A stretch of 64,000 nt of DNA, from the NCBI RefSeq assembly GCF_965222475.1, contig NZ_CBDCUB010000003.1, positions 83,073 through 147,072 on the forward strand, in the 5' to 3' direction. Source of the stretch: Candidatus Palauibacter sp. Its GTDB lineage: Bacteria; Gemmatimonadota; Gemmatimonadetes; Palauibacterales; Palauibacteraceae. The notes below the pieces were generated by a model. The model worked only from the letters and a program-made list of their open reading frames with translations. It was not told the origin of the DNA and searched no databases. The position numbers and the translations under genes were made by a program. Below, piece after piece: positions 1 through 64,000 of this stretch (positions within the stretch are counted from its first letter, which is position 1; every line of letters begins with the position of its first letter).

Positions 1-1328
1 TCGTCGTCGCGAACATGGTGGGGACCGGCGTCTTCACCAGTCTCGGGTTCCAGCTCGAGGACCTCCGGTCGGGCTTCGCGCTGCTGATGCTGTGGATCGT
101 GGGCGGGGTGGCGGCCGTGTGCGGGGCGCTCACCTACGCCGAACTCGGCTCCACCATCCGGCGGTCGGGCGGTGAGTATGCCTTCCTGTCCCACATCTAC
201 CACCCGGCGGCCGGCTTCGTCTCCGGGTGGATCTCGGCCACGATCGGGTTCGCGGCCCCGACCGCGCTCGCCGCGATCACGTTCGGCACCTACCTGTCGT
301 CGGTCTTCCCGGCGCTGCCGGCGCGGTGGCTGGCCGTGGGGCTGGTCGTGGTCCTGTCGTTCGTGCACGCGAGCACGCACCGGACGTCGGGCGGCTTCCA
401 GCGCTGGACGACCACGCTAAAGGTCGCACTCATCATAGCTTTCTGCGCGGCAGGGGTATCGCTGGTCACCGAGTCGCAGCCGCTCGACATCCTGCCCTCG
501 GCGGCCGGAGTGTCGAGCATCCTGTCGGGCGGGTTCGCGGTGTCGCTGATCTTCGTCTCCTACTCCTACTCGGGCTGGAACGCCGCGACCTACGTGACCC
601 GCGAACTCCGTGACCCGCGCCGAATCCTTCCGCGCGCGCTCGGGGCCGGGACGCTGCTCGTGATGGTGCTGTACGTCGGCCTCAACTACGTCTTCCTGCG
701 CGCCGCGCCCGCCGAGGAACTGGTGGGGCGGCTCGAGGTCGGGTACATCGCGGCGACGCACATCTTCGGGCCGCGGGGCGCGGACATCATGGGAATCACG
801 CTCGCCCTGCTGCTGGTCTCCACCGTGAGCGCCATGGTGCTGGCGGGCCCACGGGTTCTGCACGCGATCGGAGGAGACTATCCGACATTCCGCCTCCTCA
901 GGAGGCTGAACGCCCGGGGGATTCCGGCCGTGGCGATCTACACGCAGGGCGCGATCAGTCTCGCCTTCATCCTGACGGAGTCGTTCGAGACGATCCTCGT
1001 CTTCTCGGGGTTCACGATGGGCCTGAACACATTGATCGCCGCGGCGGGCGTGTTCGTGCTCCGGCGGCGAGGATCGCCGGCGGCCCCCGATAGGGAAGCG
1101 GGCGACGGGTCACGAGCGGGAACCGGGCCCGAAGCCGGCCCGCCCTACCGGGCGTGGGGGTATCCGGTCACGCCGCTGGTCTTCGTGACGGTCACGGGGT
1201 GGACGCTGACCTACATCCTCATCGAGCGCCCCCTGGAGGCGGGGCTGGGACTCGGCCTGATAGCCGTCGGCCTCGCCATCTACGCGTTCACGCGCGCCCG
1301 CGACCGGGCGCTATCCCGGCTCCGCTGA
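1..1328 (+). CDS. APC-family amino acid permease (5'-partial)
   Basis: Frame is open to the window edge (VVANMVGTGVF), so the ATG at 15 is internal. G(T/S)G TM1 motif, GGEYAFL and YSGWN motifs, about 12 TM segments. Confidence 0.9.
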   Translation, partial: VVANMVGTGVFTSLGFQLEDLRSGFALLMLWIVGGVAAVCGALTYAELGSTIRRSGGEYAFLSHIYHPAAGFVSGWISATIGFAAPTALAAITFGTYLSSVFPALPARWLAVGLVVVLSFVHASTHRTSGGFQRWTTTLKVALIIAFCAAGVSLVTESQPLDILPSAAGVSSILSGGFAVSLIFVSYSYSGWNAATYVTRELRDPRRILPRALGAGTLLVMVLYVGLNYVFLRAAPAEELVGRLEVGYIAATHIFGPRGADIMGITLALLLVSTVSAMVLAGPRVLHAIGGDYPTFRLLRRLNARGIPAVAIYTQGAISLAFILTESFETILVFSGFTMGLNTLIAAAGVFVLRRRGSPAAPDREAGDGSRAGTGPEAGPPYRAWGYPVTPLVFVTVTGWTLTYILIERPLEAGLGLGLIAVGLAIYAFTRARDRALSRLR

Positions 1329-1477
1329 GAGGAGCGCGCGCTTGACCGCTTCGGGCTCCTTTTGGATCACCCGCAGAAGAGTGGCTTTCTGACAATCTTT
1401 CGGCGCTCCAGAGAGGCAGAGTTCCTCTTCAAGGGACCGCTCTCCCACGCATATGCCACACACGCGCGAGTTCTTCC

Positions 1478-2440
1478 TTGAACGCCCGTAACGCTTCGAC
1501 CCGGGATCCGCTGCTCGCGTTCGCGGCGGTGTACCTGGTCTGGGGATCGACCTATCTGGCGATCCGCTTCGGGGTGGAGACGATCCCGCCGTTCATCCTG
1601 GGCGGCGCCCGGTTTCTGACGGCGGGCCTCATCCTCACGGTCGTGTCGCGCGTGCGGGGCGCGCCCGCCCCGAAGCCGGCGGAGTGGAAGGCCGCGACGA
1701 TCTCGGGCGTGTTCATGGTCGTCGGCGGCAACGGGCTCGTGTGCTGGGCCGAGCTGTACGTGCCCTCGGGGCTGACCGCCCTCCTCGTGGCGACGGTGCC
1801 GCTGTGGCTCGTCGCGATCGCGCGGCGGGGGCCGGACCGGGAGGTGGCGCGTCCCCTCGAGATCCTGGGGCTGCTCCTCGGTCTCGCGGGCGTCGTCGTC
1901 CTCGTCACCGGTTCGAACGCGGAGATCGGGGTCGGCGGCGCGTCCTCGGACCAGGTCCTGCTGGGCACCATCGTCATCCTCGTCGCCTCGCTGAGCTGGG
2001 CCGTCGGCTCCATGTACAACCGGCGGGCGGCCCTTCCGTCGCCTCCGCTCTACGGAACGGGGCTGACGATGACCGCGGGCGGCGCGGTGCTCCTGTTGAT
2101 CGCCCTCGTCGCCGGGGAGTTCGGCCGCCTGTCTCTCGCCGACATCTCGGCCCGGTCGTGGTGGTCGTTGCTCTACCTGACGATGTTCGGGTCGATCATC
2201 GCGTTCTCGGCCTACATGTGGCTCCTGCGGAACGTCCGGCCCGCGGCGGCCGGGACGTACGCCTACGTCAATCCGGTGGTAGCGTTGTTCCTGGGGTGGT
2301 GGCTGGCGGACGAAGCGCTCACGCTGCCGATGCTGGCGGGGACGGTGATCATCGTCGCGGCGGTCGTGCTGGTCCAGCGCGGGCGGGCGCCGAAGGGCGG
2401 CCCGAGACCGGCGACCGTGCGGGCGCCGGCCTCGAGGTAG
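1478..2440 (+). CDS. EamA/DMT family transporter (YedA-like)
   Basis: VYLVWGSTYLAIR N-terminus, AYVNPVVA motif, about 10 TM segments; TTG start uncertain. Confidence 0.9.
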   Translation: MNARNASTRDPLLAFAAVYLVWGSTYLAIRFGVETIPPFILGGARFLTAGLILTVVSRVRGAPAPKPAEWKAATISGVFMVVGGNGLVCWAELYVPSGLTALLVATVPLWLVAIARRGPDREVARPLEILGLLLGLAGVVVLVTGSNAEIGVGGASSDQVLLGTIVILVASLSWAVGSMYNRRAALPSPPLYGTGLTMTAGGAVLLLIALVAGEFGRLSLADISARSWWSLLYLTMFGSIIAFSAYMWLLRNVRPAAAGTYAYVNPVVALFLGWWLADEALTLPMLAGTVIIVAAVVLVQRGRAPKGGPRPATVRAPASR

Positions 2441-2455
2441 CCGCCCGGACGCCGA

Positions 2456-2839
2456 TCAGAAGGGCGGCGGGCCGCGCCGCTGCCGCTGCTCGGCCACATA
2501 CTCCCGGTACTTCTCCATCTGCTCGTCGCTCAGCACCTCGGCGAGCCTGGTTTCCGTCTCCTCCCGCATCTCCTGGATCCTCGCCATCATGGCGTCCCGG
2601 TCCATCGAACCCCGCACCCCCTGGAAGCGCTCGCGGCGGCTATCCATCTGCGCCTGGAGGATCTCGCGGACCTTCACGACCTGCTCCTCGTCGAGTTCGA
2701 GCCGCTCCGTGAGCGCCGTCATCCGGTCGTCGAGGCTCATGCCGAAGCCACGGCCTCCCCGCTGAGCCTGCGCCTCCAGCGGCGCCGCGGCGGCGGCGGC
2801 GATCAACACGACGGCGAACGTCCCAAGCATCTTCTTCAT
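2456..2839 (-). CDS. Small secreted helical protein, Spy/CpxP/DUF4890-like
   Basis: Signal peptide, then charged helical repeats (L-x-L-DEEQ, VLSDEQ). Confidence 0.6.
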   Translation of the reverse strand: MKKMLGTFAVVLIAAAAAAPLEAQAQRGGRGFGMSLDDRMTALTERLELDEEQVVKVREILQAQMDSRRERFQGVRGSMDRDAMMARIQEMREETETRLAEVLSDEQMEKYREYVAEQRQRRGPPPF

Positions 2840-3064
2840 CGAGCTTCTCCCTTCGGACCTTTAATTCGTGCATGCGTTCCCGAGCTCATGCGCTCGCGCA
2901 TCGTGACGCGCCGCGCGTGGCCTCTTTCCACACGACACTCGCGGCCCCGCAAGCGTTAGGACCCTTGCGCCGGGGGCTTGCGAGGCGCTCAGCTACGGGT
3001 GGCCGGCACTGAGTGCCGGACCGAAGTGCCGGACCGGACCGGCCGGATCAAGCGGAGCAACCGA

Positions 3065-4573
3065 ATGGGGGTTCGCATGCGCGCTCGTCAACCATCCCGG
3101 GGTCTGTCCGTCCTCGCGACCGTCCTCCTCTCGTCCGCCTGTGGGCCGGAGGAGGGGGTCGAGCCCGCGGGGTCCGACGCGGCCGAAGTCGGGGAGTCCG
3201 GCGCCTCGGATGCGGCCCATGTGCGCGGCCACATCGCCGGGATGGCCGCCCACCACATCTGTTCGGGCGTGTTCGTCGTCGGCCGCGACTACGAACGCCC
3301 GGTCGAGGAGGTCGTGGCACAGGATATTCGGCGCTTCGACATCTTCAAATGGCAGGACGACTTCGAGTATGCCGTGAACTTCGAGACACGGACGGCCTCG
3401 GTGTCGGGAGATGGATTCGGGACCCGATCCGCCGAGTACAATGGGGACCAGGGCTGCACGGTCCTTCCGGCCGGATTCGAGGATGTCGCGTACGAGCCGC
3501 AGGTCGTCGAGCGACGCAGCCCGGATCCCGAGGTGACAGCCTGGCCCACCGGCGATGTGGGCGCGTACCACGACCCGCCGCCCGCGGAGGTCGACATGGA
3601 CGCGCTGGAGGCGGCGCTCGACTGGACGATGGCCCAGAGCGAGCACAACACGCGCGCGCTGGTCGTCATCTACGCCGGGAAGATCCTCGGCGAGCGCTAC
3701 GCGCCCGGCTTCGCGCGCAATACGCCGCAGATTTCATGGTCCCAGGGCAAGAGCGTCGCGAGCGCGCTGGTCGGGGCGGCAATCCAGGCCGGACACCTCG
3801 AGGCCGGACTCGACGACCCGGCGCCAGTCCCCGAATGGCAGGGACCTGAAGACCCCCGCCGGGAGATCCGCATCCGCGACATCCTGAACATGAGTTCGGG
3901 GCTCGACTTCGTGAACCTGGGCTGGCGAGACTCGCTGTCGTGGACGCACACGGACGAACACCGCCGCATCTACTTCGAGGGCATCGACGTGTTCGAGCAC
4001 GCCATCGATCAACCGATGGACCGCGCTCCGGGGGAGATCTTCCGCTACCGGAATTCCGACCCTCTCACGGCCAACCGCATCGTCCGGCAGGCGGTGGAGG
4101 CGCGCGGGGAGGACTGGCTCACCTATCCGCAACGCATCCTGTTCGACCGGATCGGGGCGCGGAACTTCGTCCTCGAGACGGACGCCTGGGGCAACTTCAT
4201 CATCAGCGGCTACGATTACGGGAGCGCCTGGGACTGGGCCCGGTTCGGCCTCCTCCACCTGTGGGACGGGGTGTGGCCGACGCCGGACGGCGGCAGCGAC
4301 CGCATCCTCCCCGAGGGCTGGGTCGACTTCGTCAGCGCGCCCGCGCCGGGGGCCGACCTCCTCAACTACGGCGGACTCTTCTGGCTCAACCGCGGCGGCT
4401 CGCTCCCGCGCGCGCCGGAGGACGCCTTCTGGTCCGCCGGGTTCATGGGACAGTACACGGTGATCATCCCGTCCCGGGACCTCGTGATCGTGCGGCTCGG
4501 GCCGAGTCCCGGCGACATCAGCGCGTATCTGTCCGACATCATCGGCGAGGTGACGGATGCGATCGATCGCTAG
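3065..4573 (+). CDS. Serine hydrolase lipoprotein (beta-lactamase class C / NylB-like)
   Basis: SWSQGKS (SxxK), FRYRN, lipobox LLSSAC. Start taken at ATG 3065 or 3077 rather than 2978. Confidence 0.88.
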   Translation: MGVRMRARQPSRGLSVLATVLLSSACGPEEGVEPAGSDAAEVGESGASDAAHVRGHIAGMAAHHICSGVFVVGRDYERPVEEVVAQDIRRFDIFKWQDDFEYAVNFETRTASVSGDGFGTRSAEYNGDQGCTVLPAGFEDVAYEPQVVERRSPDPEVTAWPTGDVGAYHDPPPAEVDMDALEAALDWTMAQSEHNTRALVVIYAGKILGERYAPGFARNTPQISWSQGKSVASALVGAAIQAGHLEAGLDDPAPVPEWQGPEDPRREIRIRDILNMSSGLDFVNLGWRDSLSWTHTDEHRRIYFEGIDVFEHAIDQPMDRAPGEIFRYRNSDPLTANRIVRQAVEARGEDWLTYPQRILFDRIGARNFVLETDAWGNFIISGYDYGSAWDWARFGLLHLWDGVWPTPDGGSDRILPEGWVDFVSAPAPGADLLNYGGLFWLNRGGSLPRAPEDAFWSAGFMGQYTVIIPSRDLVIVRLGPSPGDISAYLSDIIGEVTDAIDR

Positions 4574-4606
4574 CCACGGGCTGCCAGCCCGCTTTCTCGT
4601 CGCGAA

Positions 4607-4642
4607 ATGGGAGTTCGCATGAGCGTTCGCATGGGAGTTCGT
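4607..4642 (+). repeat. Three 12-bp tandem units (MGVR-MSVR-MGVR)
   Basis: atgggagttcgc atgagcgttcgc atgggagttcgt. The first paralogue begins with a single atgggggttcgc unit followed by another ATG. Confidence 0.8.
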
Positions 4643-6089
4643 CCCCGGCATGTCACCATGGTCGCAGCGGCGACTGCCCTCCTGGCGCCGGGCTGTGCGC
4701 CGGAGCCGGCTCAGACGGAGGAAGACGAGGCCCACATACGCGGACACGCCGCCGGGATGGCCGCGCACCACCTCTGCGCCGGCGTCTTCGTGGTGGGGCC
4801 GGGACTACGAGCGGTCTGTCGAGGAGGTCGTGGCGCAGGACATCCGGCCCTTCGACCGGTTCGACTGGCAGGACGATTTCGAGTACGCCGTGGACTTCGA
4901 GACGCGGACCGCCTCCGTCTCGGGAGACGGACTCCGCACGCAGTACGCCGAGTACAACGGCGACCAGGGCTGCACGATTCTGCCGGCCGGACTGGAGGAT
5001 GTGACCTTCGAGCCGCGGGTCGTCGAGCGGCTCAGCCCGGATCCCGCGGTGACCGCGTGGCCCACGGGCGACGTGGCCGCATATCACGACCCGCCGCCCT
5101 CGGAGGCCGACATGGCCGCGCTGGGAGCGGCTCTCGACTGGGCGATGGCCCAGAGCGAACACAACACCCGCGCGCTGGTGGTCGTCTACGCCGGGAAGAT
5201 CCTCGGCGAGCGTTACGCCCCCGGGTTCACGCGTAACACGCCGCAGATCTCGTGGTCCCAGGGCAAGAGCATCGCGAGCGCCCTCGTCGGGGCGGCGATC
5301 CAGGCCGGCCATCTCGATGTCGGACTGGACGATCCCGCGCCGGTGCCCGAATGGCAGGGAGTCGACGACCCGCGCCGGGAGATCCGCATCCGCGACCTCC
5401 TGAACATGAGTTCCGGGCTCGATTTCCTGAACCTGGGCTCGGATCCGGAACTCCGCTGGACGCACGCTCACGAACACTCCCGGATCTACTTCGAGGGCAT
5501 CGACGTGTTCGAGCACGCCATCGACCAGCCGATGGACACGCTTCCGGGCGCGATCTTCCGGTACCGGAACTCCGACCCTCTCACCGCGATCCGCATCGTG
5601 CGACAGGCGGTCGAGGCGCGCGGAGAGGACTGGCTCACCTACCCGCAGCGCATCCTGTTCGACCGCATCGGGGCGAGGAACTACGTCCTCGAGACGGACG
5701 CCTGGGGCAACTTCATCATCACCGGCTACGACTACGGGAGCGCCTGGGACTGGGCGCGGTTCGGCCTCCTCCACCTGTGGGACGGGGTATGGCCGACGCC
5801 CGATGGCGGATCCGACCGCATCCTCCCGGAGGGCTGGGTCGACTTCGTAAGCACGCCCGCCCCGGGCGCCGCACTCCGCAACTACGGCGGGCTGTTCTGG
5901 GTGAATCGCGGCGGCGCGTTTCCGAGAGCCCCGGAGGACGCGTACTGGGCGGCAGGGGCCATGGGACAGTACACGGCCATCATCCCGTCCCGGGATCTCG
6001 TGATCGTCCGGCTGGGGCCGAGCCCGGGCGACCACGGCGCCTACATGTCGGACATCATCGGTGAGGTGACGGCGGCAATCGACCGGTAA
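4607..6089 (+). pseudogene. Tandem paralogue of the upstream serine hydrolase with a +1 frameshift (real or sequencing error)
   Basis: N-terminus lies in the 4607 frame (lipobox LAPGC, HIRGHAAGMAAHHLC) and the remainder in the 4650 frame. An extra G in GGGG 4795-4798 breaks VFVVGRDYER; total length is 3n+1. Confidence 0.85.
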
Positions 6090-6169
6090 CGGTCCGCCAT
6101 CGTAATGTGTAGGTCCTTTCCCTCGAAGTTCCGGGGGAGTCGTCCAGTTCCCGTCGCCAGGAGGCGTTT

Positions 6170-8749
6170 GTGTACTCCGTGACCTGTTTCCGGCTGCGTC
6201 TGATCGCGTTTCTTCTCTTCCTCATCCCCGCGTCGACGGCCGCGCAGGACTCCGGGGGCGAGCTCCCGTCGATCGAGGAAAAGACGGCTTCGATGCGGGC
6301 CATCGACGGCTTCGTCCCCATGTATTGGGAGGCGTCGAGCGGCAAGCTGTGGCTGGAGATCTCCCGCTGGGAGACCGACATCCTCCACATGACGGGGCTC
6401 GCCTCGGGGCTGGGTTCGAACGACATCGGACTCGACCGGGGGGCGCTCGCCGGCTCGCGCCTCGTGCGCTTCCAGCGGGTGGGGCCCAAGGTGCTGCTGA
6501 TCCAGCCCAACCTCGACTTCAGGGCAAGCAGCCCGAACCCGCGCGAGGTACAGGCGGTGACGGACGCGTTCGCGCCCTCCACGCTGTGGGGCTTCACTGC
6601 GGCGGCGGAGACGGACGGGCGCGTCCTCGTCGATGCGACGGACTTCGTCGTCCGGGACATGATCAACTGGGCCCAGCGGCTACGGCCGGGGACGTACCGG
6701 TTCGATGCGAGCCGGAGCGCGGTCCACCTCCCGATGACGATGGGGTTCCCGGAGAACACCGAGATCGAGGCCTCCCTCACCTTCGTCCGCCAGCCGGGGG
6801 CCGGGGGCGGAGGCTTCGGCGGTTTCGGGGGCGGGGGCGGAGCGTTCGAGGGTGTCGGAAACGTGGCCTCGACCGGCGAGGCCGCGACGATCCGGCTGCA
6901 TCATTCCTTCGTGCAGCTCCCCGAGTTGGGCGAATACACGCCACGGGCGTTCGATCCGAGGGCCGGTTTCGGCGCCATGAGCTTCGCGGACTACTCCGCG
7001 CCGCTGGGCGAGGACATGCGGCAGCGGTTCATCCGGCGGCACCGGCTCGAGAAGCGGGATCCATCGGCGGCCGCGAGTGATCCGGTCGAGCCCATCGTCT
7101 ACTATCTCGACGCGGGGGCGCCCGAGCCGATCCGAACCGCGCTGCTCGAGGGGGCCCGCTGGTGGAACCAGGCCTTCGAGGCGGCCGGGTTCCGCGATGG
7201 GTTTCAGGTGGAGATGCTGCCGGAGGGCGTGAGTTCGCACGACGTGCGGTACAACGTGATCAACTGGGTGCATCGCTCCACGCGCGGCTGGAGCACCGGG
7301 GGGTCGGTCACGGACCCGCGCACGGGCGAGATCCTCAAGGGCGTCGTGACGCTCGGGTCGCTCCGCTGGCGGCAGGACTACCTGATCGCCGAGGGTCTGC
7401 TCTCCCCCTACGCGAACGGCGACGAGGTGCCGGGGGCCATCGCCGAGTGGGCGCTGGCGCGGATTCGGCAACTGTCGGCGCACGAAGTGGGGCACACGCT
7501 CGGCCTCGGCCACAACTACTACGACAGCAGCCGCGGCCGGATCTCGGTCCTGGACTATCCCCATCCGCTGGTGACCCTGGGGAACGATGGACGGCTCGAC
7601 TACTCCGAGGTCTATGACGTGGACATCGGGGAATGGGACAAGGTCGCGATCACGTACGGTTACTCGGACTTCCCGCCCGGGACCGACGAAACCGCCGAGC
7701 TGCGGCGGATCCTCGACGAGGCGTGGGACGAGGACATCATCTACTTCACGAATCAGGACATCGGGATCCACGCGCGCGCCGACCAGTGGTCGAACGGGGT
7801 GGACGCGGCGGCGGAACTCGACCGGATGATGGAGGTGCGGCGGCACGCGCTGGACCGATTCGGGGAGGCGGCGATCCGCGCCGGCAGGCCGATCGTCACC
7901 GTCGAGGAGGCGCTGGTCCCGCTCTACATGCACCACCGCTATCAGGTGGATGCGGCCGCCTCGATGCTCGGGGGGCTGGAATACATCTACGCGTTCCGCG
8001 GCGACGGGCGGACGCCCATGCGGCGGGTGTCGGGCGATGCGCAACGGGCTGCCCTCGCTGCGTTGGCGGCGACGCTGCGGCCGGCAGAACTCGCGATTCC
8101 GGCGGGGGTGCTCGATCTGCTGCCGCCCCGGCCGCCCGGCTTCGGTCGCTCCCGGGAGACGTTCCCGCGCTACACGGGGCCGGCCTTCGATGCGGTCACG
8201 CCCGCAGTCGTCGCGGCGGACCATACGATCTCCCGGGTGCTGCAGCCGGCGCGGGCCGCCCGATTGGTGGAACAGCACGCGCTCGACCCGGAGTTGCCGG
8301 GGCTCGACGAAGTTCTGATAGCGCTCGTCGACGGAGTTCGGCCCGCGGCGAACGAGACGCCGTACCACACGGAACTGCGGCTCGCGGCCTACCGCGTGCT
8401 CGTGGACCGAATCATGGCGCTGGCGGAAGGGGCCCCGATGCCGCATGTACGGGCCATCGCCACGCATCGGCTGGTGGAGCTGCGAGCCGAGATGGCGGCG
8501 AACCCGCCGCCGGAGAGGGACGCCGCCTTCGTGCACCTGATCGACCGCGACATCGAGCGCTTCCTCGACAAGCCGTCGTCGCCGTACGAGATGCCGGGGA
8601 CGCCGAACGCGCCGCCGGGCGCTCCAATCGGGCAGCCGGCCATGGACTGGCTAGCGGGCGAAGCCTGGACCGCCGCCGGTCCCGCGGGCTGGGCAACGCG
8701 GTGGCTTGGCATCTCCCCTGTCTGTGAAGCTGACCGAGGCGGTTTCTGA
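6170..8749 (+). CDS. Secreted zinc-dependent metalloprotease (DUF5117/DUF4953 EcxA-like)
   Basis: HEVGHTLGLGH (HExxHxxGxxH), DPRTGEILKG, signal peptide; GTG start with GGAGG upstream. Confidence 0.9.
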   Translation: MYSVTCFRLRLIAFLLFLIPASTAAQDSGGELPSIEEKTASMRAIDGFVPMYWEASSGKLWLEISRWETDILHMTGLASGLGSNDIGLDRGALAGSRLVRFQRVGPKVLLIQPNLDFRASSPNPREVQAVTDAFAPSTLWGFTAAAETDGRVLVDATDFVVRDMINWAQRLRPGTYRFDASRSAVHLPMTMGFPENTEIEASLTFVRQPGAGGGGFGGFGGGGGAFEGVGNVASTGEAATIRLHHSFVQLPELGEYTPRAFDPRAGFGAMSFADYSAPLGEDMRQRFIRRHRLEKRDPSAAASDPVEPIVYYLDAGAPEPIRTALLEGARWWNQAFEAAGFRDGFQVEMLPEGVSSHDVRYNVINWVHRSTRGWSTGGSVTDPRTGEILKGVVTLGSLRWRQDYLIAEGLLSPYANGDEVPGAIAEWALARIRQLSAHEVGHTLGLGHNYYDSSRGRISVLDYPHPLVTLGNDGRLDYSEVYDVDIGEWDKVAITYGYSDFPPGTDETAELRRILDEAWDEDIIYFTNQDIGIHARADQWSNGVDAAAELDRMMEVRRHALDRFGEAAIRAGRPIVTVEEALVPLYMHHRYQVDAAASMLGGLEYIYAFRGDGRTPMRRVSGDAQRAALAALAATLRPAELAIPAGVLDLLPPRPPGFGRSRETFPRYTGPAFDAVTPAVVAADHTISRVLQPARAARLVEQHALDPELPGLDEVLIALVDGVRPAANETPYHTELRLAAYRVLVDRIMALAEGAPMPHVRAIATHRLVELRAEMAANPPPERDAAFVHLIDRDIERFLDKPSSPYEMPGTPNAPPGAPIGQPAMDWLAGEAWTAAGPAGWATRWLGISPVCEADRGGF

Positions 8750-8754
8750 CGGCG

Positions 8755-8773
8755 ACGTTCCCGCGGGAACGCG
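8755..8773. repeat. 19-bp repeat copy 1, containing the perfect 16-bp palindrome CGTTCCCGCGGGAACG
   Basis: ACGTTCCCGCGGGAACGCG, identical to 9608-9626; lies between two convergent stop codons. Confidence 0.9.
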
Positions 8774-8782
8774 AGGGGCGTG

Positions 8783-9412
8783 TCAGCGCGGGTTCCGGAT
8801 AGCGCGGATCGCTTCCAGAACCTGCTGCTGATTCGTGCGCATGTCCGAGCGGATGTCGCTGACCGCCGTCGTCATATCCGAGCGGAGCCCCACGATCTCG
8901 GCCGTCATGTCCGAGCGGAGCCCGCGCACCTCCTCGCGGACCTCGCCGATGGCGGCGGTGAGCCGCTGGTCGACTCGCTCTATTCGGGTCTCCACATGCT
9001 TCAGATCGTTGTTCCGGAGCTGGCCGATCGCCGCCTTCATGTCGGAGCGGACGCCGTCGATCGCCGCCGTCATGTCCGTACGGACGCCGTCGATCGCCGC
9101 CTTCAAGTCCGAACGGAGGCTGCGGCTCTCGGTCTTCATGTCCGAACGGACCCCACCGATCTCGGCCTTCATCTCCGCGCGCACGCCGGCGATCCCCGTC
9201 GCCATGTCCGCGCGCACGCCGGCGATCCCCGTCGTCATGTCCGTGCGCACGCCGGCGATCCCCGTCGCCATGTCCGTGCGCACGCCGGCGATCCCCGTCG
9301 TCATGTCCGTACGAAGGGCTCGAAGGATCCGCCAGAGCACGAGGATTACGGAGGCGCCGGTTCCGACAGCGGTTCCGGCGGCGGTAACTACCGCAAGGGC
9401 GACGTCGCTCAT
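8783..9412 (-). CDS. Membrane-anchored coiled-coil protein with 11-aa (hendecad) repeats (CCDC90/DUF1640-like)
   Basis: Hydrophobic N-terminus from MSDVALAVV, then repeats of IAGVRTDMTTG type; start at 9412 inferred. Confidence 0.75.
   Translation of the reverse strand: MSDVALAVVTAAGTAVGTGASVILVLWRILRALRTDMTTGIAGVRTDMATGIAGVRTDMTTGIAGVRADMATGIAGVRAEMKAEIGGVRSDMKTESRSLRSDLKAAIDGVRTDMTAAIDGVRSDMKAAIGQLRNNDLKHVETRIERVDQRLTAAIGEVREEVRGLRSDMTAEIVGLRSDMTTAVSDIRSDMRTNQQQVLEAIRAIRNPR
9180..9311 (-). repeat. Four near-identical 33-bp in-frame tandem units
   Basis: cgcacgccggcgatccccgtcg(c/t)catgtccg(c/t)(g/a) starting at 9180, 9213, 9246 and 9279. Confidence 0.95.
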
Positions 9413-9607
9413 CGCGGCCCTGGGGTCTTCATCAGAGTCAAGCCTTCCTCCTCCCTGATTCAAGCTAGCGCGGTCGGGGCGGTTTCCGGAAACGGACGCG
9501 GGCGGCATCGGGCTGAGGGCGGCGCCTGCCGTCGCAAGCCAAGGATGCAGAGCGGTATGAACCGGCCCTCAACGGGCACGTGGCCGGACCTGGAGATGCG
9601 GAGGGGA

Positions 9608-9626
9608 ACGTTCCCGCGGGAACGCG
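9608..9626. repeat. 19-bp repeat copy 2 with 16-bp palindrome
   Basis: Identical to 8755-8773; immediately downstream of the YfcC-family stop codon. Confidence 0.9.
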
Positions 9627-9633
9627 GGGACCG

Positions 9634-11022
9634 TCAGCTGTACCCGATCGCGATGGCGATCACCAGCGCCACGGCCCCGAGCCCCATCAGCATGAGGTAG
9701 CGCGGGACGACGAAGCGCAGCCACGCCTCGTAGCGGACGCCGCTCGCCGCCAGGATCGCCATCAGCGCGCCGTTCGTCGGCGTGATCAACTCGCACAGCC
9801 CCGCCCCGTACTGGTAGGCGAGGATCGTGATCTGCCGCGAGAGCCCGAGCAGGTCCGACAGCGGCACGAGCACCGGAAGCGTGAGCACCGCCTGGCCGCT
9901 CACGCTGGGCACGGCGAAGTGCAGCACCCCCTGTGCGGCCGACATGCCGATGGCCGAGAGCGCGAGCGGCAGCTCGGCGAGCGGGACGAACAGCCCGCGC
10001 ACGATCGTGTCGATGATCCGCGCGTCGTCCATGACGACGTAGATCGCGTTGGCGAAGCCGATGAGAAGCGCCGCGTACCCCATCGACTTGAAGCCCTGCG
10101 CATACGCCTCGGCCGTCCCCGTGATGCCCAGCCGCCCGACGATCCCGACCACCACACCCATGACGAAGAAGAGCGCGGACATGTGATCGAAATCCCACCC
10201 CAGCGACAGCAGGCCCCACACGAGGACACCGAAAGTGGAGGCGACGATGCCGAAGATGGTCAAGTCCCTCCATCCCGGCGTGGCCTCCGATCCCGCCGCC
10301 TCCACCGTCTCGGCCTCAACCCGGGTCCGGGCCGCGTAACCCATCGTCCACCAGATCCAGAGACCGAGGGCGATGGCCAGGAAGACCAGTCGGAACCCGC
10401 TGCCCGAAAGCGGCGCCACGTCCGCCACCTCCTGCGCGGTCAGGACCTGGAAGGGATTGATGGGACTGAAGGCGGACCCCACGAAGGCGGAACCCGCGCT
10501 CACGGCGACTCCCACCATGGGCGAGTAGCCGAGGCGCCGGGTGAGCAGCATGAGCGCCGGAACGAGCGGGATGATCTCTTCCTGGAGATTCTCCGTTACA
10601 CCGCCCGCCGCGAAGGCGAGCGAGACCACGGGGATCGCGAGGATCTCGCGGCCCTGCAGCCGCTCGACGAGCCAGGCGATGCCGCGCCGGAGCGCCCCCG
10701 TCGCGTCGAACACCGCGAAGGCCCCGCCGATGAGGAAGATCAGGAACACGACATCGGCGCGGCCCGCCATCCCCCGCGGGATGGCCACGATCGCATCGAA
10801 GACCCCGATGCGGTTGGCTTCGACCTCTTGATAGGTCCCCGGCACGACGATGCTGCGCCCGGTCTCCGGATCGTCCCGCCGGTCGTACTCCCCCGCCGGC
10901 AAGACGTACGACAGCGCTGCAGCCGCGAGAACTACCGCCGTCAGCAGGGTCAGCGGGTGCGGAAAACGCAACCTCCGCACCCGTTGGCCGATCCGTCTGT
11001 GAAACGCCCGTGATGTCGCCAT
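9634..11022 (-). CDS. YfcC/DcuC-family transporter
   Basis: FPHPLTLL, LPAGEYDR, PSVSGQAVLTLP, AYQYGAG and ITPT motifs; multi-TM. Confidence 0.88.
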   Translation of the reverse strand: MATSRAFHRRIGQRVRRLRFPHPLTLLTAVVLAAAALSYVLPAGEYDRRDDPETGRSIVVPGTYQEVEANRIGVFDAIVAIPRGMAGRADVVFLIFLIGGAFAVFDATGALRRGIAWLVERLQGREILAIPVVSLAFAAGGVTENLQEEIIPLVPALMLLTRRLGYSPMVGVAVSAGSAFVGSAFSPINPFQVLTAQEVADVAPLSGSGFRLVFLAIALGLWIWWTMGYAARTRVEAETVEAAGSEATPGWRDLTIFGIVASTFGVLVWGLLSLGWDFDHMSALFFVMGVVVGIVGRLGITGTAEAYAQGFKSMGYAALLIGFANAIYVVMDDARIIDTIVRGLFVPLAELPLALSAIGMSAAQGVLHFAVPSVSGQAVLTLPVLVPLSDLLGLSRQITILAYQYGAGLCELITPTNGALMAILAASGVRYEAWLRFVVPRYLMLMGLGAVALVIAIAIGYS

Positions 11023-11183
11023 GAATCCTGAAGGTGTTCGCTGCCCGCCCCGTCTGACAATCCGAGGCGCGGCGTGCTCCCGGTTCGCACGCGCCGCCGC
11101 TCTGGCTCGGACGGGATCGATCCGGCATCATCCACGCGAACAAAGTCTGCCGCCGCCGCGTGGCGGGATGCCGGGACAATCGC

Positions 11184-11609
11184 ATGGAAGGAAGCAGCCT
11201 GGACACGCTCACGGTTCGCGAACGCAGCGAACTGATGAGCCGAATCCGCTCCAAGGACACCAAGCCGGAAATGAGAGTGCGACGGCTCGTCCACGGTCTG
11301 GGCTACCGTTATCGGCTTCACGCGAAGGACCTTCCCGGCCGCCCCGATCTCGTGTTCCGGCCACGTCGCAAGGTGATCTTCGTGCACGGTTGTTTCTGGC
11401 ACCGGCACGAGGGGTGTTCGAAGAATCGCATTCCGAAGTCGCCCGAGACCCGCGACTTCTGGCGCGACAAGCTCAACGGCAACGCCCGGCGCGACCGCCT
11501 CAACGAAGCCACGCTGCAACGCACCGGCTGGGGAGTGCTCGTCATCTGGGAGTGCGAGACGAAGGACCTCGACCCGCTGGCCAAAAGGGTCAGGGCGTTT
11601 CTGGGATAA
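11184..11609 (+). CDS. vsr: Very short patch repair endonuclease
   Basis: RSELMSRIRSKDTKPE, DLPGRPD, FVHGCFWHRH, VLVIWEC; adjacent to a C5-MTase. Confidence 0.95.
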   Translation: MEGSSLDTLTVRERSELMSRIRSKDTKPEMRVRRLVHGLGYRYRLHAKDLPGRPDLVFRPRRKVIFVHGCFWHRHEGCSKNRIPKSPETRDFWRDKLNGNARRDRLNEATLQRTGWGVLVIWECETKDLDPLAKRVRAFLG

Positions 11610-12199
11610 CCTCTCGGCCCTCGGTGAATGCGTTAAGTCGCGCTTCCGCGTCTGCGTTTTCTCTCGGCTGCAGATTGTCCGCCCACGTGCGGCCCGGGTG
11701 GAGCGTATCCCACCACGAACGTCGACCCGCATGTCTCCCGCTGCCGGGGTCATGCAGCCCAAACCCTTCAATGCAGACGTTCCAGCACGGTTGGTAGTGT
11801 TCGATCAGGAAACGTTCGGCCATCGTGATCCATAGTGGAACGACAACTAGGTGGCGGCACGTGAAGTCCGCGAGGCTGAGATTCTCGGCGGCTTCGAGCG
11901 ACCGTACATGTTCTGCAATGCGGCGGTGGAGCACCGGCGCGGATTCGTCCGGGGCGCTACGGCCCGTTCGAGCGCCCGGGGGCACTGCCTTCCCGACGTA
12001 GATCGGTTGCGTGGCATCGGCGGACCGTAGCGTTGCATAGGGCCCGTAGTCACCGTCGTAGAACAGCGCGTATACGCCGGGTCCGGGGAACCGGTCCGGC
12101 AGGGGCAGACCCACGGGCGGGCGACTCATGAGCTCCCGGACCAGATTGACGGTGAGGTTGCCGTAGTCGAGGGGGATCGTAGACCGCAGGTTCAGCCAT
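11590..12199 (-). CDS. Eco29kI-family GIY-YIG type II restriction endonuclease with an apparent +1 frameshift near the N-terminus
   Basis: GVYALFY and IYVGKA GIY-YIG motifs, GFGLHDPG. Removing one base from the G5 run at 12171-12175 joins ATG 12199 (MAEPAVYDPLDYGNL) to the 11590-12129 ORF; span is 3n+1. Confidence 0.85.
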
Positions 12200-13370
12200 C
12201 GCCCTCATTCAGGCGGGCGGCAACGCTCCGTGCGAGGATCGCGGCGAGCCGCATGGGCACGGCGTTTCCAAGTTGCCTCATGGTCTCGGTCCAACTGCCC
12301 GTAAATCGCCAAGCATCAGGGAACGTCTGCAGCCTGGCCGCCTCTCGCACGGTCAGATAGCGTACGCGCCCGCTCGGGAACGCGATCATGTTCTCGCCGC
12401 CCGGCACGCCGTGGACCCCCGCTTTCAGCGTCTTGGCGGGCAGGTCGAGCGGACTGCCCGTGTGTCCCGGGTAAGCCCTCGCACCCGGCTGCAGCCGGTG
12501 GAACAGCGCGCCGGGCTGCTCTCCGGGCTCCCTCGGCCGCGGCAGGCCCGCGATGGCGTCCCGCAGCGTGGCCCAAGGTTTCTTCTCGGGCGGGAATAGC
12601 GTAGGAAGCCGACCGATGGCGCCGGCCAGACGGGCGGGAGGGTTGGGTGCCTCCAACTCGCGCTCTTCCCAGTATTTCCCCGACACCCACTGGTCGTAGT
12701 GGAGCCGCTCGCGCGAGTGGGTCGGTTCCGGAAAATGCCAGTCGGCATCGAGATCTCGCCGGAAGCCCACGATGAACACGCGTTCTCGAGTCTGCGGTAC
12801 TCCGTAGTCGGCCGCGTTCAGCAGACGACGTACGATTCGGTAGTGAAGCCCGTCGCGGTCGCCGCGCGTATGCACGTCCTCAAGCCGCGCGAGATGATCC
12901 TCCCAAGTGTCGCCAAGGCGCGCGACAACCTCGGGATGCTGAAGCCGCAACTCAATGTAGGAGAGATAGTTCCGGAAAGCGGTACGGGTCAGCCCCTTCA
13001 CGTTCTCGAAGATGAACGCGTCGGGTTGGACCTCGCGGATGGCGCGGATGAACTCCGGAATCATGTCCCGCCCGTCGTCCATCCCCCGGTGTTTGCCGCC
13101 GATACTGAAGGGTTGGCACGGCGGACCGCCCGCGACCAGCCGGACGGGACCGAACGAGGCGTAGTCACAACTGCGGACATCGCCTTCAACGACCGTCCAA
13201 TCCGACACTCCGGTAACGGTGTCGCGTCGGATGTTCTCGCGGAGCGTGGCGCACGCTTCGCGGTTCCAATCCAGCAGCGCCGCATGCCGAAAACCCGCTG
13301 CGTGGGTTCCGAGGGCGAGCCCGCCCGCGCCCGTGAACAGCTCCAGCGCTCGCCGCGCCGACGTCACCAA
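12192..13370 (-). CDS. dcm: DNA (cytosine-5)-methyltransferase
   Basis: ELFTGAGG (I), GGPPCQPFS (IV), FENVKGL (VI), QTRERVF (VIII), TVREAARLQTFP (IX), QLGNAVP (X). Confidence 0.95.
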   Translation of the reverse strand: MVTSARRALELFTGAGGLALGTHAAGFRHAALLDWNREACATLRENIRRDTVTGVSDWTVVEGDVRSCDYASFGPVRLVAGGPPCQPFSIGGKHRGMDDGRDMIPEFIRAIREVQPDAFIFENVKGLTRTAFRNYLSYIELRLQHPEVVARLGDTWEDHLARLEDVHTRGDRDGLHYRIVRRLLNAADYGVPQTRERVFIVGFRRDLDADWHFPEPTHSRERLHYDQWVSGKYWEERELEAPNPPARLAGAIGRLPTLFPPEKKPWATLRDAIAGLPRPREPGEQPGALFHRLQPGARAYPGHTGSPLDLPAKTLKAGVHGVPGGENMIAFPSGRVRYLTVREAARLQTFPDAWRFTGSWTETMRQLGNAVPMRLAAILARSVAARLNEGDG

Positions 13371-13456
13371 CTGCTCCTCCCTCCTTCTCAGCCCAATCCA
13401 CCGTCCTCCCGGAGAATAGCCCTGCCGGTGGCTCGCTGGCGAGCGGTCAGGCGGAG

Positions 13457-13570
13457 CCGTACTTGGTCACCCGTACTTGGTCACATGTTCACCCGTACTT
13501 GGTCACCATGGTCACTGACCATGTCGGGCGCGTTTTGGTTCCCAGTGACTAATCCACGATGTCGACATCG
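13457..13570. repeat. Direct- and inverted-repeat array upstream of the MTase
   Basis: CCGTACTTGGTCAC at 13457, 13471 and 13493; CATGGTCA-C-TGACCATG at 13507-13523; palindrome CGATGTCGACATCG at 13557-13570. Confidence 0.9.
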
Positions 13571-13599
13571 CATCGCTCCTCGTGGGCCCGACGGTGCAG

Positions 13600-14961
13600 T
13601 CACGGAGGAGAGGGCCGGACACGGCAGTCCTCCGACACGACCGGCGTTCCGCCTGCACTCTTGAGCCGCATGCGGAGCACGTAGCTCACATCCAGGGCGT
13701 CGCGGGCGTGCCCATGGACGACGCCGCCCCCGCCTACATCGATGGGATCCACCGTCTCGCCCGCAAACCGGACGGTCGCGACCCTCGCTGACGAGGAGAC
13801 CTCGCCTCGGTAGCGGCCGCAGTTGTCGAACAGATCCCAGATCGGGTCGTCACCCGGATCGTCGCGGTGGCGCAGCACCCACAGCCAGCCCTCGGGCGAC
13901 ACGTCCAGACCCGCCACGAGGGGCTCGAATTCCGACTCGTCGGAATCGTCCGGCGGGGGTGGCGGCGGGTTGCCAAGCTCGACGGTGCGGATCGTGTCTC
14001 CGGCGAACGTGACCTCGTGGAAGCGATAGGCGGCCCTGTTCGCCACCCAGACGGTTTCACCGCCCGCGAACGCCCACACTCGCCGCGGAATAGAGATCTT
14101 GACCATGCCGCCGATCGAAATGTTGGCATCGCTGCTCGCTCGACTCTGCGTCGTGCTCGTGATGATGCGACTGTCGAGCAAGAGCGAGTCCCGTGGCGGC
14201 ACCGGGTTGGAATGCTCGGGGTATATGGGCATGCGCACACCGTACGTGCGGCTGTGCGAAACGGTCTCATCGCCCGCAGTCGTGCGGTCGCTGACGCTAA
14301 CCTGCTGATAGATGAAGCCCGACCCGTCGGCAGCGACGATCGTGCCGCGACGCCGGCCGTCCCGGATCGCGCGGCTGCTGATCGGCATGCCGGGGCCGAA
14401 GGGCTGGCCGACTCGGGTGAGTTCATTGCCGAGGGAATCGAAACTCAGCTGCTGATAGAGGTCGGCGATCCAGAGCCGGTTCGGAGGTTGCCAGATGATA
14501 CGGTACACGGGGGAGAACCCGGAGTAGCGGAACTCGCCGGGTCCCTCTCCGTCGCGGGCCATGTTTCGCAGATGCCGACCCTCGCGGTCGAAGACGCGGA
14601 CCTCCTTCGAACCGTAATCCAGCACGTAGATGTGGCCCTTTTCGTCCACGGCGACGTCGTGCACATCCCCGAAGACTTCAGGTCCGGTCCCGTCCACTTG
14701 GCCGAGCCGGAGTTCCTCGACGAGGCGCCACTCGTCGGGTCCCCCACCACGCCCGGGGCGCGGGTTTGACACGAAGATGCGGCCACCCTCGAGGGTGTCG
14801 ACGCTCACTTCCTGCGGGGAGTGTGGCATCACCGCCCCCAGCGCGGGCGAGGTGTTCGTCACGATCAGGAGAACCGCCGAGGCGCATACCGCGCGACGGA
14901 GACTTCCGTGCGACCCGGAGGAGATGCTGGCAGACCCCTTGAACTGTCTCAGGACCATCAT
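13600..14961 (-). CDS. Secreted 6-bladed beta-propeller (NHL-like) protein
   Basis: DVAVDEKGHIYVLD and RDGEGPGEF motifs. Start ATG 14961 overlaps the upstream stop codon; the 1004-aa ORF call is over-extended. Confidence 0.8.
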   Translation of the reverse strand: MMVLRQFKGSASISSGSHGSLRRAVCASAVLLIVTNTSPALGAVMPHSPQEVSVDTLEGGRIFVSNPRPGRGGGPDEWRLVEELRLGQVDGTGPEVFGDVHDVAVDEKGHIYVLDYGSKEVRVFDREGRHLRNMARDGEGPGEFRYSGFSPVYRIIWQPPNRLWIADLYQQLSFDSLGNELTRVGQPFGPGMPISSRAIRDGRRRGTIVAADGSGFIYQQVSVSDRTTAGDETVSHSRTYGVRMPIYPEHSNPVPPRDSLLLDSRIITSTTQSRASSDANISIGGMVKISIPRRVWAFAGGETVWVANRAAYRFHEVTFAGDTIRTVELGNPPPPPPDDSDESEFEPLVAGLDVSPEGWLWVLRHRDDPGDDPIWDLFDNCGRYRGEVSSSARVATVRFAGETVDPIDVGGGGVVHGHARDALDVSYVLRMRLKSAGGTPVVSEDCRVRPSPP

Positions 14962-17951
14962 CTTCCAGTGGCGCCGCGCTCGCCTGAGACGCCGCCTTCT
15001 TCGGACACCGGCTTGCCGATGAGTTCGAGGCCGAGGTCGCGGCCCTTCACGACGGCCGGGACGCCCTCCGCCATCCAGCGCGGGGCCGGGGCATCGACCA
15101 GGTAGTGGTCGAAGAACTGCTGCATGCGGATCGCCCAGTCCTCCTGGTTCGGCTGGCGTCCGAGGCCGTGGCCCTCGCCGTTGTAGTTGAGCATGAACAC
15201 GGGCAGCTCCAGCCGCCGCATGGCGACGAACATCTCGATCCCCTGGTACCACGGCACGGCGCCGTCCTCGTCGTTGTGGAGCATGAGGAGCGGCGTCTGG
15301 ATCTTGTCCGCGAAGAAGAGGGGCGAGTTGTGGACGTAACGGTCGCGCTCGTCCCACAGCGTGCCCCCGATGCGGCTCTGCGTGCGCTCGTACTGAAACA
15401 TGCGGCTCATGCCGCTCTGCCAGCGGATGCCCCCGTAGGCGCTCGTCATGTTGGACACCGGCGCCCCGGCCTCCGCCGCGGCGAAGATGTTCGTCTTCGT
15501 GATCATGTAGGCGATCTGGTAGCCGCCCCACGAGTGGCCCTGCACTCCGACGCGGTCCGGATCGATGAAGCCCTGTTCGATCAGCGACAGCACGCCGGGC
15601 ACGACGGCATCGAGCGCGCTCTCGCCGGGATACCCGATCTCGTACGGGATGTCCGGGATGAACACGACGTAGCCGCGGCTTGCGTAGAAGGAAAAGCGTA
15701 CGGAGGCCCGGTTCGGCAGCGGCGTCTGGTAACTGTGCAGTCCGTCCGACATGCGCTCGTAGAAGTAGACCATCAGGGGATACCGCCGTGACGGGTCGAA
15801 GCCGTCCGGCTTGATCAGGATCCCGTCGAGCGGCGTGCGGTCGTTCGACATCCAGTGGACGAGTTCGGCGCTCCCCCAGCGGTAGTCCGCCTGCTGCGGG
15901 TTCGCGTCGGTCAGCCTGCGGGCGTTCTCGAAGTCGGCGTCGCCGACCCACACGTCGGGGAACTCGACAAACGTCTGGCGCGTCCACACGTAGCGGTCCG
16001 CGTCCTCGGCCTTCGCCGGCGACCCGTAGCGTACGTCGCCCATGATCAGTTCCTCGACCCGACCCGCCTCGTCCGTCCGGCCGCGGGCGTAGCCGGAGGC
16101 CTTCGTGCCGAGATCGAAGACGGAGAAGAGAACCTCTCCTTCCTCGAGGCCCTCGCCGGCCCCGCCTCCACCGCCGAAGCCGAAGAAGTTGCCGCCACCG
16201 CCCTCCGAGACTCGCTGGACGCGGTACCGGAGGTCGGCTCCCCTGCCGTCGGTGAGACGTACGGCGGCTTCCTCGCCGCTGGGGTCGACGCGCCACACAT
16301 CGTTCCGATCGTACACGAGCATGGCCGCATCCCCCTCGACCCACATCGCGCCGCCGTAGGGCGGCGGTCCCTGCGGGTGATCGTCGAGTTCGTTGTAGAA
16401 CGCGACCGGCAGGTGACCCGTGAGGCTGCGCGCGGGCGCGCTCCCGTTCATGGGCGCCGCCTTCCAGTCGCGCTCCGCCTCGTCCCACCAGTAGGCATAG
16501 CTGCCATCGGGCGAGAGGCTGGCGCCGCCGAAGCCACGGACCCGCCCCACGACCATCCGCCGCTCCCCGGTCACCACGTCGACGGCGTACGCATCCTCGT
16601 ACCGGCCGTCCCACGAGATCTCCTGCCGGTGCGGCATGTCGGTCGTGGCCAGGACGTAATCGCTCATGCCCGTCTCGGTCCGCTCCACCTCGGGAACGTT
16701 CGCGGTGCCCAGCTGCACGACGCCGTCGCGACCTTCGTGCACGACGGCCAGATAGGACCGGTTCCGCTCACGGTTCGCCTGCACGAGCTGCATCGGCTGC
16801 AGGTAGTCGTCCCGCCAGTTCCAGATGTCGACGTTCACGCGGTCGTCATCCAGGATCTCATCGTCCGGTTCCGGCTCGGGGCGCGGCGCCGTGCCGAAGA
16901 ACACCCGCTCGCCGTCCTCACCGATCGAGACCGCGCCGTTCTCGCTCACCCACCAGCCATCGGGCACGCCGCTCGTCTCCCGATCGGCCAGGCGCGCGAG
17001 CGACCCGCCCTCGAAGCGATACAGGGCGAAGGAGGGCTGGTCCATCTCCCACTCGTCGCGGTTGCTCAGGAAGGCGAACCGCTCGCCCGACTCATCGAAG
17101 GCGAGCTGCGCGTAGCGGCCTTCGCCGGAGAGCACTTCCACGCCCTCTCCGCTCGCCGGATCCACGAGGTGGACGCCGTCTCCGCCCTCGTCCTCGGTCG
17201 ACGTCACATACGCGACGCCCGTACCCGAGTCCGCGACTTCGTAGGCCACGACGTCAGCGAAGGTGTGCTCCGACCCCGTATCGAGACTCATGAGGACGAG
17301 GGGCGTCCCGTCGTCCTTCTCATGCCGCTTCTCGTACTCGGCGGAGCGCTCCTCTTCCTCTTCTCCCTCCGCCTCTTCCTCACCCTCCTCGGCTTCGGGC
17401 TCGGCGTCCTCTTCCTCGTCTTCTTCAGCCTCGGGGTTCTCGGAGAGGAGATAGGCCACGAAGGCGCCCCCATCCTCCGGAATCCGGAAGGACTCGATGG
17501 GACCGGCGCGCGTGACTCCGGTGTCATCGCCCTCGGCTCCGAAGGCCGCGGCCAGCGTCACGACGGCGAGCGAGTCGCCCGGGAGGTCGTCCCCGCTCTT
17601 CCCTTCCAGCCGGAGCGAATCGACGACCGCCTGCAGCGGCGGGACGCGGAACGCGAGATGACGGGAGTCCCGCGTGAAGGAGGGGCTACTGCCGCGGAAG
17701 CGGCGCTCGGCCGAGCCGTCGGTGCGCGTGATCACCAGCGTGGGGTCGCCATCCCAGGGCTGGAGCGCGTAGGCCAGCCACTCGCCGTCCGCAGAGATCG
17801 TGCGCCCGCCGATCGAGTTCCAGCGGTAGGTGTCTTCATGGTCCAGCGCGGGCTTCGTCTCCTGCGCGGCCAGAGCACCAGGCGCCAGGGCGACGCCGGC
17901 CAGGGCGACCGAGGCGAGAGCGGTCGCGAAGTTACGAGAGGTCGAGGACAT
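14958..17951 (-). CDS. S9-family (prolyl oligopeptidase/acylaminoacyl) peptidase, secreted
   Basis: GHSWGG nucleophile, HNDEDGAVP Asp, GEGHGL His; signal peptide from MSSTSRNF with GGAGG RBS. Confidence 0.92.
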   Translation of the reverse strand: MSSTSRNFATALASVALAGVALAPGALAAQETKPALDHEDTYRWNSIGGRTISADGEWLAYALQPWDGDPTLVITRTDGSAERRFRGSSPSFTRDSRHLAFRVPPLQAVVDSLRLEGKSGDDLPGDSLAVVTLAAAFGAEGDDTGVTRAGPIESFRIPEDGGAFVAYLLSENPEAEEDEEEDAEPEAEEGEEEAEGEEEEERSAEYEKRHEKDDGTPLVLMSLDTGSEHTFADVVAYEVADSGTGVAYVTSTEDEGGDGVHLVDPASGEGVEVLSGEGRYAQLAFDESGERFAFLSNRDEWEMDQPSFALYRFEGGSLARLADRETSGVPDGWWVSENGAVSIGEDGERVFFGTAPRPEPEPDDEILDDDRVNVDIWNWRDDYLQPMQLVQANRERNRSYLAVVHEGRDGVVQLGTANVPEVERTETGMSDYVLATTDMPHRQEISWDGRYEDAYAVDVVTGERRMVVGRVRGFGGASLSPDGSYAYWWDEAERDWKAAPMNGSAPARSLTGHLPVAFYNELDDHPQGPPPYGGAMWVEGDAAMLVYDRNDVWRVDPSGEEAAVRLTDGRGADLRYRVQRVSEGGGGNFFGFGGGGGAGEGLEEGEVLFSVFDLGTKASGYARGRTDEAGRVEELIMGDVRYGSPAKAEDADRYVWTRQTFVEFPDVWVGDADFENARRLTDANPQQADYRWGSAELVHWMSNDRTPLDGILIKPDGFDPSRRYPLMVYFYERMSDGLHSYQTPLPNRASVRFSFYASRGYVVFIPDIPYEIGYPGESALDAVVPGVLSLIEQGFIDPDRVGVQGHSWGGYQIAYMITKTNIFAAAEAGAPVSNMTSAYGGIRWQSGMSRMFQYERTQSRIGGTLWDERDRYVHNSPLFFADKIQTPLLMLHNDEDGAVPWYQGIEMFVAMRRLELPVFMLNYNGEGHGLGRQPNQEDWAIRMQQFFDHYLVDAPAPRWMAEGVPAVVKGRDLGLELIGKPVSEEGGVSGERGATGR

Positions 17952-18016
17952 CCGGCCCTCCTGTGTCGGGGTGTGTTGTTCGGTGCGGGTCGCGCCCCTC
18001 GGCGTACCGGTGCTGC

Positions 18017-19546
18017 TCATCGCTTGAAGTAGACCGGTTCGGTCGGCAGGGCGTCGGCGTCGATGAGGTTTCCGGCGGCCATGACCACCGACTGTCTCCG
18101 GATGTTCGTGATGTCGGCCAGCGGATCGGCGTCGAGCACGAGGAGGTCGGCCAGCTTGCCGACTTCGATCGTCCCGAACTCGTCGAGCGCGCCGGACGCG
18201 ATGGCTCCGTTGCGGGTCCCGGCCACGATCGCGTCCCCGGGGGTCATGCCCATCTCCACGAGGCCTTCGATCGCGAGCAGTGTCCCGATGCCGGGCTCCT
18301 GCCATATCGGCTTGGGCGTGCGGCCGTATTCCGGCGCGACCCCCGCGTAGTTGTCGGTCCCCAGCGAGGTGATGCAGCCGCCGTCGATGAGTTTCTTCGC
18401 GTTCAGGCGCCTCATCTCGTTGCCGTGGCCCACGGCGCGCTGTTCACGGCGGATCCGGTAGCTCGTCTTCTCCCGCTCGGCGGGACGCCGCAGCCGCCCC
18501 CACTCCCGCGCCCGGGCTCCCTCCGCCTCGCGCGCGAGGCGCTCCTCCGCGGCCTTCCTGTTCGCGAGGTGGTTCTCCCAGGCGGGACCCGTGAAGGTGT
18601 TCACCAGCATCGAGCACACGATGCCGCGGTCCACGATCTGCTTCACGAGGGCGTCGGAAATCTCCCGGCTGGCGAGGACCTCGGGGTGCTGGATGAGGTC
18701 GATCCCGGCCTCGACGGAGAGCCGGAGCCCCTCGGGGTTCGTGGAATGCGTCTCGGCGATGAGGCCGCGCGCGTGCGTCTCCTCCACGATCACGCGCTGT
18801 GCTTCGGGAGAGAAGCCGATGAGGGTGGGGAACGACCAGTGACTCGTCCCGCCGTACTTGAGAAAGTCCACGCCCTTGTCGAGGTACTCGCGGATCCTCG
18901 TCCGCAGTTCCTCCGGGTAGAGGTCCATCAGATCCTCGCCCGCCCCCTGCGCGATGTGATCGGAGAACTGCTCCTCGTAGAGCGAGAGGTCGTCCTCGGG
19001 AATGAGCGCGAAAGTGATCGAGTAGGGGCCGCCCCAGCCGACGATGTTGCCGGCCACCTGAAGCCGCGGCCCGACCGCCTCGCCCGCAGCGATGGCCTCG
19101 CGCACCTGCTGGAGTTCGGGCAGCGCGCCGTAACTGTCCCGGAGGTGGGTGACGCCGAACTTGAGGTGCATCTGCGCGGCCTCGAGGGTGAGTTCGGGAC
19201 CCATCGTCCGGTAGAAGACCGAGCTTTCCTTCCGGTCCTTGTTGCCGCCCCCGTAGAGCGAGATGTGGACGTTGGTGTCGACGAAGCCGGGTGTGACGAA
19301 CTTGCCGGCCCCGTCGATCACCTGCGCGCCCGGGGGCACTTCTACCTCCGCGCGGGGACCGACGGCGGTGATGCGGTCGCCCTCCACCACGACGGTCGCA
19401 TCGGCCATGGGGGAGCCGCCGTTCCCGTCGATGAGGGTCGCGCCCACGATCGCGGTGGCCTGGGCTCCGACCTCCCCCGGCCCCGCGAGGATTACGGCGA
19501 GAGCGAACAACGGCAGGGCAAAAACGCGGCGGATGTGGCGGGACAT
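18017..19546 (-). CDS. Secreted amidohydrolase-family protein (NxH variant)
   Basis: PGFVDTNVH, DFLKY, ETH, IQHPE, LGTD, GKLADLLVL motifs; GGAGG RBS before 19546. Confidence 0.88.
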   Translation of the reverse strand: MSRHIRRVFALPLFALAVILAGPGEVGAQATAIVGATLIDGNGGSPMADATVVVEGDRITAVGPRAEVEVPPGAQVIDGAGKFVTPGFVDTNVHISLYGGGNKDRKESSVFYRTMGPELTLEAAQMHLKFGVTHLRDSYGALPELQQVREAIAAGEAVGPRLQVAGNIVGWGGPYSITFALIPEDDLSLYEEQFSDHIAQGAGEDLMDLYPEELRTRIREYLDKGVDFLKYGGTSHWSFPTLIGFSPEAQRVIVEETHARGLIAETHSTNPEGLRLSVEAGIDLIQHPEVLASREISDALVKQIVDRGIVCSMLVNTFTGPAWENHLANRKAAEERLAREAEGARAREWGRLRRPAEREKTSYRIRREQRAVGHGNEMRRLNAKKLIDGGCITSLGTDNYAGVAPEYGRTPKPIWQEPGIGTLLAIEGLVEMGMTPGDAIVAGTRNGAIASGALDEFGTIEVGKLADLLVLDADPLADITNIRRQSVVMAAGNLIDADALPTEPVYFKR

Positions 19547-19718
19547 GGCGTACCTCCAGTCTCTTCGGCCTGCACCTCCGCTCAGACTAACAGATTGTTC
19601 GGGTCCCGAGTAGCCGCGCGCGCGAATCCGCGCTAGGCTATGCGGGATGTACGCGGTCGGTGCGGGTGCCCCGAGGGCCGCGCCGGGGGCGCGAATCACC
19701 AGCTATGAGAGACGATGA

Positions 19719-20792
19719 ATGGCGACGATCACCACTGCCTTCCCCATCACGCGCGTCGAGCACTCGAGACGCCCTTCCGTGGACTTCGACAACCTTCCCT
19801 TCGGGTCGATCTGGTCGGACCACATGTTCGTGGCCGACCACCTCGACGGCGAGTGGACGGGCTCGGAGATCCGACCTTACGGCCCGATGGAGATCTACCC
19901 GAGTTCGAAGGCGCTCCAGTACGCCGTCTCGATGTTCGAGGGCTTCAAGGCGCACAAGACGCCGGAGGGCGATCTCGCCGTCTTCCGGCCGGACATGAAC
20001 CAGAAGCGGTTCAATCGCACGGCGGCCCGGTTCGTGATGCCGGAACTCCCGAAGGAGCTGTTCTTCGACGCGCTGCGGGAATTGCTCGACGTCGACTGCG
20101 CGTGGCTGCCGGACGCCGGCCAGGGGGCGCTCTACATACGTCCCAGCTACTTCGGCACCGATCCGACCCTGAACGTCACCCCGGGCCGATCGTTCCGCTT
20201 CGTCCTCATGACCACGCCGGTCGGGCTCTACTTCACCGGATCGCAAACGGTCAGTCTCGTGGCGACGCGGAAGTTCGTGCGCGCATTCCCCGGCGGGACC
20301 GGCGCCCACAAGCCCGCGGCCAACTACGGCCCCACGATGCTGGCCTCCGTGCACGCGCAGGAGCAGGGATACGACAACGTGATCTGGCTCGACGGGCACG
20401 AAGGACGGTTCGTCGAGGAGTGCGGCGTCATGAACATGTGGTTCGTCATCGACGGGACGGCGATCACGCCGCCGCTCGAGGGGACGATCCTCCCCGGCGT
20501 CACGCGCGACTCCCTGATCCAGCTCTGCGCCGATCTCGGGATCCCGTGCGAGGTGCGACGGATCTCGGTGGACGACCTCCTGGACGCGCACGCCGCCGGC
20601 ACGATCGAGGAGGCGTTCGGTTCGGGGACCGCCGCTACGGTGCAGCCGATCGACCGGCTCGGCCTCGACGGGACCGACGTCCTGCTTCCGACGCGCCCCG
20701 ATTCGGTCGCCGCGCGCCTCAAGGCGGAACTGTACGGGATTCAGACCGGGCGGATCGAGGACCGGCACGGCTGGCTCTGGCGCCCCATCTGA
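19719..20792 (+). CDS. ilvE: Branched-chain amino acid aminotransferase
   Basis: LQYAVSMFEGFKA, FRPDMN, LYIRP, HKPAANY (PLP Lys), EECGVMN, ILPGVTR, FGSGTAA. Confidence 0.95.
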   Translation: MATITTAFPITRVEHSRRPSVDFDNLPFGSIWSDHMFVADHLDGEWTGSEIRPYGPMEIYPSSKALQYAVSMFEGFKAHKTPEGDLAVFRPDMNQKRFNRTAARFVMPELPKELFFDALRELLDVDCAWLPDAGQGALYIRPSYFGTDPTLNVTPGRSFRFVLMTTPVGLYFTGSQTVSLVATRKFVRAFPGGTGAHKPAANYGPTMLASVHAQEQGYDNVIWLDGHEGRFVEECGVMNMWFVIDGTAITPPLEGTILPGVTRDSLIQLCADLGIPCEVRRISVDDLLDAHAAGTIEEAFGSGTAATVQPIDRLGLDGTDVLLPTRPDSVAARLKAELYGIQTGRIEDRHGWLWRPI

Positions 20793-20804
20793 GAGAGGCG
20801 ATCG

Positions 20805-21989
20805 TTGAACGTGGCAGCTGAATCGGCCGGCCCGCCGTTCAAGGCCACGCTCTGGATAAAACCAGCCTTCCGCACGGACTTCATCGATGTCCGCGCGAAG
20901 CTGGCCGAGGAGTTCGGGTCGGAGTTCGCCCGCTATCCCAAGGCGCTCTACGTCTCCGACCATACGACGGCGGGATTCCTGGACCAGCGGCTCGCGCAGC
21001 GCCTCGACCACGATCAGGCGAAGCTGCAGGAGTTCATCCGGGTCTTCCACGATATCTTTCCGCCCAAGGCCGGTTACGTCCACGATGAACTCGACCTCCG
21101 CACCGAACTGTCGGACGAGCAGCGGGCCACCGAGCCGGAGAACGCGGACTCCCACCTGACATTCATCGGCGCGGGACTCCAGAGCGCGGCCTCCTACGAC
21201 CACGAGAAGGACCAGCCGGTGTGGTTCGTGGACCTCGACGGCGTGCACAGGGGCGGCACCCGTCAGCGTCGGACGACGATCGTGGGCTACGGCGAGGAGG
21301 AAGTCCTGGCCCGAGCCCAGCTGACGGTGGAGGTCCCCTCGCGCGGCATCGATGCGATCGACCTCAGGGAGCAGGAATTCGGGTTCGTGGATCGGCTCCA
21401 GGCTCTCGTCGAGGAACACGGCGTCTCGTTCGGACGGCTCGATGTCTCGTTGGCACCCCAGGAAGCGGGCGCCAGCCTCACCGTGAACGAGTACGAGCCG
21501 CTTCTGATGGACAGCGACCTCCGCGGTGCCCTGCTCAGCCCCCTGCGATTCATGGCCGATCAGGGCAGGGAGGTTCTGAGCAGGCCGCTGTCGCTCCCCG
21601 GGAAGGCGCTGCGACTCCCGGGGAAGGCGCTGCGGCTGTCCGGGAAGGCGCTCCACGTCGCGAAGGTGGGCACCACCGTGCTGCGAAGCTCTCCGGGACC
21701 GGTCATCGATTCCGCCACGGTGGAGGCGGTCCACATAATGAACCGGGTCCTGAAACGGATCGGGGTCGACGAATCCGTGATCGCCCGCGTCCTGAGCCGG
21801 ACGCTGGCGCTCCCTGTGTCCCGCTTCCAGGGACTGCGGCGGGGGATCAGCCTGCCCGTGATCGACCGGGACGGGGACGGCAAGGGCGAGATCCCGTGGG
21901 GCACGTATCAGAGCCCGATCCTCATCCAGTGGAAGGCGCCGAAGGGACCGACTCGCGAACTCGATGTGAAGCTGGTGCGCTTCGTCTAG
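20805..21989 (+). CDS. Protein with two YjbQ/UPF0047-like domains
   Basis: Domain 1: HTTAG, YVHD, NADSHL, VWFVDLDG. Domain 2: GASLTVNEYEP, WGTYQS. Confidence 0.6.
   Translation: MNVAAESAGPPFKATLWIKPAFRTDFIDVRAKLAEEFGSEFARYPKALYVSDHTTAGFLDQRLAQRLDHDQAKLQEFIRVFHDIFPPKAGYVHDELDLRTELSDEQRATEPENADSHLTFIGAGLQSAASYDHEKDQPVWFVDLDGVHRGGTRQRRTTIVGYGEEEVLARAQLTVEVPSRGIDAIDLREQEFGFVDRLQALVEEHGVSFGRLDVSLAPQEAGASLTVNEYEPLLMDSDLRGALLSPLRFMADQGREVLSRPLSLPGKALRLPGKALRLSGKALHVAKVGTTVLRSSPGPVIDSATVEAVHIMNRVLKRIGVDESVIARVLSRTLALPVSRFQGLRRGISLPVIDRDGDGKGEIPWGTYQSPILIQWKAPKGPTRELDVKLVRFV
21594..21656 (+). repeat. Three 21-bp in-frame units (LPGKALR-LPGKALR-LSGKALH)
   Basis: Seen directly in sequence. Confidence 0.9.
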
Positions 21990-21993
21990 CAGG

Positions 21994-22449
21994 TCAGGCG
22001 GTGTCGGCGGCCGCATCCGGCAGAGGAACTCCGAACACCTTGTCCTCGAGGCGGGCCACCCGATCGGTCACAGCGACGCGGGTCTCAACGAGTTCCTCGC
22101 GGACGGCGTCGATTCGACGACCCAGTCGGCCCTCGACTGCGCGGAGTTCGGTGCGCACACCCGCAATCTCACCCCGGAGCTCGGTGCGGACGGAAATGAT
22201 CTCGGTGCGCAGGCCCGCGACCTCCCGATCAAGCTTGTCACGGACACCGGTGATCTCGCCCCAAAGTTCGTCACGGACGCCTGTGATCTCACCCCGAAGT
22301 TCGTCGCGGACGCCGCCCAGTTCGGCGCGGAATTCCTTCATCTCGGCGCTGAGCTTGCGGATGGCGGCGAAGGTGAGGCCACCGATCGTTCCGCCCACGC
22401 CGATGACGGTGAGCATCAGGGTAATGATTCCAGACACGTCCAATCCCAT
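21994..22449 (-). CDS. Second membrane-anchored 11-aa-repeat coiled-coil protein
   Basis: N-terminal TM segment (IITLMLTVIGVGGTIGGLTF), then (G/E)ITGVRDELRG-type repeats; convergent with the upstream gene. Confidence 0.75.
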   Translation of the reverse strand: MGLDVSGIITLMLTVIGVGGTIGGLTFAAIRKLSAEMKEFRAELGGVRDELRGEITGVRDELWGEITGVRDKLDREVAGLRTEIISVRTELRGEIAGVRTELRAVEGRLGRRIDAVREELVETRVAVTDRVARLEDKVFGVPLPDAAADTA

Positions 22450-22634
22450 CTTCCCGGCTCCGGCCGAGGTTGTGCGACGCGGCCTGACCAACCGCGTTCC
22501 GTGTTCGCACCAACCTCGCGGCGGAAATCAATGTGGTATCAAGCAGGATGCCGCTTCCAGCGGCAGGGGCGCCGTCTTCGCCGCGGGCGCGTCTCCGGCG
22601 GCGCCTGGGCGCGGGCCGGTTCAGGCAGTGGGAG

Positions 22635-23414
22635 TCACACGAGGGATCGTCCCTGGGAGCCGTCCACGGCGATGCAGGCGCCGGTGATGAGACTCGCGCG
22701 CTCCGAGGCGAGGAACGTCACGACGTCCGCAACCTCGTCGGCGCGTCCGAACCGTCCCAGCGGCAGGTTTGCCTTTACGAACTCCCGCATCCCCTCCGGG
22801 TCCGACTTCACGCGTTTATCCCAGCTTCCGCCGGGGAACTGGATGGAGCCGGGCGCGACGCAGTTCACGCGGATGGCGTCTTTGGCCAGTTCCAGCGCCA
22901 TGATCCCCGCAGCCGAGATCAGCGCCGTCTTCGTCGTGTTGTAGATCGACAGTCCCGGGCCGCCCTTCTCGCGTCCGAAGACCGACGACACGAAGACGAT
23001 CGACCCGCCGCCCGCCGCGCGCATGTGGGGGATCGCCAGCCGGCTGGCCCGAAACCCGGACAGGACGTTGAGTTGAAGGATGTCCAGCCAGTCCTCGTCG
23101 CTCGTCTCCTCGAACTTCCCACGCCGGTTGCCGCCGACGTTGTTCACGAGGACATCCAGCGCGCCGTAGCGGTGGGCGGCCGCGTCCACGAGCCGCGCCG
23201 CTCCGTCCTCCTCGGCGATATCGCAGGCCACCGTGAGAACGTCCGCGACACCTTCCGCCCGCAGGGATTCGGCCGCCGACTCGAGCGGATCCCGGTTGCG
23301 CGCGCACAGCGCCAGCCGCGCACCCTCGGCCCCCAGCGCCCGCGCCGTGTAGAGGCCGATCCCCCGGCTCCCGCCGGTGACGACCGCGACCTTCCCCTTC
23401 AGTCCGAGATCCAT
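22635..23414 (-). CDS. Short-chain dehydrogenase/reductase (SDR)
   Basis: TGGSRGIG, NNVG, YNTTK (YxxxK), RVNCVAPG; start MDLGLKGK. Confidence 0.95.
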   Translation of the reverse strand: MDLGLKGKVAVVTGGSRGIGLYTARALGAEGARLALCARNRDPLESAAESLRAEGVADVLTVACDIAEEDGAARLVDAAAHRYGALDVLVNNVGGNRRGKFEETSDEDWLDILQLNVLSGFRASRLAIPHMRAAGGGSIVFVSSVFGREKGGPGLSIYNTTKTALISAAGIMALELAKDAIRVNCVAPGSIQFPGGSWDKRVKSDPEGMREFVKANLPLGRFGRADEVADVVTFLASERASLITGACIAVDGSQGRSLV

Positions 23415-23628
23415 GCGCGAGACTCTACCGGGCACGTCCGTCGCCCGCCACCCCCGCCCGCTCAAGCAACGCGCTTGCCGGAGTTCTGGAGCATGGCAAG
23501 GTTCCGTAGCCTTCTCAGGTGACCGAGGGATATGACCCCCAGATCTTGGACACCCCCCCTTTGTGACGTTTGACCTCCGGGCGCGGTGCTGCGCAGGGTA
23601 GAGCCTGGCAGACCGGAAGGAGGTTGTC

Positions 23629-23907
23629 ATGGCACGGCGGCGGTACACGCCCAAGCTGAAGGCGCAGGTGGTGCTGGAGGTCCTGACGGGCGGGAAGACG
23701 CCCGGCCAGGTGGCCAAGGCGTACGGAGTGCACCCGAACTCGGTACAGCTCTGGAAGCGGCGCTTCGTGGAGCGGGCGCCGGAGGTCTTCGCCGGGGACA
23801 CGGCGGTGAACGAGTGCGAGCGCCGGATCCGGGACCTGGAGCAACTCCTGGGCAAGAAGGAGGTGGAGATCGCGCTGCTAAGAAACTTCTTGGGCCGGAG
23901 CGGCTGA
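23629..23907 (+). CDS. IS3 transposase OrfA (HTH)
   Basis: RRRYTPKLKAQVVLE and VAKAYGVHPNSVQLWK; GGAGG RBS. Confidence 0.92.
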   Translation: MARRRYTPKLKAQVVLEVLTGGKTPGQVAKAYGVHPNSVQLWKRRFVERAPEVFAGDTAVNECERRIRDLEQLLGKKEVEIALLRNFLGRSG

Positions 23908-23909
23908 GC

Positions 23910-24805
23910 GTGGAGGCGAAGGTGGCCCTGGTCTCCGGCACGCGCGAGGCGTACGGCCTGGGGCCGTCGCTGCGGGCGGTGGAGTTGGCGCGCTCGACGT
24001 GGCACCACCACACCCGGACGAGGGTCGGGTACGCGGAGAAGTACGCGCACCCGGGGCGCCGCTGAAGGCGATCGCCGAGGCGCACCCGGAGTACGGGTAC
24101 CGGCGGGCCGCGGTGGAACTCAGGGAGACATACGGATACCGGGTGAACCGGAAGGTGGTGGCGCGGCTGCACCGGCTGTGGGACCTGCCCTTGAGGCGCA
24201 CGGTTAGGCGCCCGAAGCCGAGCGCGGTCCGGCGGACCATAGACGCCGCGGGTCCGCACGCCAACCTGCTGTCGAGACGGCCGAAGGTGGAGATCGGGCC
24301 GCTGGAGGTCTTCTACACGGACTTCACCGAGCTCGTCTACGCCGGCGGGACCCGGAAGGCGTGGCTGATCCCGATCCTCGATCACCGGGCGAAGTACGTG
24401 CCGGGCTTCGCCGTTGGAGCGTCGGCCAACTCCGACCTGGCGCTCTCGGCCTGGACGGCCGCGGAGCGGACCCTGGCCCGCCTCCGGAGTTCGCTTGGGG
24501 GAGTCGTCGTCCACCACGACCGGGACCCCGTGTTCACCGGTTACGCGTGGACCGGCCGGCTGCTGTCGGCGGGCGCGCGACTCTCCCATGCCCTCCGCGG
24601 GCCTCGGGACAACCCGGAGATGGAGAGCTTCTTCGGCCGGTTCAAGGTGGAGAACCGGTCGCTGATCCTCGACGCCGGCTCGCTCGAGGAGCTCGCGGCC
24701 GTCGTGCGGGACCGGATCAACTACTACAATCGGGTGCGCCGTCACTCCTCCCTCGGAGACCGGCCACCCCTGAGAATCATCGAGGACTTCTACCGCGAGG
24801 GCTGA
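23910..24805 (+). pseudogene. IS3 transposase OrfB (DDE), with an internal frameshift near 24047-24057
   Basis: YGYRR, YTDFTE, HHDRD, DNPEMESFF, YYNRVRRHSSL. The N-terminal part is in a different frame from the catalytic part; span is 3n+2. Confidence 0.85.
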
Positions 24806-24963
24806 GCAGCACAATAAACCCGGAGATCGGGTGTCCAACTTTGGGGGGTCACTTCAGAGCGCCTCTTCGTATCGGTTGCAGAAGGCGAACCGCGACGAGC
24901 ACCGCACACTGACGGTGTCCTCACTCCACAGATCCCACACTCCAGTCGCGATAGCGAGAACAC

Positions 24964-27900
24964 ATGTCCGAGCAAACGTCGGTAGACGGTCCAACGATTG
25001 GCGACTGCCTCCGGTTGCTAACTCGAAGAGTTGTACCGGCGGGACAGCGCCAGCTCTATGAAGCGCTGCTCAGGGCAGGATCGAAAGGAGCCACGACGCC
25101 GGAGCTTGTCTCAACGATGGGCCGTCGAGACGCATCAGAGTTGAGCGGCGTACTCGGAGCGCTGGGGCACCGAATCAACGGAACGCCCGGGTACGGAGCG
25201 ACCCACGAACCCGGCATTTCGATGATCCTGCGGATCACCAAGGCCGACGGGGGATGGCGATATCGCCTGGAGCCCGTTATGCGCGAAGCTCTTGAGGCAC
25301 ACGCCCCTTCGTGGCTCTCGAACTCTGCCGACGCTAAAGCCCATCGTCTCGTGGCCTTCGTCCGATCGCGGTTTCCGGGATGGAACGGATTTGAGGATCC
25401 ACGCTTCAACGGAGGCCGACTCGACGAGGTCGGCTACAAGCTCGCCACTCGGGAGAAGGCTCAGGATGTCTTGTCTGAGGAGACCCTGTCCAAGCTGCTC
25501 GACGCCCGAGATGCCGATGGCTTCATCGATCAACTCATATCCGTCGGTAGCGACAACAATCTTCTTTGGCAGCCGAAGGCTCAGATCGGCGACCTGAGCC
25601 TGCTCCATCATGATGATCTGGATCGGCCCAGCTTCTGCAAGGCTTTCTTCGACCTCCTTTACGGCGATGGTGATACTCCGACTCGCCTTGATCGGTACGT
25701 GCATTGGGTGTCGTCGCAAGACCTCGATTCAATGAATCGATGGACGCTTCCCACATATTTTCTCTTCTTCCTCGACACCGAGAACGAGATTTTTGTCAAA
25801 CCCAGGGCCACCAGGAACTTCCTGAAGCTCGGCGGCTGGGACATCCAGTTTGACGCCAAACCCGCCGGAGACGACTACGCCCGCATCCGCGATGCCTACC
25901 GTGAGTTGCGCGAAGCTCTGGCGGAGTACGGCCCACGCCACATGATCGACGTACAGAGCTTCGGCTGGGTCGCGCATGACGAGGAGCAAAGGCAGGCAGA
26001 GGCGCGGAAACGCAATGAGGAGGAGGGGTTCGAGTGCAATCGTGACGTCCGCACGGCGATCGAGCAGTTCGAGAAAGACGAGTCCGCCGCTTTTCTGATC
26101 GCCAAGGCGAAGCTTATCGAGGGGGCCCGCAAGCGGTTCGGCGAGATCTTTGGGAACGGAGACAGGCTGCGGTCGCTGTCTGCCGAGACTTTCTTTGGTT
26201 TCTTCAACGAGGTGAGCGGTCATGGCAAAGTCTTCAGGCTCGGTATTCCTTTGCCGAAGAATCCGGAAACGGCGATGTTCAAGAAACTCCAGCGGGATTT
26301 GCCCGATCTGAGGGCGGGGCTAACTCAGCTGCTCCATGCGGGCGGAACGCCAGCTGAGAACGTCGATGCTATGTGGACCGCCGGCCATAACGTCAACATC
26401 TTCATTTCAGAAGGGCTGACTGTTCCAAGCGCACTGCTTTTCATTCAAGACCCGGAGAAGTGGTCCGCCGTTCTGCCGATGCCGCAGAAGGAGCACAAGC
26501 TCCAGACGACCGGGCACATGCCCCCGTTGGCGGAAGAAGCAACGCTGGGCGAGCGTTTCTGGGCCTTCGAGCGCGCTTTGACCGAATTGCCACGTCGATA
26601 CGGTCGCGAGTGGGGTCCGGAGGTGCGCCAAGCGTTCTATTACAGCCCCGCCTTCAATCGACTCGAAGATGCGGACGGGCAGAACGGCGATGGTGAGGAA
26701 TCTTCACCTCCCCCATCCCCGTCGGGGCTCCGTTTCGAAGAGCTGGCGGACTTGCTCCGGCGTGAGGGGCTCCAGTTTCCGCGGGAGGTCGTCGCCAACT
26801 ACTTGCTGGCTTTGCAGACAAAGCGGTTCGCCATTTTGACGGGGATCTCGGGGACGGGAAAAACACGGATCGCGCTGGCCGTCGCTCTCGCCTTCCGGGT
26901 GACGATTGGTGGCCACCGGACGCGAAAACCAAAAGGATGGGGCAGGCCGGACCATGCCGTCCGCTTTCGGGAAACAAGCCAGCCGGACGCCGAGGGAGAG
27001 GAGATCCTTCGGAAAATCGCCGGAGGTCGAGTGTGGATCGAGAAAGGCACGACACGCACACAGCTATCCGTGAAGGAAGTGCTCAGCACGCCGGGGCTGG
27101 ACCACGACAGGGTGCTCCGACCCCAGGGCATCCATGTGCGGCCGCTCGAGAAGGCGGTCTACATCGGCTACAAGTCGCCCTTAATGAGAGAACAGATGGC
27201 CGATACCATCTTCGCGCACAATTGGGCGAACGGTCTGAATCAGCTGCCAAGTATCGAGAGAGGCGGGCAGCACCGATTCGGCAAAGGGCGGAGCTACACG
27301 ATCCGGGTTCCGTTCCATCTCCTCGGGGTCGGTGAAACCGAGGAACAATCTGACCAACAGCAGATCGAGTCCCAACCGCCGGAGACTAGTGGGGTGGAGG
27401 AGCGGGAACTAGAAAACAGCGTCGTGGTGCCGGTGCGACCGGACTGGATGGATAACCGGGGATTGCTGGGATACCTCAACCCGCTCACGAACGAGTATTC
27501 GACCACCCCCTTCCTTTCTCTTCTTCTCGATGCGCAAGAGGAAGAGATGAGGGCCAAGAGAGAGGAACGCGACGCCCATCCATTCTTCGTCGTGCTGGAC
27601 GAGATGAACCTCGCCCGGGTGGAGCACTACTTCTCGGACTTCCTGTCGGCGCTCGAGTCGGGCGAAGCCATACCCCTTCACGACAGCCAGAAGATCGAGG
27701 CTGGCGAGACGAAATCCGGCACCCAGGTACCGCGGAAGTTGAGGGTCCCAGGCAACGTCTTCTTTACCGGCACGGTGAATGTCGATGAGACGACGTACAT
27801 GTTCAGCCCGAAGGTGCTCGATCGGGCGTTCACGATCGAGTTCGACCGCGTGAACCTTGAAGGCTACACGGCGGGCGAGGGTTCCGAGGAGCGATCCGGT

Positions 27901-28524
27901 TTGGATCTGAGCGCGGATGACGAAAGGTTGCGTCTCAAGCCCTACACGAAGCCGGGGCGCGATGAATGGTTGAAGTTCACCGAGCTGGCTGGGGGCCGCT
28001 TCTACAAAACGCTCGCTGAGCTCCACGGCATCCTGGAGAGAGAACACCGTCATTTCGGTTACCGGGTGGCGAACGAAATCGCTCGCTTCGTCAACCTCGC
28101 GAGGGAACAGTCGGCGGATAAGGACAATGCCGCCGCCGCAGCGTTCGACCTCGCATTGCTCCAGAAGGTCCTCCCGAAGTTCCATGGCACCCAGCAGGAA
28201 TTGGAGGATCTGCTCAAGCGCTTGTTCGACTTCGCCGTGCACGGGCGGGATCGCGGCCGCCGGAGGAGCGATGCCGTCAGACTGGACGGCTGGAGCGTTG
28301 TGGACGGTCGTCTGACGCCGAGCGACGAGTCCGGACTGGGCGGGCCCGGAGCGTCGGAGTCCGATACCGGTGGGTCCAAGACAGCGGACGCCGGACCCGG
28401 ATCAGACGGGGCGGTTGCCACTCGCGGGCACGGCCGGGCTCCGGCGTTTCCACGGACCGGGGCCAAGATCTGGCGCATGCTGAGGCGGCTGGAGCAGCGA
28501 GGCTTCACTTCGTTCATCGAGTGA
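24964..28524 (+). CDS. mcrB: Large McrB-like AAA+ GTPase (type IV restriction motor)
   Basis: GISGTGKT Walker A, VPVRPDW, LDEMNLARVEHYFSDFLS, GTVNVDE (NxxD), SPKVLDRA, LLQKVLPKFHG. Confidence 0.92.
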   Translation: MSEQTSVDGPTIGDCLRLLTRRVVPAGQRQLYEALLRAGSKGATTPELVSTMGRRDASELSGVLGALGHRINGTPGYGATHEPGISMILRITKADGGWRYRLEPVMREALEAHAPSWLSNSADAKAHRLVAFVRSRFPGWNGFEDPRFNGGRLDEVGYKLATREKAQDVLSEETLSKLLDARDADGFIDQLISVGSDNNLLWQPKAQIGDLSLLHHDDLDRPSFCKAFFDLLYGDGDTPTRLDRYVHWVSSQDLDSMNRWTLPTYFLFFLDTENEIFVKPRATRNFLKLGGWDIQFDAKPAGDDYARIRDAYRELREALAEYGPRHMIDVQSFGWVAHDEEQRQAEARKRNEEEGFECNRDVRTAIEQFEKDESAAFLIAKAKLIEGARKRFGEIFGNGDRLRSLSAETFFGFFNEVSGHGKVFRLGIPLPKNPETAMFKKLQRDLPDLRAGLTQLLHAGGTPAENVDAMWTAGHNVNIFISEGLTVPSALLFIQDPEKWSAVLPMPQKEHKLQTTGHMPPLAEEATLGERFWAFERALTELPRRYGREWGPEVRQAFYYSPAFNRLEDADGQNGDGEESSPPPSPSGLRFEELADLLRREGLQFPREVVANYLLALQTKRFAILTGISGTGKTRIALAVALAFRVTIGGHRTRKPKGWGRPDHAVRFRETSQPDAEGEEILRKIAGGRVWIEKGTTRTQLSVKEVLSTPGLDHDRVLRPQGIHVRPLEKAVYIGYKSPLMREQMADTIFAHNWANGLNQLPSIERGGQHRFGKGRSYTIRVPFHLLGVGETEEQSDQQQIESQPPETSGVEERELENSVVVPVRPDWMDNRGLLGYLNPLTNEYSTTPFLSLLLDAQEEEMRAKREERDAHPFFVVLDEMNLARVEHYFSDFLSALESGEAIPLHDSQKIEAGETKSGTQVPRKLRVPGNVFFTGTVNVDETTYMFSPKVLDRAFTIEFDRVNLEGYTAGEGSEERSGLDLSADDERLRLKPYTKPGRDEWLKFTELAGGRFYKTLAELHGILEREHRHFGYRVANEIARFVNLAREQSADKDNAAAAAFDLALLQKVLPKFHGTQQELEDLLKRLFDFAVHGRDRGRRRSDAVRLDGWSVVDGRLTPSDESGLGGPGASESDTGGSKTADAGPGSDGAVATRGHGRAPAFPRTGAKIWRMLRRLEQRGFTSFIE

Positions 28525-30260
28525 TCGCTCCATCCGAAGGGACCCGCCCCAAGGTCGGAGAAGCAGATGCGGCCGTCCGTGTCCGCGGATGGGGATCGGA
28601 AGACCCGGAGCCGGATCCAGACGGGTGCATTCGGTTGCAGAGCGAGCGGCCTTGGGTGGTCGAGGGCCCGCGCAAGCAGCTCGCCGAGATTGGAGCGGTC
28701 TTGCCCACCTCGACCTGGAACCGGGCCGGAGGCGGCGCGCTCGTCCTGAGCCTGGTCAACTCCGTCGGAATCCTCGAATTGCCTCACGTCGGACGCGTGG
28801 AGTTGTACAGCGGCAAATTCGGACGCCGAGATTTCGAAGCGCTTCTCGCGGATCTGACGGCGCTCGCCACCAGCCTGCCGTTCTCGGCCCGGGACCCGGG
28901 GTCGGCGCAGTACGACAGCGGGGCGGCGCCTCCCGATCACGTTCTCTACCACGCGTTCGTCTACCTGCGCTACATCCTCTCGGAGGATGCGCCGGCGGAC
29001 ACGCGGTTGATCCCCGCTCTGGAACTCATTCAGCGCACGCCGTACCGGCGCTGGCGAACGGAGCGGCGAGAGGTCCGAATCGAAGCGCTCACCAGGGTGG
29101 ATTCGCCCACGTTGCTGGACCTTGTGACACGGACCGGGACGCCGGTGCGGGCGGCGTCCCTATCCGTACCGGGGGCGGCACTCGCCTCGCGCCTCGGTGG
29201 GCAGCTTCCCGAAGCGGTCTCTGAGCGCCGGATCCGAGCCACGATCGACACGCCGGAGAATCGGTTTGTTAAGGCCTTCATCGGCCAGGCCCAAGGGATC
29301 ATCGGCCGGACCCGGGCGGCGGTCGAAGGCGGGCGCAGCGTGTTCGAGAAGAATCTGATCGACGACTGCGACCGGCTGGGCGCGGCACTGATGCCCATCG
29401 CACGCCATTCGATGTGGGACGAAGTCGGAAGGATGGTGCGGATCCCGTTTTCCTCCACGGTCCTCCAGCGGCGGCGCGGCTACAGGCATGTGCTCCGGCA
29501 CTTCGCCAGGATCCGGCTCGCGCCCCGGATCCCGCTGGACAGCCGGGAGCTGCGGAATCTGCTCGAACTCAAGGACATCGCCACCCTCTACGAACTGTGG
29601 ACCTTCTTCCGCCTCGCGGACCTCGTGCGCGCCCTCCTCGGACCGCCGATTCGAAGCGCGCGACCGGCCCGCAGCGACTCGTTTCAGGTCTCTCTGGGCT
29701 GGAACCAAACCTTCGAGTGGGCCTCCGGCGTTCGCCTGGCCTACAACCGGACTTTCTCTCCGTCGAGAGATTCCTACTCGGTACGGCTGCGCCCGGACAT
29801 CGCGCTCTATCTGCCCGGCAGATCGAATGCCGATCTTCACCTGTTCGACGCGAAGTTCAGCGTGCGGAGACTCTCCGACGCGGGGCTCGTTACGGGGAAG
29901 GGGGAAGAGCGGCGGGCCGACGCCGAGGAGCGGAAGGGCGTGTTCACGCGCGGCGACCTCTACAAGATGCACACCTACCGGGACGCGATTCCGAACGCCC
30001 GCTCCGTGTGGATCCTGTACCCCGGCACGGAGTTCCGTTTCTTTGACGCCTCGAACTCGAGACCGGTGATCCGGCCGACGGATTTGCCCCGCCGGTTGGA
30101 GGGCGTCGGTGCAGTTCCGTTCGCACCCAAGCCGGACGCTGGACCCGGTCCCTCGCCGCACGGTGAAGTGATGGCGACGCTGCGGAAGCTACTCGGGCCG
30201 CACCTTCCTGGCGCGCCATTCACCGGAAGCGGAGGCCCTTCGACGGTCCCGCTCCCGTAG
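28521..30260 (+). CDS. McrC-like partner: DUF2357 + PD-(D/E)xK nuclease
   Basis: DTPENRFVK, LYELW, RPDIAL, LFDAKF, DLYKMHTYRDAI; 4-bp overlap with mcrB. Confidence 0.88.
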   Translation: MIAPSEGTRPKVGEADAAVRVRGWGSEDPEPDPDGCIRLQSERPWVVEGPRKQLAEIGAVLPTSTWNRAGGGALVLSLVNSVGILELPHVGRVELYSGKFGRRDFEALLADLTALATSLPFSARDPGSAQYDSGAAPPDHVLYHAFVYLRYILSEDAPADTRLIPALELIQRTPYRRWRTERREVRIEALTRVDSPTLLDLVTRTGTPVRAASLSVPGAALASRLGGQLPEAVSERRIRATIDTPENRFVKAFIGQAQGIIGRTRAAVEGGRSVFEKNLIDDCDRLGAALMPIARHSMWDEVGRMVRIPFSSTVLQRRRGYRHVLRHFARIRLAPRIPLDSRELRNLLELKDIATLYELWTFFRLADLVRALLGPPIRSARPARSDSFQVSLGWNQTFEWASGVRLAYNRTFSPSRDSYSVRLRPDIALYLPGRSNADLHLFDAKFSVRRLSDAGLVTGKGEERRADAEERKGVFTRGDLYKMHTYRDAIPNARSVWILYPGTEFRFFDASNSRPVIRPTDLPRRLEGVGAVPFAPKPDAGPGPSPHGEVMATLRKLLGPHLPGAPFTGSGGPSTVPLP

Positions 30261-30271
30261 CCGCTGACTGA

Positions 30272-30670
30272 TCAATCGGCGGGAGCGTCCTCGCCGGCAT
30301 CCTCCATCAGTTCTCTCAACTCACGTGTCGGCTCGGGAGGCTGCTCCACCATTTCAACCACACGAGTGAATCCTTCGGGCGACAACGGGATCCGCTCCCC
30401 GCTCAGCCCCAAGCCGTGCTCCAGGAATCGGCTTGCGAATTCCTCAGCGGAATCCCGCCCGAAATCTGCGGGTAGCGGGTATTCGGCGGAGGGATCGCCG
30501 TAGCTGAGATCGGGGAGCTGGTACTCTTCTGAGTCCGGTGACGGCGGATCTGAAGGGAGCACGCTTCGGAGTCCGTCTGCGATCACGTTCCGGAGCGACT
30601 GGCCGGTGTTCGCGGCGTGGCGCCGAGCACGGGCGAGCAATTCGTCGTCGATGTCGAGCGTCGTCTTCAT
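30272..30670 (-). CDS. Orphan chimeric antitoxin-like protein (VapB-type RHH N-terminus + DUF1778-like C-terminus)
   Basis: MKTTLDIDDELLARARRHA at the N-terminus; IPLSPEGFTRVVEMVEQPPEPTRELRELM at the C-terminus. Confidence 0.65.
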   Translation of the reverse strand: MKTTLDIDDELLARARRHAANTGQSLRNVIADGLRSVLPSDPPSPDSEEYQLPDLSYGDPSAEYPLPADFGRDSAEEFASRFLEHGLGLSGERIPLSPEGFTRVVEMVEQPPEPTRELRELMEDAGEDAPAD

Positions 30671-30706
30671 CCCTGCATACCAGGTGCCGCAGTCCGCCCC
30701 CGCGCG

Positions 30707-32224
30707 CTAAGGAACGAACATGACCGGCCGGGCGGGGAGAGCGTCTACGTCGATCACCTTCCCCTCCTTCATGACCATCGTCTGCTGGCGGATGTTCTTG
30801 ATGTCCTCCAGCGGGTTCGCGTCCAGGAGGACGAGGTCCGCGAACTTGCCGACCTCGATCGTTCCGAAATCGTCGAGGCCGCGGGCGGCGAGGGCGCCAT
30901 TGCGGGTTCCAGCCACGATCGCCTCCGACGGCGTCATGCCGAGTTCGACGAGGCCTTCGATCGCCATCAGCGTGCCGATGCCCGGCTCCTGCCAGATCGG
31001 CTTCGGTTCGCGCAGGAACTGGACGTCGGCGGCCGGGAAGTTGTCCGTGCCGAGGGTGACGATGCAGCCGGCGTCGATGAGGCTCTTCGCGTTCTGGCGG
31101 CGCATGGCGTTGCCGTGGCCCAGGGCGTTGCGCTCCCGGCGCAGTTCGAACGACGTCTTCTCCCGCTTGACGGGCCGTCGCAGGCGCCCCCACTCCGCTG
31201 AGTTCCCGGGGTCGGCCAGACGCGCCTCGGCGGCCGCGACATCGGCCAGGTGCTTTTCCCACGCCTCACCCGTGATCGTGTTCACCAGCATCGAGCAGAT
31301 CACGCTCCGCTCCCGGATCTGCGCCAGCAACGCCTCGGAATACGGACGGCCAGCCAGGAGTTCGGGGTGCTGGATGAGGTCGATGCCCGCTTCGACGGCG
31401 AGGCGCAGGCTTTCCGGGTTGGTGCCGTGCGTCTCGGCGACGAGTCCGCGCCGGTGGGTCTCCTCCACGATCACGCGTTGAGCCTCGGGAGAGAAGCCGA
31501 TCATCGTGGGGTAGGACCAGTGACTGCTGCCCCCGTACTTCACGAAGTCGACGCCCTTGTCGAGATAGTCGTTGATCGCAACGCGGAGTTCCTCCGGATA
31601 CATGTCCATGAGGTCCTCGCCGGCACCCTGCGCGAGGTGGTCGGAGAACTGCTCCTCCCACAGCGACAGATCCGAGTCGGCGATCAGGGAGAACGTGACG
31701 GAGAAGGCGCCGCCCCAGCCGACGATGTTGCCGGCGACCTGCATCCGGGGACCCACTTCCCGCCCGTCCGCGATCGCGTCACGCACCTCGATGAGTTGCG
31801 GGAGCTGGCCGTAGCTGTCGCGCAGGTGCGTCACGCCGTGCTTGAGGTGCATCTGCGCGGCCTCGAGGGCGATCTCCGCCCCGCGCTCCCAGTAGAAGAC
31901 GGCATTCTCCTTCCGGTGCTTCCCGAAGCCGGCGCCGTAGAGGCTCGTGTGCACGTTCGTGTCGACGAAGCCGGGGGTGACGTACTTCCCCGCCCCGTCT
32001 ATGACCCGCGCGCCATCGGGCACGGTGATCGCGGCACTGGGGCCAACGGCGATGATCCGGGCTCCTTCTACCACCACGGTCGTTTCCGGCAGCGGGTCGC
32101 CGCCGTTCCCGTCGATGACCGTCGTCCCGACGATCGCCACCGTCTCCTGCGCGAGGCCCGGCGATGGCGGCGCCCAAACGGTTAACGCCACGGCAAGTAG
32201 AGCGACGAATCGGCGAGTCAGCAT
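30707..32224 (-). CDS. Secreted amidohydrolase, close paralogue of 18017-19546 (NxH variant)
   Basis: PGFVDTNVH and long shared blocks such as EAAQMHLKHGVTHLRDSYG; GGGAGG RBS before ATG 32224. Confidence 0.88.
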   Translation of the reverse strand: MLTRRFVALLAVALTVWAPPSPGLAQETVAIVGTTVIDGNGGDPLPETTVVVEGARIIAVGPSAAITVPDGARVIDGAGKYVTPGFVDTNVHTSLYGAGFGKHRKENAVFYWERGAEIALEAAQMHLKHGVTHLRDSYGQLPQLIEVRDAIADGREVGPRMQVAGNIVGWGGAFSVTFSLIADSDLSLWEEQFSDHLAQGAGEDLMDMYPEELRVAINDYLDKGVDFVKYGGSSHWSYPTMIGFSPEAQRVIVEETHRRGLVAETHGTNPESLRLAVEAGIDLIQHPELLAGRPYSEALLAQIRERSVICSMLVNTITGEAWEKHLADVAAAEARLADPGNSAEWGRLRRPVKREKTSFELRRERNALGHGNAMRRQNAKSLIDAGCIVTLGTDNFPAADVQFLREPKPIWQEPGIGTLMAIEGLVELGMTPSEAIVAGTRNGALAARGLDDFGTIEVGKFADLVLLDANPLEDIKNIRQQTMVMKEGKVIDVDALPARPVMFVP

Positions 32225-32260
32225 TGTGAGCCTCCCACTTCGATCAGGCGCCGAGAACAT

Positions 32261-32824
32261 TCACGCACCGTAGCGATCGGCGAAGGCCGACTCAGCCTCC
32301 ATCTCCATCGTGCGCTTGATTTCCAGAGCCGTATCCCTCGAAAAGCCTTCGCTCATCAGGATGTCCCGCAGGTGGATGGGTCGCCGCGATCCCTCGGGAT
32401 CCTGCCATTCCGGAAGACTGTGCGAGTAGTCGCGCAGATCCCAACCGCTCAGCGCCCCGAACTCATCCCAGATCCGATCGATCAATTCCTCGTCAGCCGG
32501 CGACAGCTCGGTTTGCGGGGGAGCGTCGGGCCCCAGGAGCCGGACATGGTCGCCACTTCGTTCGGAGATGACCGTGTGGCAACAGGAAGGGCCCTCGGGC
32601 GCAACCGGTTCGTTGATCTTGTCGAGCGTCGCGCTGAGAATCGGTCCCTGGGGCAGGGAGAAGTACGTATCGAACGTGAGCGGGCGGCCCCATTCCAGCA
32701 GGGCCGTGCGATCCGTGAGATAGAGCAGCTTGACGAGCTTGAGGACGCTCATGCGACCGCCGCCGTGGTCGAGCAGCCGGGCGGCTGCCTGCGTTGTTTT
32801 TGTCTCGTCGAACCGGAAAGCCAT
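32261..32824 (-). CDS. Panacea/SocA-like (DUF4065) antitoxin-domain protein
   Basis: KTTQAAARLL, LKLVKLLYLTDR, LPQGPILS, LRDYSHSLPEW. Confidence 0.8.
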   Translation of the reverse strand: MAFRFDETKTTQAAARLLDHGGGRMSVLKLVKLLYLTDRTALLEWGRPLTFDTYFSLPQGPILSATLDKINEPVAPEGPSCCHTVISERSGDHVRLLGPDAPPQTELSPADEELIDRIWDEFGALSGWDLRDYSHSLPEWQDPEGSRRPIHLRDILMSEGFSRDTALEIKRTMEMEAESAFADRYGA

Positions 32825-32959
32825 GTGGCAAACGATGGTCGCGTTCCCTACAAGCGTCAAGCCAACCGGACCCTGAACCGGCGGCCCCCGGCCAAGCCAG
32901 GAGGTGCGGCGGAGCGGCGTCGCGCCCCGGGTTGGTCGCGGACCCTGAGCCGTGCCTTA

Positions 32960-35239
32960 TCACGATCCGTCGGCGTAGGCGATGCGGCCGGCGAAGTCGA
33001 CGGCGGGGACAAGAACATCTCCGATCGCCTCGAACGCCTGATCTGCGTCCGCCTGGCCGACCTCCTCTTCCTGAACGGCGCGCTCCAGCGACACGGCCAT
33101 GGCCGCGGTGGCCAGCTTGTACATCTCCCGCAGTTCCTCCGCCCTCGCCGGCTCCGCGTAGCAGCAGCCGGTGAGACTGCGGTTGTCCATGTTGACGAAC
33201 ACGATGGTCCTGCCCTCCTCCGAGTCGACCCGGGCCACCGATCTTTCGCCGAAACCGTGGTCGCTCCAACCGTCCCGCCTAACCTCGCGTATCTCGGGCG
33301 GCTGCACGGAACTCTTTCCGGGCTTCGGTTTCTGACCCGGAGAGTTCGGGGCGACCTCCCGGGGCGGATCGACGGTCAGTTCGCCGTGCGCCTCCAACGG
33401 CCGCAGGCACGCGGGCCACGTGAACTTCACGCGCAGCGGGAGGACGGTGCCGGCGGGCGTGCCTTCCGGAGGCTGGAGCCGGATGGAGAGCCGCCCGTCC
33501 CACAGCTTGCGGCTCTTCATCCAGCCTTCCGGCGCGACGATACACTCTCCGCGTTCGACCGGGCGCGACAGGAACGTGTTCTCCGCATCGGTCTCCAGCT
33601 GAATGTCGCACCAGGAGTTCGCCGGACAACGTTTCCGCAGAAAGGAGCCGCCCTTTCGCCACCGGAGGTAGGTCGGGAAGCGCCGGCCCTCGAACGCCGC
33701 GCCCCTGCGCCCGTTGGCCCGCACGGGGGCCGGGATGTTTCCCGCGCCGCGGAGGATGGCGGCGAGGGCGGCCGACGAATCGATCATGCGCCGGAACAGT
33801 TCGTCGGTCTTCTCGCTGCTCTCGGCGGAGCGCCGGATCGCGGTCACCCGCCGCCGATAGTTCAGCGTCCGCAGCCCCTCGTGCCCGCGCAGGTGACCCG
33901 CCAACTCCTCGAGCAGCTCCCGCTTCTCGTCGATGTCGCGCATCCGGTCGCGCGATCCCATGAACAGTTGTTCGATGAGACCGGACGGCAGCGCGGAGCA
34001 ATCCACGGCGACGAGAAGACTTCGCGCCAGATACTGGAACCCGACGCCGCGCGCCCCCCGCCGACGCAGGAAATCCCGCGGTTCAAAGGCGTGCGCCTGC
34101 CCGTTGACCGTGAAGATCACGGCCTCCGAGGCGCGCACCCAGTGTGCCGTATTCGCGTTTTCCTTGAACGGGATAAGCGAGACGCGGACCGCGGGGCCGC
34201 CCCGAAGCGTCAGTTCGTCCTCGACCGGGAAGCCGTTTTCCACCACGTCGGCGGCGTCCACCGCGAGTCGAGTGTCGAGCCCCGAAACAATGGCTTCCCG
34301 GTCGATCTTGAACGAGCGGGTCTCGACGACCTGAATGGGCACCGGAGTACGGTACAGCCGACGGTTGAGCATGCGCGTGAAATCCAGCGTCGCCTTCGAC
34401 TTCTCCGGCAGATCGTACTCATAAAGGCGTACCAGCGAGCCCCACTCGATACGCCGGGGGCCGCGGGTCGCCGCGGCCCAGATGGGCAGGGCGTCGGTCT
34501 CGACGCGAAGAATCCTCCCGCCGGGGGCGAGGTACTGGAACCGGGACAGACGCTCGTCGGCCCGCGGGCGCAGGCGCCGCACTACGGTGAACCCCCACGC
34601 TTCGGAGTCGCCGGGCGCGGCGGGGTGGCGCCGGGAAACGATGAGTTGGTAGTTGTGCTCTTTGCCGCAGAACGGGACGGCGCCCGTCGAGCCCATGTTG
34701 AATTTCCCCTGAACGAACGGAATGTGCAGCTTGTTGCTGGCCGCCAGGGACGTGAAGGTGCGGGGAAAGTCGTCCGGAGCCTGGCCCTCTCCGCGGTCGG
34801 TGATCGTGATGGTCGGCCTTCCGGGGAGCTTTCGGCCCGAGAAGACGACCTGAACCGATTTTCGCGCGAGCCGGCCGCGGTCGGTCGCGGTGATCTCGGC
34901 GAGGCGCCCGCCGGGCACGCCGAAGTACCGTTCGGCGGCCGCGAACATGGAAGCGGGCGGCGAACCCGGCAGGTCTCCGCGTTCGTGGGCTCCGGCCATC
35001 AGCACTGCGTCTATGCTGTTGACCACCTTCTCGACGAGCGCGCCCCTGGCACTCGCCTGCTGGTTCAGGAACTGTCCGCCGTTGTTTTCCACACCTCCGT
35101 ATGGTGCCCAGTGCTCATCGCATGTGTACCCCCGCTGATCCAGACAGGCGTGAACCTCCGCCTCGGTATGAGCCGTCAGTAGACCGTCGAGGAGGTCCTG
35201 CACGGGGGAGGAAAACGAGAGGCTCGTCTGAACACTCAT
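32960..35239 (-). CDS. Uncharacterised GHKL (Hsp90/MORC-like) ATPase, 759 aa
   Basis: LVEKVVNSIDA (N-box), ITDRGEG (DxGxG), QGKFNMGSTG (G-box), GSLVRLYEY; GGAG RBS. Confidence 0.75.
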   Translation of the reverse strand: MSVQTSLSFSSPVQDLLDGLLTAHTEAEVHACLDQRGYTCDEHWAPYGGVENNGGQFLNQQASARGALVEKVVNSIDAVLMAGAHERGDLPGSPPASMFAAAERYFGVPGGRLAEITATDRGRLARKSVQVVFSGRKLPGRPTITITDRGEGQAPDDFPRTFTSLAASNKLHIPFVQGKFNMGSTGAVPFCGKEHNYQLIVSRRHPAAPGDSEAWGFTVVRRLRPRADERLSRFQYLAPGGRILRVETDALPIWAAATRGPRRIEWGSLVRLYEYDLPEKSKATLDFTRMLNRRLYRTPVPIQVVETRSFKIDREAIVSGLDTRLAVDAADVVENGFPVEDELTLRGGPAVRVSLIPFKENANTAHWVRASEAVIFTVNGQAHAFEPRDFLRRRGARGVGFQYLARSLLVAVDCSALPSGLIEQLFMGSRDRMRDIDEKRELLEELAGHLRGHEGLRTLNYRRRVTAIRRSAESSEKTDELFRRMIDSSAALAAILRGAGNIPAPVRANGRRGAAFEGRRFPTYLRWRKGGSFLRKRCPANSWCDIQLETDAENTFLSRPVERGECIVAPEGWMKSRKLWDGRLSIRLQPPEGTPAGTVLPLRVKFTWPACLRPLEAHGELTVDPPREVAPNSPGQKPKPGKSSVQPPEIREVRRDGWSDHGFGERSVARVDSEEGRTIVFVNMDNRSLTGCCYAEPARAEELREMYKLATAAMAVSLERAVQEEEVGQADADQAFEAIGDVLVPAVDFAGRIAYADGS

Positions 35240-35400
35240 TCATTTCTCCGAACTTTGGTCCGTTGGCGGCCCCCAAGTTAGGCGGAGCGGGTTGAAGCGG
35301 GTAAGGGTTCGGCGCATTCTCCGGGGAAGTGGAACGCGGGCGGGCGTCGTGCGATGGCGGCGCCGGAACGTGAACCGACGCCATAGCCGCCGGAGTACCC

Positions 35401-37155
35401 ATGAAACACATCGCTTCCCTACTACTGATCGCGCCGCTCGCGGCGGGCACCGGCGGGATACGGCCGCACGTACTGCCGGACACCGGGTCGATGCCGAGCG
35501 CCGCGCGGGGCACGATGCCATCCGAGCGGGCGCCGGACACCTATCCGAAGAACCCAGCCATCGACGCGCTCAACTACGCGTTCGCGCTCACGCTGAGCGA
35601 CGAGACGGACACGATCTCGGGCGAGGCGACGATCGACCTCCGGTTCCTGGAGGCGGGGATCGAGCAAGTGCGCCTCGACCTGATCGAGGAGCGGCCCGAT
35701 GGCACGGGCATGCGTGCCGGGGCCGTGACCGGGACGGATGGTGCGCTCGAGTTCGAGCACGCGGACGACGCGCTGTTCATCTCGCTCGCGCGCCCGACGG
35801 AGGCCGGCGAGCGGCGTCGGATCACGGTCGCCTACGAGGGGGTGCCGGCCACCGGCCTCATCATCGGTCCGAACAAGCACGGAGACCGGACCTTCTTCAG
35901 CGACAACTGGCCCGACAGGGCGCGCAACTGGCTGCCGACGATCGACCATCCGTACGACAAGGCCACGAACGAACTGATCGTCACGGCGCCGGCCCACTAC
36001 CAGGTCATCTCCAACGGGCTCCTCATCGAGGAGACGGATCTCCCGGCCGGCACCCGGCGCACGCACTGGAAGCAGTCGGTCCCGATCGCGACCTGGCTCT
36101 ACGTGCTCGGCGTGGCCCGCTTCGCGGTGCAGACCGTGGACCACCACAACGGGGTGCCGATCCAGACGTGGGTCTACGCGCAGGACCGTGACGCGGGTTT
36201 CCATGATTTCGCGGTCCCCACGAAGCAGGCGATGGAGTTCTACGGCGACCGGGTGGGACCGTATTCGTACGAGAAACTCGCCAACGTGCAGTCGAACAGC
36301 GTGGGCGGCGGGATGGAGGCGGCGACGGCGATCTTCTACGGCGACGACTCGGTCACGGGCGAGCGCTCGATCCGCTGGCGGAACGTCATCATCCACGAGG
36401 TGGCCCACCAGTGGTTCGGGAACGCGGTCACCGAATACGACTGGGACGACGTGTGGCTCAGCGAGGGCTTCGCGACCTACTTCACCCTCCTCTTCATCGA
36501 ACACCAGTACGGGCGGGACGAGTTCGTCGAACGACTGAAGGTGAGCCGGGACGGGATCCGCGCCTTCATGGCCGAGAACCCCGACTATCGGATCGTCCAC
36601 GACAACCTGGCCGACATGAGCCGGGTCACGAGCGGGGCCGGGACGTACCAGAAGGGGTCATGGACGCTGCACATGCTGCGCGGGGTGGTCGGCGAGGACG
36701 CGTTCCGGGCCGGGATCCAGGACTACTACCGGGAGTTCCGGGACCGGAACGCGACCACGGCGGATTTCCGGCGGGCGATGGAAGAGGCTTCGGGCCTCGA
36801 TCTGCGCGAGTTCTTCGACCAGTGGCTGTATCGAGGCGGGTGGCTGAAGGTCGAGGGCGGCTGGAGCTACGACGCCGAGGCCGGGGCGATCCACGTCGAG
36901 ATCGATCAGGTGCAGGACGACGCCTACACGTTTCGGACGCCTTTCCAGATCGGGATCCACCTCCCGCCGGACGCGCCGGGCGAGCGCGGCGTACACGGAG
37001 CCGCCGAGCCGCCCCGCATCGAGGTGGTCGAGGTCGACGCACGTCGCAACCGGTTCACGATCCCGGTCGAGGCGGAGCCGCGCGACGTCGTCCTCGATCC
37101 GCACACCTGGCTTCTCATGGATGCGGACTTCGAGCGTCGCGGGGCAGGACGATAG
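35401..37155 (+). CDS. M1-family aminopeptidase, secreted
   Basis: GGMEAA (GAMEN-like), HEVAHQW, WLSEGFATY, YQKG. Confidence 0.92.
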   Translation: MKHIASLLLIAPLAAGTGGIRPHVLPDTGSMPSAARGTMPSERAPDTYPKNPAIDALNYAFALTLSDETDTISGEATIDLRFLEAGIEQVRLDLIEERPDGTGMRAGAVTGTDGALEFEHADDALFISLARPTEAGERRRITVAYEGVPATGLIIGPNKHGDRTFFSDNWPDRARNWLPTIDHPYDKATNELIVTAPAHYQVISNGLLIEETDLPAGTRRTHWKQSVPIATWLYVLGVARFAVQTVDHHNGVPIQTWVYAQDRDAGFHDFAVPTKQAMEFYGDRVGPYSYEKLANVQSNSVGGGMEAATAIFYGDDSVTGERSIRWRNVIIHEVAHQWFGNAVTEYDWDDVWLSEGFATYFTLLFIEHQYGRDEFVERLKVSRDGIRAFMAENPDYRIVHDNLADMSRVTSGAGTYQKGSWTLHMLRGVVGEDAFRAGIQDYYREFRDRNATTADFRRAMEEASGLDLREFFDQWLYRGGWLKVEGGWSYDAEAGAIHVEIDQVQDDAYTFRTPFQIGIHLPPDAPGERGVHGAAEPPRIEVVEVDARRNRFTIPVEAEPRDVVLDPHTWLLMDADFERRGAGR

Positions 37156-37225
37156 CGCTTGCACGGGGCGCGTCGCGTGAGACAGCTTTGACGCCCTGGA
37201 TCCGCTTCGGGAAGGGACGGCGCAC

Positions 37226-38572
37226 TTGGCGATCGATCGACGCGACTTTCTGAGGGCGGCCACCGCCGGCGCGGCCGGGCTGTCGCTCGGCAACGCCTCT
37301 TCGCTGGCGGGCGCCCCCCTGTTCGAGGGCTCGGTCCCGGCGCCCCGCGCCACACCCCTCCGCAGACGCGGCGGCCAGGCCCCCGACGTGGTCGTGATCG
37401 GGGCGGGCAACTTCGGCATCTGGACCGCGCTCAACCTCGTTCGGCTCGGCGCCACCGTCACCGTGCTCGACGCGTACGGCCCCGGCAACTCTCGCTCCAC
37501 CTCCGGCGGGGAGACGCGCGGGGTGCGCTCCTCGTACGGCGGCCGCCCCTCGGGCTTCGTCTGGAACCGGTGGGCCAACGAGGCCATCCGGCGCTGGATC
37601 CAATGGGATGAGGAGGGTCGGGAACTCCTCCTCCCGCGTGTCTTCTACCAGTCGGGCGATCTCATCCTGCGCGAGGAGATGATCCCGTATCTCGAGGACA
37701 CGATGGCCCAGTGGGATCGGCTCGGCGTCGACTACGAGTTGCTCGACGTGGAGGAGATCGACTACCGCTGGCCGTGGATCCGGACGGAGGAGGGGGTCTC
37801 GCTGGGACTCTACGAACCCAACGCGGGCGTGGTCCGGGCGCGGCGGGCGATCGAGTCGGTGGCCAAGCGGTTCGAGATGGAAGGCGGCGAGATCCGAATC
37901 GCGCGGGCCGCTCTCGGAGAATCGGACGGTCGCCAGCTCAACGACGTGACGCTGGGCGGGGAGGAGGCGCTGGCGGCGTCGACGTTCGTGTTCGCGGTCG
38001 GCCCCTGGATCGGGAAGACGTTCCCGGAACTGTTCGGCGACCGCGTCCGCATCCCGATCGGCAACGTGTTCTACTTCGCGGTGCCGGACCAGCGCTTCAT
38101 GTTCCCCAACATGCCGAGCTACGGGGTGCCGGGGTGTACCGGCTGGCCCGCTCTCGGCCCGGACCACCGCGGCTTCCGCGTGCGTACGGGCGGGCAGACG
38201 GGAGACGATCCGGACACGAGCGACCGCTGGGTGCCGCCCGAGGCGCACGAACGCCCCCGCCAGGTCCTCGAGCGCTACTTCCCCGACATGATCGGGGCCG
38301 CGGTCAACGAGACGCGCGCCTGCCACTACTGCTTCGGTCCCAGCCGCAACTTCCTCGTCGACAAGCACCCCGACTTCGACAACGTGTGGCTCGCCGGCCT
38401 CGGAACCGCCGAGTCCTTCAAGCAGGGTCCGGTCCTCGGCGAGTACATCGCCAAGCGCGTGCTGGAGATCGAGAACGATCCGGAACTGGCCGAGCAGTTC
38501 AGGTTCTCCCTCGAGGCGCCGGAGGGCGGGGAGCGGGAGCCGGACCCGCAGTCGGAGGACCTCGGCGGTTGA
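37226..38572 (+). CDS. Tat-exported FAD-dependent oxidoreductase (sarcosine oxidase/DAO-like)
   Basis: RRDFL Tat motif, GAGNFG, STSGGETR, FKQGPVLG. Confidence 0.85.
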   Translation: MAIDRRDFLRAATAGAAGLSLGNASSLAGAPLFEGSVPAPRATPLRRRGGQAPDVVVIGAGNFGIWTALNLVRLGATVTVLDAYGPGNSRSTSGGETRGVRSSYGGRPSGFVWNRWANEAIRRWIQWDEEGRELLLPRVFYQSGDLILREEMIPYLEDTMAQWDRLGVDYELLDVEEIDYRWPWIRTEEGVSLGLYEPNAGVVRARRAIESVAKRFEMEGGEIRIARAALGESDGRQLNDVTLGGEEALAASTFVFAVGPWIGKTFPELFGDRVRIPIGNVFYFAVPDQRFMFPNMPSYGVPGCTGWPALGPDHRGFRVRTGGQTGDDPDTSDRWVPPEAHERPRQVLERYFPDMIGAAVNETRACHYCFGPSRNFLVDKHPDFDNVWLAGLGTAESFKQGPVLGEYIAKRVLEIENDPELAEQFRFSLEAPEGGEREPDPQSEDLGG

Positions 38573-40509
38573 AGACGCGACCACTCCTCGCGGCGGCGGC
38601 CGTACTGACGGTCGTCACCGCAGTCGCGACAGCGGGATGCTACGGTCCGCTCCGGCTGACGCCCTCGGACCACGCCTCGGTCCTGGCCGATCAAAGGCTG
38701 CAGGCCGAGCACCCGGCGACTCCGGGCCCCTACGAGGTGCGGCGGCTCTACTACGGGAGCGGGACCGACAGGCGCCGGCCCGAGTTCCGGGATTCCGTCT
38801 CCATCGTGACGGAGACCGTGGACGCCTCCAAGCTCGTGTCGCTCGGCGCGACGGCGAAGGAGCGCAACGGCTATTGGGGCTTCACGCCGAAGGAGTTCCC
38901 CATCAACGGCCGCGTCTGGTATCCCGAGGGCGAGGGCCAGGACGATCGTCCCTTCCCCCTCGTCCTCATCGTGCACGGGAACCACAACATGAAGGACTTC
39001 TCCGACCCCGGTTACGGGTACCTCGGAGAGCTGCTGGCGAGCCGCGGCTATGTGTTCGCGTCCGTCGACATGAACTTCATCAACGGAAGCATCCGGAACG
39101 AGAACGACGGGCGCGGCTGGTTTCTCCTCAAGCACATCGATGCGTTCAAGGGGTTCGCGGCGGACGATTCCACCCCCTTCTTCGGCAGGCTCGACTTCGA
39201 CCGCATCGCCCTCATCGGACATTCGCGCGGGGGCGAAGCGGTGGGACACGCGGCGGCCTTCAACCGGCTGTCTCGCTATCCGGACGACGCCTCGCTGGAA
39301 TTCGACTTCAATCACGGGATCCGCGGGATCATCGCGATCGCCCCGGTGGACGGTCAGTACCTGCCCACGGGCCGGCTCGTGCCGGTCGAGAACGTCAACT
39401 ACATGGTGTTCCACGGTTCGCACGACGGGGACGTCACGAGCTTCCACGGACTGCGGCTGTTCAACCGGCTCGAGTTCACCGACGGCGCGGACTACTTCAA
39501 GACCGCGATCTACATGTACCGGGCCAATCACGGCCAATGGAACACGGTGTGGGGGAACAAGGACAACGGGCCCCGAAGCGCGCGGCGGCTCGATCTGCGG
39601 GGACTCATAGACGGCGAAGCGCAGCGGGAGTTCGCGAGGATCCATATCTCGGCCTTCCTCGAGACGACGCTGCGCGACAATCCGGACTACATGCCGATGT
39701 TCCTGGACCACCGCGCGATCGGGGGCTGGCTGCCGGAGACGATGTACATCACGCAGTTCGAATCGAGCAGTTTCCGGCCGCTCGCCACCTTCGAGGAGGA
39801 CATCGACGTCACGACGGGGACCGCGCACGGCGTGAAGCTGCGGGGTGACTCGCTCGGCGTGTGGCGCGAGGATCTGCTGGACCTCCGGTCGCAGAACCGG
39901 CCCACGACGTCGAGTTCGCAGCAGAACAACGCCCTCTGGCTGGGCTGGAACAACCGCGCGGCCGGGGACGGGGACGCGCTCGGGACGCCGGCGAGCTACG
40001 CCATCTCGCTGCCCGACGCCCTCGGGGCGGAGTGGGGACTGAGCGCGACATCCCGCCTGGACCTGCAGCTCGCGGCCGTGGAGGGCCGGCCGGGCCCGCG
40101 AAGACCCGGAGACGAAGACCAGGGGCAGGGCGACGACGCGGCGCGGGCCGGCCGGGAACGGGACGACGGCGCGCGCGAGGAGGGGGAGGAGGACGAGGAG
40201 CCGGTGGATCTTTCGGTCGTGGTCACAGACGCCGACGGCGAGTCCGCGAGCGTGCGGCTGTCGGACTACGGGCCGATCCGGAGGCCCCTCGAGACGGTGG
40301 TGCGGCGCCGCAACGACGCCGAGTCCTTCGACAATCAGTGGGAACTCGTGCTCCAGTCCTTCTCCATCCCGCTCGACGACCTGGTGGAGGCCAATCCCGC
40401 CTTCGATCCGGCCCGCCCCCGCGAGATCCGCCTCCTCTTCGAGCGCACCGCCGCCGGCACCGTCGTCGTGGACGACATCGGATTCTCCGACCGATGGCCC
40501 GGCAGCTGA
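38569..40509 (+). CDS. Alpha/beta-hydrolase lipoprotein
   Basis: GHSRGG nucleophile elbow, HGNH, HGSHDGD, lipobox ATAGC; TTG start overlaps the upstream TGA. Confidence 0.8.
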   Translation: MKTRPLLAAAAVLTVVTAVATAGCYGPLRLTPSDHASVLADQRLQAEHPATPGPYEVRRLYYGSGTDRRRPEFRDSVSIVTETVDASKLVSLGATAKERNGYWGFTPKEFPINGRVWYPEGEGQDDRPFPLVLIVHGNHNMKDFSDPGYGYLGELLASRGYVFASVDMNFINGSIRNENDGRGWFLLKHIDAFKGFAADDSTPFFGRLDFDRIALIGHSRGGEAVGHAAAFNRLSRYPDDASLEFDFNHGIRGIIAIAPVDGQYLPTGRLVPVENVNYMVFHGSHDGDVTSFHGLRLFNRLEFTDGADYFKTAIYMYRANHGQWNTVWGNKDNGPRSARRLDLRGLIDGEAQREFARIHISAFLETTLRDNPDYMPMFLDHRAIGGWLPETMYITQFESSSFRPLATFEEDIDVTTGTAHGVKLRGDSLGVWREDLLDLRSQNRPTTSSSQQNNALWLGWNNRAAGDGDALGTPASYAISLPDALGAEWGLSATSRLDLQLAAVEGRPGPRRPGDEDQGQGDDAARAGRERDDGAREEGEEDEEPVDLSVVVTDADGESASVRLSDYGPIRRPLETVVRRRNDAESFDNQWELVLQSFSIPLDDLVEANPAFDPARPREIRLLFERTAAGTVVVDDIGFSDRWPGS

Positions 40510-40536
40510 CGACACCGCTCTCACCACGGAATCAGC

Positions 40537-41178
40537 ATGAGTCATGACAACGCCGGGAAGGTCGGCTCGGTCAGGCGTGAACTGAGCCAACGCGAGCATG
40601 AGGGCCGACCCGTCCACGCGCTGGTTGCGGCGAGGGTGTACGGCGCGGACCGAGACGATCTCTGGAACGCACTGACGAACGCGGCTCGGATTCCGCAGTG
40701 GTTCCTGCCGATTTCCGGAGAACTGCGCCCGGGCGGGAGGTACCAGTTCGAAGGAAACGCCGGGGGCGAGATCACGGAATGTGAGCCGCCGGAGCACTTC
40801 GTCCTGACGTGGCGCATGCACGGAGACGTCAGTAGGGTGACCGTGACGCTCTCGGAAATGTCGGAAGGCCGCACCGAGGTGCGTCTCGAACATCTCGCAC
40901 AGTTCCCGCCGGAGTTCTGGGAGGAGTTCGGGCCGGGCGCGGTCGGTATCGGCTGGGACCAGGCCATGTACGGCCTCGATCAGCACTTCTCTTCAGACCC
41001 CGCAGTCGTCCCGGATACGGCGGCGGAGTGGCTCGCCTCCGCCGAAGGGGGGGATTTCACTCGCCGAAGCAGCGATGCCTGGTGTGAGGCGTCGATCGCC
41101 CTGGGCGCCGACGAAGAAGCCGCCCGCGCCGCGGCCGATCGGGTGGCCGCCTTCTACATGGGCGAAGACCCAACCTGA
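40537..41178 (+). CDS. SRPBCC/AHSA1-like protein
   Basis: DDLWNALT, RIPQWFLPISGEL, GPGAVGIGWD. Confidence 0.85.
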   Translation: MSHDNAGKVGSVRRELSQREHEGRPVHALVAARVYGADRDDLWNALTNAARIPQWFLPISGELRPGGRYQFEGNAGGEITECEPPEHFVLTWRMHGDVSRVTVTLSEMSEGRTEVRLEHLAQFPPEFWEEFGPGAVGIGWDQAMYGLDQHFSSDPAVVPDTAAEWLASAEGGDFTRRSSDAWCEASIALGADEEAARAAADRVAAFYMGEDPT

Positions 41179-41289
41179 CGCCCCTCACGGAACCGCATCA
41201 TAGCCATGCAAATCCAACATCGAGTGTAAGATTTGTCATGTTATCGGACGGATGGCCGTCGGCTCCGGATCAGTCGCGGGACGGCAAGA

Positions 41290-42261
41290 TCAGCGGAAGC
41301 TGAGGCCGAAGCGGTGGGCGTTTCCGTCCACGTCGAAGGCCTGGAAGGCGTATTCGACCGTGAGGGCGTCTCCGGTGAAGGCGAAACCGAAGGTGAACGG
41401 GCTCCGTTCGTCCTCGACCACGCGCTGGAGCCCGGCGCGGAGGCGGAAGGTGTATCCCTGAACGGGCCAGTATGAGAGTTCGACGCCCCCGGCCGGGATG
41501 ATTTCGCCGTCCCTGCGGCGGAGGAGCTGGCTGGTGAGGAACATGTCCAGCTCGCCGACCTCGAACCGCTCGGTGGAGACGCCGAGCGCCAGCTGGGTCG
41601 GGATCCTGACCCCCCGTCCGTGAAGCTCCAGGTCGGATCCCAGGTTGCGGGCCGCGAGGCTGACCATGGTGGGCCCGAACTCGCGCGCGACGCCCAGATC
41701 CAGCACGACGGCCCGGTCCATCCCGCGCGCGAACTGAAGCTCCAGGTACTTGGCGACGATGCCCGCGCCGAAAACGCCGAACAGCTCGCGCGCGTAGCCG
41801 AGCGAGGCGGCGAATTCGGTCACGGGGGAGCCGTCCGGCGTGACAGCCGCGCCCTGAAGATCCGGGCCCGGAGCGATCCCGCGGCCGCTGTACCGCAGAT
41901 ACCGGAGACCGACCGCGAAGTCGCCAAGCCCGACGGCGCCCTTCCCGGCGATCGTCGCGAGCGTGCCCTCCGAGCCGTAGCGATGCAGACCGGCGGCCAT
42001 GCCGTCCACGCGGGAGATGAGGGCGGGCGCGTAGAAGAGGAGGTCCGCGCCGCCGCCGAGCAGGTAGGGTGAGTTCCCGTAGGCGGCGGCCTCCACGCTG
42101 GCCGGAGCTTCGAGCAGGAGCGCGCCGTGGCCCGCCGGGTGGGACTGTGCCGCGCCCCCTCCCGGGCCCGCTCCGCTTGCCAAGGCCGCGAGCAGCAGGG
42201 GAACCGCGGCCCGTGCGGCGGTGGATCCCGCGGTCCGCTCCCTCTCCGGGTTCAGTCCCAC
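41290..42261 (-). CDS. Outer-membrane beta-barrel, PorV/PorQ-like
   Basis: Signal peptide, alternating beta strands, C-terminal Phe region (HRFGLSFR); start approximate. Confidence 0.55.
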   Translation of the reverse strand: MGLNPERERTAGSTAARAAVPLLLAALASGAGPGGGAAQSHPAGHGALLLEAPASVEAAAYGNSPYLLGGGADLLFYAPALISRVDGMAAGLHRYGSEGTLATIAGKGAVGLGDFAVGLRYLRYSGRGIAPGPDLQGAAVTPDGSPVTEFAASLGYARELFGVFGAGIVAKYLELQFARGMDRAVVLDLGVAREFGPTMVSLAARNLGSDLELHGRGVRIPTQLALGVSTERFEVGELDMFLTSQLLRRRDGEIIPAGGVELSYWPVQGYTFRLRAGLQRVVEDERSPFTFGFAFTGDALTVEYAFQAFDVDGNAHRFGLSFR

Positions 42262-43550
42262 AGACGCTCGGTCTCGACGAAATCCCGGAATCCGTCCGGG
42301 TCGTCGGCGGCCCGCTCGATCCGCGCGACGCCGCGCTCGATGTCCTCCATGCCGTTCGCGATCGAGATGCGCAGGAAGTGCTGGCCCTCGGAGCCGATGC
42401 GGCAGAAGGAGGCCCGGTCCATCGTCGCGACGCCGTACCGGTAGAGGAGGAACATCTGGAGCATGCCCGAGGGAGTCGTCCGCGCCCGCGGTTCCGCGGG
42501 CATCGCCTCGTGCGCCTCGAACACGCCCAGCCGCCGACACATGCCGGATACGTTGGGGAAGACGTAGAAGGCACCCTTGGGCAGTCGGCAGCGCAGGCCG
42601 TCGATCGCGTTGAGCGCGGGCACGATGAAGTCCCGCCTCCGCTCGAACTCTCCCACCATGTGCGCCACGACGCCGGCCGTGGCCGGGTCCTCGTACGCGG
42701 CCCGTCCCCCTTCCTGCAGGAAGGGCGGCACGCACGACATGATGTTGATGTTCAGCTGCTTGAAGACCTCGGCTTCTTCACCCGTCGGCAGGACGGCCCA
42801 TCCGAGCCGCCACCCGGTCATGGCGAACCCCTTCGAGTGGCCGCTCGCGATCACCGTCCGCTCCGCCATCCCCGGCTGCGAGGCGATGCTGTGGTGCTCC
42901 GCTCCGTCGAAGAGGATGTGTTCGTAGATCTCGTCGGAATAGATCCGCACATCCGGGTGGCAGCGTTCGCGGACCACCTCCGCGATTCCCGCAAGATCTT
43001 CGGCCGAAAGCACGCCCCCGGTCGGATTCGATGGTGAGCAGAGGATGATGAGCCGGGTGCGCTCGGTGAGGAGCGCCGCGAGGTCGTCCGCCGTGAACCC
43101 GAACCCCTGTTCCCCGGAGAGATGGAGCGGGACCGGGCGCGCCCCCACGAAAGTCGCCCACGACTCGTAGATCGGGAACCCGGGACTAGGATAGACGACC
43201 TCGTCGCCCCGGTCGACGTACGTCTGGAAGGTGTACCCGATCGGAGGCTTGGCCCCGGGGGTGACCACGACTCGGTCCGGTCCCACTTCGATCCCGCGCG
43301 TCCTCGAGACGTGTCGCGCGATCGCCTCGCGGAAGGACGGGAGCCCGGCCGCGTCGCAGTACCCCGAGTTCCCCGCCTCGAGTTCGGCCACGGCGACCCG
43401 GTTCAGGTGGGGCGCGCTGCGAAAATCCGGGGCGCCGATGTTGAAGCGGATGACATCCATCCCGCGGTCGAGACAGACCCGGATGTCATCGTTGACCTTG
43501 AACGCGTTCTCGGTCCCCAGATCGGCGAGGCGTCGCGCTAGAACAGGCAT
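42252..43550 (-). CDS. Class I/II PLP-dependent aminotransferase (AspC-like)
   Basis: VTPGAK, SPSNPTG, SDEIYE, SGHSKGFAMTGWRLG; start MPVLARR. Confidence 0.92.
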   Translation of the reverse strand: MPVLARRLADLGTENAFKVNDDIRVCLDRGMDVIRFNIGAPDFRSAPHLNRVAVAELEAGNSGYCDAAGLPSFREAIARHVSRTRGIEVGPDRVVVTPGAKPPIGYTFQTYVDRGDEVVYPSPGFPIYESWATFVGARPVPLHLSGEQGFGFTADDLAALLTERTRLIILCSPSNPTGGVLSAEDLAGIAEVVRERCHPDVRIYSDEIYEHILFDGAEHHSIASQPGMAERTVIASGHSKGFAMTGWRLGWAVLPTGEEAEVFKQLNINIMSCVPPFLQEGGRAAYEDPATAGVVAHMVGEFERRRDFIVPALNAIDGLRCRLPKGAFYVFPNVSGMCRRLGVFEAHEAMPAEPRARTTPSGMLQMFLLYRYGVATMDRASFCRIGSEGQHFLRISIANGMEDIERGVARIERAADDPDGFRDFVETERLWD

Positions 43551-43621
43551 GCCCGATAATGTCCCGGCCGCCCCCCCGGTGCCAGTCGATCGGTTGAGCA
43601 GACGCTGGACTTCGTGCCGCT

Positions 43622-43642
43622 TGCAAGCAATGACTGCTAGCA
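43622..43642. promoter_or_regulatory. Candidate FitA/VapB operator TGCAAGCA-N5-TGCTAGCA
   Basis: Imperfect inverted repeat upstream of the antitoxin; half-site resembles the TGCTATCA half-site of the Neisseria FitAB operator. Confidence 0.45.
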
Positions 43643-43686
43643 CTAGTTTTCTCGTGCTGGAACGCTGTCGCGGAGAGTGGAGCATT

Positions 43687-43950
43687 GTGGGAAGCACGAT
43701 TACCGTCCGGGATATCGACCCGGGGGACAAGGCCTGGCTTCGGCGCGAGGCACGCTACACCGGCATTTCGATGGAGGAGTTCGTCCGCCGCCTGATTCGT
43801 GAGAAGCGGGAAAAGACGGAAGGCGGGACGAGGCCCTCGGAGGTGTTCGAGCGGCACTTCGGGCCGGAGTACGGGGTCGAGTTGCCGCCGCTGCCTCGTC
43901 ACGGATACAAGGCGTTCGCGTTCGAGGACGAGCGAACGGGCGAAGCGTGA
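43687..43950 (+). CDS. FitA-like ribbon-helix-helix antitoxin
   Basis: STITVRDID and GISMEEFVRRLI; GTG start with GGAG RBS; overlaps the toxin start. Confidence 0.8.
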   Translation: MGSTITVRDIDPGDKAWLRREARYTGISMEEFVRRLIREKREKTEGGTRPSEVFERHFGPEYGVELPPLPRHGYKAFAFEDERTGEA

Positions 43951-44396
43951 CCCGGCCGCTCGGGTGGCTCATTGATACCAACGTCGTCTCCGATATGATG
44001 CGGCCGGCTCCCGAACCGCGAGTGGCCGGGTTCCTCGACGGAATCTCCCCCCAGGGAATCGGTCTGGCATCCATCACGGTGTGGGAGGTCCTCAACGGAA
44101 TCGGCCGCATGGAGGCTGGCCGCCGACGGGAGGATCTGTCCGAGCGGTTCCAGGGCGTCCTGGACGAACTCTTCCGCGGACGGATCCTCGACTGGACTCT
44201 GGCCGACGCTCGGGCCTGCGCCCGCATCATGGAAGCGAAGCGGCGGCGGGGAGAACCGCTCGACGATCATCTGCCGGACGCCATGCTGGCCGGTACGGCG
44301 GTACGTCACGGCCTCGCCCTGGTCACGCGGAATGAGCGAGACTTTCGCAACACCGGTATCGAAGTCGTCAACCCGTGGGCTGACCGGCAGCGTTGA
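43947..44396 (+). CDS. vapC: PIN-domain toxin (VapC/FitB-like)
   Basis: LIDTNVVSD, ITVWE, DAMLAGTA, LVTRNERDF. Confidence 0.92.
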   Translation: MTRPLGWLIDTNVVSDMMRPAPEPRVAGFLDGISPQGIGLASITVWEVLNGIGRMEAGRRREDLSERFQGVLDELFRGRILDWTLADARACARIMEAKRRRGEPLDDHLPDAMLAGTAVRHGLALVTRNERDFRNTGIEVVNPWADRQR

Positions 44397-44470
44397 GCAG
44401 ATGCAGGGGAAGAGCCGCGAAGCGGAGCTACAAACCCGCCTCGGGCGAGCGGGTTGCCGCATAGCTGTCA

Positions 44471-44484
44471 ACCATATACCATAT
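44471..44484 (+). promoter_or_regulatory. Tandem ACCATAT repeat, candidate autoregulatory operator
   Basis: ACCATATACCATAT ends 5 bp before the antitoxin ATG. Confidence 0.4.
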
Positions 44485-44489
44485 GCTGC

Positions 44490-44786
44490 ATGGACAAGAT
44501 CAAGACGACGGTCTACCTGCGCGCGACCGACTACGGCAAGCTGAAATCGATCGCGGACGCCGAGAACCGCTCCGCGGCCGAACTGATCCGGGAGGCGGTG
44601 GCGGAGTATGCCACCCGCAAGGTACGCGCCCGGTTGCCGCGCAGCATCGGCATGGGCGACAGCGGTATGCCTGATCTGGCCGAGCGGTACGAGGAATACC
44701 TGGACGGGTTCGGGGAGGACGACCCTGCCGGGGACGCCTGTGAAGCGGAGAGGGAACCGCACGAAGGCGACGGCGACGGACCGTGA
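44490..44786 (+). CDS. CopG/RHH antitoxin (VapB-like)
   Basis: KTTVYL, RSAAELIREAV, DLAERYEEYLDGFG; overlaps the toxin start. Confidence 0.82.
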   Translation: MDKIKTTVYLRATDYGKLKSIADAENRSAAELIREAVAEYATRKVRARLPRSIGMGDSGMPDLAERYEEYLDGFGEDDPAGDACEAEREPHEGDGDGP

Positions 44787-45196
44787 TCGTCGCCGACACC
44801 AGCGCGATCGTAGGACTCCTCGACCGCGGGGCCCGGGACCACGAAACAATCCGCAACGCCTACGAAAACCGGCCCGGGGAATGGATTCTGCCTTGGGCCA
44901 TCCTCCCGGAACTGGACTACATCGTAGAAGCCAGACTGGGGGCTGTCGTAGCCGCCGCGCTGCGAGAGGACCTGGCGGAAGGCAGGTTCATGATCGAGTG
45001 GGGGCGACTCGCTGATCTGCGGCGGGCAGCGGACCTGCACGCAACCTACCGCTCCCTGCGCCTGGGGCTGGTGGACGGTGCGGTCATGGCCGTAGCCGAG
45101 CGGCTCCGCGCCCGGGCCATCGTGACCATCGACCTCCGCGATTTTGGAGCGGTATCCCTCGACGGGCAGCCACAGCTCTGGCCGAGGGATCTCTAG
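44783..45196 (+). CDS. vapC: PIN-domain toxin VapC
   Basis: IVADTS, LPELDY, LGLVDGAVMAVAE, TIDLRDF. Confidence 0.92.
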   Translation: MIVADTSAIVGLLDRGARDHETIRNAYENRPGEWILPWAILPELDYIVEARLGAVVAAALREDLAEGRFMIEWGRLADLRRAADLHATYRSLRLGLVDGAVMAVAERLRARAIVTIDLRDFGAVSLDGQPQLWPRDL

Positions 45197-45214
45197 GAAC
45201 AACCGGGAGGGTTC

Positions 45215-46579
45215 ATGTCGCACGTCAGGCTGAAGGGTCGGATCGCGCGCGCCGGGCTCTGGGCGGTACTGCTGCTTCTCCTGCCTCCCGTCCCGTTGGA
45301 GGCACAGGAGGCCCGGCGGCGGTGGGAGCGGATGGGCCAGATGCGGCGCGAGAAGTTCGACGTCGTGCTGCCCGAGGTGATGCGGGAGAACGGGATCGAC
45401 ATGTGGATCACCGTCCGCAAGGAAGGCCTCGACGACCCGCTCACGCCGGACCTCGGCGTCGGCTACGTGAACCCGATCGGCTACTACATCTTCACGGACC
45501 GGGGCGGGGACCGGATCGAGCGCGCCGCGCTCGGGATCAGCGGCTACCTCCTGGCCGGGAACGGGGCCTACGACATCGTCACGGGCAACTTCGACCTGCG
45601 GGCGTTCGTCGCCGAACGCGACCCGGAGCGGATCGGCCTCAACATGGGAGAGAACATCGGGGCGGCGGACGGGCTCTCCTACACGAGCTACCACCATCTG
45701 GCAGAGACGCTGGGCGAACCCTGGGCGTCGCGGTTCGTTTCCGCCGAGAAGCTCGTGTCCGATTTCAGGGCGCGGCGGGTCGCCTCCGAGATCGCGGGCT
45801 TCGCGGAGGCGGGCGAGATCTCCAGGGAACTCGCCGAGCGTGCGCTCTCGAACGAGGTCATCACGCCCGGCGTCACCTCCCTCAAGGACGTCGCCTGGTG
45901 GCTCATGGACCGGCTTCTCGAGCGTGGACTCGGCTCGTCCTTCGGCTTCCCGTCGATCTACATCACGGGACCCGACGGAATCGAGGCGGTGTCGAGCGAC
46001 CGCATCATCCAGGGCGGCGACGTGATGATGATCGACTGGGGCGTCTGTCACCTCAACTTCTGCACGGACATGAAGCGCGTCGCCTACGTTCTGCGGCCGG
46101 GCGAAACCGAAGCCATGCCGGGCGTGCAGAACGCTTTCGACCAGGCGATGGCCGCGCGAGCGGTATCGCGACGCGCGATCCGGCCCGGGATCACGGCCCG
46201 CGAGAACATGGATCGGATCGGGGCCGCGCTGCGGGGGGCCGGGTTCAATCCCATTCCGTTCAACGAGCCGACCGACGGCCCGCTGACGGACGTCACGTGG
46301 GAGGGACATCATTCGGTCGGCAACCTCGGCCACGGAATCGGCCCCTCGATCGCAACCTGGAACCCGCGGCGTCTCACGTTCGAGGTCGTGCCGTCGAACC
46401 TGCTCTCGATCGAACTGTTCGCGTACACGGCGATCCCCGAATGGGGCGGCGCGAAGCTGCGGGTGCCGCTCGAGGATGACGCGGTGGTTACGGAACGGGG
46501 TGCGGAGTGGCTCTATCCCGCGAACAGCCGCCTGCTCCTGATCAAGTCCGATCCTGTCGCGGCCCGGGCCGTGTCCTGA
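45215..46579 (+). CDS. M24-family (Xaa-Pro aminopeptidase-like) metallopeptidase, secreted
   Basis: IDWG...CTD, HSVG...HGIG, SIE, LEDD ligand pattern. Confidence 0.85.
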   Translation: MSHVRLKGRIARAGLWAVLLLLLPPVPLEAQEARRRWERMGQMRREKFDVVLPEVMRENGIDMWITVRKEGLDDPLTPDLGVGYVNPIGYYIFTDRGGDRIERAALGISGYLLAGNGAYDIVTGNFDLRAFVAERDPERIGLNMGENIGAADGLSYTSYHHLAETLGEPWASRFVSAEKLVSDFRARRVASEIAGFAEAGEISRELAERALSNEVITPGVTSLKDVAWWLMDRLLERGLGSSFGFPSIYITGPDGIEAVSSDRIIQGGDVMMIDWGVCHLNFCTDMKRVAYVLRPGETEAMPGVQNAFDQAMAARAVSRRAIRPGITARENMDRIGAALRGAGFNPIPFNEPTDGPLTDVTWEGHHSVGNLGHGIGPSIATWNPRRLTFEVVPSNLLSIELFAYTAIPEWGGAKLRVPLEDDAVVTERGAEWLYPANSRLLLIKSDPVAARAVS

Positions 46580-46590
46580 ACAACCCGGCC

Positions 46591-47565
46591 ATGGCCACTC
46601 TTCGTGAGCTTCTCGTGCGGTCCAGCCGCACCTTCGCGGTGGGGATCGAGCTCCTTCCCGACCCGGTTCGTGGCGAGATCACCGTCGCCTACCTGCTCCT
46701 TCGCGTATCCGACTATCTCGAGGACAACGAGGAACTCGGCGAGGATGAGAAGGTCGCCCTGCTGGAAGAATGGAGGCGCGTCCTCGACGGTGGTGGGGAC
46801 CGCGAAGCCCTGATCCAGCGCCTTGGGGAGGCCGGGGAGGACACACCCGACGCCCTGGTGGCCCGCCACGCCCTGAGCGTGCTCGACGGACTGGACCGGC
46901 TGGCGCCCGCCGCGCGCGAAATCCTGGTGCGCCACGTTCGTAGATCGAGCGCCGGGATGGCCCGCTGGACGCTTCGGGGGCCGGTCTTCCATACAGAGTC
47001 GGATCTGGACGACTACATGCACGAGGTGGCCGGACGCGTGGGGCACCTGCTGACCGAACTGTTCGTGCTCCGGCTCTCCGGGTTGGGTAGCGAGCGGGAG
47101 CGCATGATGGCGCTGGGGCGCGAGTTCGGCCTGGCGCTGCAGACTGTGAACGTGATTCGGGGGCTGCACGAAGACCGCGACCGCGGGTGGGTGTACGTGC
47201 CCGCCTCCTTCCTCCCCGATGCGGGCATGGACGCCGGCGAACTGTTCGAACCCGCCAACCACGACGCGGCGATGAAGGTTCTCGGCCGGCTCGTCAGCAA
47301 GGCCGACGGCCACCTGGCCGCGGCGCGCGCCTACATGCGCATGATCCCGAGGCGGCATCACCGCGTGCGCCTCTTCTGCCTGCTTCCGCTCCTCTTCGCC
47401 GTCCGCACTCTGGCGATCAGCCGGGCCAACCCCGAGGTGCTGGACCGCGAGACGAAGATGACCCGCCGCGAGGTCGTGACCATCACCCGCCGCGCCAGGG
47501 TGTTGGGCTTCTCGAATCGCTGGATCGACCGGTACTGCCGGCGCCTCGCCGAACGAGGCGCGTAG
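46591..47565 (+). CDS. Squalene/phytoene synthase-family prenyltransferase (SQS-like)
   Basis: RSSRTFAVGI, DYLED, DLDDYMHEVAGRVG, GLALQTVNVIR, RLFCLLP. Confidence 0.85.
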   Translation: MATLRELLVRSSRTFAVGIELLPDPVRGEITVAYLLLRVSDYLEDNEELGEDEKVALLEEWRRVLDGGGDREALIQRLGEAGEDTPDALVARHALSVLDGLDRLAPAAREILVRHVRRSSAGMARWTLRGPVFHTESDLDDYMHEVAGRVGHLLTELFVLRLSGLGSERERMMALGREFGLALQTVNVIRGLHEDRDRGWVYVPASFLPDAGMDAGELFEPANHDAAMKVLGRLVSKADGHLAAARAYMRMIPRRHHRVRLFCLLPLLFAVRTLAISRANPEVLDRETKMTRREVVTITRRARVLGFSNRWIDRYCRRLAERGA

Positions 47566-47569
47566 GGGG

Positions 47570-50500
47570 TTAGGCGCGCCCCGGTCGGCGGCTTTCTCTC
47601 CAACCGGCCAGGTTGTACTGCGACATGACCAGCGCCGGCACGACCAGCATCAGGAGGAGGGTGGCGAAGAGGACGCCGAACCCGACCGAGGTCGCCAGCG
47701 GCACGAGATGTTGAGCGTGCGTACTGGTCTCGAACACCAGCGGGGACACACCCAGGAACGTCGTGATCGACGTAAGCATGATCGCCCGGAATCTCTCCTT
47801 TGCTCCGGAGATGATCGCCTCCGCCGGCCCCAGGCCCGAGGCCTTCAGGTCGTTTATGAACCTGATCATCATGAGCGAATCGTTCACGACCACGCCGAAG
47901 ACGCCGATCAGCCCGTACAGCGACCAGAGGCCCCAACTGAGGCCAAGCAGCATGTGTCCCCCCAGCGCGCCGATCGCACCCAGCGGAACGGCGGTCATGA
48001 TGATGAGGGGCTGGGAATACGAACCGAACGGGATCGCCATCAGGCCGTACATGATGAGGAGGGCCAGAACGAGCGACCTGCCCAGCACGGCGATCGCCTC
48101 TTCCTGGTCTTTTCTCTGGCCGCCGTAGGTGTAAACGAGTCCCGGGTTCCGGGCGGTCAGCCGGGGCAGGACATCGCTGTCCAGACTGGCGTTCACCTGC
48201 TGGCTCGTGGCGCTCCCGGGGTCCACATCGGCGGTGACCGTAACGGCGCGTCGACCGTCGACGCGGTGGATGGCGGCGGACGAGCGGGCGAACCCCGCAG
48301 ACGCGACCTGCCCCAGCGGCACCTCGCCACCGGGCGTCCGCACCAGGTACCTCTCCACATCCGTCGCGGAGTTACGCTCTTCCTCGGGGAGCCGCACATA
48401 TACCCGCATGTCCTCGCGGCCGCGCGGGACCCTCAGCGCTTCCGCCCCGAAGAAGGCCGACCGTACCTGGGTCGCGAAATGATCGAGGGTCAGGTTCAGG
48501 GAACGGGCCCTCGGCTTGAGCTCCAGTTGCAGCTCCCTGAACCCGTCGTCGAGGTTGCTCCGAACGTCGAATGCTCCGTCGATCGCGGCCAGGTCGGCGG
48601 TAAATTCGTCCGTGATGGCCTCCAGGCGTTCCGGATCCGGATGGGAAAGCTCGAAGTGGACCGGCAGGCCCAGGCCCAGCACGTTCGACGAGATCGAGAG
48701 GGACTTCGCTTCCGCGAGAGTTCCGACTTCATCCCGCCAGGCTCGCTCGAAGGCGGAAGAGGCGATGCCGTGCCTGTCCCAGGCGCGAAGCTTGAACTGT
48801 ACGGTCCCCAGGTGACCCCGCGGGGCCTCCACCGCATCCCCTCCCAGCGGATCATAGAGCGTCGCCAGTTCCCCCACCGTGACGGCCACGCCGAACTCCA
48901 GCGGCTCGGCGTCTTCGCCCCGATCCTCCGCCATGCGCGCCACCGTCCGGCGTCCCGCCGCATCGAGTTCCGCGACCACCCGGGCGGTGCGTTCGGCCGG
49001 CGTACCCACCGGCATCTCCACATTCGCCGAGACGACTTCGCCTTCGATCGGAGTAAGGAACTGGTTGGGGACGATGCCCGATGCCAGGACGCCCAACGAG
49101 AGGACCATTAGCCCGCCCGCGGACGCGAGGACGATGGAGGGGCGGGCGGTCGCGATCCGCAGCCCGCGGTCGAGCGGGCCATCCGCGATCCGTTTCACGA
49201 GGCGGTCCACGGCTCGCCGAATCCGGTCCAGCAGTTGGTATGCGGCCGTTTGCGGCCTCTCACCGGGCGCGGCCAGATGGGACAGGTGGTTCGGTAGCAC
49301 GAACAGCGATTCCAGCAGCGAAATCAGGAGCACCGTGATGACCACCAGCGGGATGCCCCGGCCGAGCTGCCCCTGCGGGCCGGGTGCGTTGAGCAACGCG
49401 GCGAAGGCCGTGATGGTCGTGAGCACCGAGAAGATGACCGGACCGCTGACGCGCCGCGTCCCCCGGATGGCGGCCTCCAGCCCGCGAGCGCCCCGCTCCC
49501 GTTCGGCAAAGACGCTCTCTCCGACCACGATCGCATCGTCCACGACGATGCCCAGGGCGAGGACGAGCGCCATCATGGAGAACATATTGATCGATATGTT
49601 CAGGAATCCCATCACCAGGAACGTGCCGAGAAACGAGACGGCCAGCCCCACGGCCACCCACATGGCCAGCCGGATCTCGAGAAACAGCGCCAGCGCCCCG
49701 AAGACCAGAAGCAGTCCGAGCAGGGCGTTCTTGATCATGAGGCCGAGACGCCCGCTGACCTGCTCCGAATCATCTTTCCACAGTTCGACGGAGACGCCTT
49801 CGGGGAGGCTCGGCACCACGTCGGCCGCGAGGTAGTTCTTGATGGCCGCGACGATGTCCAGCACCTGTTCGCCCGACGTCCGGTAGACATCGACGCGCAC
49901 CGCGCGCTGTCCGTTGTAGCGCACGTCCAGGTCGGTGTCCGCAAAACCGTCACGTACGGTTGCAATGTCGCCCAGCCGAACCGCCGTGCCGTCGGACCGA
50001 GCGAGGACGATGATGTCCTCGAAGTCCGCCTGGTCGTAGTTCTGTCCCAGCGTGCGAACGAGGATTTCCTCGCCACCCGTGGATACCTTGCCGGCGGACA
50101 GTTCCAGCGAACTCTGCCGCACGGCGAACGCGACGTCGTCCAGAGTGAGGCCAAGGGCTCGGAGTCGGCGCAGCGGCACCTCGATGGAGATCTCGTACGG
50201 GCGGGCGCCGCTGGTCTCGGCCAGGGACACCTCCGGAAGAGACGAGAGCCCCTCTTCGATGCCGTGCGCCAGTTCCTTCAGCGTACGTTCCGGGACATCG
50301 CCGTACACGAGGAGGCGGAGGACGCTCTGCCGACTCGTGATCTCCCGCACTTCGGGGCGTTCCGCAGCGGCCGGGAAAGTCGGAATCCGGTCGACCTCCG
50401 CCTTGACTTCGTTGAGGGCTCGGCCGATGTCCGTGCCCGCCTTGAACTCCACGGTCACCGACGCAAGTCCCTCGGAAGCGGTGGATTCGATCCGCCTCAG

Positions 50501-50758
50501 GCCTTCGACCGCCCGGATCTGTTCCTCGATCCTGCGGACGATGGACTCCTCCACCTCCCCGGGCGTGGCGCCGGGATAGGGGACGACGATCTGAACGCGA
50601 TCCAGCGAGAATTCGGGCAGAACTTCCTGGACCAGATTGCGGGCCGCGCTGAGTCCGGCAAGGACGAGAAACAGCATGACGACGTTCGCCGCGATGCTGT
50701 TCTTCGCCATGAAGCCGATGGGGCCCCCGCGACTCTTCAGGCGGCTGTCTTCAGTCAC
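47570..50758 (-). CDS. RND efflux permease (AcrB family)
   Basis: YPGATPGEVEE, GIVVDDAIVVGE, GVVVNDS, RFRAIMLTSITT. Confidence 0.93.
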   Translation of the reverse strand: MTEDSRLKSRGGPIGFMAKNSIAANVVMLFLVLAGLSAARNLVQEVLPEFSLDRVQIVVPYPGATPGEVEESIVRRIEEQIRAVEGLRRIESTASEGLASVTVEFKAGTDIGRALNEVKAEVDRIPTFPAAAERPEVREITSRQSVLRLLVYGDVPERTLKELAHGIEEGLSSLPEVSLAETSGARPYEISIEVPLRRLRALGLTLDDVAFAVRQSSLELSAGKVSTGGEEILVRTLGQNYDQADFEDIIVLARSDGTAVRLGDIATVRDGFADTDLDVRYNGQRAVRVDVYRTSGEQVLDIVAAIKNYLAADVVPSLPEGVSVELWKDDSEQVSGRLGLMIKNALLGLLLVFGALALFLEIRLAMWVAVGLAVSFLGTFLVMGFLNISINMFSMMALVLALGIVVDDAIVVGESVFAERERGARGLEAAIRGTRRVSGPVIFSVLTTITAFAALLNAPGPQGQLGRGIPLVVITVLLISLLESLFVLPNHLSHLAAPGERPQTAAYQLLDRIRRAVDRLVKRIADGPLDRGLRIATARPSIVLASAGGLMVLSLGVLASGIVPNQFLTPIEGEVVSANVEMPVGTPAERTARVVAELDAAGRRTVARMAEDRGEDAEPLEFGVAVTVGELATLYDPLGGDAVEAPRGHLGTVQFKLRAWDRHGIASSAFERAWRDEVGTLAEAKSLSISSNVLGLGLPVHFELSHPDPERLEAITDEFTADLAAIDGAFDVRSNLDDGFRELQLELKPRARSLNLTLDHFATQVRSAFFGAEALRVPRGREDMRVYVRLPEEERNSATDVERYLVRTPGGEVPLGQVASAGFARSSAAIHRVDGRRAVTVTADVDPGSATSQQVNASLDSDVLPRLTARNPGLVYTYGGQRKDQEEAIAVLGRSLVLALLIMYGLMAIPFGSYSQPLIIMTAVPLGAIGALGGHMLLGLSWGLWSLYGLIGVFGVVVNDSLMMIRFINDLKASGLGPAEAIISGAKERFRAIMLTSITTFLGVSPLVFETSTHAQHLVPLATSVGFGVLFATLLLMLVVPALVMSQYNLAGWRESRRPGRA

Positions 50759-50827
50759 ACGGTTCTCATCGGGGATGTCGTCCTTCGTTTAACGGATCTT
50801 ACGGTCTACGGTGCCCGGCATCGAGGC

Positions 50828-52162
50828 TCAGGCCAGCTTTCGGGCGAGTTCGCGGCGCAGGAGGATCCAGCTGACGAGGGCCTGGAACCCGATGGTCGCG
50901 ACGGACAGGTACCAGAGGTGGTGAAGTTCGAACCACGGTCGGCCGGCGAGCCACACGGCCGGGATCGCGAAGGTGACGATGCGCATCCCGCTCGCCACGA
51001 GTGACGGCACGGTGTTGCCCAGCGCCTGGAAGATGCCGTTGCAGGTGAAGATCAGTCCCGTGGCCACGAAGTTCCACGAGATGATGCGGAGGAACTCGCC
51101 GCCCACCCCGATCACGGCGCCATCCCCGGAGAAGGCGCCGACCAGCGTGGCGGGCGCGATCTGATAGAGCAGGGTCAGCGTGAGCATGATCGCGCCCCCG
51201 GCCATCGCCGACCAGCGGAACGTCTCCCGCACGCGACCGGGCTGGCCGGCCCCCACGTTCTGTCCGGCCACCGGCGCCGTCGCGAACGCGATCGCCATCG
51301 CGGGCAGGAAAACGGCCTGCATCACCCGGCTGCCGATGCCGAAACCGGCCTGCGCCTCCGCCCCGAACCCCCGGATGCACCAGTAGATGACGGCCATATA
51401 GACGAACATGAGGGCGAACTCCCCGCCGGGCGGAAGTCCTACGCGCAGGATGCGCCACCACGCCTCGGGGCAGGGCCGGACGCGGGCGAAGTCGAAGCGA
51501 ACGAAGCGTTCGAGACGAAGGAAGTAAGCGAGCATCATCAGCACGCCGACCGTGATGGAAATCGTGGTGGAGAGCCCGGCGCCCAGCACGCCCAGCGGCT
51601 GCCCGGTCACCCAGCCGGCGATCATGAAGGGAGCCAGCACCGCGTTGAGCGCGACGCTGAACACCTGCACGAAGATGGTCGGCTTCACGATTCCGGTGCC
51701 TCGGAGCGCGGACCCCATCGACACGAGCGCGAACTGCAGCGCGAGCCCCGGAAGGCACCAGCGGAGATAGAGGCTGCCTTCCGCGACGGTCTCGGCGTCA
51801 GCCGCCAGCGTCTCCATGTACCAGTCCGTCAGGGTGTAGCCGCCGACCAGCGTGATTGCGGCCAGGAGTGCGGCCAGACCCAGGCTCTGATTGAAGATGA
51901 GGTTCGCGTCGGCGCGATCCTTGCGGCCGCTGGCGTTCGCGATGAGCGCCATGGTGCCCACGCCGAGCACCTGCGTGAGGGCCATGACGAGGAACCAGGC
52001 GTTGCCGCCCGAGGTCAGACCCGCCACCGCCGCTTCGCCGATCCGGCCGACGAAGTACACGTCGACCAGATAGTAGAGCGTCTGGAAGACCATCCCGATC
52101 GCGATCGGGATGGCCAACCGAACGATGTGTCGGGGGATCGACCCCCGGGTCAGGTCTTCCAA
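50828..52162 (-). CDS. MATE-family efflux transporter
   Basis: DLTRGSIPRHIVRLAIP, LRGTG, RVGLP, 12-TM pattern. Confidence 0.92.
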   Translation of the reverse strand: MEDLTRGSIPRHIVRLAIPIAIGMVFQTLYYLVDVYFVGRIGEAAVAGLTSGGNAWFLVMALTQVLGVGTMALIANASGRKDRADANLIFNQSLGLAALLAAITLVGGYTLTDWYMETLAADAETVAEGSLYLRWCLPGLALQFALVSMGSALRGTGIVKPTIFVQVFSVALNAVLAPFMIAGWVTGQPLGVLGAGLSTTISITVGVLMMLAYFLRLERFVRFDFARVRPCPEAWWRILRVGLPPGGEFALMFVYMAVIYWCIRGFGAEAQAGFGIGSRVMQAVFLPAMAIAFATAPVAGQNVGAGQPGRVRETFRWSAMAGGAIMLTLTLLYQIAPATLVGAFSGDGAVIGVGGEFLRIISWNFVATGLIFTCNGIFQALGNTVPSLVASGMRIVTFAIPAVWLAGRPWFELHHLWYLSVATIGFQALVSWILLRRELARKLA

Positions 52163-52182
52163 GCCACTCGCGTCAGACCGGG

Positions 52183-53535
52183 CTACCGGAAGCTGAGGCC
52201 GGTCTGGTCGCGCCCGCCGACCATGATGAAGGCGACGTTGCCCATGTCGCGGATGTCCTCGTCCGGCCGGCCGTCGATCGCGATGATGTCGGCGAACAGG
52301 CCCGCCGCGATCGTCCCCACCTCATCCTCGAGCCCCACGATCTCCGCGTTCAGGCCGGTGGCCGCGGTGATCGCCTCGAGCGGCGTGAACCCGGCCGCGA
52401 CGAGGTTCTCCATCTCGAGCGGCATGTACCCGTGCATGCTGTCGGTCCCGACCCCGACCTTGACCCCCTTCTCCTTCGATCGGATGAGCTGTCCCAGGCG
52501 GTCGACACGTCGCTGCGCGCGACTCTCATTCTCGGTCAGCGCCCGCCCGTGCACCTGGCGCCCGCGCTCCAGCCAGTCGCGGATGTTCTCCGCCTCATTG
52601 TCGAGGAAGCCCCACTCGTTGAAGACGCTCTGGTATCCGATGGTGTAGGTGTTCACGAACCCCACGTCGTGACTCAACATGAGGTCCATCAGGTCCTCGT
52701 CGAGGTTGCCCCCGTGCTGGATCGAGTTCACGCCCGCCTCGACGGCCAGCCGGATCGACTCGCCGTTGGCGTGCGCCGTGGCCTCGATCCCCAGGCGGTG
52801 CAGCTCGTTCACGGCCGCGTCGATCTCCTCTTTGGTGTAGTTGCTCTCGCCGGGCGCGTACGGGGTGCCGTTGTTGGGGCCCACCCGCGCGCGGTCCGTG
52901 ATCGTGAGCTTCATATGATGCGCGCCCATCTCGTAGTTCTGACGGACGAAGGTGCGCATCTCCCACGGCCCGTTGGTCGTGCGGTACTCGGCCGGGCCGT
53001 GGCCCGCCGTCGTCGAGATGAAGTTGCCGCTGGGATAGATCCGGGGCCCGGGGAGGACGCCTTCGGCCACCGCCCGCGAGGCCTGGATGTCGTTGTAGTG
53101 AACTTCGCCCACTACGTAGACGCTGGTGACGCCGGACATGAGCTGGACGCGGATGTTCCGCACGATGCGCGCCATCTGCAGCGCGTCATGCTGCTCCATC
53201 CCCTCGAGCTGCCCCTGGAGAGTGCGGATGTCGGGCCGTATCGAAAGGTGGGCGTGCGCGTCGACGATGCCGGGCATCACGGTGTGTCCGCTGAGGTCGA
53301 CGACCCGCGCGTCGGCCGGGATCGAGACCGCCGACGCGTCGCCCACCGCTTCGATCCGTTCGCCCCGGACGATGATGACCTGGTCGTCACGCGCCGCCGC
53401 CCCGGATCCGTCGATGAGACGGCCGGCCCGGATCGCCGTCACCTCCTGGGCCGTAGCCGCCGCGGCAGCGGTGGCCGGGACGGCGGAAGCCGCGGCCAGC
53501 GAGGCGGTAAGCAGGGTAGTCAGCCTGGTTCGCAT
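52183..53535 (-). CDS. Secreted amidohydrolase (Xaa-Pro dipeptidase-like, canonical HxH)
   Basis: PGIVDAHAH, TAHANG, SIQHG, VGTD, GLFADIIAI. Confidence 0.88.
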   Translation of the reverse strand: MRTRLTTLLTASLAAASAVPATAAAAATAQEVTAIRAGRLIDGSGAAARDDQVIIVRGERIEAVGDASAVSIPADARVVDLSGHTVMPGIVDAHAHLSIRPDIRTLQGQLEGMEQHDALQMARIVRNIRVQLMSGVTSVYVVGEVHYNDIQASRAVAEGVLPGPRIYPSGNFISTTAGHGPAEYRTTNGPWEMRTFVRQNYEMGAHHMKLTITDRARVGPNNGTPYAPGESNYTKEEIDAAVNELHRLGIEATAHANGESIRLAVEAGVNSIQHGGNLDEDLMDLMLSHDVGFVNTYTIGYQSVFNEWGFLDNEAENIRDWLERGRQVHGRALTENESRAQRRVDRLGQLIRSKEKGVKVGVGTDSMHGYMPLEMENLVAAGFTPLEAITAATGLNAEIVGLEDEVGTIAAGLFADIIAIDGRPDEDIRDMGNVAFIMVGGRDQTGLSFR

Positions 53536-53725
53536 CGGAGACTCCTCGATCGCAGGTGGACGGGACCCGCGCAAACTGTCGCGGCGGAGCCAACGCGGCC
53601 ACCCGGCTCGGCGCCGGATCCGCCCAGCGTTGGCACGGGCGGGCGGGCGGGTGCTATGTTGGAATGTTGTGTCGCTCAGAGGCTTAGGCGAGCCTGAAGG
53701 AGAGTTTTCAGGAGGTAGGGATCCA

Positions 53726-54883
53726 GTGAACGTTCCGACGGCGTACGCGGAGGGCTACGGGACAGCTCGGGCAACCGATCCCGAGGCTGTTGACAACTAC
53801 GTCAAGCACACGCGCATCGGCGATCCTGAACTGGATCCGATCATGGAGGAACTCTCCTCCATACCTCCCGGGGAACTGCACCGCTTCATCGGCGCCGGCA
53901 TCGAGGGGCGCGATGACGTTCTCAAGACCGCGCCGGAGCCCCTGCGCAATTTCTTCAAGAACCTCGAGGAGCCGCCCTGGCTCGACTACGAGGCCCTCCG
54001 TCCCGGCATCCGTGCCTTCCATGGGAATGTGCACCTCATGCTCGCCGCATTCGTCACCGGGGTGCTCGTGGAGGGCTTTTCCACGCTGATCGCCAAGTCG
54101 TTCAACATCACCGGGCGGGTGGCGTCAACCCGACGGCGACTGCAGCAGAACAACCGCCACATGATGGACATCTTCTTCCCCGGCGGCCTGCAGCGAGAAG
54201 GCGACGGGTGGAAGCTGTCCGCGCGCATTCGTTTCGTGCATACCCGGATAAGGGGTTTGCTCAACAAGTCCGAGGAATGGGACCACGACGCCTGGGGTAC
54301 GCCGGTAAGCGCGGCGCACCTTGGCTTCGCGATTTCCGTCTTTTCTCAGCGCCTGATTGAATACTCGCTGATGCTGGGCGCGAAGTTCAACGAAGAAGAA
54401 CAACGGAGCATTCTCCAGGTCTGGCGTTACGCCGGATACGTCATGGGCATCCCGGAAACCATCCTCTATACCTCCGCCGAGGATGCAAATAGGATCTACA
54501 AGACCAGCTATATGTGCGAACCGGAGGCGGACATCGATTCGATCACCGTGGCGAACATGCTGATCAAGGCGATTCCGAGCGTTGCGAATGTTCAGGATCC
54601 GCAAGAGCAGCAGCAACTGGTGGGTTTGGCATACCGCCTTTCGCGGGCGCTCATAGGAGAGAGACTCGCTACCGCATTCGACTTTCCAAAGCGGTCCTTC
54701 TGGGAGAGAGGAACACTGCTCCAATATCGGTCGAAGCAGCGCTTCCTGCGAACGCTGGCAGGTATCCAGCGGGTACGGGCACACAACTTCACCCAGCTTC
54801 TCCAGATCTCCGTGTACGACGACGAAGGGTTGAGCTACAAGATGCCCGATCACGTCCACACGTCGAAATCGATCAGCTGGTGA
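53726..54883 (+). CDS. MpaB/Lcp (DUF2236) family oxygenase
   Basis: GDPELD, RLQQN, RFVHTRIR (conserved His), WGTPVS, WRYAGYVMGI; GGAGG RBS with GTG start. Confidence 0.8.
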   Translation: MNVPTAYAEGYGTARATDPEAVDNYVKHTRIGDPELDPIMEELSSIPPGELHRFIGAGIEGRDDVLKTAPEPLRNFFKNLEEPPWLDYEALRPGIRAFHGNVHLMLAAFVTGVLVEGFSTLIAKSFNITGRVASTRRRLQQNNRHMMDIFFPGGLQREGDGWKLSARIRFVHTRIRGLLNKSEEWDHDAWGTPVSAAHLGFAISVFSQRLIEYSLMLGAKFNEEEQRSILQVWRYAGYVMGIPETILYTSAEDANRIYKTSYMCEPEADIDSITVANMLIKAIPSVANVQDPQEQQQLVGLAYRLSRALIGERLATAFDFPKRSFWERGTLLQYRSKQRFLRTLAGIQRVRAHNFTQLLQISVYDDEGLSYKMPDHVHTSKSISW

Positions 54884-54935
54884 GCCCGGTCGACAGCCCG
54901 TCGTAACACCGGCCGGTGCGTCCGCACGCCGGTGC

Positions 54936-55004
54936 GTCAAGATCGACTTCGATCACGATCTCCACGCCGGGTTGCAACACGCTTCCGGGCATCTCCGCGT
55001 TGGA
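54936..55004 (-). pseudogene. Possible short remnant of a large secreted (M66-like) protein gene
   Basis: Reads SNAEMPGSVLQPGVEIVIEVDLD, with a stop codon just upstream. Similarity is recalled, not searched. Confidence 0.3.
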
Positions 55005-55096
55005 CGAACCTGCCGGACGAGACTACCTTCGGCGCCTCGTGTGGCCGGACGAAACCGTCGTCGGCCATTGGGTCACATCCCGACTAGTCGCCTTGC

Positions 55097-55873
55097 ATGC
55101 TGAAGAACTCGTACCAAACTCGAGGCCTGAGCTTCGCCTTTCTGATTGGTCCGCCCAGGAACCTCACGCGGCAGATCGGGATGAGCATTCACTCGGCCGT
55201 GTGCGAGGCTCTTGGTGTCGACGACGTCTCATTCCAATACCAACCCGGTGAGCGGCAGCGGAGCGGTGAGAGATTGTTCTCGATAAGCTTGGCGCGTGAG
55301 GATGAACGCAAGAGTCTAACGATCAAGATCGACCGAAAAACCCGGGACGATCCGGTGCGCCTGTTCCTCGGATGTAGCTGGCCGACGTCAAACGATGTCG
55401 TCTTCGAGGATTTCGATTGGGCATGTGAGGCTGCGTTCACTGCATTGGGCGACTCGTGGCAGCGAGTCTTGGCAGAGGCTCGGATTCGTGGGCAGGCACA
55501 TGCGCCGGACGGCTCGGCAGTGTCGTTTCTGAGCAGAGATGTGCTTCGTCTTTCCAGGAGCGATCCGCGTTTCCACCACGACCGGCTGTCCTTCGTATCT
55601 CTGAAATACGAGACCGCCGCTGCGCAGTTTGCTCAGGGCGATGAACTCTCGAATCCGAAGCGGGACGTATCGGTAGAAGTTCTCCGCGAAGATCCGCGCT
55701 CGCTGTACGTCGAAGTGATGTCACAGTGGCCTCAGGTCACACTCTCTTCCGAGGGGGCAGTAAGCATCGATCCCAGCCGGATTCGTAGCTTCCGGTCTCC
55801 CCCCAGCGAGTACCTAAGCAACACCATCGATTACACAGAATCGGTTGTCCTTCCTCACCTCGACAAGATCTAA
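55097..55873 (+). CDS. Hypothetical 258-aa protein (possibly TIGR04255-like) heading a three-gene cassette
   Basis: Soluble alpha/beta ORF, visibly lower GC, co-oriented with the next two genes. Confidence 0.55.
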   Translation: MLKNSYQTRGLSFAFLIGPPRNLTRQIGMSIHSAVCEALGVDDVSFQYQPGERQRSGERLFSISLAREDERKSLTIKIDRKTRDDPVRLFLGCSWPTSNDVVFEDFDWACEAAFTALGDSWQRVLAEARIRGQAHAPDGSAVSFLSRDVLRLSRSDPRFHHDRLSFVSLKYETAAAQFAQGDELSNPKRDVSVEVLREDPRSLYVEVMSQWPQVTLSSEGAVSIDPSRIRSFRSPPSEYLSNTIDYTESVVLPHLDKI

Positions 55874-55887
55874 GCAAGGGTGGGATT

Positions 55888-56139
55888 GTGAGCTATGCGA
55901 CGAAGTACATGCGTGCGGCCCCAGTCGACAGCTTGCCGCCTGCGAGCAACAGTCCATCCGCAGGCGAAGCAACTGGACACTGGCTACCGAGCCATGGGAA
56001 GTGGTTGTGCACCTGGAACCGATCGGGAATCACGGATCCCGATCAGGACAATCGTGTGGAGGCCTGCGATGAGGAGGAGTCGTGGGCTGATTTGGCGGCG
56101 GCGGCTCGTGCCGAATGGTGTGCGGAAAACCCGTTTTGA
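55888..56139 (+). CDS. Small putative antitoxin
   Basis: Acidic C-terminus EEESWADLAAAARAEWCAENPF; TTGA overlap with the toxin start. Confidence 0.6.
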   Translation: MSYATKYMRAAPVDSLPPASNSPSAGEATGHWLPSHGKWLCTWNRSGITDPDQDNRVEACDEEESWADLAAAARAEWCAENPF

Positions 56140-56519
56140 ACAAGATTCTGCCTGGCGAAATACATGATGTCCTGGACGCATCGCGCAAGCGGCGTCCGTT
56201 CATAATCGTATCTCAAGAACAGTTCAATAGAGGCCGTTACTGCTTAGCCGTGCCCCTAACGTCCAAGAAGCTCTCGGAGAGGCAGGTCTTGAGAAACTGC
56301 GTTTTTTTCCAGCAGGGCTCGTTTGGACTTCGCAAGTCGTGCGTGGCGCAGGCGGAAGGTCTTTCGGTAATTCGCCGCTTCGACATGGCCCAACCGACTT
56401 CGTATGCGGGTATACTCAGCCAGCCCCGGATGGCTGACGTCATAGGTGCCATCGGGTACGTGATGGGTTCGGATTGCAAGCTGATGACCGACCCGCTATC
56501 GGGACCCGGAGCTGGATAG
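56136..56519 (+). CDS. PemK/MazF-family toxin
   Basis: KRRPFIIVSQ, AVPLTS, GLRKSCVAQAE. Confidence 0.85.
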   Translation: MNKILPGEIHDVLDASRKRRPFIIVSQEQFNRGRYCLAVPLTSKKLSERQVLRNCVFFQQGSFGLRKSCVAQAEGLSVIRRFDMAQPTSYAGILSQPRMADVIGAIGYVMGSDCKLMTDPLSGPGAG

Positions 56520-56523
56520 CTCC

Positions 56524-58773
56524 GTGCGGCGGGCGTCGCTTCTCGTCCTCTTCTTCCTGTCGGGGATCAGCGGGCTGGTGTACCAGATCGCATGGGTGCG
56601 GCAGTCCATCTTCACGTTCGGGGTCAGCGTCTACGCCTACAGCGCGGTCATCGGCGCGTACATGATCGGCCTCGCACTGGGCAGCTACGTCATGGGCCGG
56701 CGGATCGACGCCCACGCGCGGCCGCTGGGCACCTATGCGCTGCTGGAAGTGGGGATCGCCGTCCTGGCCGCGCTGTCGCCGTTCCTGCTCGGCGCGCTGC
56801 ACGGTGCATATCCCGGGCTCAGCAACGCCCTCCCGGCCGGAGGTTTCTGGCTCACGCTGATCCGGCTCGTCTTCTCGCTGGCCGTGCTCACGCCGGCGAC
56901 GTTCCTGATCGGGGCCACGCTCCCGGTCATGAGTCGCGTCTACGCGACGCACGGAGGCCGGATCGGGAGCGACGTGGGGTGGCTCTACCTCGTCAACACG
57001 GCGGGCGCCGCGGCAGGGTGCGTCCTAACGGGGCTCGTGTTCCTCCGCTACCTGGGGGCTCTGGAGACGATCTTCCTCGGGGTGGCGATCAACCTCCTCG
57101 TCGCCGCGGGCGCCCTCGCCCTCCCCCGGCTCGCGCGAGCGGGGACGGCGGCCGCCGAGCCGGCACCGGGCGGGGCTGAGGCGGGAGCCGGAGATCCGGA
57201 CGCCACGCGGGGGCGCCCGGGACCTCCGATTTCGGCGCGGGCGCTCAGGTACATCGCGGTGGCCTACGGCCTGTCCGGCTTCATCGCCCTCGGCTACGAA
57301 GTCGTGTGGGCCCGAATCCTCTACATCCACACGTCGCACGCGGCCTATTCGTTCGCTCTCATGCTGACGGTCTTTCTGGCCGGGCTGGCTCTCGGAAGCG
57401 CGGGGGGCAGCTGGATCCTGCGGCGGCGACGGGCGGCGCTGCGAGACTTCGGAGCCCTCCAGCTGGCGGTCGGGCTGCTGGCCATCCTCATCCTGTATGT
57501 GTTCGCGCGGCTCCCGTCCTTCCACTTCCAGGAGAGGCTCGGCGGCTACACCGTCCCGTACGAGTTTCTCATCGCCTTCGTCACCATCTTTCCGCCCACT
57601 CTCCTGCTGGGGGCGATGTTCCCCGTCGTGGGCAGTCTCTACACGCGCGAGCGCGCGGAATCCGTGGGCCTGCGCATCGGACGCGTGAACGCGCTCAATA
57701 CGGTGGGCGCCATCGTGGGCTCGATCGGGACGGGGTTCCTGCTCGTGCCCCTCCTCGGCCTCCGCAACACGACGGTGGCGCTGGCGGCGCTGAACCTCCT
57801 GATCGGGGCGGGCGGGATCCTGCTCGATCGCGGCGCGGGGCGCATTCTCCGCTGGGCGCCGGCGGGGGCGGCCGCCGCCCTCATCCTGGGGGTGGCCGTC
57901 CTGCCGACCGGCTACTACCTCGGCTCGTACTACGAGGAGGCCGACCGCCTCATCTTCTACAAGGAGGGCGTCGAGACGACGGTCGCCGTACTCGAGGTCC
58001 CCGAGGACGACTTGAAGATCTCCTTCGTCAACGGCCGCGACGAAGTGCCGACCGACCGGCAGAGCATGGCGGCCTTCCGGTTGCTGGGTCACCTGCCGCC
58101 GCTCATCCGGCCGGGGGCCCGCAACGCGCTCGTGCTGAGCTTCGGGAACGGGATCGCGACGGGCACCATGGACACGCACGCGATCCCTGTGATCGACGCC
58201 GTCGACCTCTCGCCGGAGATGATCGAGGCCGCGGCCGTCTATGCGGAGGAGAACTACAGCGTCCTCGAGAGCGACAGGCTCCGCCTGCACGTGGAGGACG
58301 GGCGCAACTTCCTCCTTCGGACGGAGGATCGCTACGACATCATCTCGGTGGACGCGACGCATCCCGCGAACGCGAGCTCGTGGGCGCTGTTCACGAGCGA
58401 GTTCTACCGGTTGATCGAGAGTCGGCTCGCCGAGGACGGGGTGTTCATGCAGTGGATACCCATCCACGGCGTCCGGGAGAGCGACTACCGGGACATCCTG
58501 CGCACCGTCTGGGATATCTTCCCGCAGATGGTGCTGTGGTCTACGGGGTCGACGCACACGTACGTGGTCGCGACGCGGGAACCGATGACGGCGGTGGTGA
58601 TGCAGTCGATCCTCGCGCGCGCGGCCGCCAACCCGACCGTGGTGCGAGACCTCGGATCGCCGGAGACGATCGCGGGATATGTCTCGATGGTCGGTTCGGA
58701 CCTCACGCGCTACATCGGCCGCGGACCGGTCATCACGGACAACGACGCGTTCTTCATGCCCGGCCGTGACTAG
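56524..58773 (+). CDS. Fused MFS-like membrane domain / spermidine synthase-like methyltransferase
   Basis: FFLSGISGLVYQIAW, GATLPV, NTAGA, EDGRNFL, YDIISVD, LAEDGVFMQW. Confidence 0.88.
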   Translation: MRRASLLVLFFLSGISGLVYQIAWVRQSIFTFGVSVYAYSAVIGAYMIGLALGSYVMGRRIDAHARPLGTYALLEVGIAVLAALSPFLLGALHGAYPGLSNALPAGGFWLTLIRLVFSLAVLTPATFLIGATLPVMSRVYATHGGRIGSDVGWLYLVNTAGAAAGCVLTGLVFLRYLGALETIFLGVAINLLVAAGALALPRLARAGTAAAEPAPGGAEAGAGDPDATRGRPGPPISARALRYIAVAYGLSGFIALGYEVVWARILYIHTSHAAYSFALMLTVFLAGLALGSAGGSWILRRRRAALRDFGALQLAVGLLAILILYVFARLPSFHFQERLGGYTVPYEFLIAFVTIFPPTLLLGAMFPVVGSLYTRERAESVGLRIGRVNALNTVGAIVGSIGTGFLLVPLLGLRNTTVALAALNLLIGAGGILLDRGAGRILRWAPAGAAAALILGVAVLPTGYYLGSYYEEADRLIFYKEGVETTVAVLEVPEDDLKISFVNGRDEVPTDRQSMAAFRLLGHLPPLIRPGARNALVLSFGNGIATGTMDTHAIPVIDAVDLSPEMIEAAAVYAEENYSVLESDRLRLHVEDGRNFLLRTEDRYDIISVDATHPANASSWALFTSEFYRLIESRLAEDGVFMQWIPIHGVRESDYRDILRTVWDIFPQMVLWSTGSTHTYVVATREPMTAVVMQSILARAAANPTVVRDLGSPETIAGYVSMVGSDLTRYIGRGPVITDNDAFFMPGRD

Positions 58774-61700
58774 CGTCCGGAGCCTCGGGAGTCCCAGACC
58801 TCGACCGGCACCGGGCCGATCCTGAGCGCGTCCGGGTTCACCCACGGCCGCGCGCCGTACGGCCGCTGCCGCGGCCACACCTCGTCCAGCGTCTCGCCCA
58901 CATAGAGCCGCCCGTCCTTCATCACGTAGGCGATGTCTTCCGTGTTGCGGATGTCGTCGAGCGGGTTCGAGTTCAGCACCATGAGGTCGGCGAGCTTCCC
59001 CACCGAGATCGTCCCCAGGTCGTCCTCCGCTCCGAGGAAATAGGCCCCCTCTACGCTCGCGAGTTCGAGCGCACCCATGGGCCCGAGGGCGGTGGCCGCC
59101 ATCCACACCTCCCAGTGGGAGCAGATGCCGTGCTGCTGGCCGTGCCCGCCGATCGCGCCCCGGCCGCCCTCGGCCATGATGTCGGCCAGACCCTGCGCGA
59201 CGATGGGGAAGATGTAGTCCGTCTTCGGGCGCAGCGCCCGCCGCCGCGTGTGGCCCACGAGTTGCTGCCACGGCATCCAGGCACGGAGCTTCTCGCTCAG
59301 CCACACGTCGCTCTCGCCGAACCAGTATTCGTCGCTCCAGGGCCCGGCCCGCGTGTTGAAGGTGGGGGAGTACACCGCCTCCGCCCGGCCGAAGAACTTC
59401 GCCACATCCCCGTAGATCGGCGCGTAGGTCAGCGAGTGCTCCCACGCCGTCTGGCCGTCCATGATCTTGGTCAGGTTGTGCAGCAGGTCGTTCCCCTGCG
59501 AGGTCACCATGAGGCCGCGGCGGCGTGCGATGTCCGAGACCCACTGCCGCTGGTCGCGCCGCGGCTGCAGGTACTGCTTGATGGAGACCGCGCCCCACGA
59601 CTGGAGCCGCTCGATCTCCTCCTCCGCCACTTCGTACGAAGTGATGTCGTTCTGGCGTGCGGCGTCGCCGAGGTAGAGCGGGTCGCCGGTGCTGTACGTG
59701 CGGGGGCCGATCAGCATCCCGGCTTCGATGAGTTCGGCCGCCGGGAAGACGTCCTGCGACCACATCGAGTTGTCCATGTTGCTCGTGACGCCGTAGGCGA
59801 GCGGGACTGCCGCCTCGAACGCCTTCATGGGGATGATGCCGCGGTACTCGCGGAAGAAGTGCGAGTGCATGTCGATGAAACCGGGGATGATCGTCTTCCC
59901 CGCCAGCGACGTGACGCGGTCCGCCCGCGAGGTGTCGCACTCGCCGACGCAGGCGATCCGCCCGTCGCTTACGAGCACGGTCCCGGACCCGATCACCTGG
60001 CGATCCTCGAGCGTGATGATCCGGGCATCGGTGAGGGCGATCGTCCCCGCGGCGAAGTCCCGCTGCACGCGCAGGTCGACCTCTACCGTGTCGGCCCGCT
60101 CCGCGTCGACGTCGTACGCGATGTACGTCGGGCCGCTCCCGAACTGGACCGTACGCGCGTCCCGCCACGACGGGAAGAGCCCCCCCGTTCGGCTCAGGCG
60201 GCGGACTGGCAGCGTCCCCTTCTTCTTGTCGATCTCGACCGTCCCGCCCCCTGTCCCCGACTCGGGGAACGGGGTCAGGTAGACGTTGTCCCCCTCGTTG
60301 AAGGCGATCCAGTCTCCGGCGGGAGAGATCACGATCTCATCCGCGAACGGGAAGCTTGCGTGCTCCCGCCGGTCGCTCCCGTCGCGGCGCACCGAGACCA
60401 GCGTGGAGGCCTCGCCGCGTTCCATTCCCAATTGGGGATAGAAGATCCTGCCGTCCGGCCCGAACGATGGGCGCACGAATTGTGTGCGCGTGGAGAGGGT
60501 GGGTCCGGAAACGCGGGTCACCTCGGCCGCAGGACCCCCATTGGCCGGGAGGAGGACGATGTCGAACCAGGGGCCGTGCGCGTAGGTGCGGGTGCGGGCG
60601 GTCACGCCCGAGCCGCGGACGACCAAGATCCGCTCGCCGTCCGTGCTCCACACCGTCTGGCTGTATTCCCCGTATTCCTCCGACAACTGAACCGGTTCCG
60701 CGCCGCCGTCCCCGACCCGGGCCTTCCACACATGGCCCGCGCCCGCTTCGTCGACGCTCGTGAACGCGATCCACTCGCCGTCGGGCGACCACGCCGGGGA
60801 GTACTCGAAATCGGTGAACGAGTCCGGCGTCAGCCGGCGCGGCGTTCCCGCGGGAACGTCCATGACCCACACCTTGCCCACCGCCTGGAAGGCCAGCCGG
60901 CGGCCATCGGGCGAACCGACCTGCCAGCGCGTGAAGCGAGCGCGGAACTCGCCCTCATGGATGTCGATGGGGGCGTATGCCTGCTCCGAGATCACCCGGT
61001 GGACGCGCGCCTCGAAGGGGATCGTCTCCACTTCCCCGCTCTCGACGTCCAGGCGGCGGATCTTCCCGCCCTGGGCGAGGACGATGGACCGCCCGTCGCG
61101 AGACCACGCGTAGCCGGGCAGGACGCGCAGCGTGTTCGTGTCCTCGACCATGTCGCGCTCGATCGGGTCCATGATCACGCGTTCCGCGCCGGTGCGGAGG
61201 TCGCGCAGCCAGAGTGCCGTGCGCGGGCCGTACTCGTGCCCCTTCCACACGATCGTGCCGTCCGGAATCCGCCGCGCGAAGGCGAGCCAGCGCCCATCCG
61301 GCGACACTTCGGGCGCCCACGCGCCTCCGCTCGAGAGCCTGTACTGACGGGACGGCTCCCCGTGCGTGATAGAGATGATGTCGCCGCTCCGCAGGTCCAT
61401 GCGGCGCAGGTTGTACGCTCCCTGGAGGGCGTCGCGCTCGGCGGCCGGCGGCCCCGCGTGGTCGTCGAACCCATCGAACCCAGGATCGGCGAAGGCCACC
61501 CCCTGCCCCGGCGTACTGATGTGGAAGTACAGGGAGCGGCCATCCGCGGAGACCGAAGGCCAAGAGGGGTTCTCGACCTCGTCCCCCACGAGTTCCACGC
61601 CTGCCCCGCCGTCCCGGTGGTACATCCAGATCCCGCGCGCCCGCGCGCCGTCCAGTTCGTAGCGGCGTACCACGATGTAGCGGCTATCCGGCGTCCACGC

Positions 61701-62183
61701 GGGCTCGACCACGCGCACGTCCATATCCTCGAACACGGGCCGGGGGTTTCCGCCGTCGGCGTCCATCACCCAGAGGTTGTTCTGGCCTCCACGGTCCGAC
61801 ACGAAGGCGATCAAAGCGCCATCGGGCGAGATGCGGGGGTGGAAGTTGATCGCCACGCCGCTGTTCTGCGTAAGGGCGACGGCTTCGCCTCCTTCCGCCG
61901 ACACGCGGTACACGTGCCCGAGGAGGTCGAACACGACCCAGCCGCCGTCGGGGGCGACATCGACCGACATCCAGGTCCCCTCGCGGGTCGTGAAGTCGAT
62001 CTCGCGCGTCTCGCCGTACGCACCCGTGACATCCCACGCACCGGCATCCTGGACGCGACTCCGGGGCCCGCCCGGATCGGCCTCCTGCGCGAGCAGCCCA
62101 CCCCCGCTTTCGGGGCAGAGACTTGCGGCTACAGCGACGACGAGGGCGGAAACGAGGACGGGGGTGTGGCGTGACTTCGACAC
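58770..62183 (-). CDS. Secreted amidohydrolase with N-terminal TolB/PD40 beta-propellers
   Basis: REGTWMSVDVAPDG, repeated SPDG blades, PGFIDMHSH, GGHGQQHG, GKLADL; AAGGAGG RBS before GTG 62183. Confidence 0.9.
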   Translation of the reverse strand: MSKSRHTPVLVSALVVAVAASLCPESGGGLLAQEADPGGPRSRVQDAGAWDVTGAYGETREIDFTTREGTWMSVDVAPDGGWVVFDLLGHVYRVSAEGGEAVALTQNSGVAINFHPRISPDGALIAFVSDRGGQNNLWVMDADGGNPRPVFEDMDVRVVEPAWTPDSRYIVVRRYELDGARARGIWMYHRDGGAGVELVGDEVENPSWPSVSADGRSLYFHISTPGQGVAFADPGFDGFDDHAGPPAAERDALQGAYNLRRMDLRSGDIISITHGEPSRQYRLSSGGAWAPEVSPDGRWLAFARRIPDGTIVWKGHEYGPRTALWLRDLRTGAERVIMDPIERDMVEDTNTLRVLPGYAWSRDGRSIVLAQGGKIRRLDVESGEVETIPFEARVHRVISEQAYAPIDIHEGEFRARFTRWQVGSPDGRRLAFQAVGKVWVMDVPAGTPRRLTPDSFTDFEYSPAWSPDGEWIAFTSVDEAGAGHVWKARVGDGGAEPVQLSEEYGEYSQTVWSTDGERILVVRGSGVTARTRTYAHGPWFDIVLLPANGGPAAEVTRVSGPTLSTRTQFVRPSFGPDGRIFYPQLGMERGEASTLVSVRRDGSDRREHASFPFADEIVISPAGDWIAFNEGDNVYLTPFPESGTGGGTVEIDKKKGTLPVRRLSRTGGLFPSWRDARTVQFGSGPTYIAYDVDAERADTVEVDLRVQRDFAAGTIALTDARIITLEDRQVIGSGTVLVSDGRIACVGECDTSRADRVTSLAGKTIIPGFIDMHSHFFREYRGIIPMKAFEAAVPLAYGVTSNMDNSMWSQDVFPAAELIEAGMLIGPRTYSTGDPLYLGDAARQNDITSYEVAEEEIERLQSWGAVSIKQYLQPRRDQRQWVSDIARRRGLMVTSQGNDLLHNLTKIMDGQTAWEHSLTYAPIYGDVAKFFGRAEAVYSPTFNTRAGPWSDEYWFGESDVWLSEKLRAWMPWQQLVGHTRRRALRPKTDYIFPIVAQGLADIMAEGGRGAIGGHGQQHGICSHWEVWMAATALGPMGALELASVEGAYFLGAEDDLGTISVGKLADLMVLNSNPLDDIRNTEDIAYVMKDGRLYVGETLDEVWPRQRPYGARPWVNPDALRIGPVPVEVWDSRGSGR

Positions 62184-62522
62184 GGGAACCTCCTTGAGAT
62201 GAGCCTGGCAGCCTGCAGGAAGCTGGTCCCGGAGCAGCGGCGGCAGCAAGACAACCGTTCTGTGCCGCGCGGGTCGGAGATCGAACTCTTCCCTCGGGGC
62301 AGCGCCTGCAGGTGGGCCAGACGCAGAGCCGTGCCAGACGTTCGAGTGGCCGGAGTCGTCACGCTGGTACGGAGGGGACATCGCGGCGCTCGCGAGTAGG
62401 AAGAGAGTTTCCGGCAAGGACCTCACACCAGTGTCACAACGGGCATGGCTGGCCGCGGCCCGCCTGAGCAACGGTGCGAGATCTCAAGCACTCGTGGGAG
62501 GAGTCAGCGCCCCTGCATCGGC

Positions 62523-62559
62523 TTAAGCCAATTGAAAGTTCAATCTTCAATTGGCTTAA
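62523..62559. repeat. Perfect 14-bp AT-rich inverted repeat with a 9-bp spacer
   Basis: TTAAGCCAATTGAA-agttcaatc-TTCAATTGGCTTAA. Confidence 0.92.
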
Positions 62560-62669
62560 CGCTTCACAGGGACTCCCAGGAACCCCCGGGCGCCTCAGGT
62601 TGCTCCCTCGGGCGGTGCCGGGCGTCGGCAGATGGGCGGCGGCACACGCGCATTGGACGCCGTACTCCC

Positions 62670-62954
62670 TTCCGGCGTCTCGTGGAGCTACCGGTCACCA
62701 ACGTCCTTGTGACGCACAGCTACTTCGGCTACGTGCTCGACCAGGACCGCCCGCACACCGGGGAGGCGGCGCGCATCGACCGTGTGGAACGCGAGGACGA
62801 GCAGATCGTCGACGTCGTCCAGATCGTCGACGTCGTCCAGATCGGCACGAAGTCGCGCCCGTACCGCTACGGCCGCTACTCCTCGCGTCAGGAGCCGGCG
62901 GTGCACCACTTCCACCGCCTGCTCGCCGCCCGTCTGGAACCGGCGGCCACATGA
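62670..62954 (+). pseudogene. C-terminal remnant of a Rieske-type oxygenase alpha subunit (choline monooxygenase-like), with an 18-bp duplication
   Basis: REDEQIVDVV(QIVDVV)QIG...YRYGRYSSRQEPAVHHFHRLL resembles the ED...VQ.G...G....E..V..FH tail. No Rieske CxH motif upstream. CAGATCGTCGACGTCGTC at 62802 and 62820. Start approximate. Confidence 0.55.
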
Positions 62955-62994
62955 ACGAATCGACACAGTGGGCTGGGCTGGATAGACTGAGACC

Positions 62995-63324
62995 ATGCGC
63001 CGGTTTGCCAACTACCTAATCTTGGTTGCGGTCGTCCTGCCGTATGCGCGCGCCCCGCTCTGCGAGGCGGGATCGCACGAGCACCCCGAAGATCATCACG
63101 CAGGGATGGTCGCTGCGTTCGCGGACGCACCCACTAACGGATCGGACGCCGCGGGCGACTGCCACTCGCTGATGGGCTGCACCGTCGTGCTGCAGACTTC
63201 GCTCGCCGAGGCCGGGCCGGGCTTCCGCGCCTTCTCGCAGGCTTGGGATCCCGCGCTTCAGGGCAGCGCGGCCCCGATCTTGTCGCGCGCCTCTCCGGAC
63301 ACACCCCCTCCGAGAACCATCTGA
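62995..63324 (+). CDS. Small His/Cys-rich secreted protein (DUF2946-like)
   Basis: Signal peptide, CEAGSHEHPEDHH, DCHSLMGC, C-terminal PDTPPPR. Confidence 0.55.
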   Translation: MRRFANYLILVAVVLPYARAPLCEAGSHEHPEDHHAGMVAAFADAPTNGSDAAGDCHSLMGCTVVLQTSLAEAGPGFRAFSQAWDPALQGSAAPILSRASPDTPPPRTI

Positions 63325-63410
63325 ACGGACGTAGCCGCAGAGGCACTCCGACCGCCGTCACGCAGACGTGCCGCGGCCGGGTGCCACCCGTTCAGACGAG
63401 GGGGCATCGC

Positions 63411-64000
63411 ATGCCATCCGTAAGTTTCGCCCGGCATCCAGCAGGGATCCTCGGGCTCGCCGCGTTCGCCGCGGCCTCCGCAGCCGCCTGCGGGTCGGCG
63501 CAGCGCAATGGCGTCTACCGCTTGGCCGCACCCTACAACTTCGCGTTCTACGACACGCACGAAGAGGCGGCGCGATCGTTCTACGCCGCCCATTTCACGC
63601 ACTTCGCCGCGTACGAGATCCTGATGAGCCCGGGGGAGGACACGCCGAGGCAAATGTCCGAGTTCGAGGCGCAGGTCCGGGCGTACATCGCGGATCCGCC
63701 CAGGTTCGAGCCGCCCGCGCAGATCATCGCGCCGGGTTGGACGCGCCTCGCGTTCGAGACCGCCCAGGCGATGGACTGGACGCACATGTTGCACTCCCAG
63801 CTGTACGACATCCTCACGGACGACCGGATCGCCGACAAACGGGCCGCTGGAGAACGAGCCATCGCCTACTACCTGTCGGAGCCGGAGGCCGCGTTTTCCA
63901 CTCGCGGCTACGGACACCGCTTCATGGAGGGCGGCGGGGAGTGGGCCGGCAACTTCTACGCGGCGTATCCGGACATCAACGGGATCCTGTGGGCCTACCA
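63411..64000 (+). CDS. Putative lipoprotein of unknown function, 3'-partial (absent from the ORF track)
   Basis: Open frame from ATG 63411 to the window end: lipobox AAAC, AAHFTHF, MDWTHMLHSQLYDIL. Confidence 0.75.
   Translation, partial: MPSVSFARHPAGILGLAAFAAASAAACGSAQRNGVYRLAAPYNFAFYDTHEEAARSFYAAHFTHFAAYEILMSPGEDTPRQMSEFEAQVRAYIADPPRFEPPAQIIAPGWTRLAFETAQAMDWTHMLHSQLYDILTDDRIADKRAAGERAIAYYLSEPEAAFSTRGYGHRFMEGGGEWAGNFYAAYPDINGILWAY

Follow-up and report, generated by a model that had tools for sequence, protein, structure and literature searches.

REPs and REPINs are mobilised by RAYT transposases, which recognise an imperfect hairpin with a GTAG-like 5' tetranucleotide, and number tens to hundreds in a genome. 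Deletions that arise spontaneously between short direct repeats, known from classical work on E. coli lacI, proceed by slipped mispairing and are helped by palindromes. Meanwhile in the minimal mobile elements of Neisseria, alternative genes lying between conserved flanks are exchanged by homologous recombination. REP elements themselves are short GC-rich extragenic palindromes, as a rule placed close behind genes or in the gap separating convergent ones, at times in tandem or in clusters, and they serve as substrates for rearrangement (PMC3184786, PMC1525189); genome flexibility has been reviewed (PMC3898611).

The locus described here lies in a stretch of 64,000 nucleotides from Candidatus Palauibacter sp. 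(hereafter the window), in which the 19-mer ACGTTCCCGCGGGAACGCG occurs twice in identical form with a start-to-start spacing of 853 bp (Table 1). Its core, CGTTCCCGCGGGAACG, is a perfect 16-bp palindrome (8756-8771 and 9609-9624), referred to below as PAL. Copy 1 starts 5 nt past the stop codon of a protease gene (8747-8749) and ends 9 nt short of the minus-strand stop codon of a hendecad-repeat gene (8783-8785), while copy 2 ends 7 nt short of the minus-strand stop codon of yfcC (9634-9636) and is separated from the hendecad start codon by 195 nt of upstream sequence. Only the hendecad gene and these 195 bp of upstream sequence are found between the copies. The initial annotation, which had described identical palindrome-containing repeats just after two stop codons, enclosing this gene and its upstream region alone, was exact in these respects. 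Its further statement that no recombinase is encoded locally is borne out by six colinear orthologous loci, whose gene lists show no recombinase, transposase or integrase within ~10 kb.

Table 1. Features of the yfcC/protease slot, its surroundings and the PAL copies of the window
Feature	Position	Strand	Evidence or remark
DUF5117/DUF4953 Met-zincin protease	6170..8749	+	Pfam PF16313, E 2.9e-56; PF17148, E 7.4e-29
PAL copy 1	8755..8773		19-mer ACGTTCCCGCGGGAACGCG, between convergent protease and hendecad stop codons
Hendecad-repeat gene	8783..9412	-	ORF and translation, 209 aa
Hendecad upstream region	9413..9607	-	Alignment blocks conserved with L045, L131, L148
PAL copy 2	9608..9626		Identical 19-mer, 7 nt 3' of yfcC stop codon
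YfcC/DcuC-family transporter (yfcC)	9634..11022	-	Pfam PF03606, E 1.2e-73
Vsr	11160..11609	+	Pfam
Eco29kI-family endonuclease	11590..12129	-	PF09517, E 4e-54
Dcm methylase	12192..13370	-	Pfam
PAL copy 3	60843..60858		Exact 16-mer, in PD40 propeller/amidohydrolase CDS, encodes VPAGT

The protease gene is convergent with the hendecad gene, and synteny is kept in 15 of the 15 loci compared. Proteins 100% identical to the YfcC of the window carry the name YfcC family protein, Candidatus Palauibacter sp. The block of Vsr, Eco29kI-family and Dcm genes (11160..13370) occupies the same locus in all ingroup genomes and is missing in the outgroups L145 and L147.

The gene between the repeats encodes a small helical membrane protein, whose start, MSDVALAVV, is kept in relatives and in which a hydrophobic N-terminal helix is followed by 11-residue repeats. 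Tandem repeats with a 33-nt period (8.7 copies) occupy window positions 9025-9310, and the AlphaFold2 model of the product is a single continuous helix (residues 2-206, pLDDT 90). Searches of Pfam, NCBIfam and PDB returned nothing above sub-threshold coiled-coil or apolipoprotein-like matches, those in Pfam being Apolipoprotein, CCDC90-like and DUF1664 alone. The gene is dispensable, fast-evolving and expressed, and its orthologues span 128-194 aa. Sponge metatranscriptome contigs cover the hendecad gene and none covers yfcC; two assembled contigs run across copy 1 of PAL and none across copy 2, DNA carry-over being possible in these data. The RNA contigs terminate at ~9442-9448, on the upstream side of the gene, and copy 2 sits ~160 nt upstream of these ends. 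The upstream region includes a second conserved palindrome, GTTTCCGGAAAC, at 9482-9493 and probably holds the gene's own promoter; no match to the sigma-70 consensus was found there and a canonical promoter scan was empty. As to whether other hendecad genes have palindromic direct repeats, a check proposed in the initial annotation, the paralogue in the window (21994-22449) has no PAL.

As to the palindrome itself, the observed number of matches (≤3 mismatches) was reached in none of 100 dinucleotide-preserving shuffles (mean 0.14), and so the repeats are non-random. Outside the yfcC/protease slot one PAL copy is present in the ~63 kb of the window (3 per 64 kb in total). This third exact 16-mer, overlooked in the initial annotation, matches 18 of the 19 bases of the 19-mer and lies in a minus-strand CDS (58770-62471) that was judged real; positions 60839-60878 around it show no differences in related-strain contigs whose flanks differ. 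A scan of the genome collection, which gives presence and enrichment rather than per-genome counts, placed the 16-mer at at least 117 loci. Among the matches listed, it is exact at other loci in at least six further Palauibacter species-representative genomes, for a chance expectation, from base composition, of ~0.007 per 4-Mb genome. At least two PAL loci occur in one complete genome (L058, L131); none was found elsewhere in the ~20 kb flanks of eight relatives. The copies at L007, L008 and L017, and at L022 (another Gemmatimonadetes MAG), stand between convergent genes or past stop codons and, like two of the three window copies, are 0-43 nt from ORF ends; PAL at other loci in other Palauibacter genomes mostly follows a stop codon by 0-40 nt. 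Each of the other PAL sites examined consists of one copy flanked by ordinary genes. In Logan contigs of the source metagenome, the 50-nt stretch at copy 1 matched its own-locus contig alone. An Rfam search gave no matches, and a literature search for the palindrome sequence found no paper containing it in the library covered.

The mean pairwise identity of the PAL core is 0.99, as against 0.45 and 0.44 for its 12-nt flanks. Since PAL is almost invariant and compensatory pairs are absent, its conservation is more in keeping with sequence-specific recognition than with a simple hairpin. Apart from the three full palindromes, the window holds no excess of half-sites, and the idea of a DNA uptake sequence was dropped on this account.

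PAL resembles REP elements and REPINs in its extragenic placement at gene 3' ends, in its tandem copies in L045 and in Logan contigs that carry two palindrome copies 15-39 nt apart. However, as a perfect 16-bp dyad it is shorter than typical REPs, it lacks a GTAG-type 5' tetranucleotide and has variable flanks, one of its copies falls within a CDS, and it seems to be a low-copy element, two of the three copies in 64 kb being in the slot. The genes listed for the retrieved loci include none for a RAYT (Y1 transposase). The initial annotation had named a genome-wide REP-like repeat following many genes as the finding that would speak against a cassette; this holds in part, in that the copies are dispersed and several of them stand past stop codons.

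A likeness to intrinsic terminators, among them the bidirectional ones that separate convergent genes, is also apparent. PAL is a GC-rich dyad 5-9 nt from stop codons, L143 and L145, which lack PAL, have other hairpins at the same positions, and in lower-GC genomes (L024, L028, L106) the 16-mer is followed by T runs. In Palauibacter, however, there is no U-tract and what follows PAL on either strand is GC-rich; a terminator scan of 8000-11500 found no terminator-like sites, and in this GC-rich context the RNA folding of PAL was no better than that of shuffles (z -0.3 to -1.7). The crossing of copy 1 by RNA contigs, and conservation at the level of sequence without compensatory changes, would likewise set PAL apart from a terminator.

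Fifteen orthologous loci of Candidatus Palauibacter were compared at the slot. Eight lineages (the window, L045, L131, L133, L140, L141, L143 and L148) carry the hendecad gene there, and as both yfcC clades (tree bootstraps 84-100) are represented among them, the gene is ancestral to the clade. The outgroups L119, L145 and L147 have neither the gene nor PAL. From the window to L045 the hendecad gene has diverged about as much as its neighbours on either side, which fits vertical descent. PAL is more patchy. At the position of copy 1 it is exact in L045, has one mismatch in L131, L140 and L148 and is absent from L133, L141 and L143, while at the position of copy 2 the core is exact in eight of the nine PAL-bearing lineages. 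The hendecad gene is thus independent of the repeats: L133 carries it with a single PAL, and L141 and L143, which belong to different clades, carry the gene and a homologous upstream region with no PAL in the slot at all. The proposal of a possible cassette is at odds with these observations, and a hendecad gene with PAL repeats was never found at another locus among those compared. When an origin of PAL in situ was considered, only a weak alignment was obtained between PAL and the hairpin of L141 and L143.

In three relatives (L118, L137 and L139) the slot is empty: yfcC and the protease gene converge across a spacer of 30-58 bp that holds one exact PAL, just as the initial annotation had predicted for relatives with an empty site. 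The slot of L138 is filled by an unrelated small lipoprotein-like ORF, and a remnant of the hendecad 3' end (..AIQAIRTPR*) is left beside a degenerate PAL.

Because each of the three empty slots is nested beside a gene-bearing sister, they are best regarded as losses and not as insertion sites still unoccupied. L118 is sister to L133 (96% nucleotide identity, bootstrap 100) and L139 to L141 (bootstrap 92); the derived state of the L118 and L139 alleles thus follows from the tree. In both, the switch in homology to the window falls within the repeat. Bases 1606-1636 of L118 align to both window copies, the two BLAST segments of L139 to the window overlap by exactly the 19-mer, and L118 retains the layout of its own clade (PAL, 6 nt, protease stop). 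At 58 bp, the spacer of L137 does not correspond to a clean PAL-to-PAL product. On the left side, the empty sites have the flanks of their own sisters (L118 and L133 share ccctcaca), which points to separate losses. The hendecad gene therefore appears to have been lost several times, on two occasions (L118 and L139) exactly between two PAL copies, and L138 would represent another independent loss or replacement. The empty allele could also have spread by recombination instead of arising each time. Of the initial proposal of insertion or excision with duplication of the site, the empty sites and the breakpoints within the repeat (L118, L139) stand, but the direction of the change is loss, not insertion.

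Slippage is active in the slot region, as seen from L045, where PAL carries a 14-nt tandem duplication, and from L148, which has lost 52 bp between CTCTGCATCTC repeats. The hendecad alleles are of two types, discordant with the yfcC tree, a weak signal in a gene that evolves fast by repeat gain and loss. Together with the patchiness of PAL, this discordance would require repeated gain and loss, or allelic exchange. Among the Logan contigs, which drop rare variants so that junctions of excision or of circles could be missed, four runs showed apparent 'skips 835' joints whose shorter arm, of 18-20 nt, is nothing more than the repeat, and the 'goes back' records are the other loci with paired palindromes.

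These alleles are in good agreement with the known deletions between short direct repeats: the end points in L118 and L139 fall within 16-19-bp repeats, one copy remains, and further slippage products are present in the same region (L045, L148). Here, however, the process is deduced from natural variation among uncultured lineages and not from an observed event, and the loss in L137 and the replacement in L138 used other end points. The slot is also reminiscent of minimal mobile elements, as the fixed position between yfcC and the protease gene holds hendecad alleles, a lipoprotein-like gene or nothing, with contents discordant with the flanking-gene tree. In this case, though, exchange between Palauibacter lineages is a possibility raised by the tree discordance, and a junction palindrome is not a feature of the Neisseria elements.

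Taken as a whole, the data make it rather probable that PAL is a dispersed 3'-end palindrome whose two copies act as a deletion substrate around an old, non-mobile gene. PAL would be a member of a small, dispersed extragenic palindrome family of Candidatus Palauibacter whose copies stand directly 3' of stop codons, either REP-like or in the nature of a terminator or 3'-end hairpin without a U-tract. In the slot yfcC and the hendecad gene, which are successive minus-strand genes, each end in a PAL copy, and this accounts for the direct repeats on either side of the hendecad gene. Some flanking bases are common to both copies, and for this reason the second probably arose from the first by local duplication. 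The hendecad gene would be a vertically inherited, old resident of the yfcC/protease slot. Palindromes favour short-homology recombination and replication slippage, and by either of these the direct PAL copies may give rise to deletion; at least L118 and L139 would have lost the gene through such a PAL-PAL deletion with one PAL kept, and L137 and L138 through loss or replacement at other breakpoints. We infer this mechanism, and the origin of the second copy by duplication, from the arrangement of the alleles. The molecular role of PAL itself may be that of a transcript 3'-end hairpin or of a site for a sequence-specific protein.

A reading of PAL as an operator, bound by a dimeric regulator or a nucleoid protein, with the copies regulating or insulating the hendecad gene and the deletion being incidental, seems unlikely, though not implausible. 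The perfect 16-bp dyad with its invariant core, the conservation of the copy within a CDS as well, the full dyad (and not the half-site) as the unit, and the reading of RNA contigs through copy 1 are all in keeping with it. However, both intergenic copies stand at gene 3' ends, close behind stop codons and not at promoters, and copy 2 is ~160 nt upstream of the RNA contig ends. Moreover, L141 and L143 retain the hendecad gene and its homologous upstream region without PAL, and no candidate binding protein was identified.

It is very unlikely that the hendecad gene and one PAL form a mobile module, inserted and excised at PAL by a site-specific recombinase of the host, with the empty sites being unoccupied or excised attachment sites as in Xer-dependent dif modules or integron cassettes. 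As in integrons and dif modules, the gene is flanked by palindromic sites, has no adjacent recombinase (a host enzyme would make a local one unnecessary) and leaves a single exact site, with breakpoints in the repeat, when it is missing; slot contents vary between genomes, and the hendecad alleles do not follow the yfcC tree. The base-perfect core without compensatory variation, as expected of a protein recognition site, the copy in a CDS and the recurrent clean empty sites are compatible with PAL being the site of a host recombinase or nuclease. Even so, we give little credence to an excisable, perhaps reinsertable, module of this kind, which, if true, would mean a dif-module-like system in Gemmatimonadota. 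The hendecad gene is confined to one slot and never occurs at another PAL site, the other PAL sites examined being single and between ordinary genes; it also exists in alleles with no PAL (L141, L143) or one (L133), and the window paralogue has none. Its divergence from L045 matches vertical descent, and the sole apparent junctions in public contigs extend no further than the repeat on one side. The site itself does not fit either: it has 16 bp and no spacer, in contrast to the 28-bp 11-6-11 site of Xer/dif (pdif), whose modules occur in varied contexts; its arms (GTTCCCG/CGGGAAC) differ from those of attC (GTTRRRY/RYYYAAC), and it lacks the attC architecture and attC-type cores. No IntI integrase was found within ~10 kb in the syntenic loci, and instead of an array of promoterless cassettes there is a single gene with its own 195-bp upstream region, covered by RNA contigs that do not extend to yfcC.

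A restriction-modification link, in which PAL would owe its importance to a central CCGCGG recognised by the neighbouring Eco29kI-type system, is most improbable. The Eco29kI homologue was indeed located ~2 kb away, as first annotated, and the endonuclease, Dcm and Vsr genes, 2-4 kb from PAL, are kept in every ingroup genome. The outgroups without the system (L145, L147) also lack PAL, and the degenerate PALs of L045 and L138 show C-to-T changes inside CCGCGG, as expected from deamination of 5-methylcytosine. However, phylogeny is a confounder of this co-occurrence, the system is also present in L141 and L143, whose slots have no PAL, and the specificity of the enzyme is assumed from family membership alone. 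CCGCGG occurs 86 times in the 64 kb (95-110 expected), and with so many sites a GC-rich palindrome of any kind may well include one, in line with the original caution that its presence may be accidental. Restriction avoidance or targeting was rejected, the hexamer being just mildly depleted, and no functional link between the Vsr/Eco29kI/Dcm block and PAL was found.

Finally, it is extremely unlikely that the empty sites are metagenome misassemblies collapsing the direct repeat: L118 and L137 do lie on short contigs (~2.5 kb) from short-read-style assemblies, but L139 is on a 502-kb contig, the three sites come from three samples and assemblies with different flanks and tree positions, and a repeat of 16-19 bp is shorter than the usual assembly k-mers.

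For annotators, brackets of this kind should not be taken as evidence of a mobile cassette until relatives have been checked. The conservation of PAL at the level of single bases, without compensatory changes, is the unexplained part of the picture and points to sequence-specific recognition. For Palauibacter, a small variable slot is now defined in otherwise conserved genomes, and it offers a clean natural example, from uncultured sponge-associated Gemmatimonadota, of how a dispersed palindrome standing after two neighbouring genes may ease the loss of the gene between its copies.

The 19-mer ACGTTCCCGCGGGAACGCG, whose core is the perfect 16-bp palindrome CGTTCCCGCGGGAACG (hereafter PAL), was found in two exact copies around the hendecad gene, a gene of 11-residue repeats (33-nt period, 8.7 copies). 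Copy 1 lies between the stop codons of the convergent protease and hendecad genes, and copy 2 lies upstream of the hendecad gene, 195 nt from its start and 7 nt past the stop of yfcC. The initial annotation described these direct repeats accurately and missed a third exact PAL, located within a real PD40-propeller/amidohydrolase CDS in a frame reading VPAGT. Base composition gives an estimated probability of ∼1e-4 for a third exact 16-mer within 64 kb. Matches with ≤3 mismatches averaged 0.14 per dinucleotide-preserving shuffle, and the observed count was reached in 0 of 100 shuffles. Positions 60839-60878, around the third copy, show zero differences in related-strain contigs, which do differ on both flanks. 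A nearby stretch of PD40 repeat, with contig depth up to ∼1000-1900 across ∼50 nt, is common to many unrelated contigs of the same metagenomes and is a conserved coding motif, not a mobile repeat.

Features of the window discussed in the text
Feature	Position	Strand
DUF5117/DUF4953 Met-zincin protease	6170-8749	+
19-mer with PAL, copy 1	8755-8773	
209-aa protein with 11-residue repeats (hendecad gene)	8783-9412	-
Hendecad repeats	9025-9310	
Second palindrome, GTTTCCGGAAAC	9482-9493	
19-mer with PAL, copy 2	9608-9626	
YfcC/DcuC-family transporter	9634-11022	-
Vsr	11160-11609	+
Eco29kI-family endonuclease	11590-12129	-
Dcm methylase	12192-13370	-
Hendecad paralogue	21994-22449	-
PD40-propeller/amidohydrolase CDS	58770-62471	-
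High-depth PD40-repeat stretch	60753-60803	
Third exact PAL	60843-60858	

Proteins 100% identical to the YfcC of the window carry the name Candidatus Palauibacter sp.; Palauibacter is a genus of the order Palauibacterales, Gemmatimonadota (PMC10469786). The locus is present in public runs, some of which are labelled sponge metagenome. Fifteen orthologous loci, colinear with the window across its first ∼23 kb, were compared. L045 came from scanning species-representative genomes for the 16-mer, L118 and L119 from a YfcC-based scan of metagenomes, and L131-L133 and L137-L148 from looking up the contigs that encode homologues of the hendecad protein and YfcC.

State of the interval between yfcC and the protease gene in the window and orthologous loci
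Locus	Hendecad protein	PAL after yfcC stop	PAL before protease stop	Remark
Window	209 aa	exact	exact	
L148	139 aa	exact	1 mismatch	
L131	130 aa	exact	1 mismatch	
L140	128 aa	1 mismatch	1 mismatch	
L045	194 aa	exact and 1-mismatch copy	exact	14-nt slipped tandem duplication on yfcC side
L133	138 aa	exact	none	yfcC-side copy extended to 32-bp perfect palindrome
L141	185 aa	none	none	
L143	186 aa	none	none	unrelated hairpins at equivalent positions
L118, L137, L139	absent			spacers 30, 58, 34 bp respectively; one exact PAL each
L138	absent	none	degenerate	∼970 bp in slot
L119, L145/146, L147	absent	none	none	outgroups, 75-80% YfcC identity

In L138 the slot between the two convergent genes (11432-12368 of that locus) is occupied by a small unrelated ORF, which matches no family and has a lipoprotein-like signal (MVLALVAAVSC...); what is left of the hendecad 3' end (..AIQAIRTPR and stop) is also found there. 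The spacers of outgroups L145/146 and L147 carry other hairpins or duplications.

The direction of change was read from a neighbour-joining tree built from 1323 ungapped nucleotide columns of yfcC, with L119 as the root, in which two clades, ((WIN,(L131,L140))100,(L139,L141)92)84 and (L143,(L045,(L138,(L137,(L133,L118)100)82)69)79)95, were recovered (WIN, the window). Four-taxon site counts place the empty locus L118 with L045 and not outside, both in yfcC (35 informative sites vs 16 and 18) and in the protease gene (13 vs 7 and 2). The hendecad gene is found in both clades, early branches included, and the sister of every empty slot bears it; this is most simply read as a single ancient gain with at least three or four subsequent losses. 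The cassette proposed in the initial annotation survives in part: the predicted single-copy empty site exists in three relatives (L118, L137 and L139) and the repeats mark break points, but the change is loss from an ancestral state and the gene is not mobile.

The break points of two empty slots fall inside the repeat. Bases 1606-1636 of L118 align to both PAL copies of the window; this locus shares its layout (PAL, 6 nt, protease stop) with L045 and L138, and its left flank (ccctcaca) with the sister locus L133. In L139 the 19-mer is exactly the overlap of the two BLAST segments against the window. Recombination or slippage from one PAL copy to the other would be expected to yield both sites. 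In L137, however, 34 extra nt are retained in the spacer, and in L138 the slot content has been replaced; hence, the repeats were not used in every loss. A repeat-collapse assembly artefact is unlikely, because the empty sites occur in three different assemblies, one of them on a 502-kb contig. This intergenic region has undergone a further deletion of the slippage type in L148 (11415-11450, compared with L131 5805-5890), where 52 bp, including the conserved TTGA(C/G)GGCCGGTTCATACC block, are lost between two CTCTGCATCTC direct repeats upstream of a hendecad gene that is still intact.

Several observations speak against a cassette. Only five relatives of the hendecad protein were found among 5.8 billion proteins searched; every close relative is encoded in this slot, and the distant P0005 lies at an unrelated locus without PAL. 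The window paralogue (membrane-anchored, 11-residue repeats, ∼32% identity) has no palindromic flanks. It is convergent with its neighbour, the stop codons being 4 nt apart, and a similar gene is present at L138 23-403. Two loci (L141, L143) keep the hendecad gene without any PAL. True excision or circle junctions were absent from public contigs in what is a low-power test. Hendecad allele types (C-terminus ..AIRNPR and stop with a downstream PAL vs ..AIAS and stop without) are discordant with the yfcC tree; alleles in the slot must therefore have been exchanged to some extent or have evolved very fast.

AlphaFold2 models the hendecad protein as a single unbroken helix (residues 2-206, pLDDT 90), and its first ∼30 residues are hydrophobic, which fits a predicted N-terminally anchored helical rod. 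Family matches were sub-threshold only (Pfam Apolipoprotein, CCDC90-like and DUF1664; PDB ApoA-IV; NCBIfam Scy and ZorA). Contigs from three sponge metatranscriptomes extend over the gene from ∼8867 to ∼9448 and none over yfcC, so the gene is expressed, probably from its own promoter. Across lineages, protein length follows repeat number and covers a range of 128-209 aa, and DNA and RNA contigs of the same runs differ by 33 or 99 nt in the repeats, indicating length polymorphism inside populations. The second palindrome, in the hendecad upstream region and ∼35-50 nt upstream of the RNA contig ends, may be an operator; in L131 and L148 it is a 16-bp perfect palindrome, CGGTTTCCGGAAACCG, and in L141 and L143 a different inverted repeat (GTTCGGG..CCCGAAC) occupies the position.

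The Vsr, endonuclease and methylase trio is kept at the locus in all ingroup Palauibacter genomes and is absent from outgroups L145/146 and L147 (the L119 contig is too short to show it). In L131 (region 3231-4376) and L132 the endonuclease has shrunk to a 66-aa call and fragments, with methylase and Vsr intact. The overlap of PAL with an Eco29kI-type site, already suspected to be chance, is unremarkable, as CCGCGG occurs 86 times in the window vs 95-110 expected. Two degenerate PAL copies (L045 1342-1371, L138 12344-12361) carry C-to-T within the central CCGCGG, giving CCGCAG/CTGCGG, the change expected from 5-methylcytosine deamination at an Eco29kI-type methylation site.

PAL belongs to a dispersed family, which bears out in part the genome-wide REP-like repeat that the initial annotation named as a refuting possibility. 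The exact 16-mer, expected by chance ∼0.007 times per 4-Mb genome (our estimate), occurs at other loci in at least six further Palauibacter species-representative genomes (L007, L008, L017, L042, L058, L070) and, among the matches listed, occurs in other Gemmatimonadota. At loci with a clear coding context, PAL is positioned between convergent genes (L007), directly past a stop (L022), or between tandem genes just 3' of the upstream stop (L008, L017). PAL is frequently lengthened by further complementary bases, and same-sample contigs hold pairs 15-39 nt apart. On the yfcC side the core has a mean pairwise identity of 0.99 across nine lineages vs 0.45 and 0.44 in the 12-nt flanks, and on the protease side 0.96 vs 0.73 and 0.55. 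Half-sites alone are not enriched, no Rfam family matched, and no paper containing the sequence was found in the literature searched.

Against a classical terminator stand the lack of a U-tract or terminator consensus at PAL, RNA folding no better than that of shuffles, two metatranscriptome contigs crossing copy 1, and the absence of compensatory substitutions among the compared lineages. Because the 16-mer is conserved to the base, a site-specific system keeps a small chance. PAL is, we conclude, a REP-like palindrome of low copy number located at gene 3' ends, where it may act either as a transcript-end hairpin or as a protein site.

Among the matches listed, several MAGs and isolates of Actinomycetota (Geodermatophilus, Blastococcus, Brachybacterium, Solirubrobacteraceae; loci including L003, L010, L012, L016, L025, L037, L064) have the same 16-mer in 2-3-copy clusters spaced 27-150 nt, and in a Sphaerochaetaceae genome it is present on several contigs, followed by T runs; it thus looks REP-like or terminator-like in unrelated phyla.

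In behaviour the slot resembles a small region of variable content flanked by conserved genes. Palindromic extragenic repeats are already a known kind, as is deletion between direct repeats, and the residual novelty lies in the base-perfect conservation of the 16-mer.
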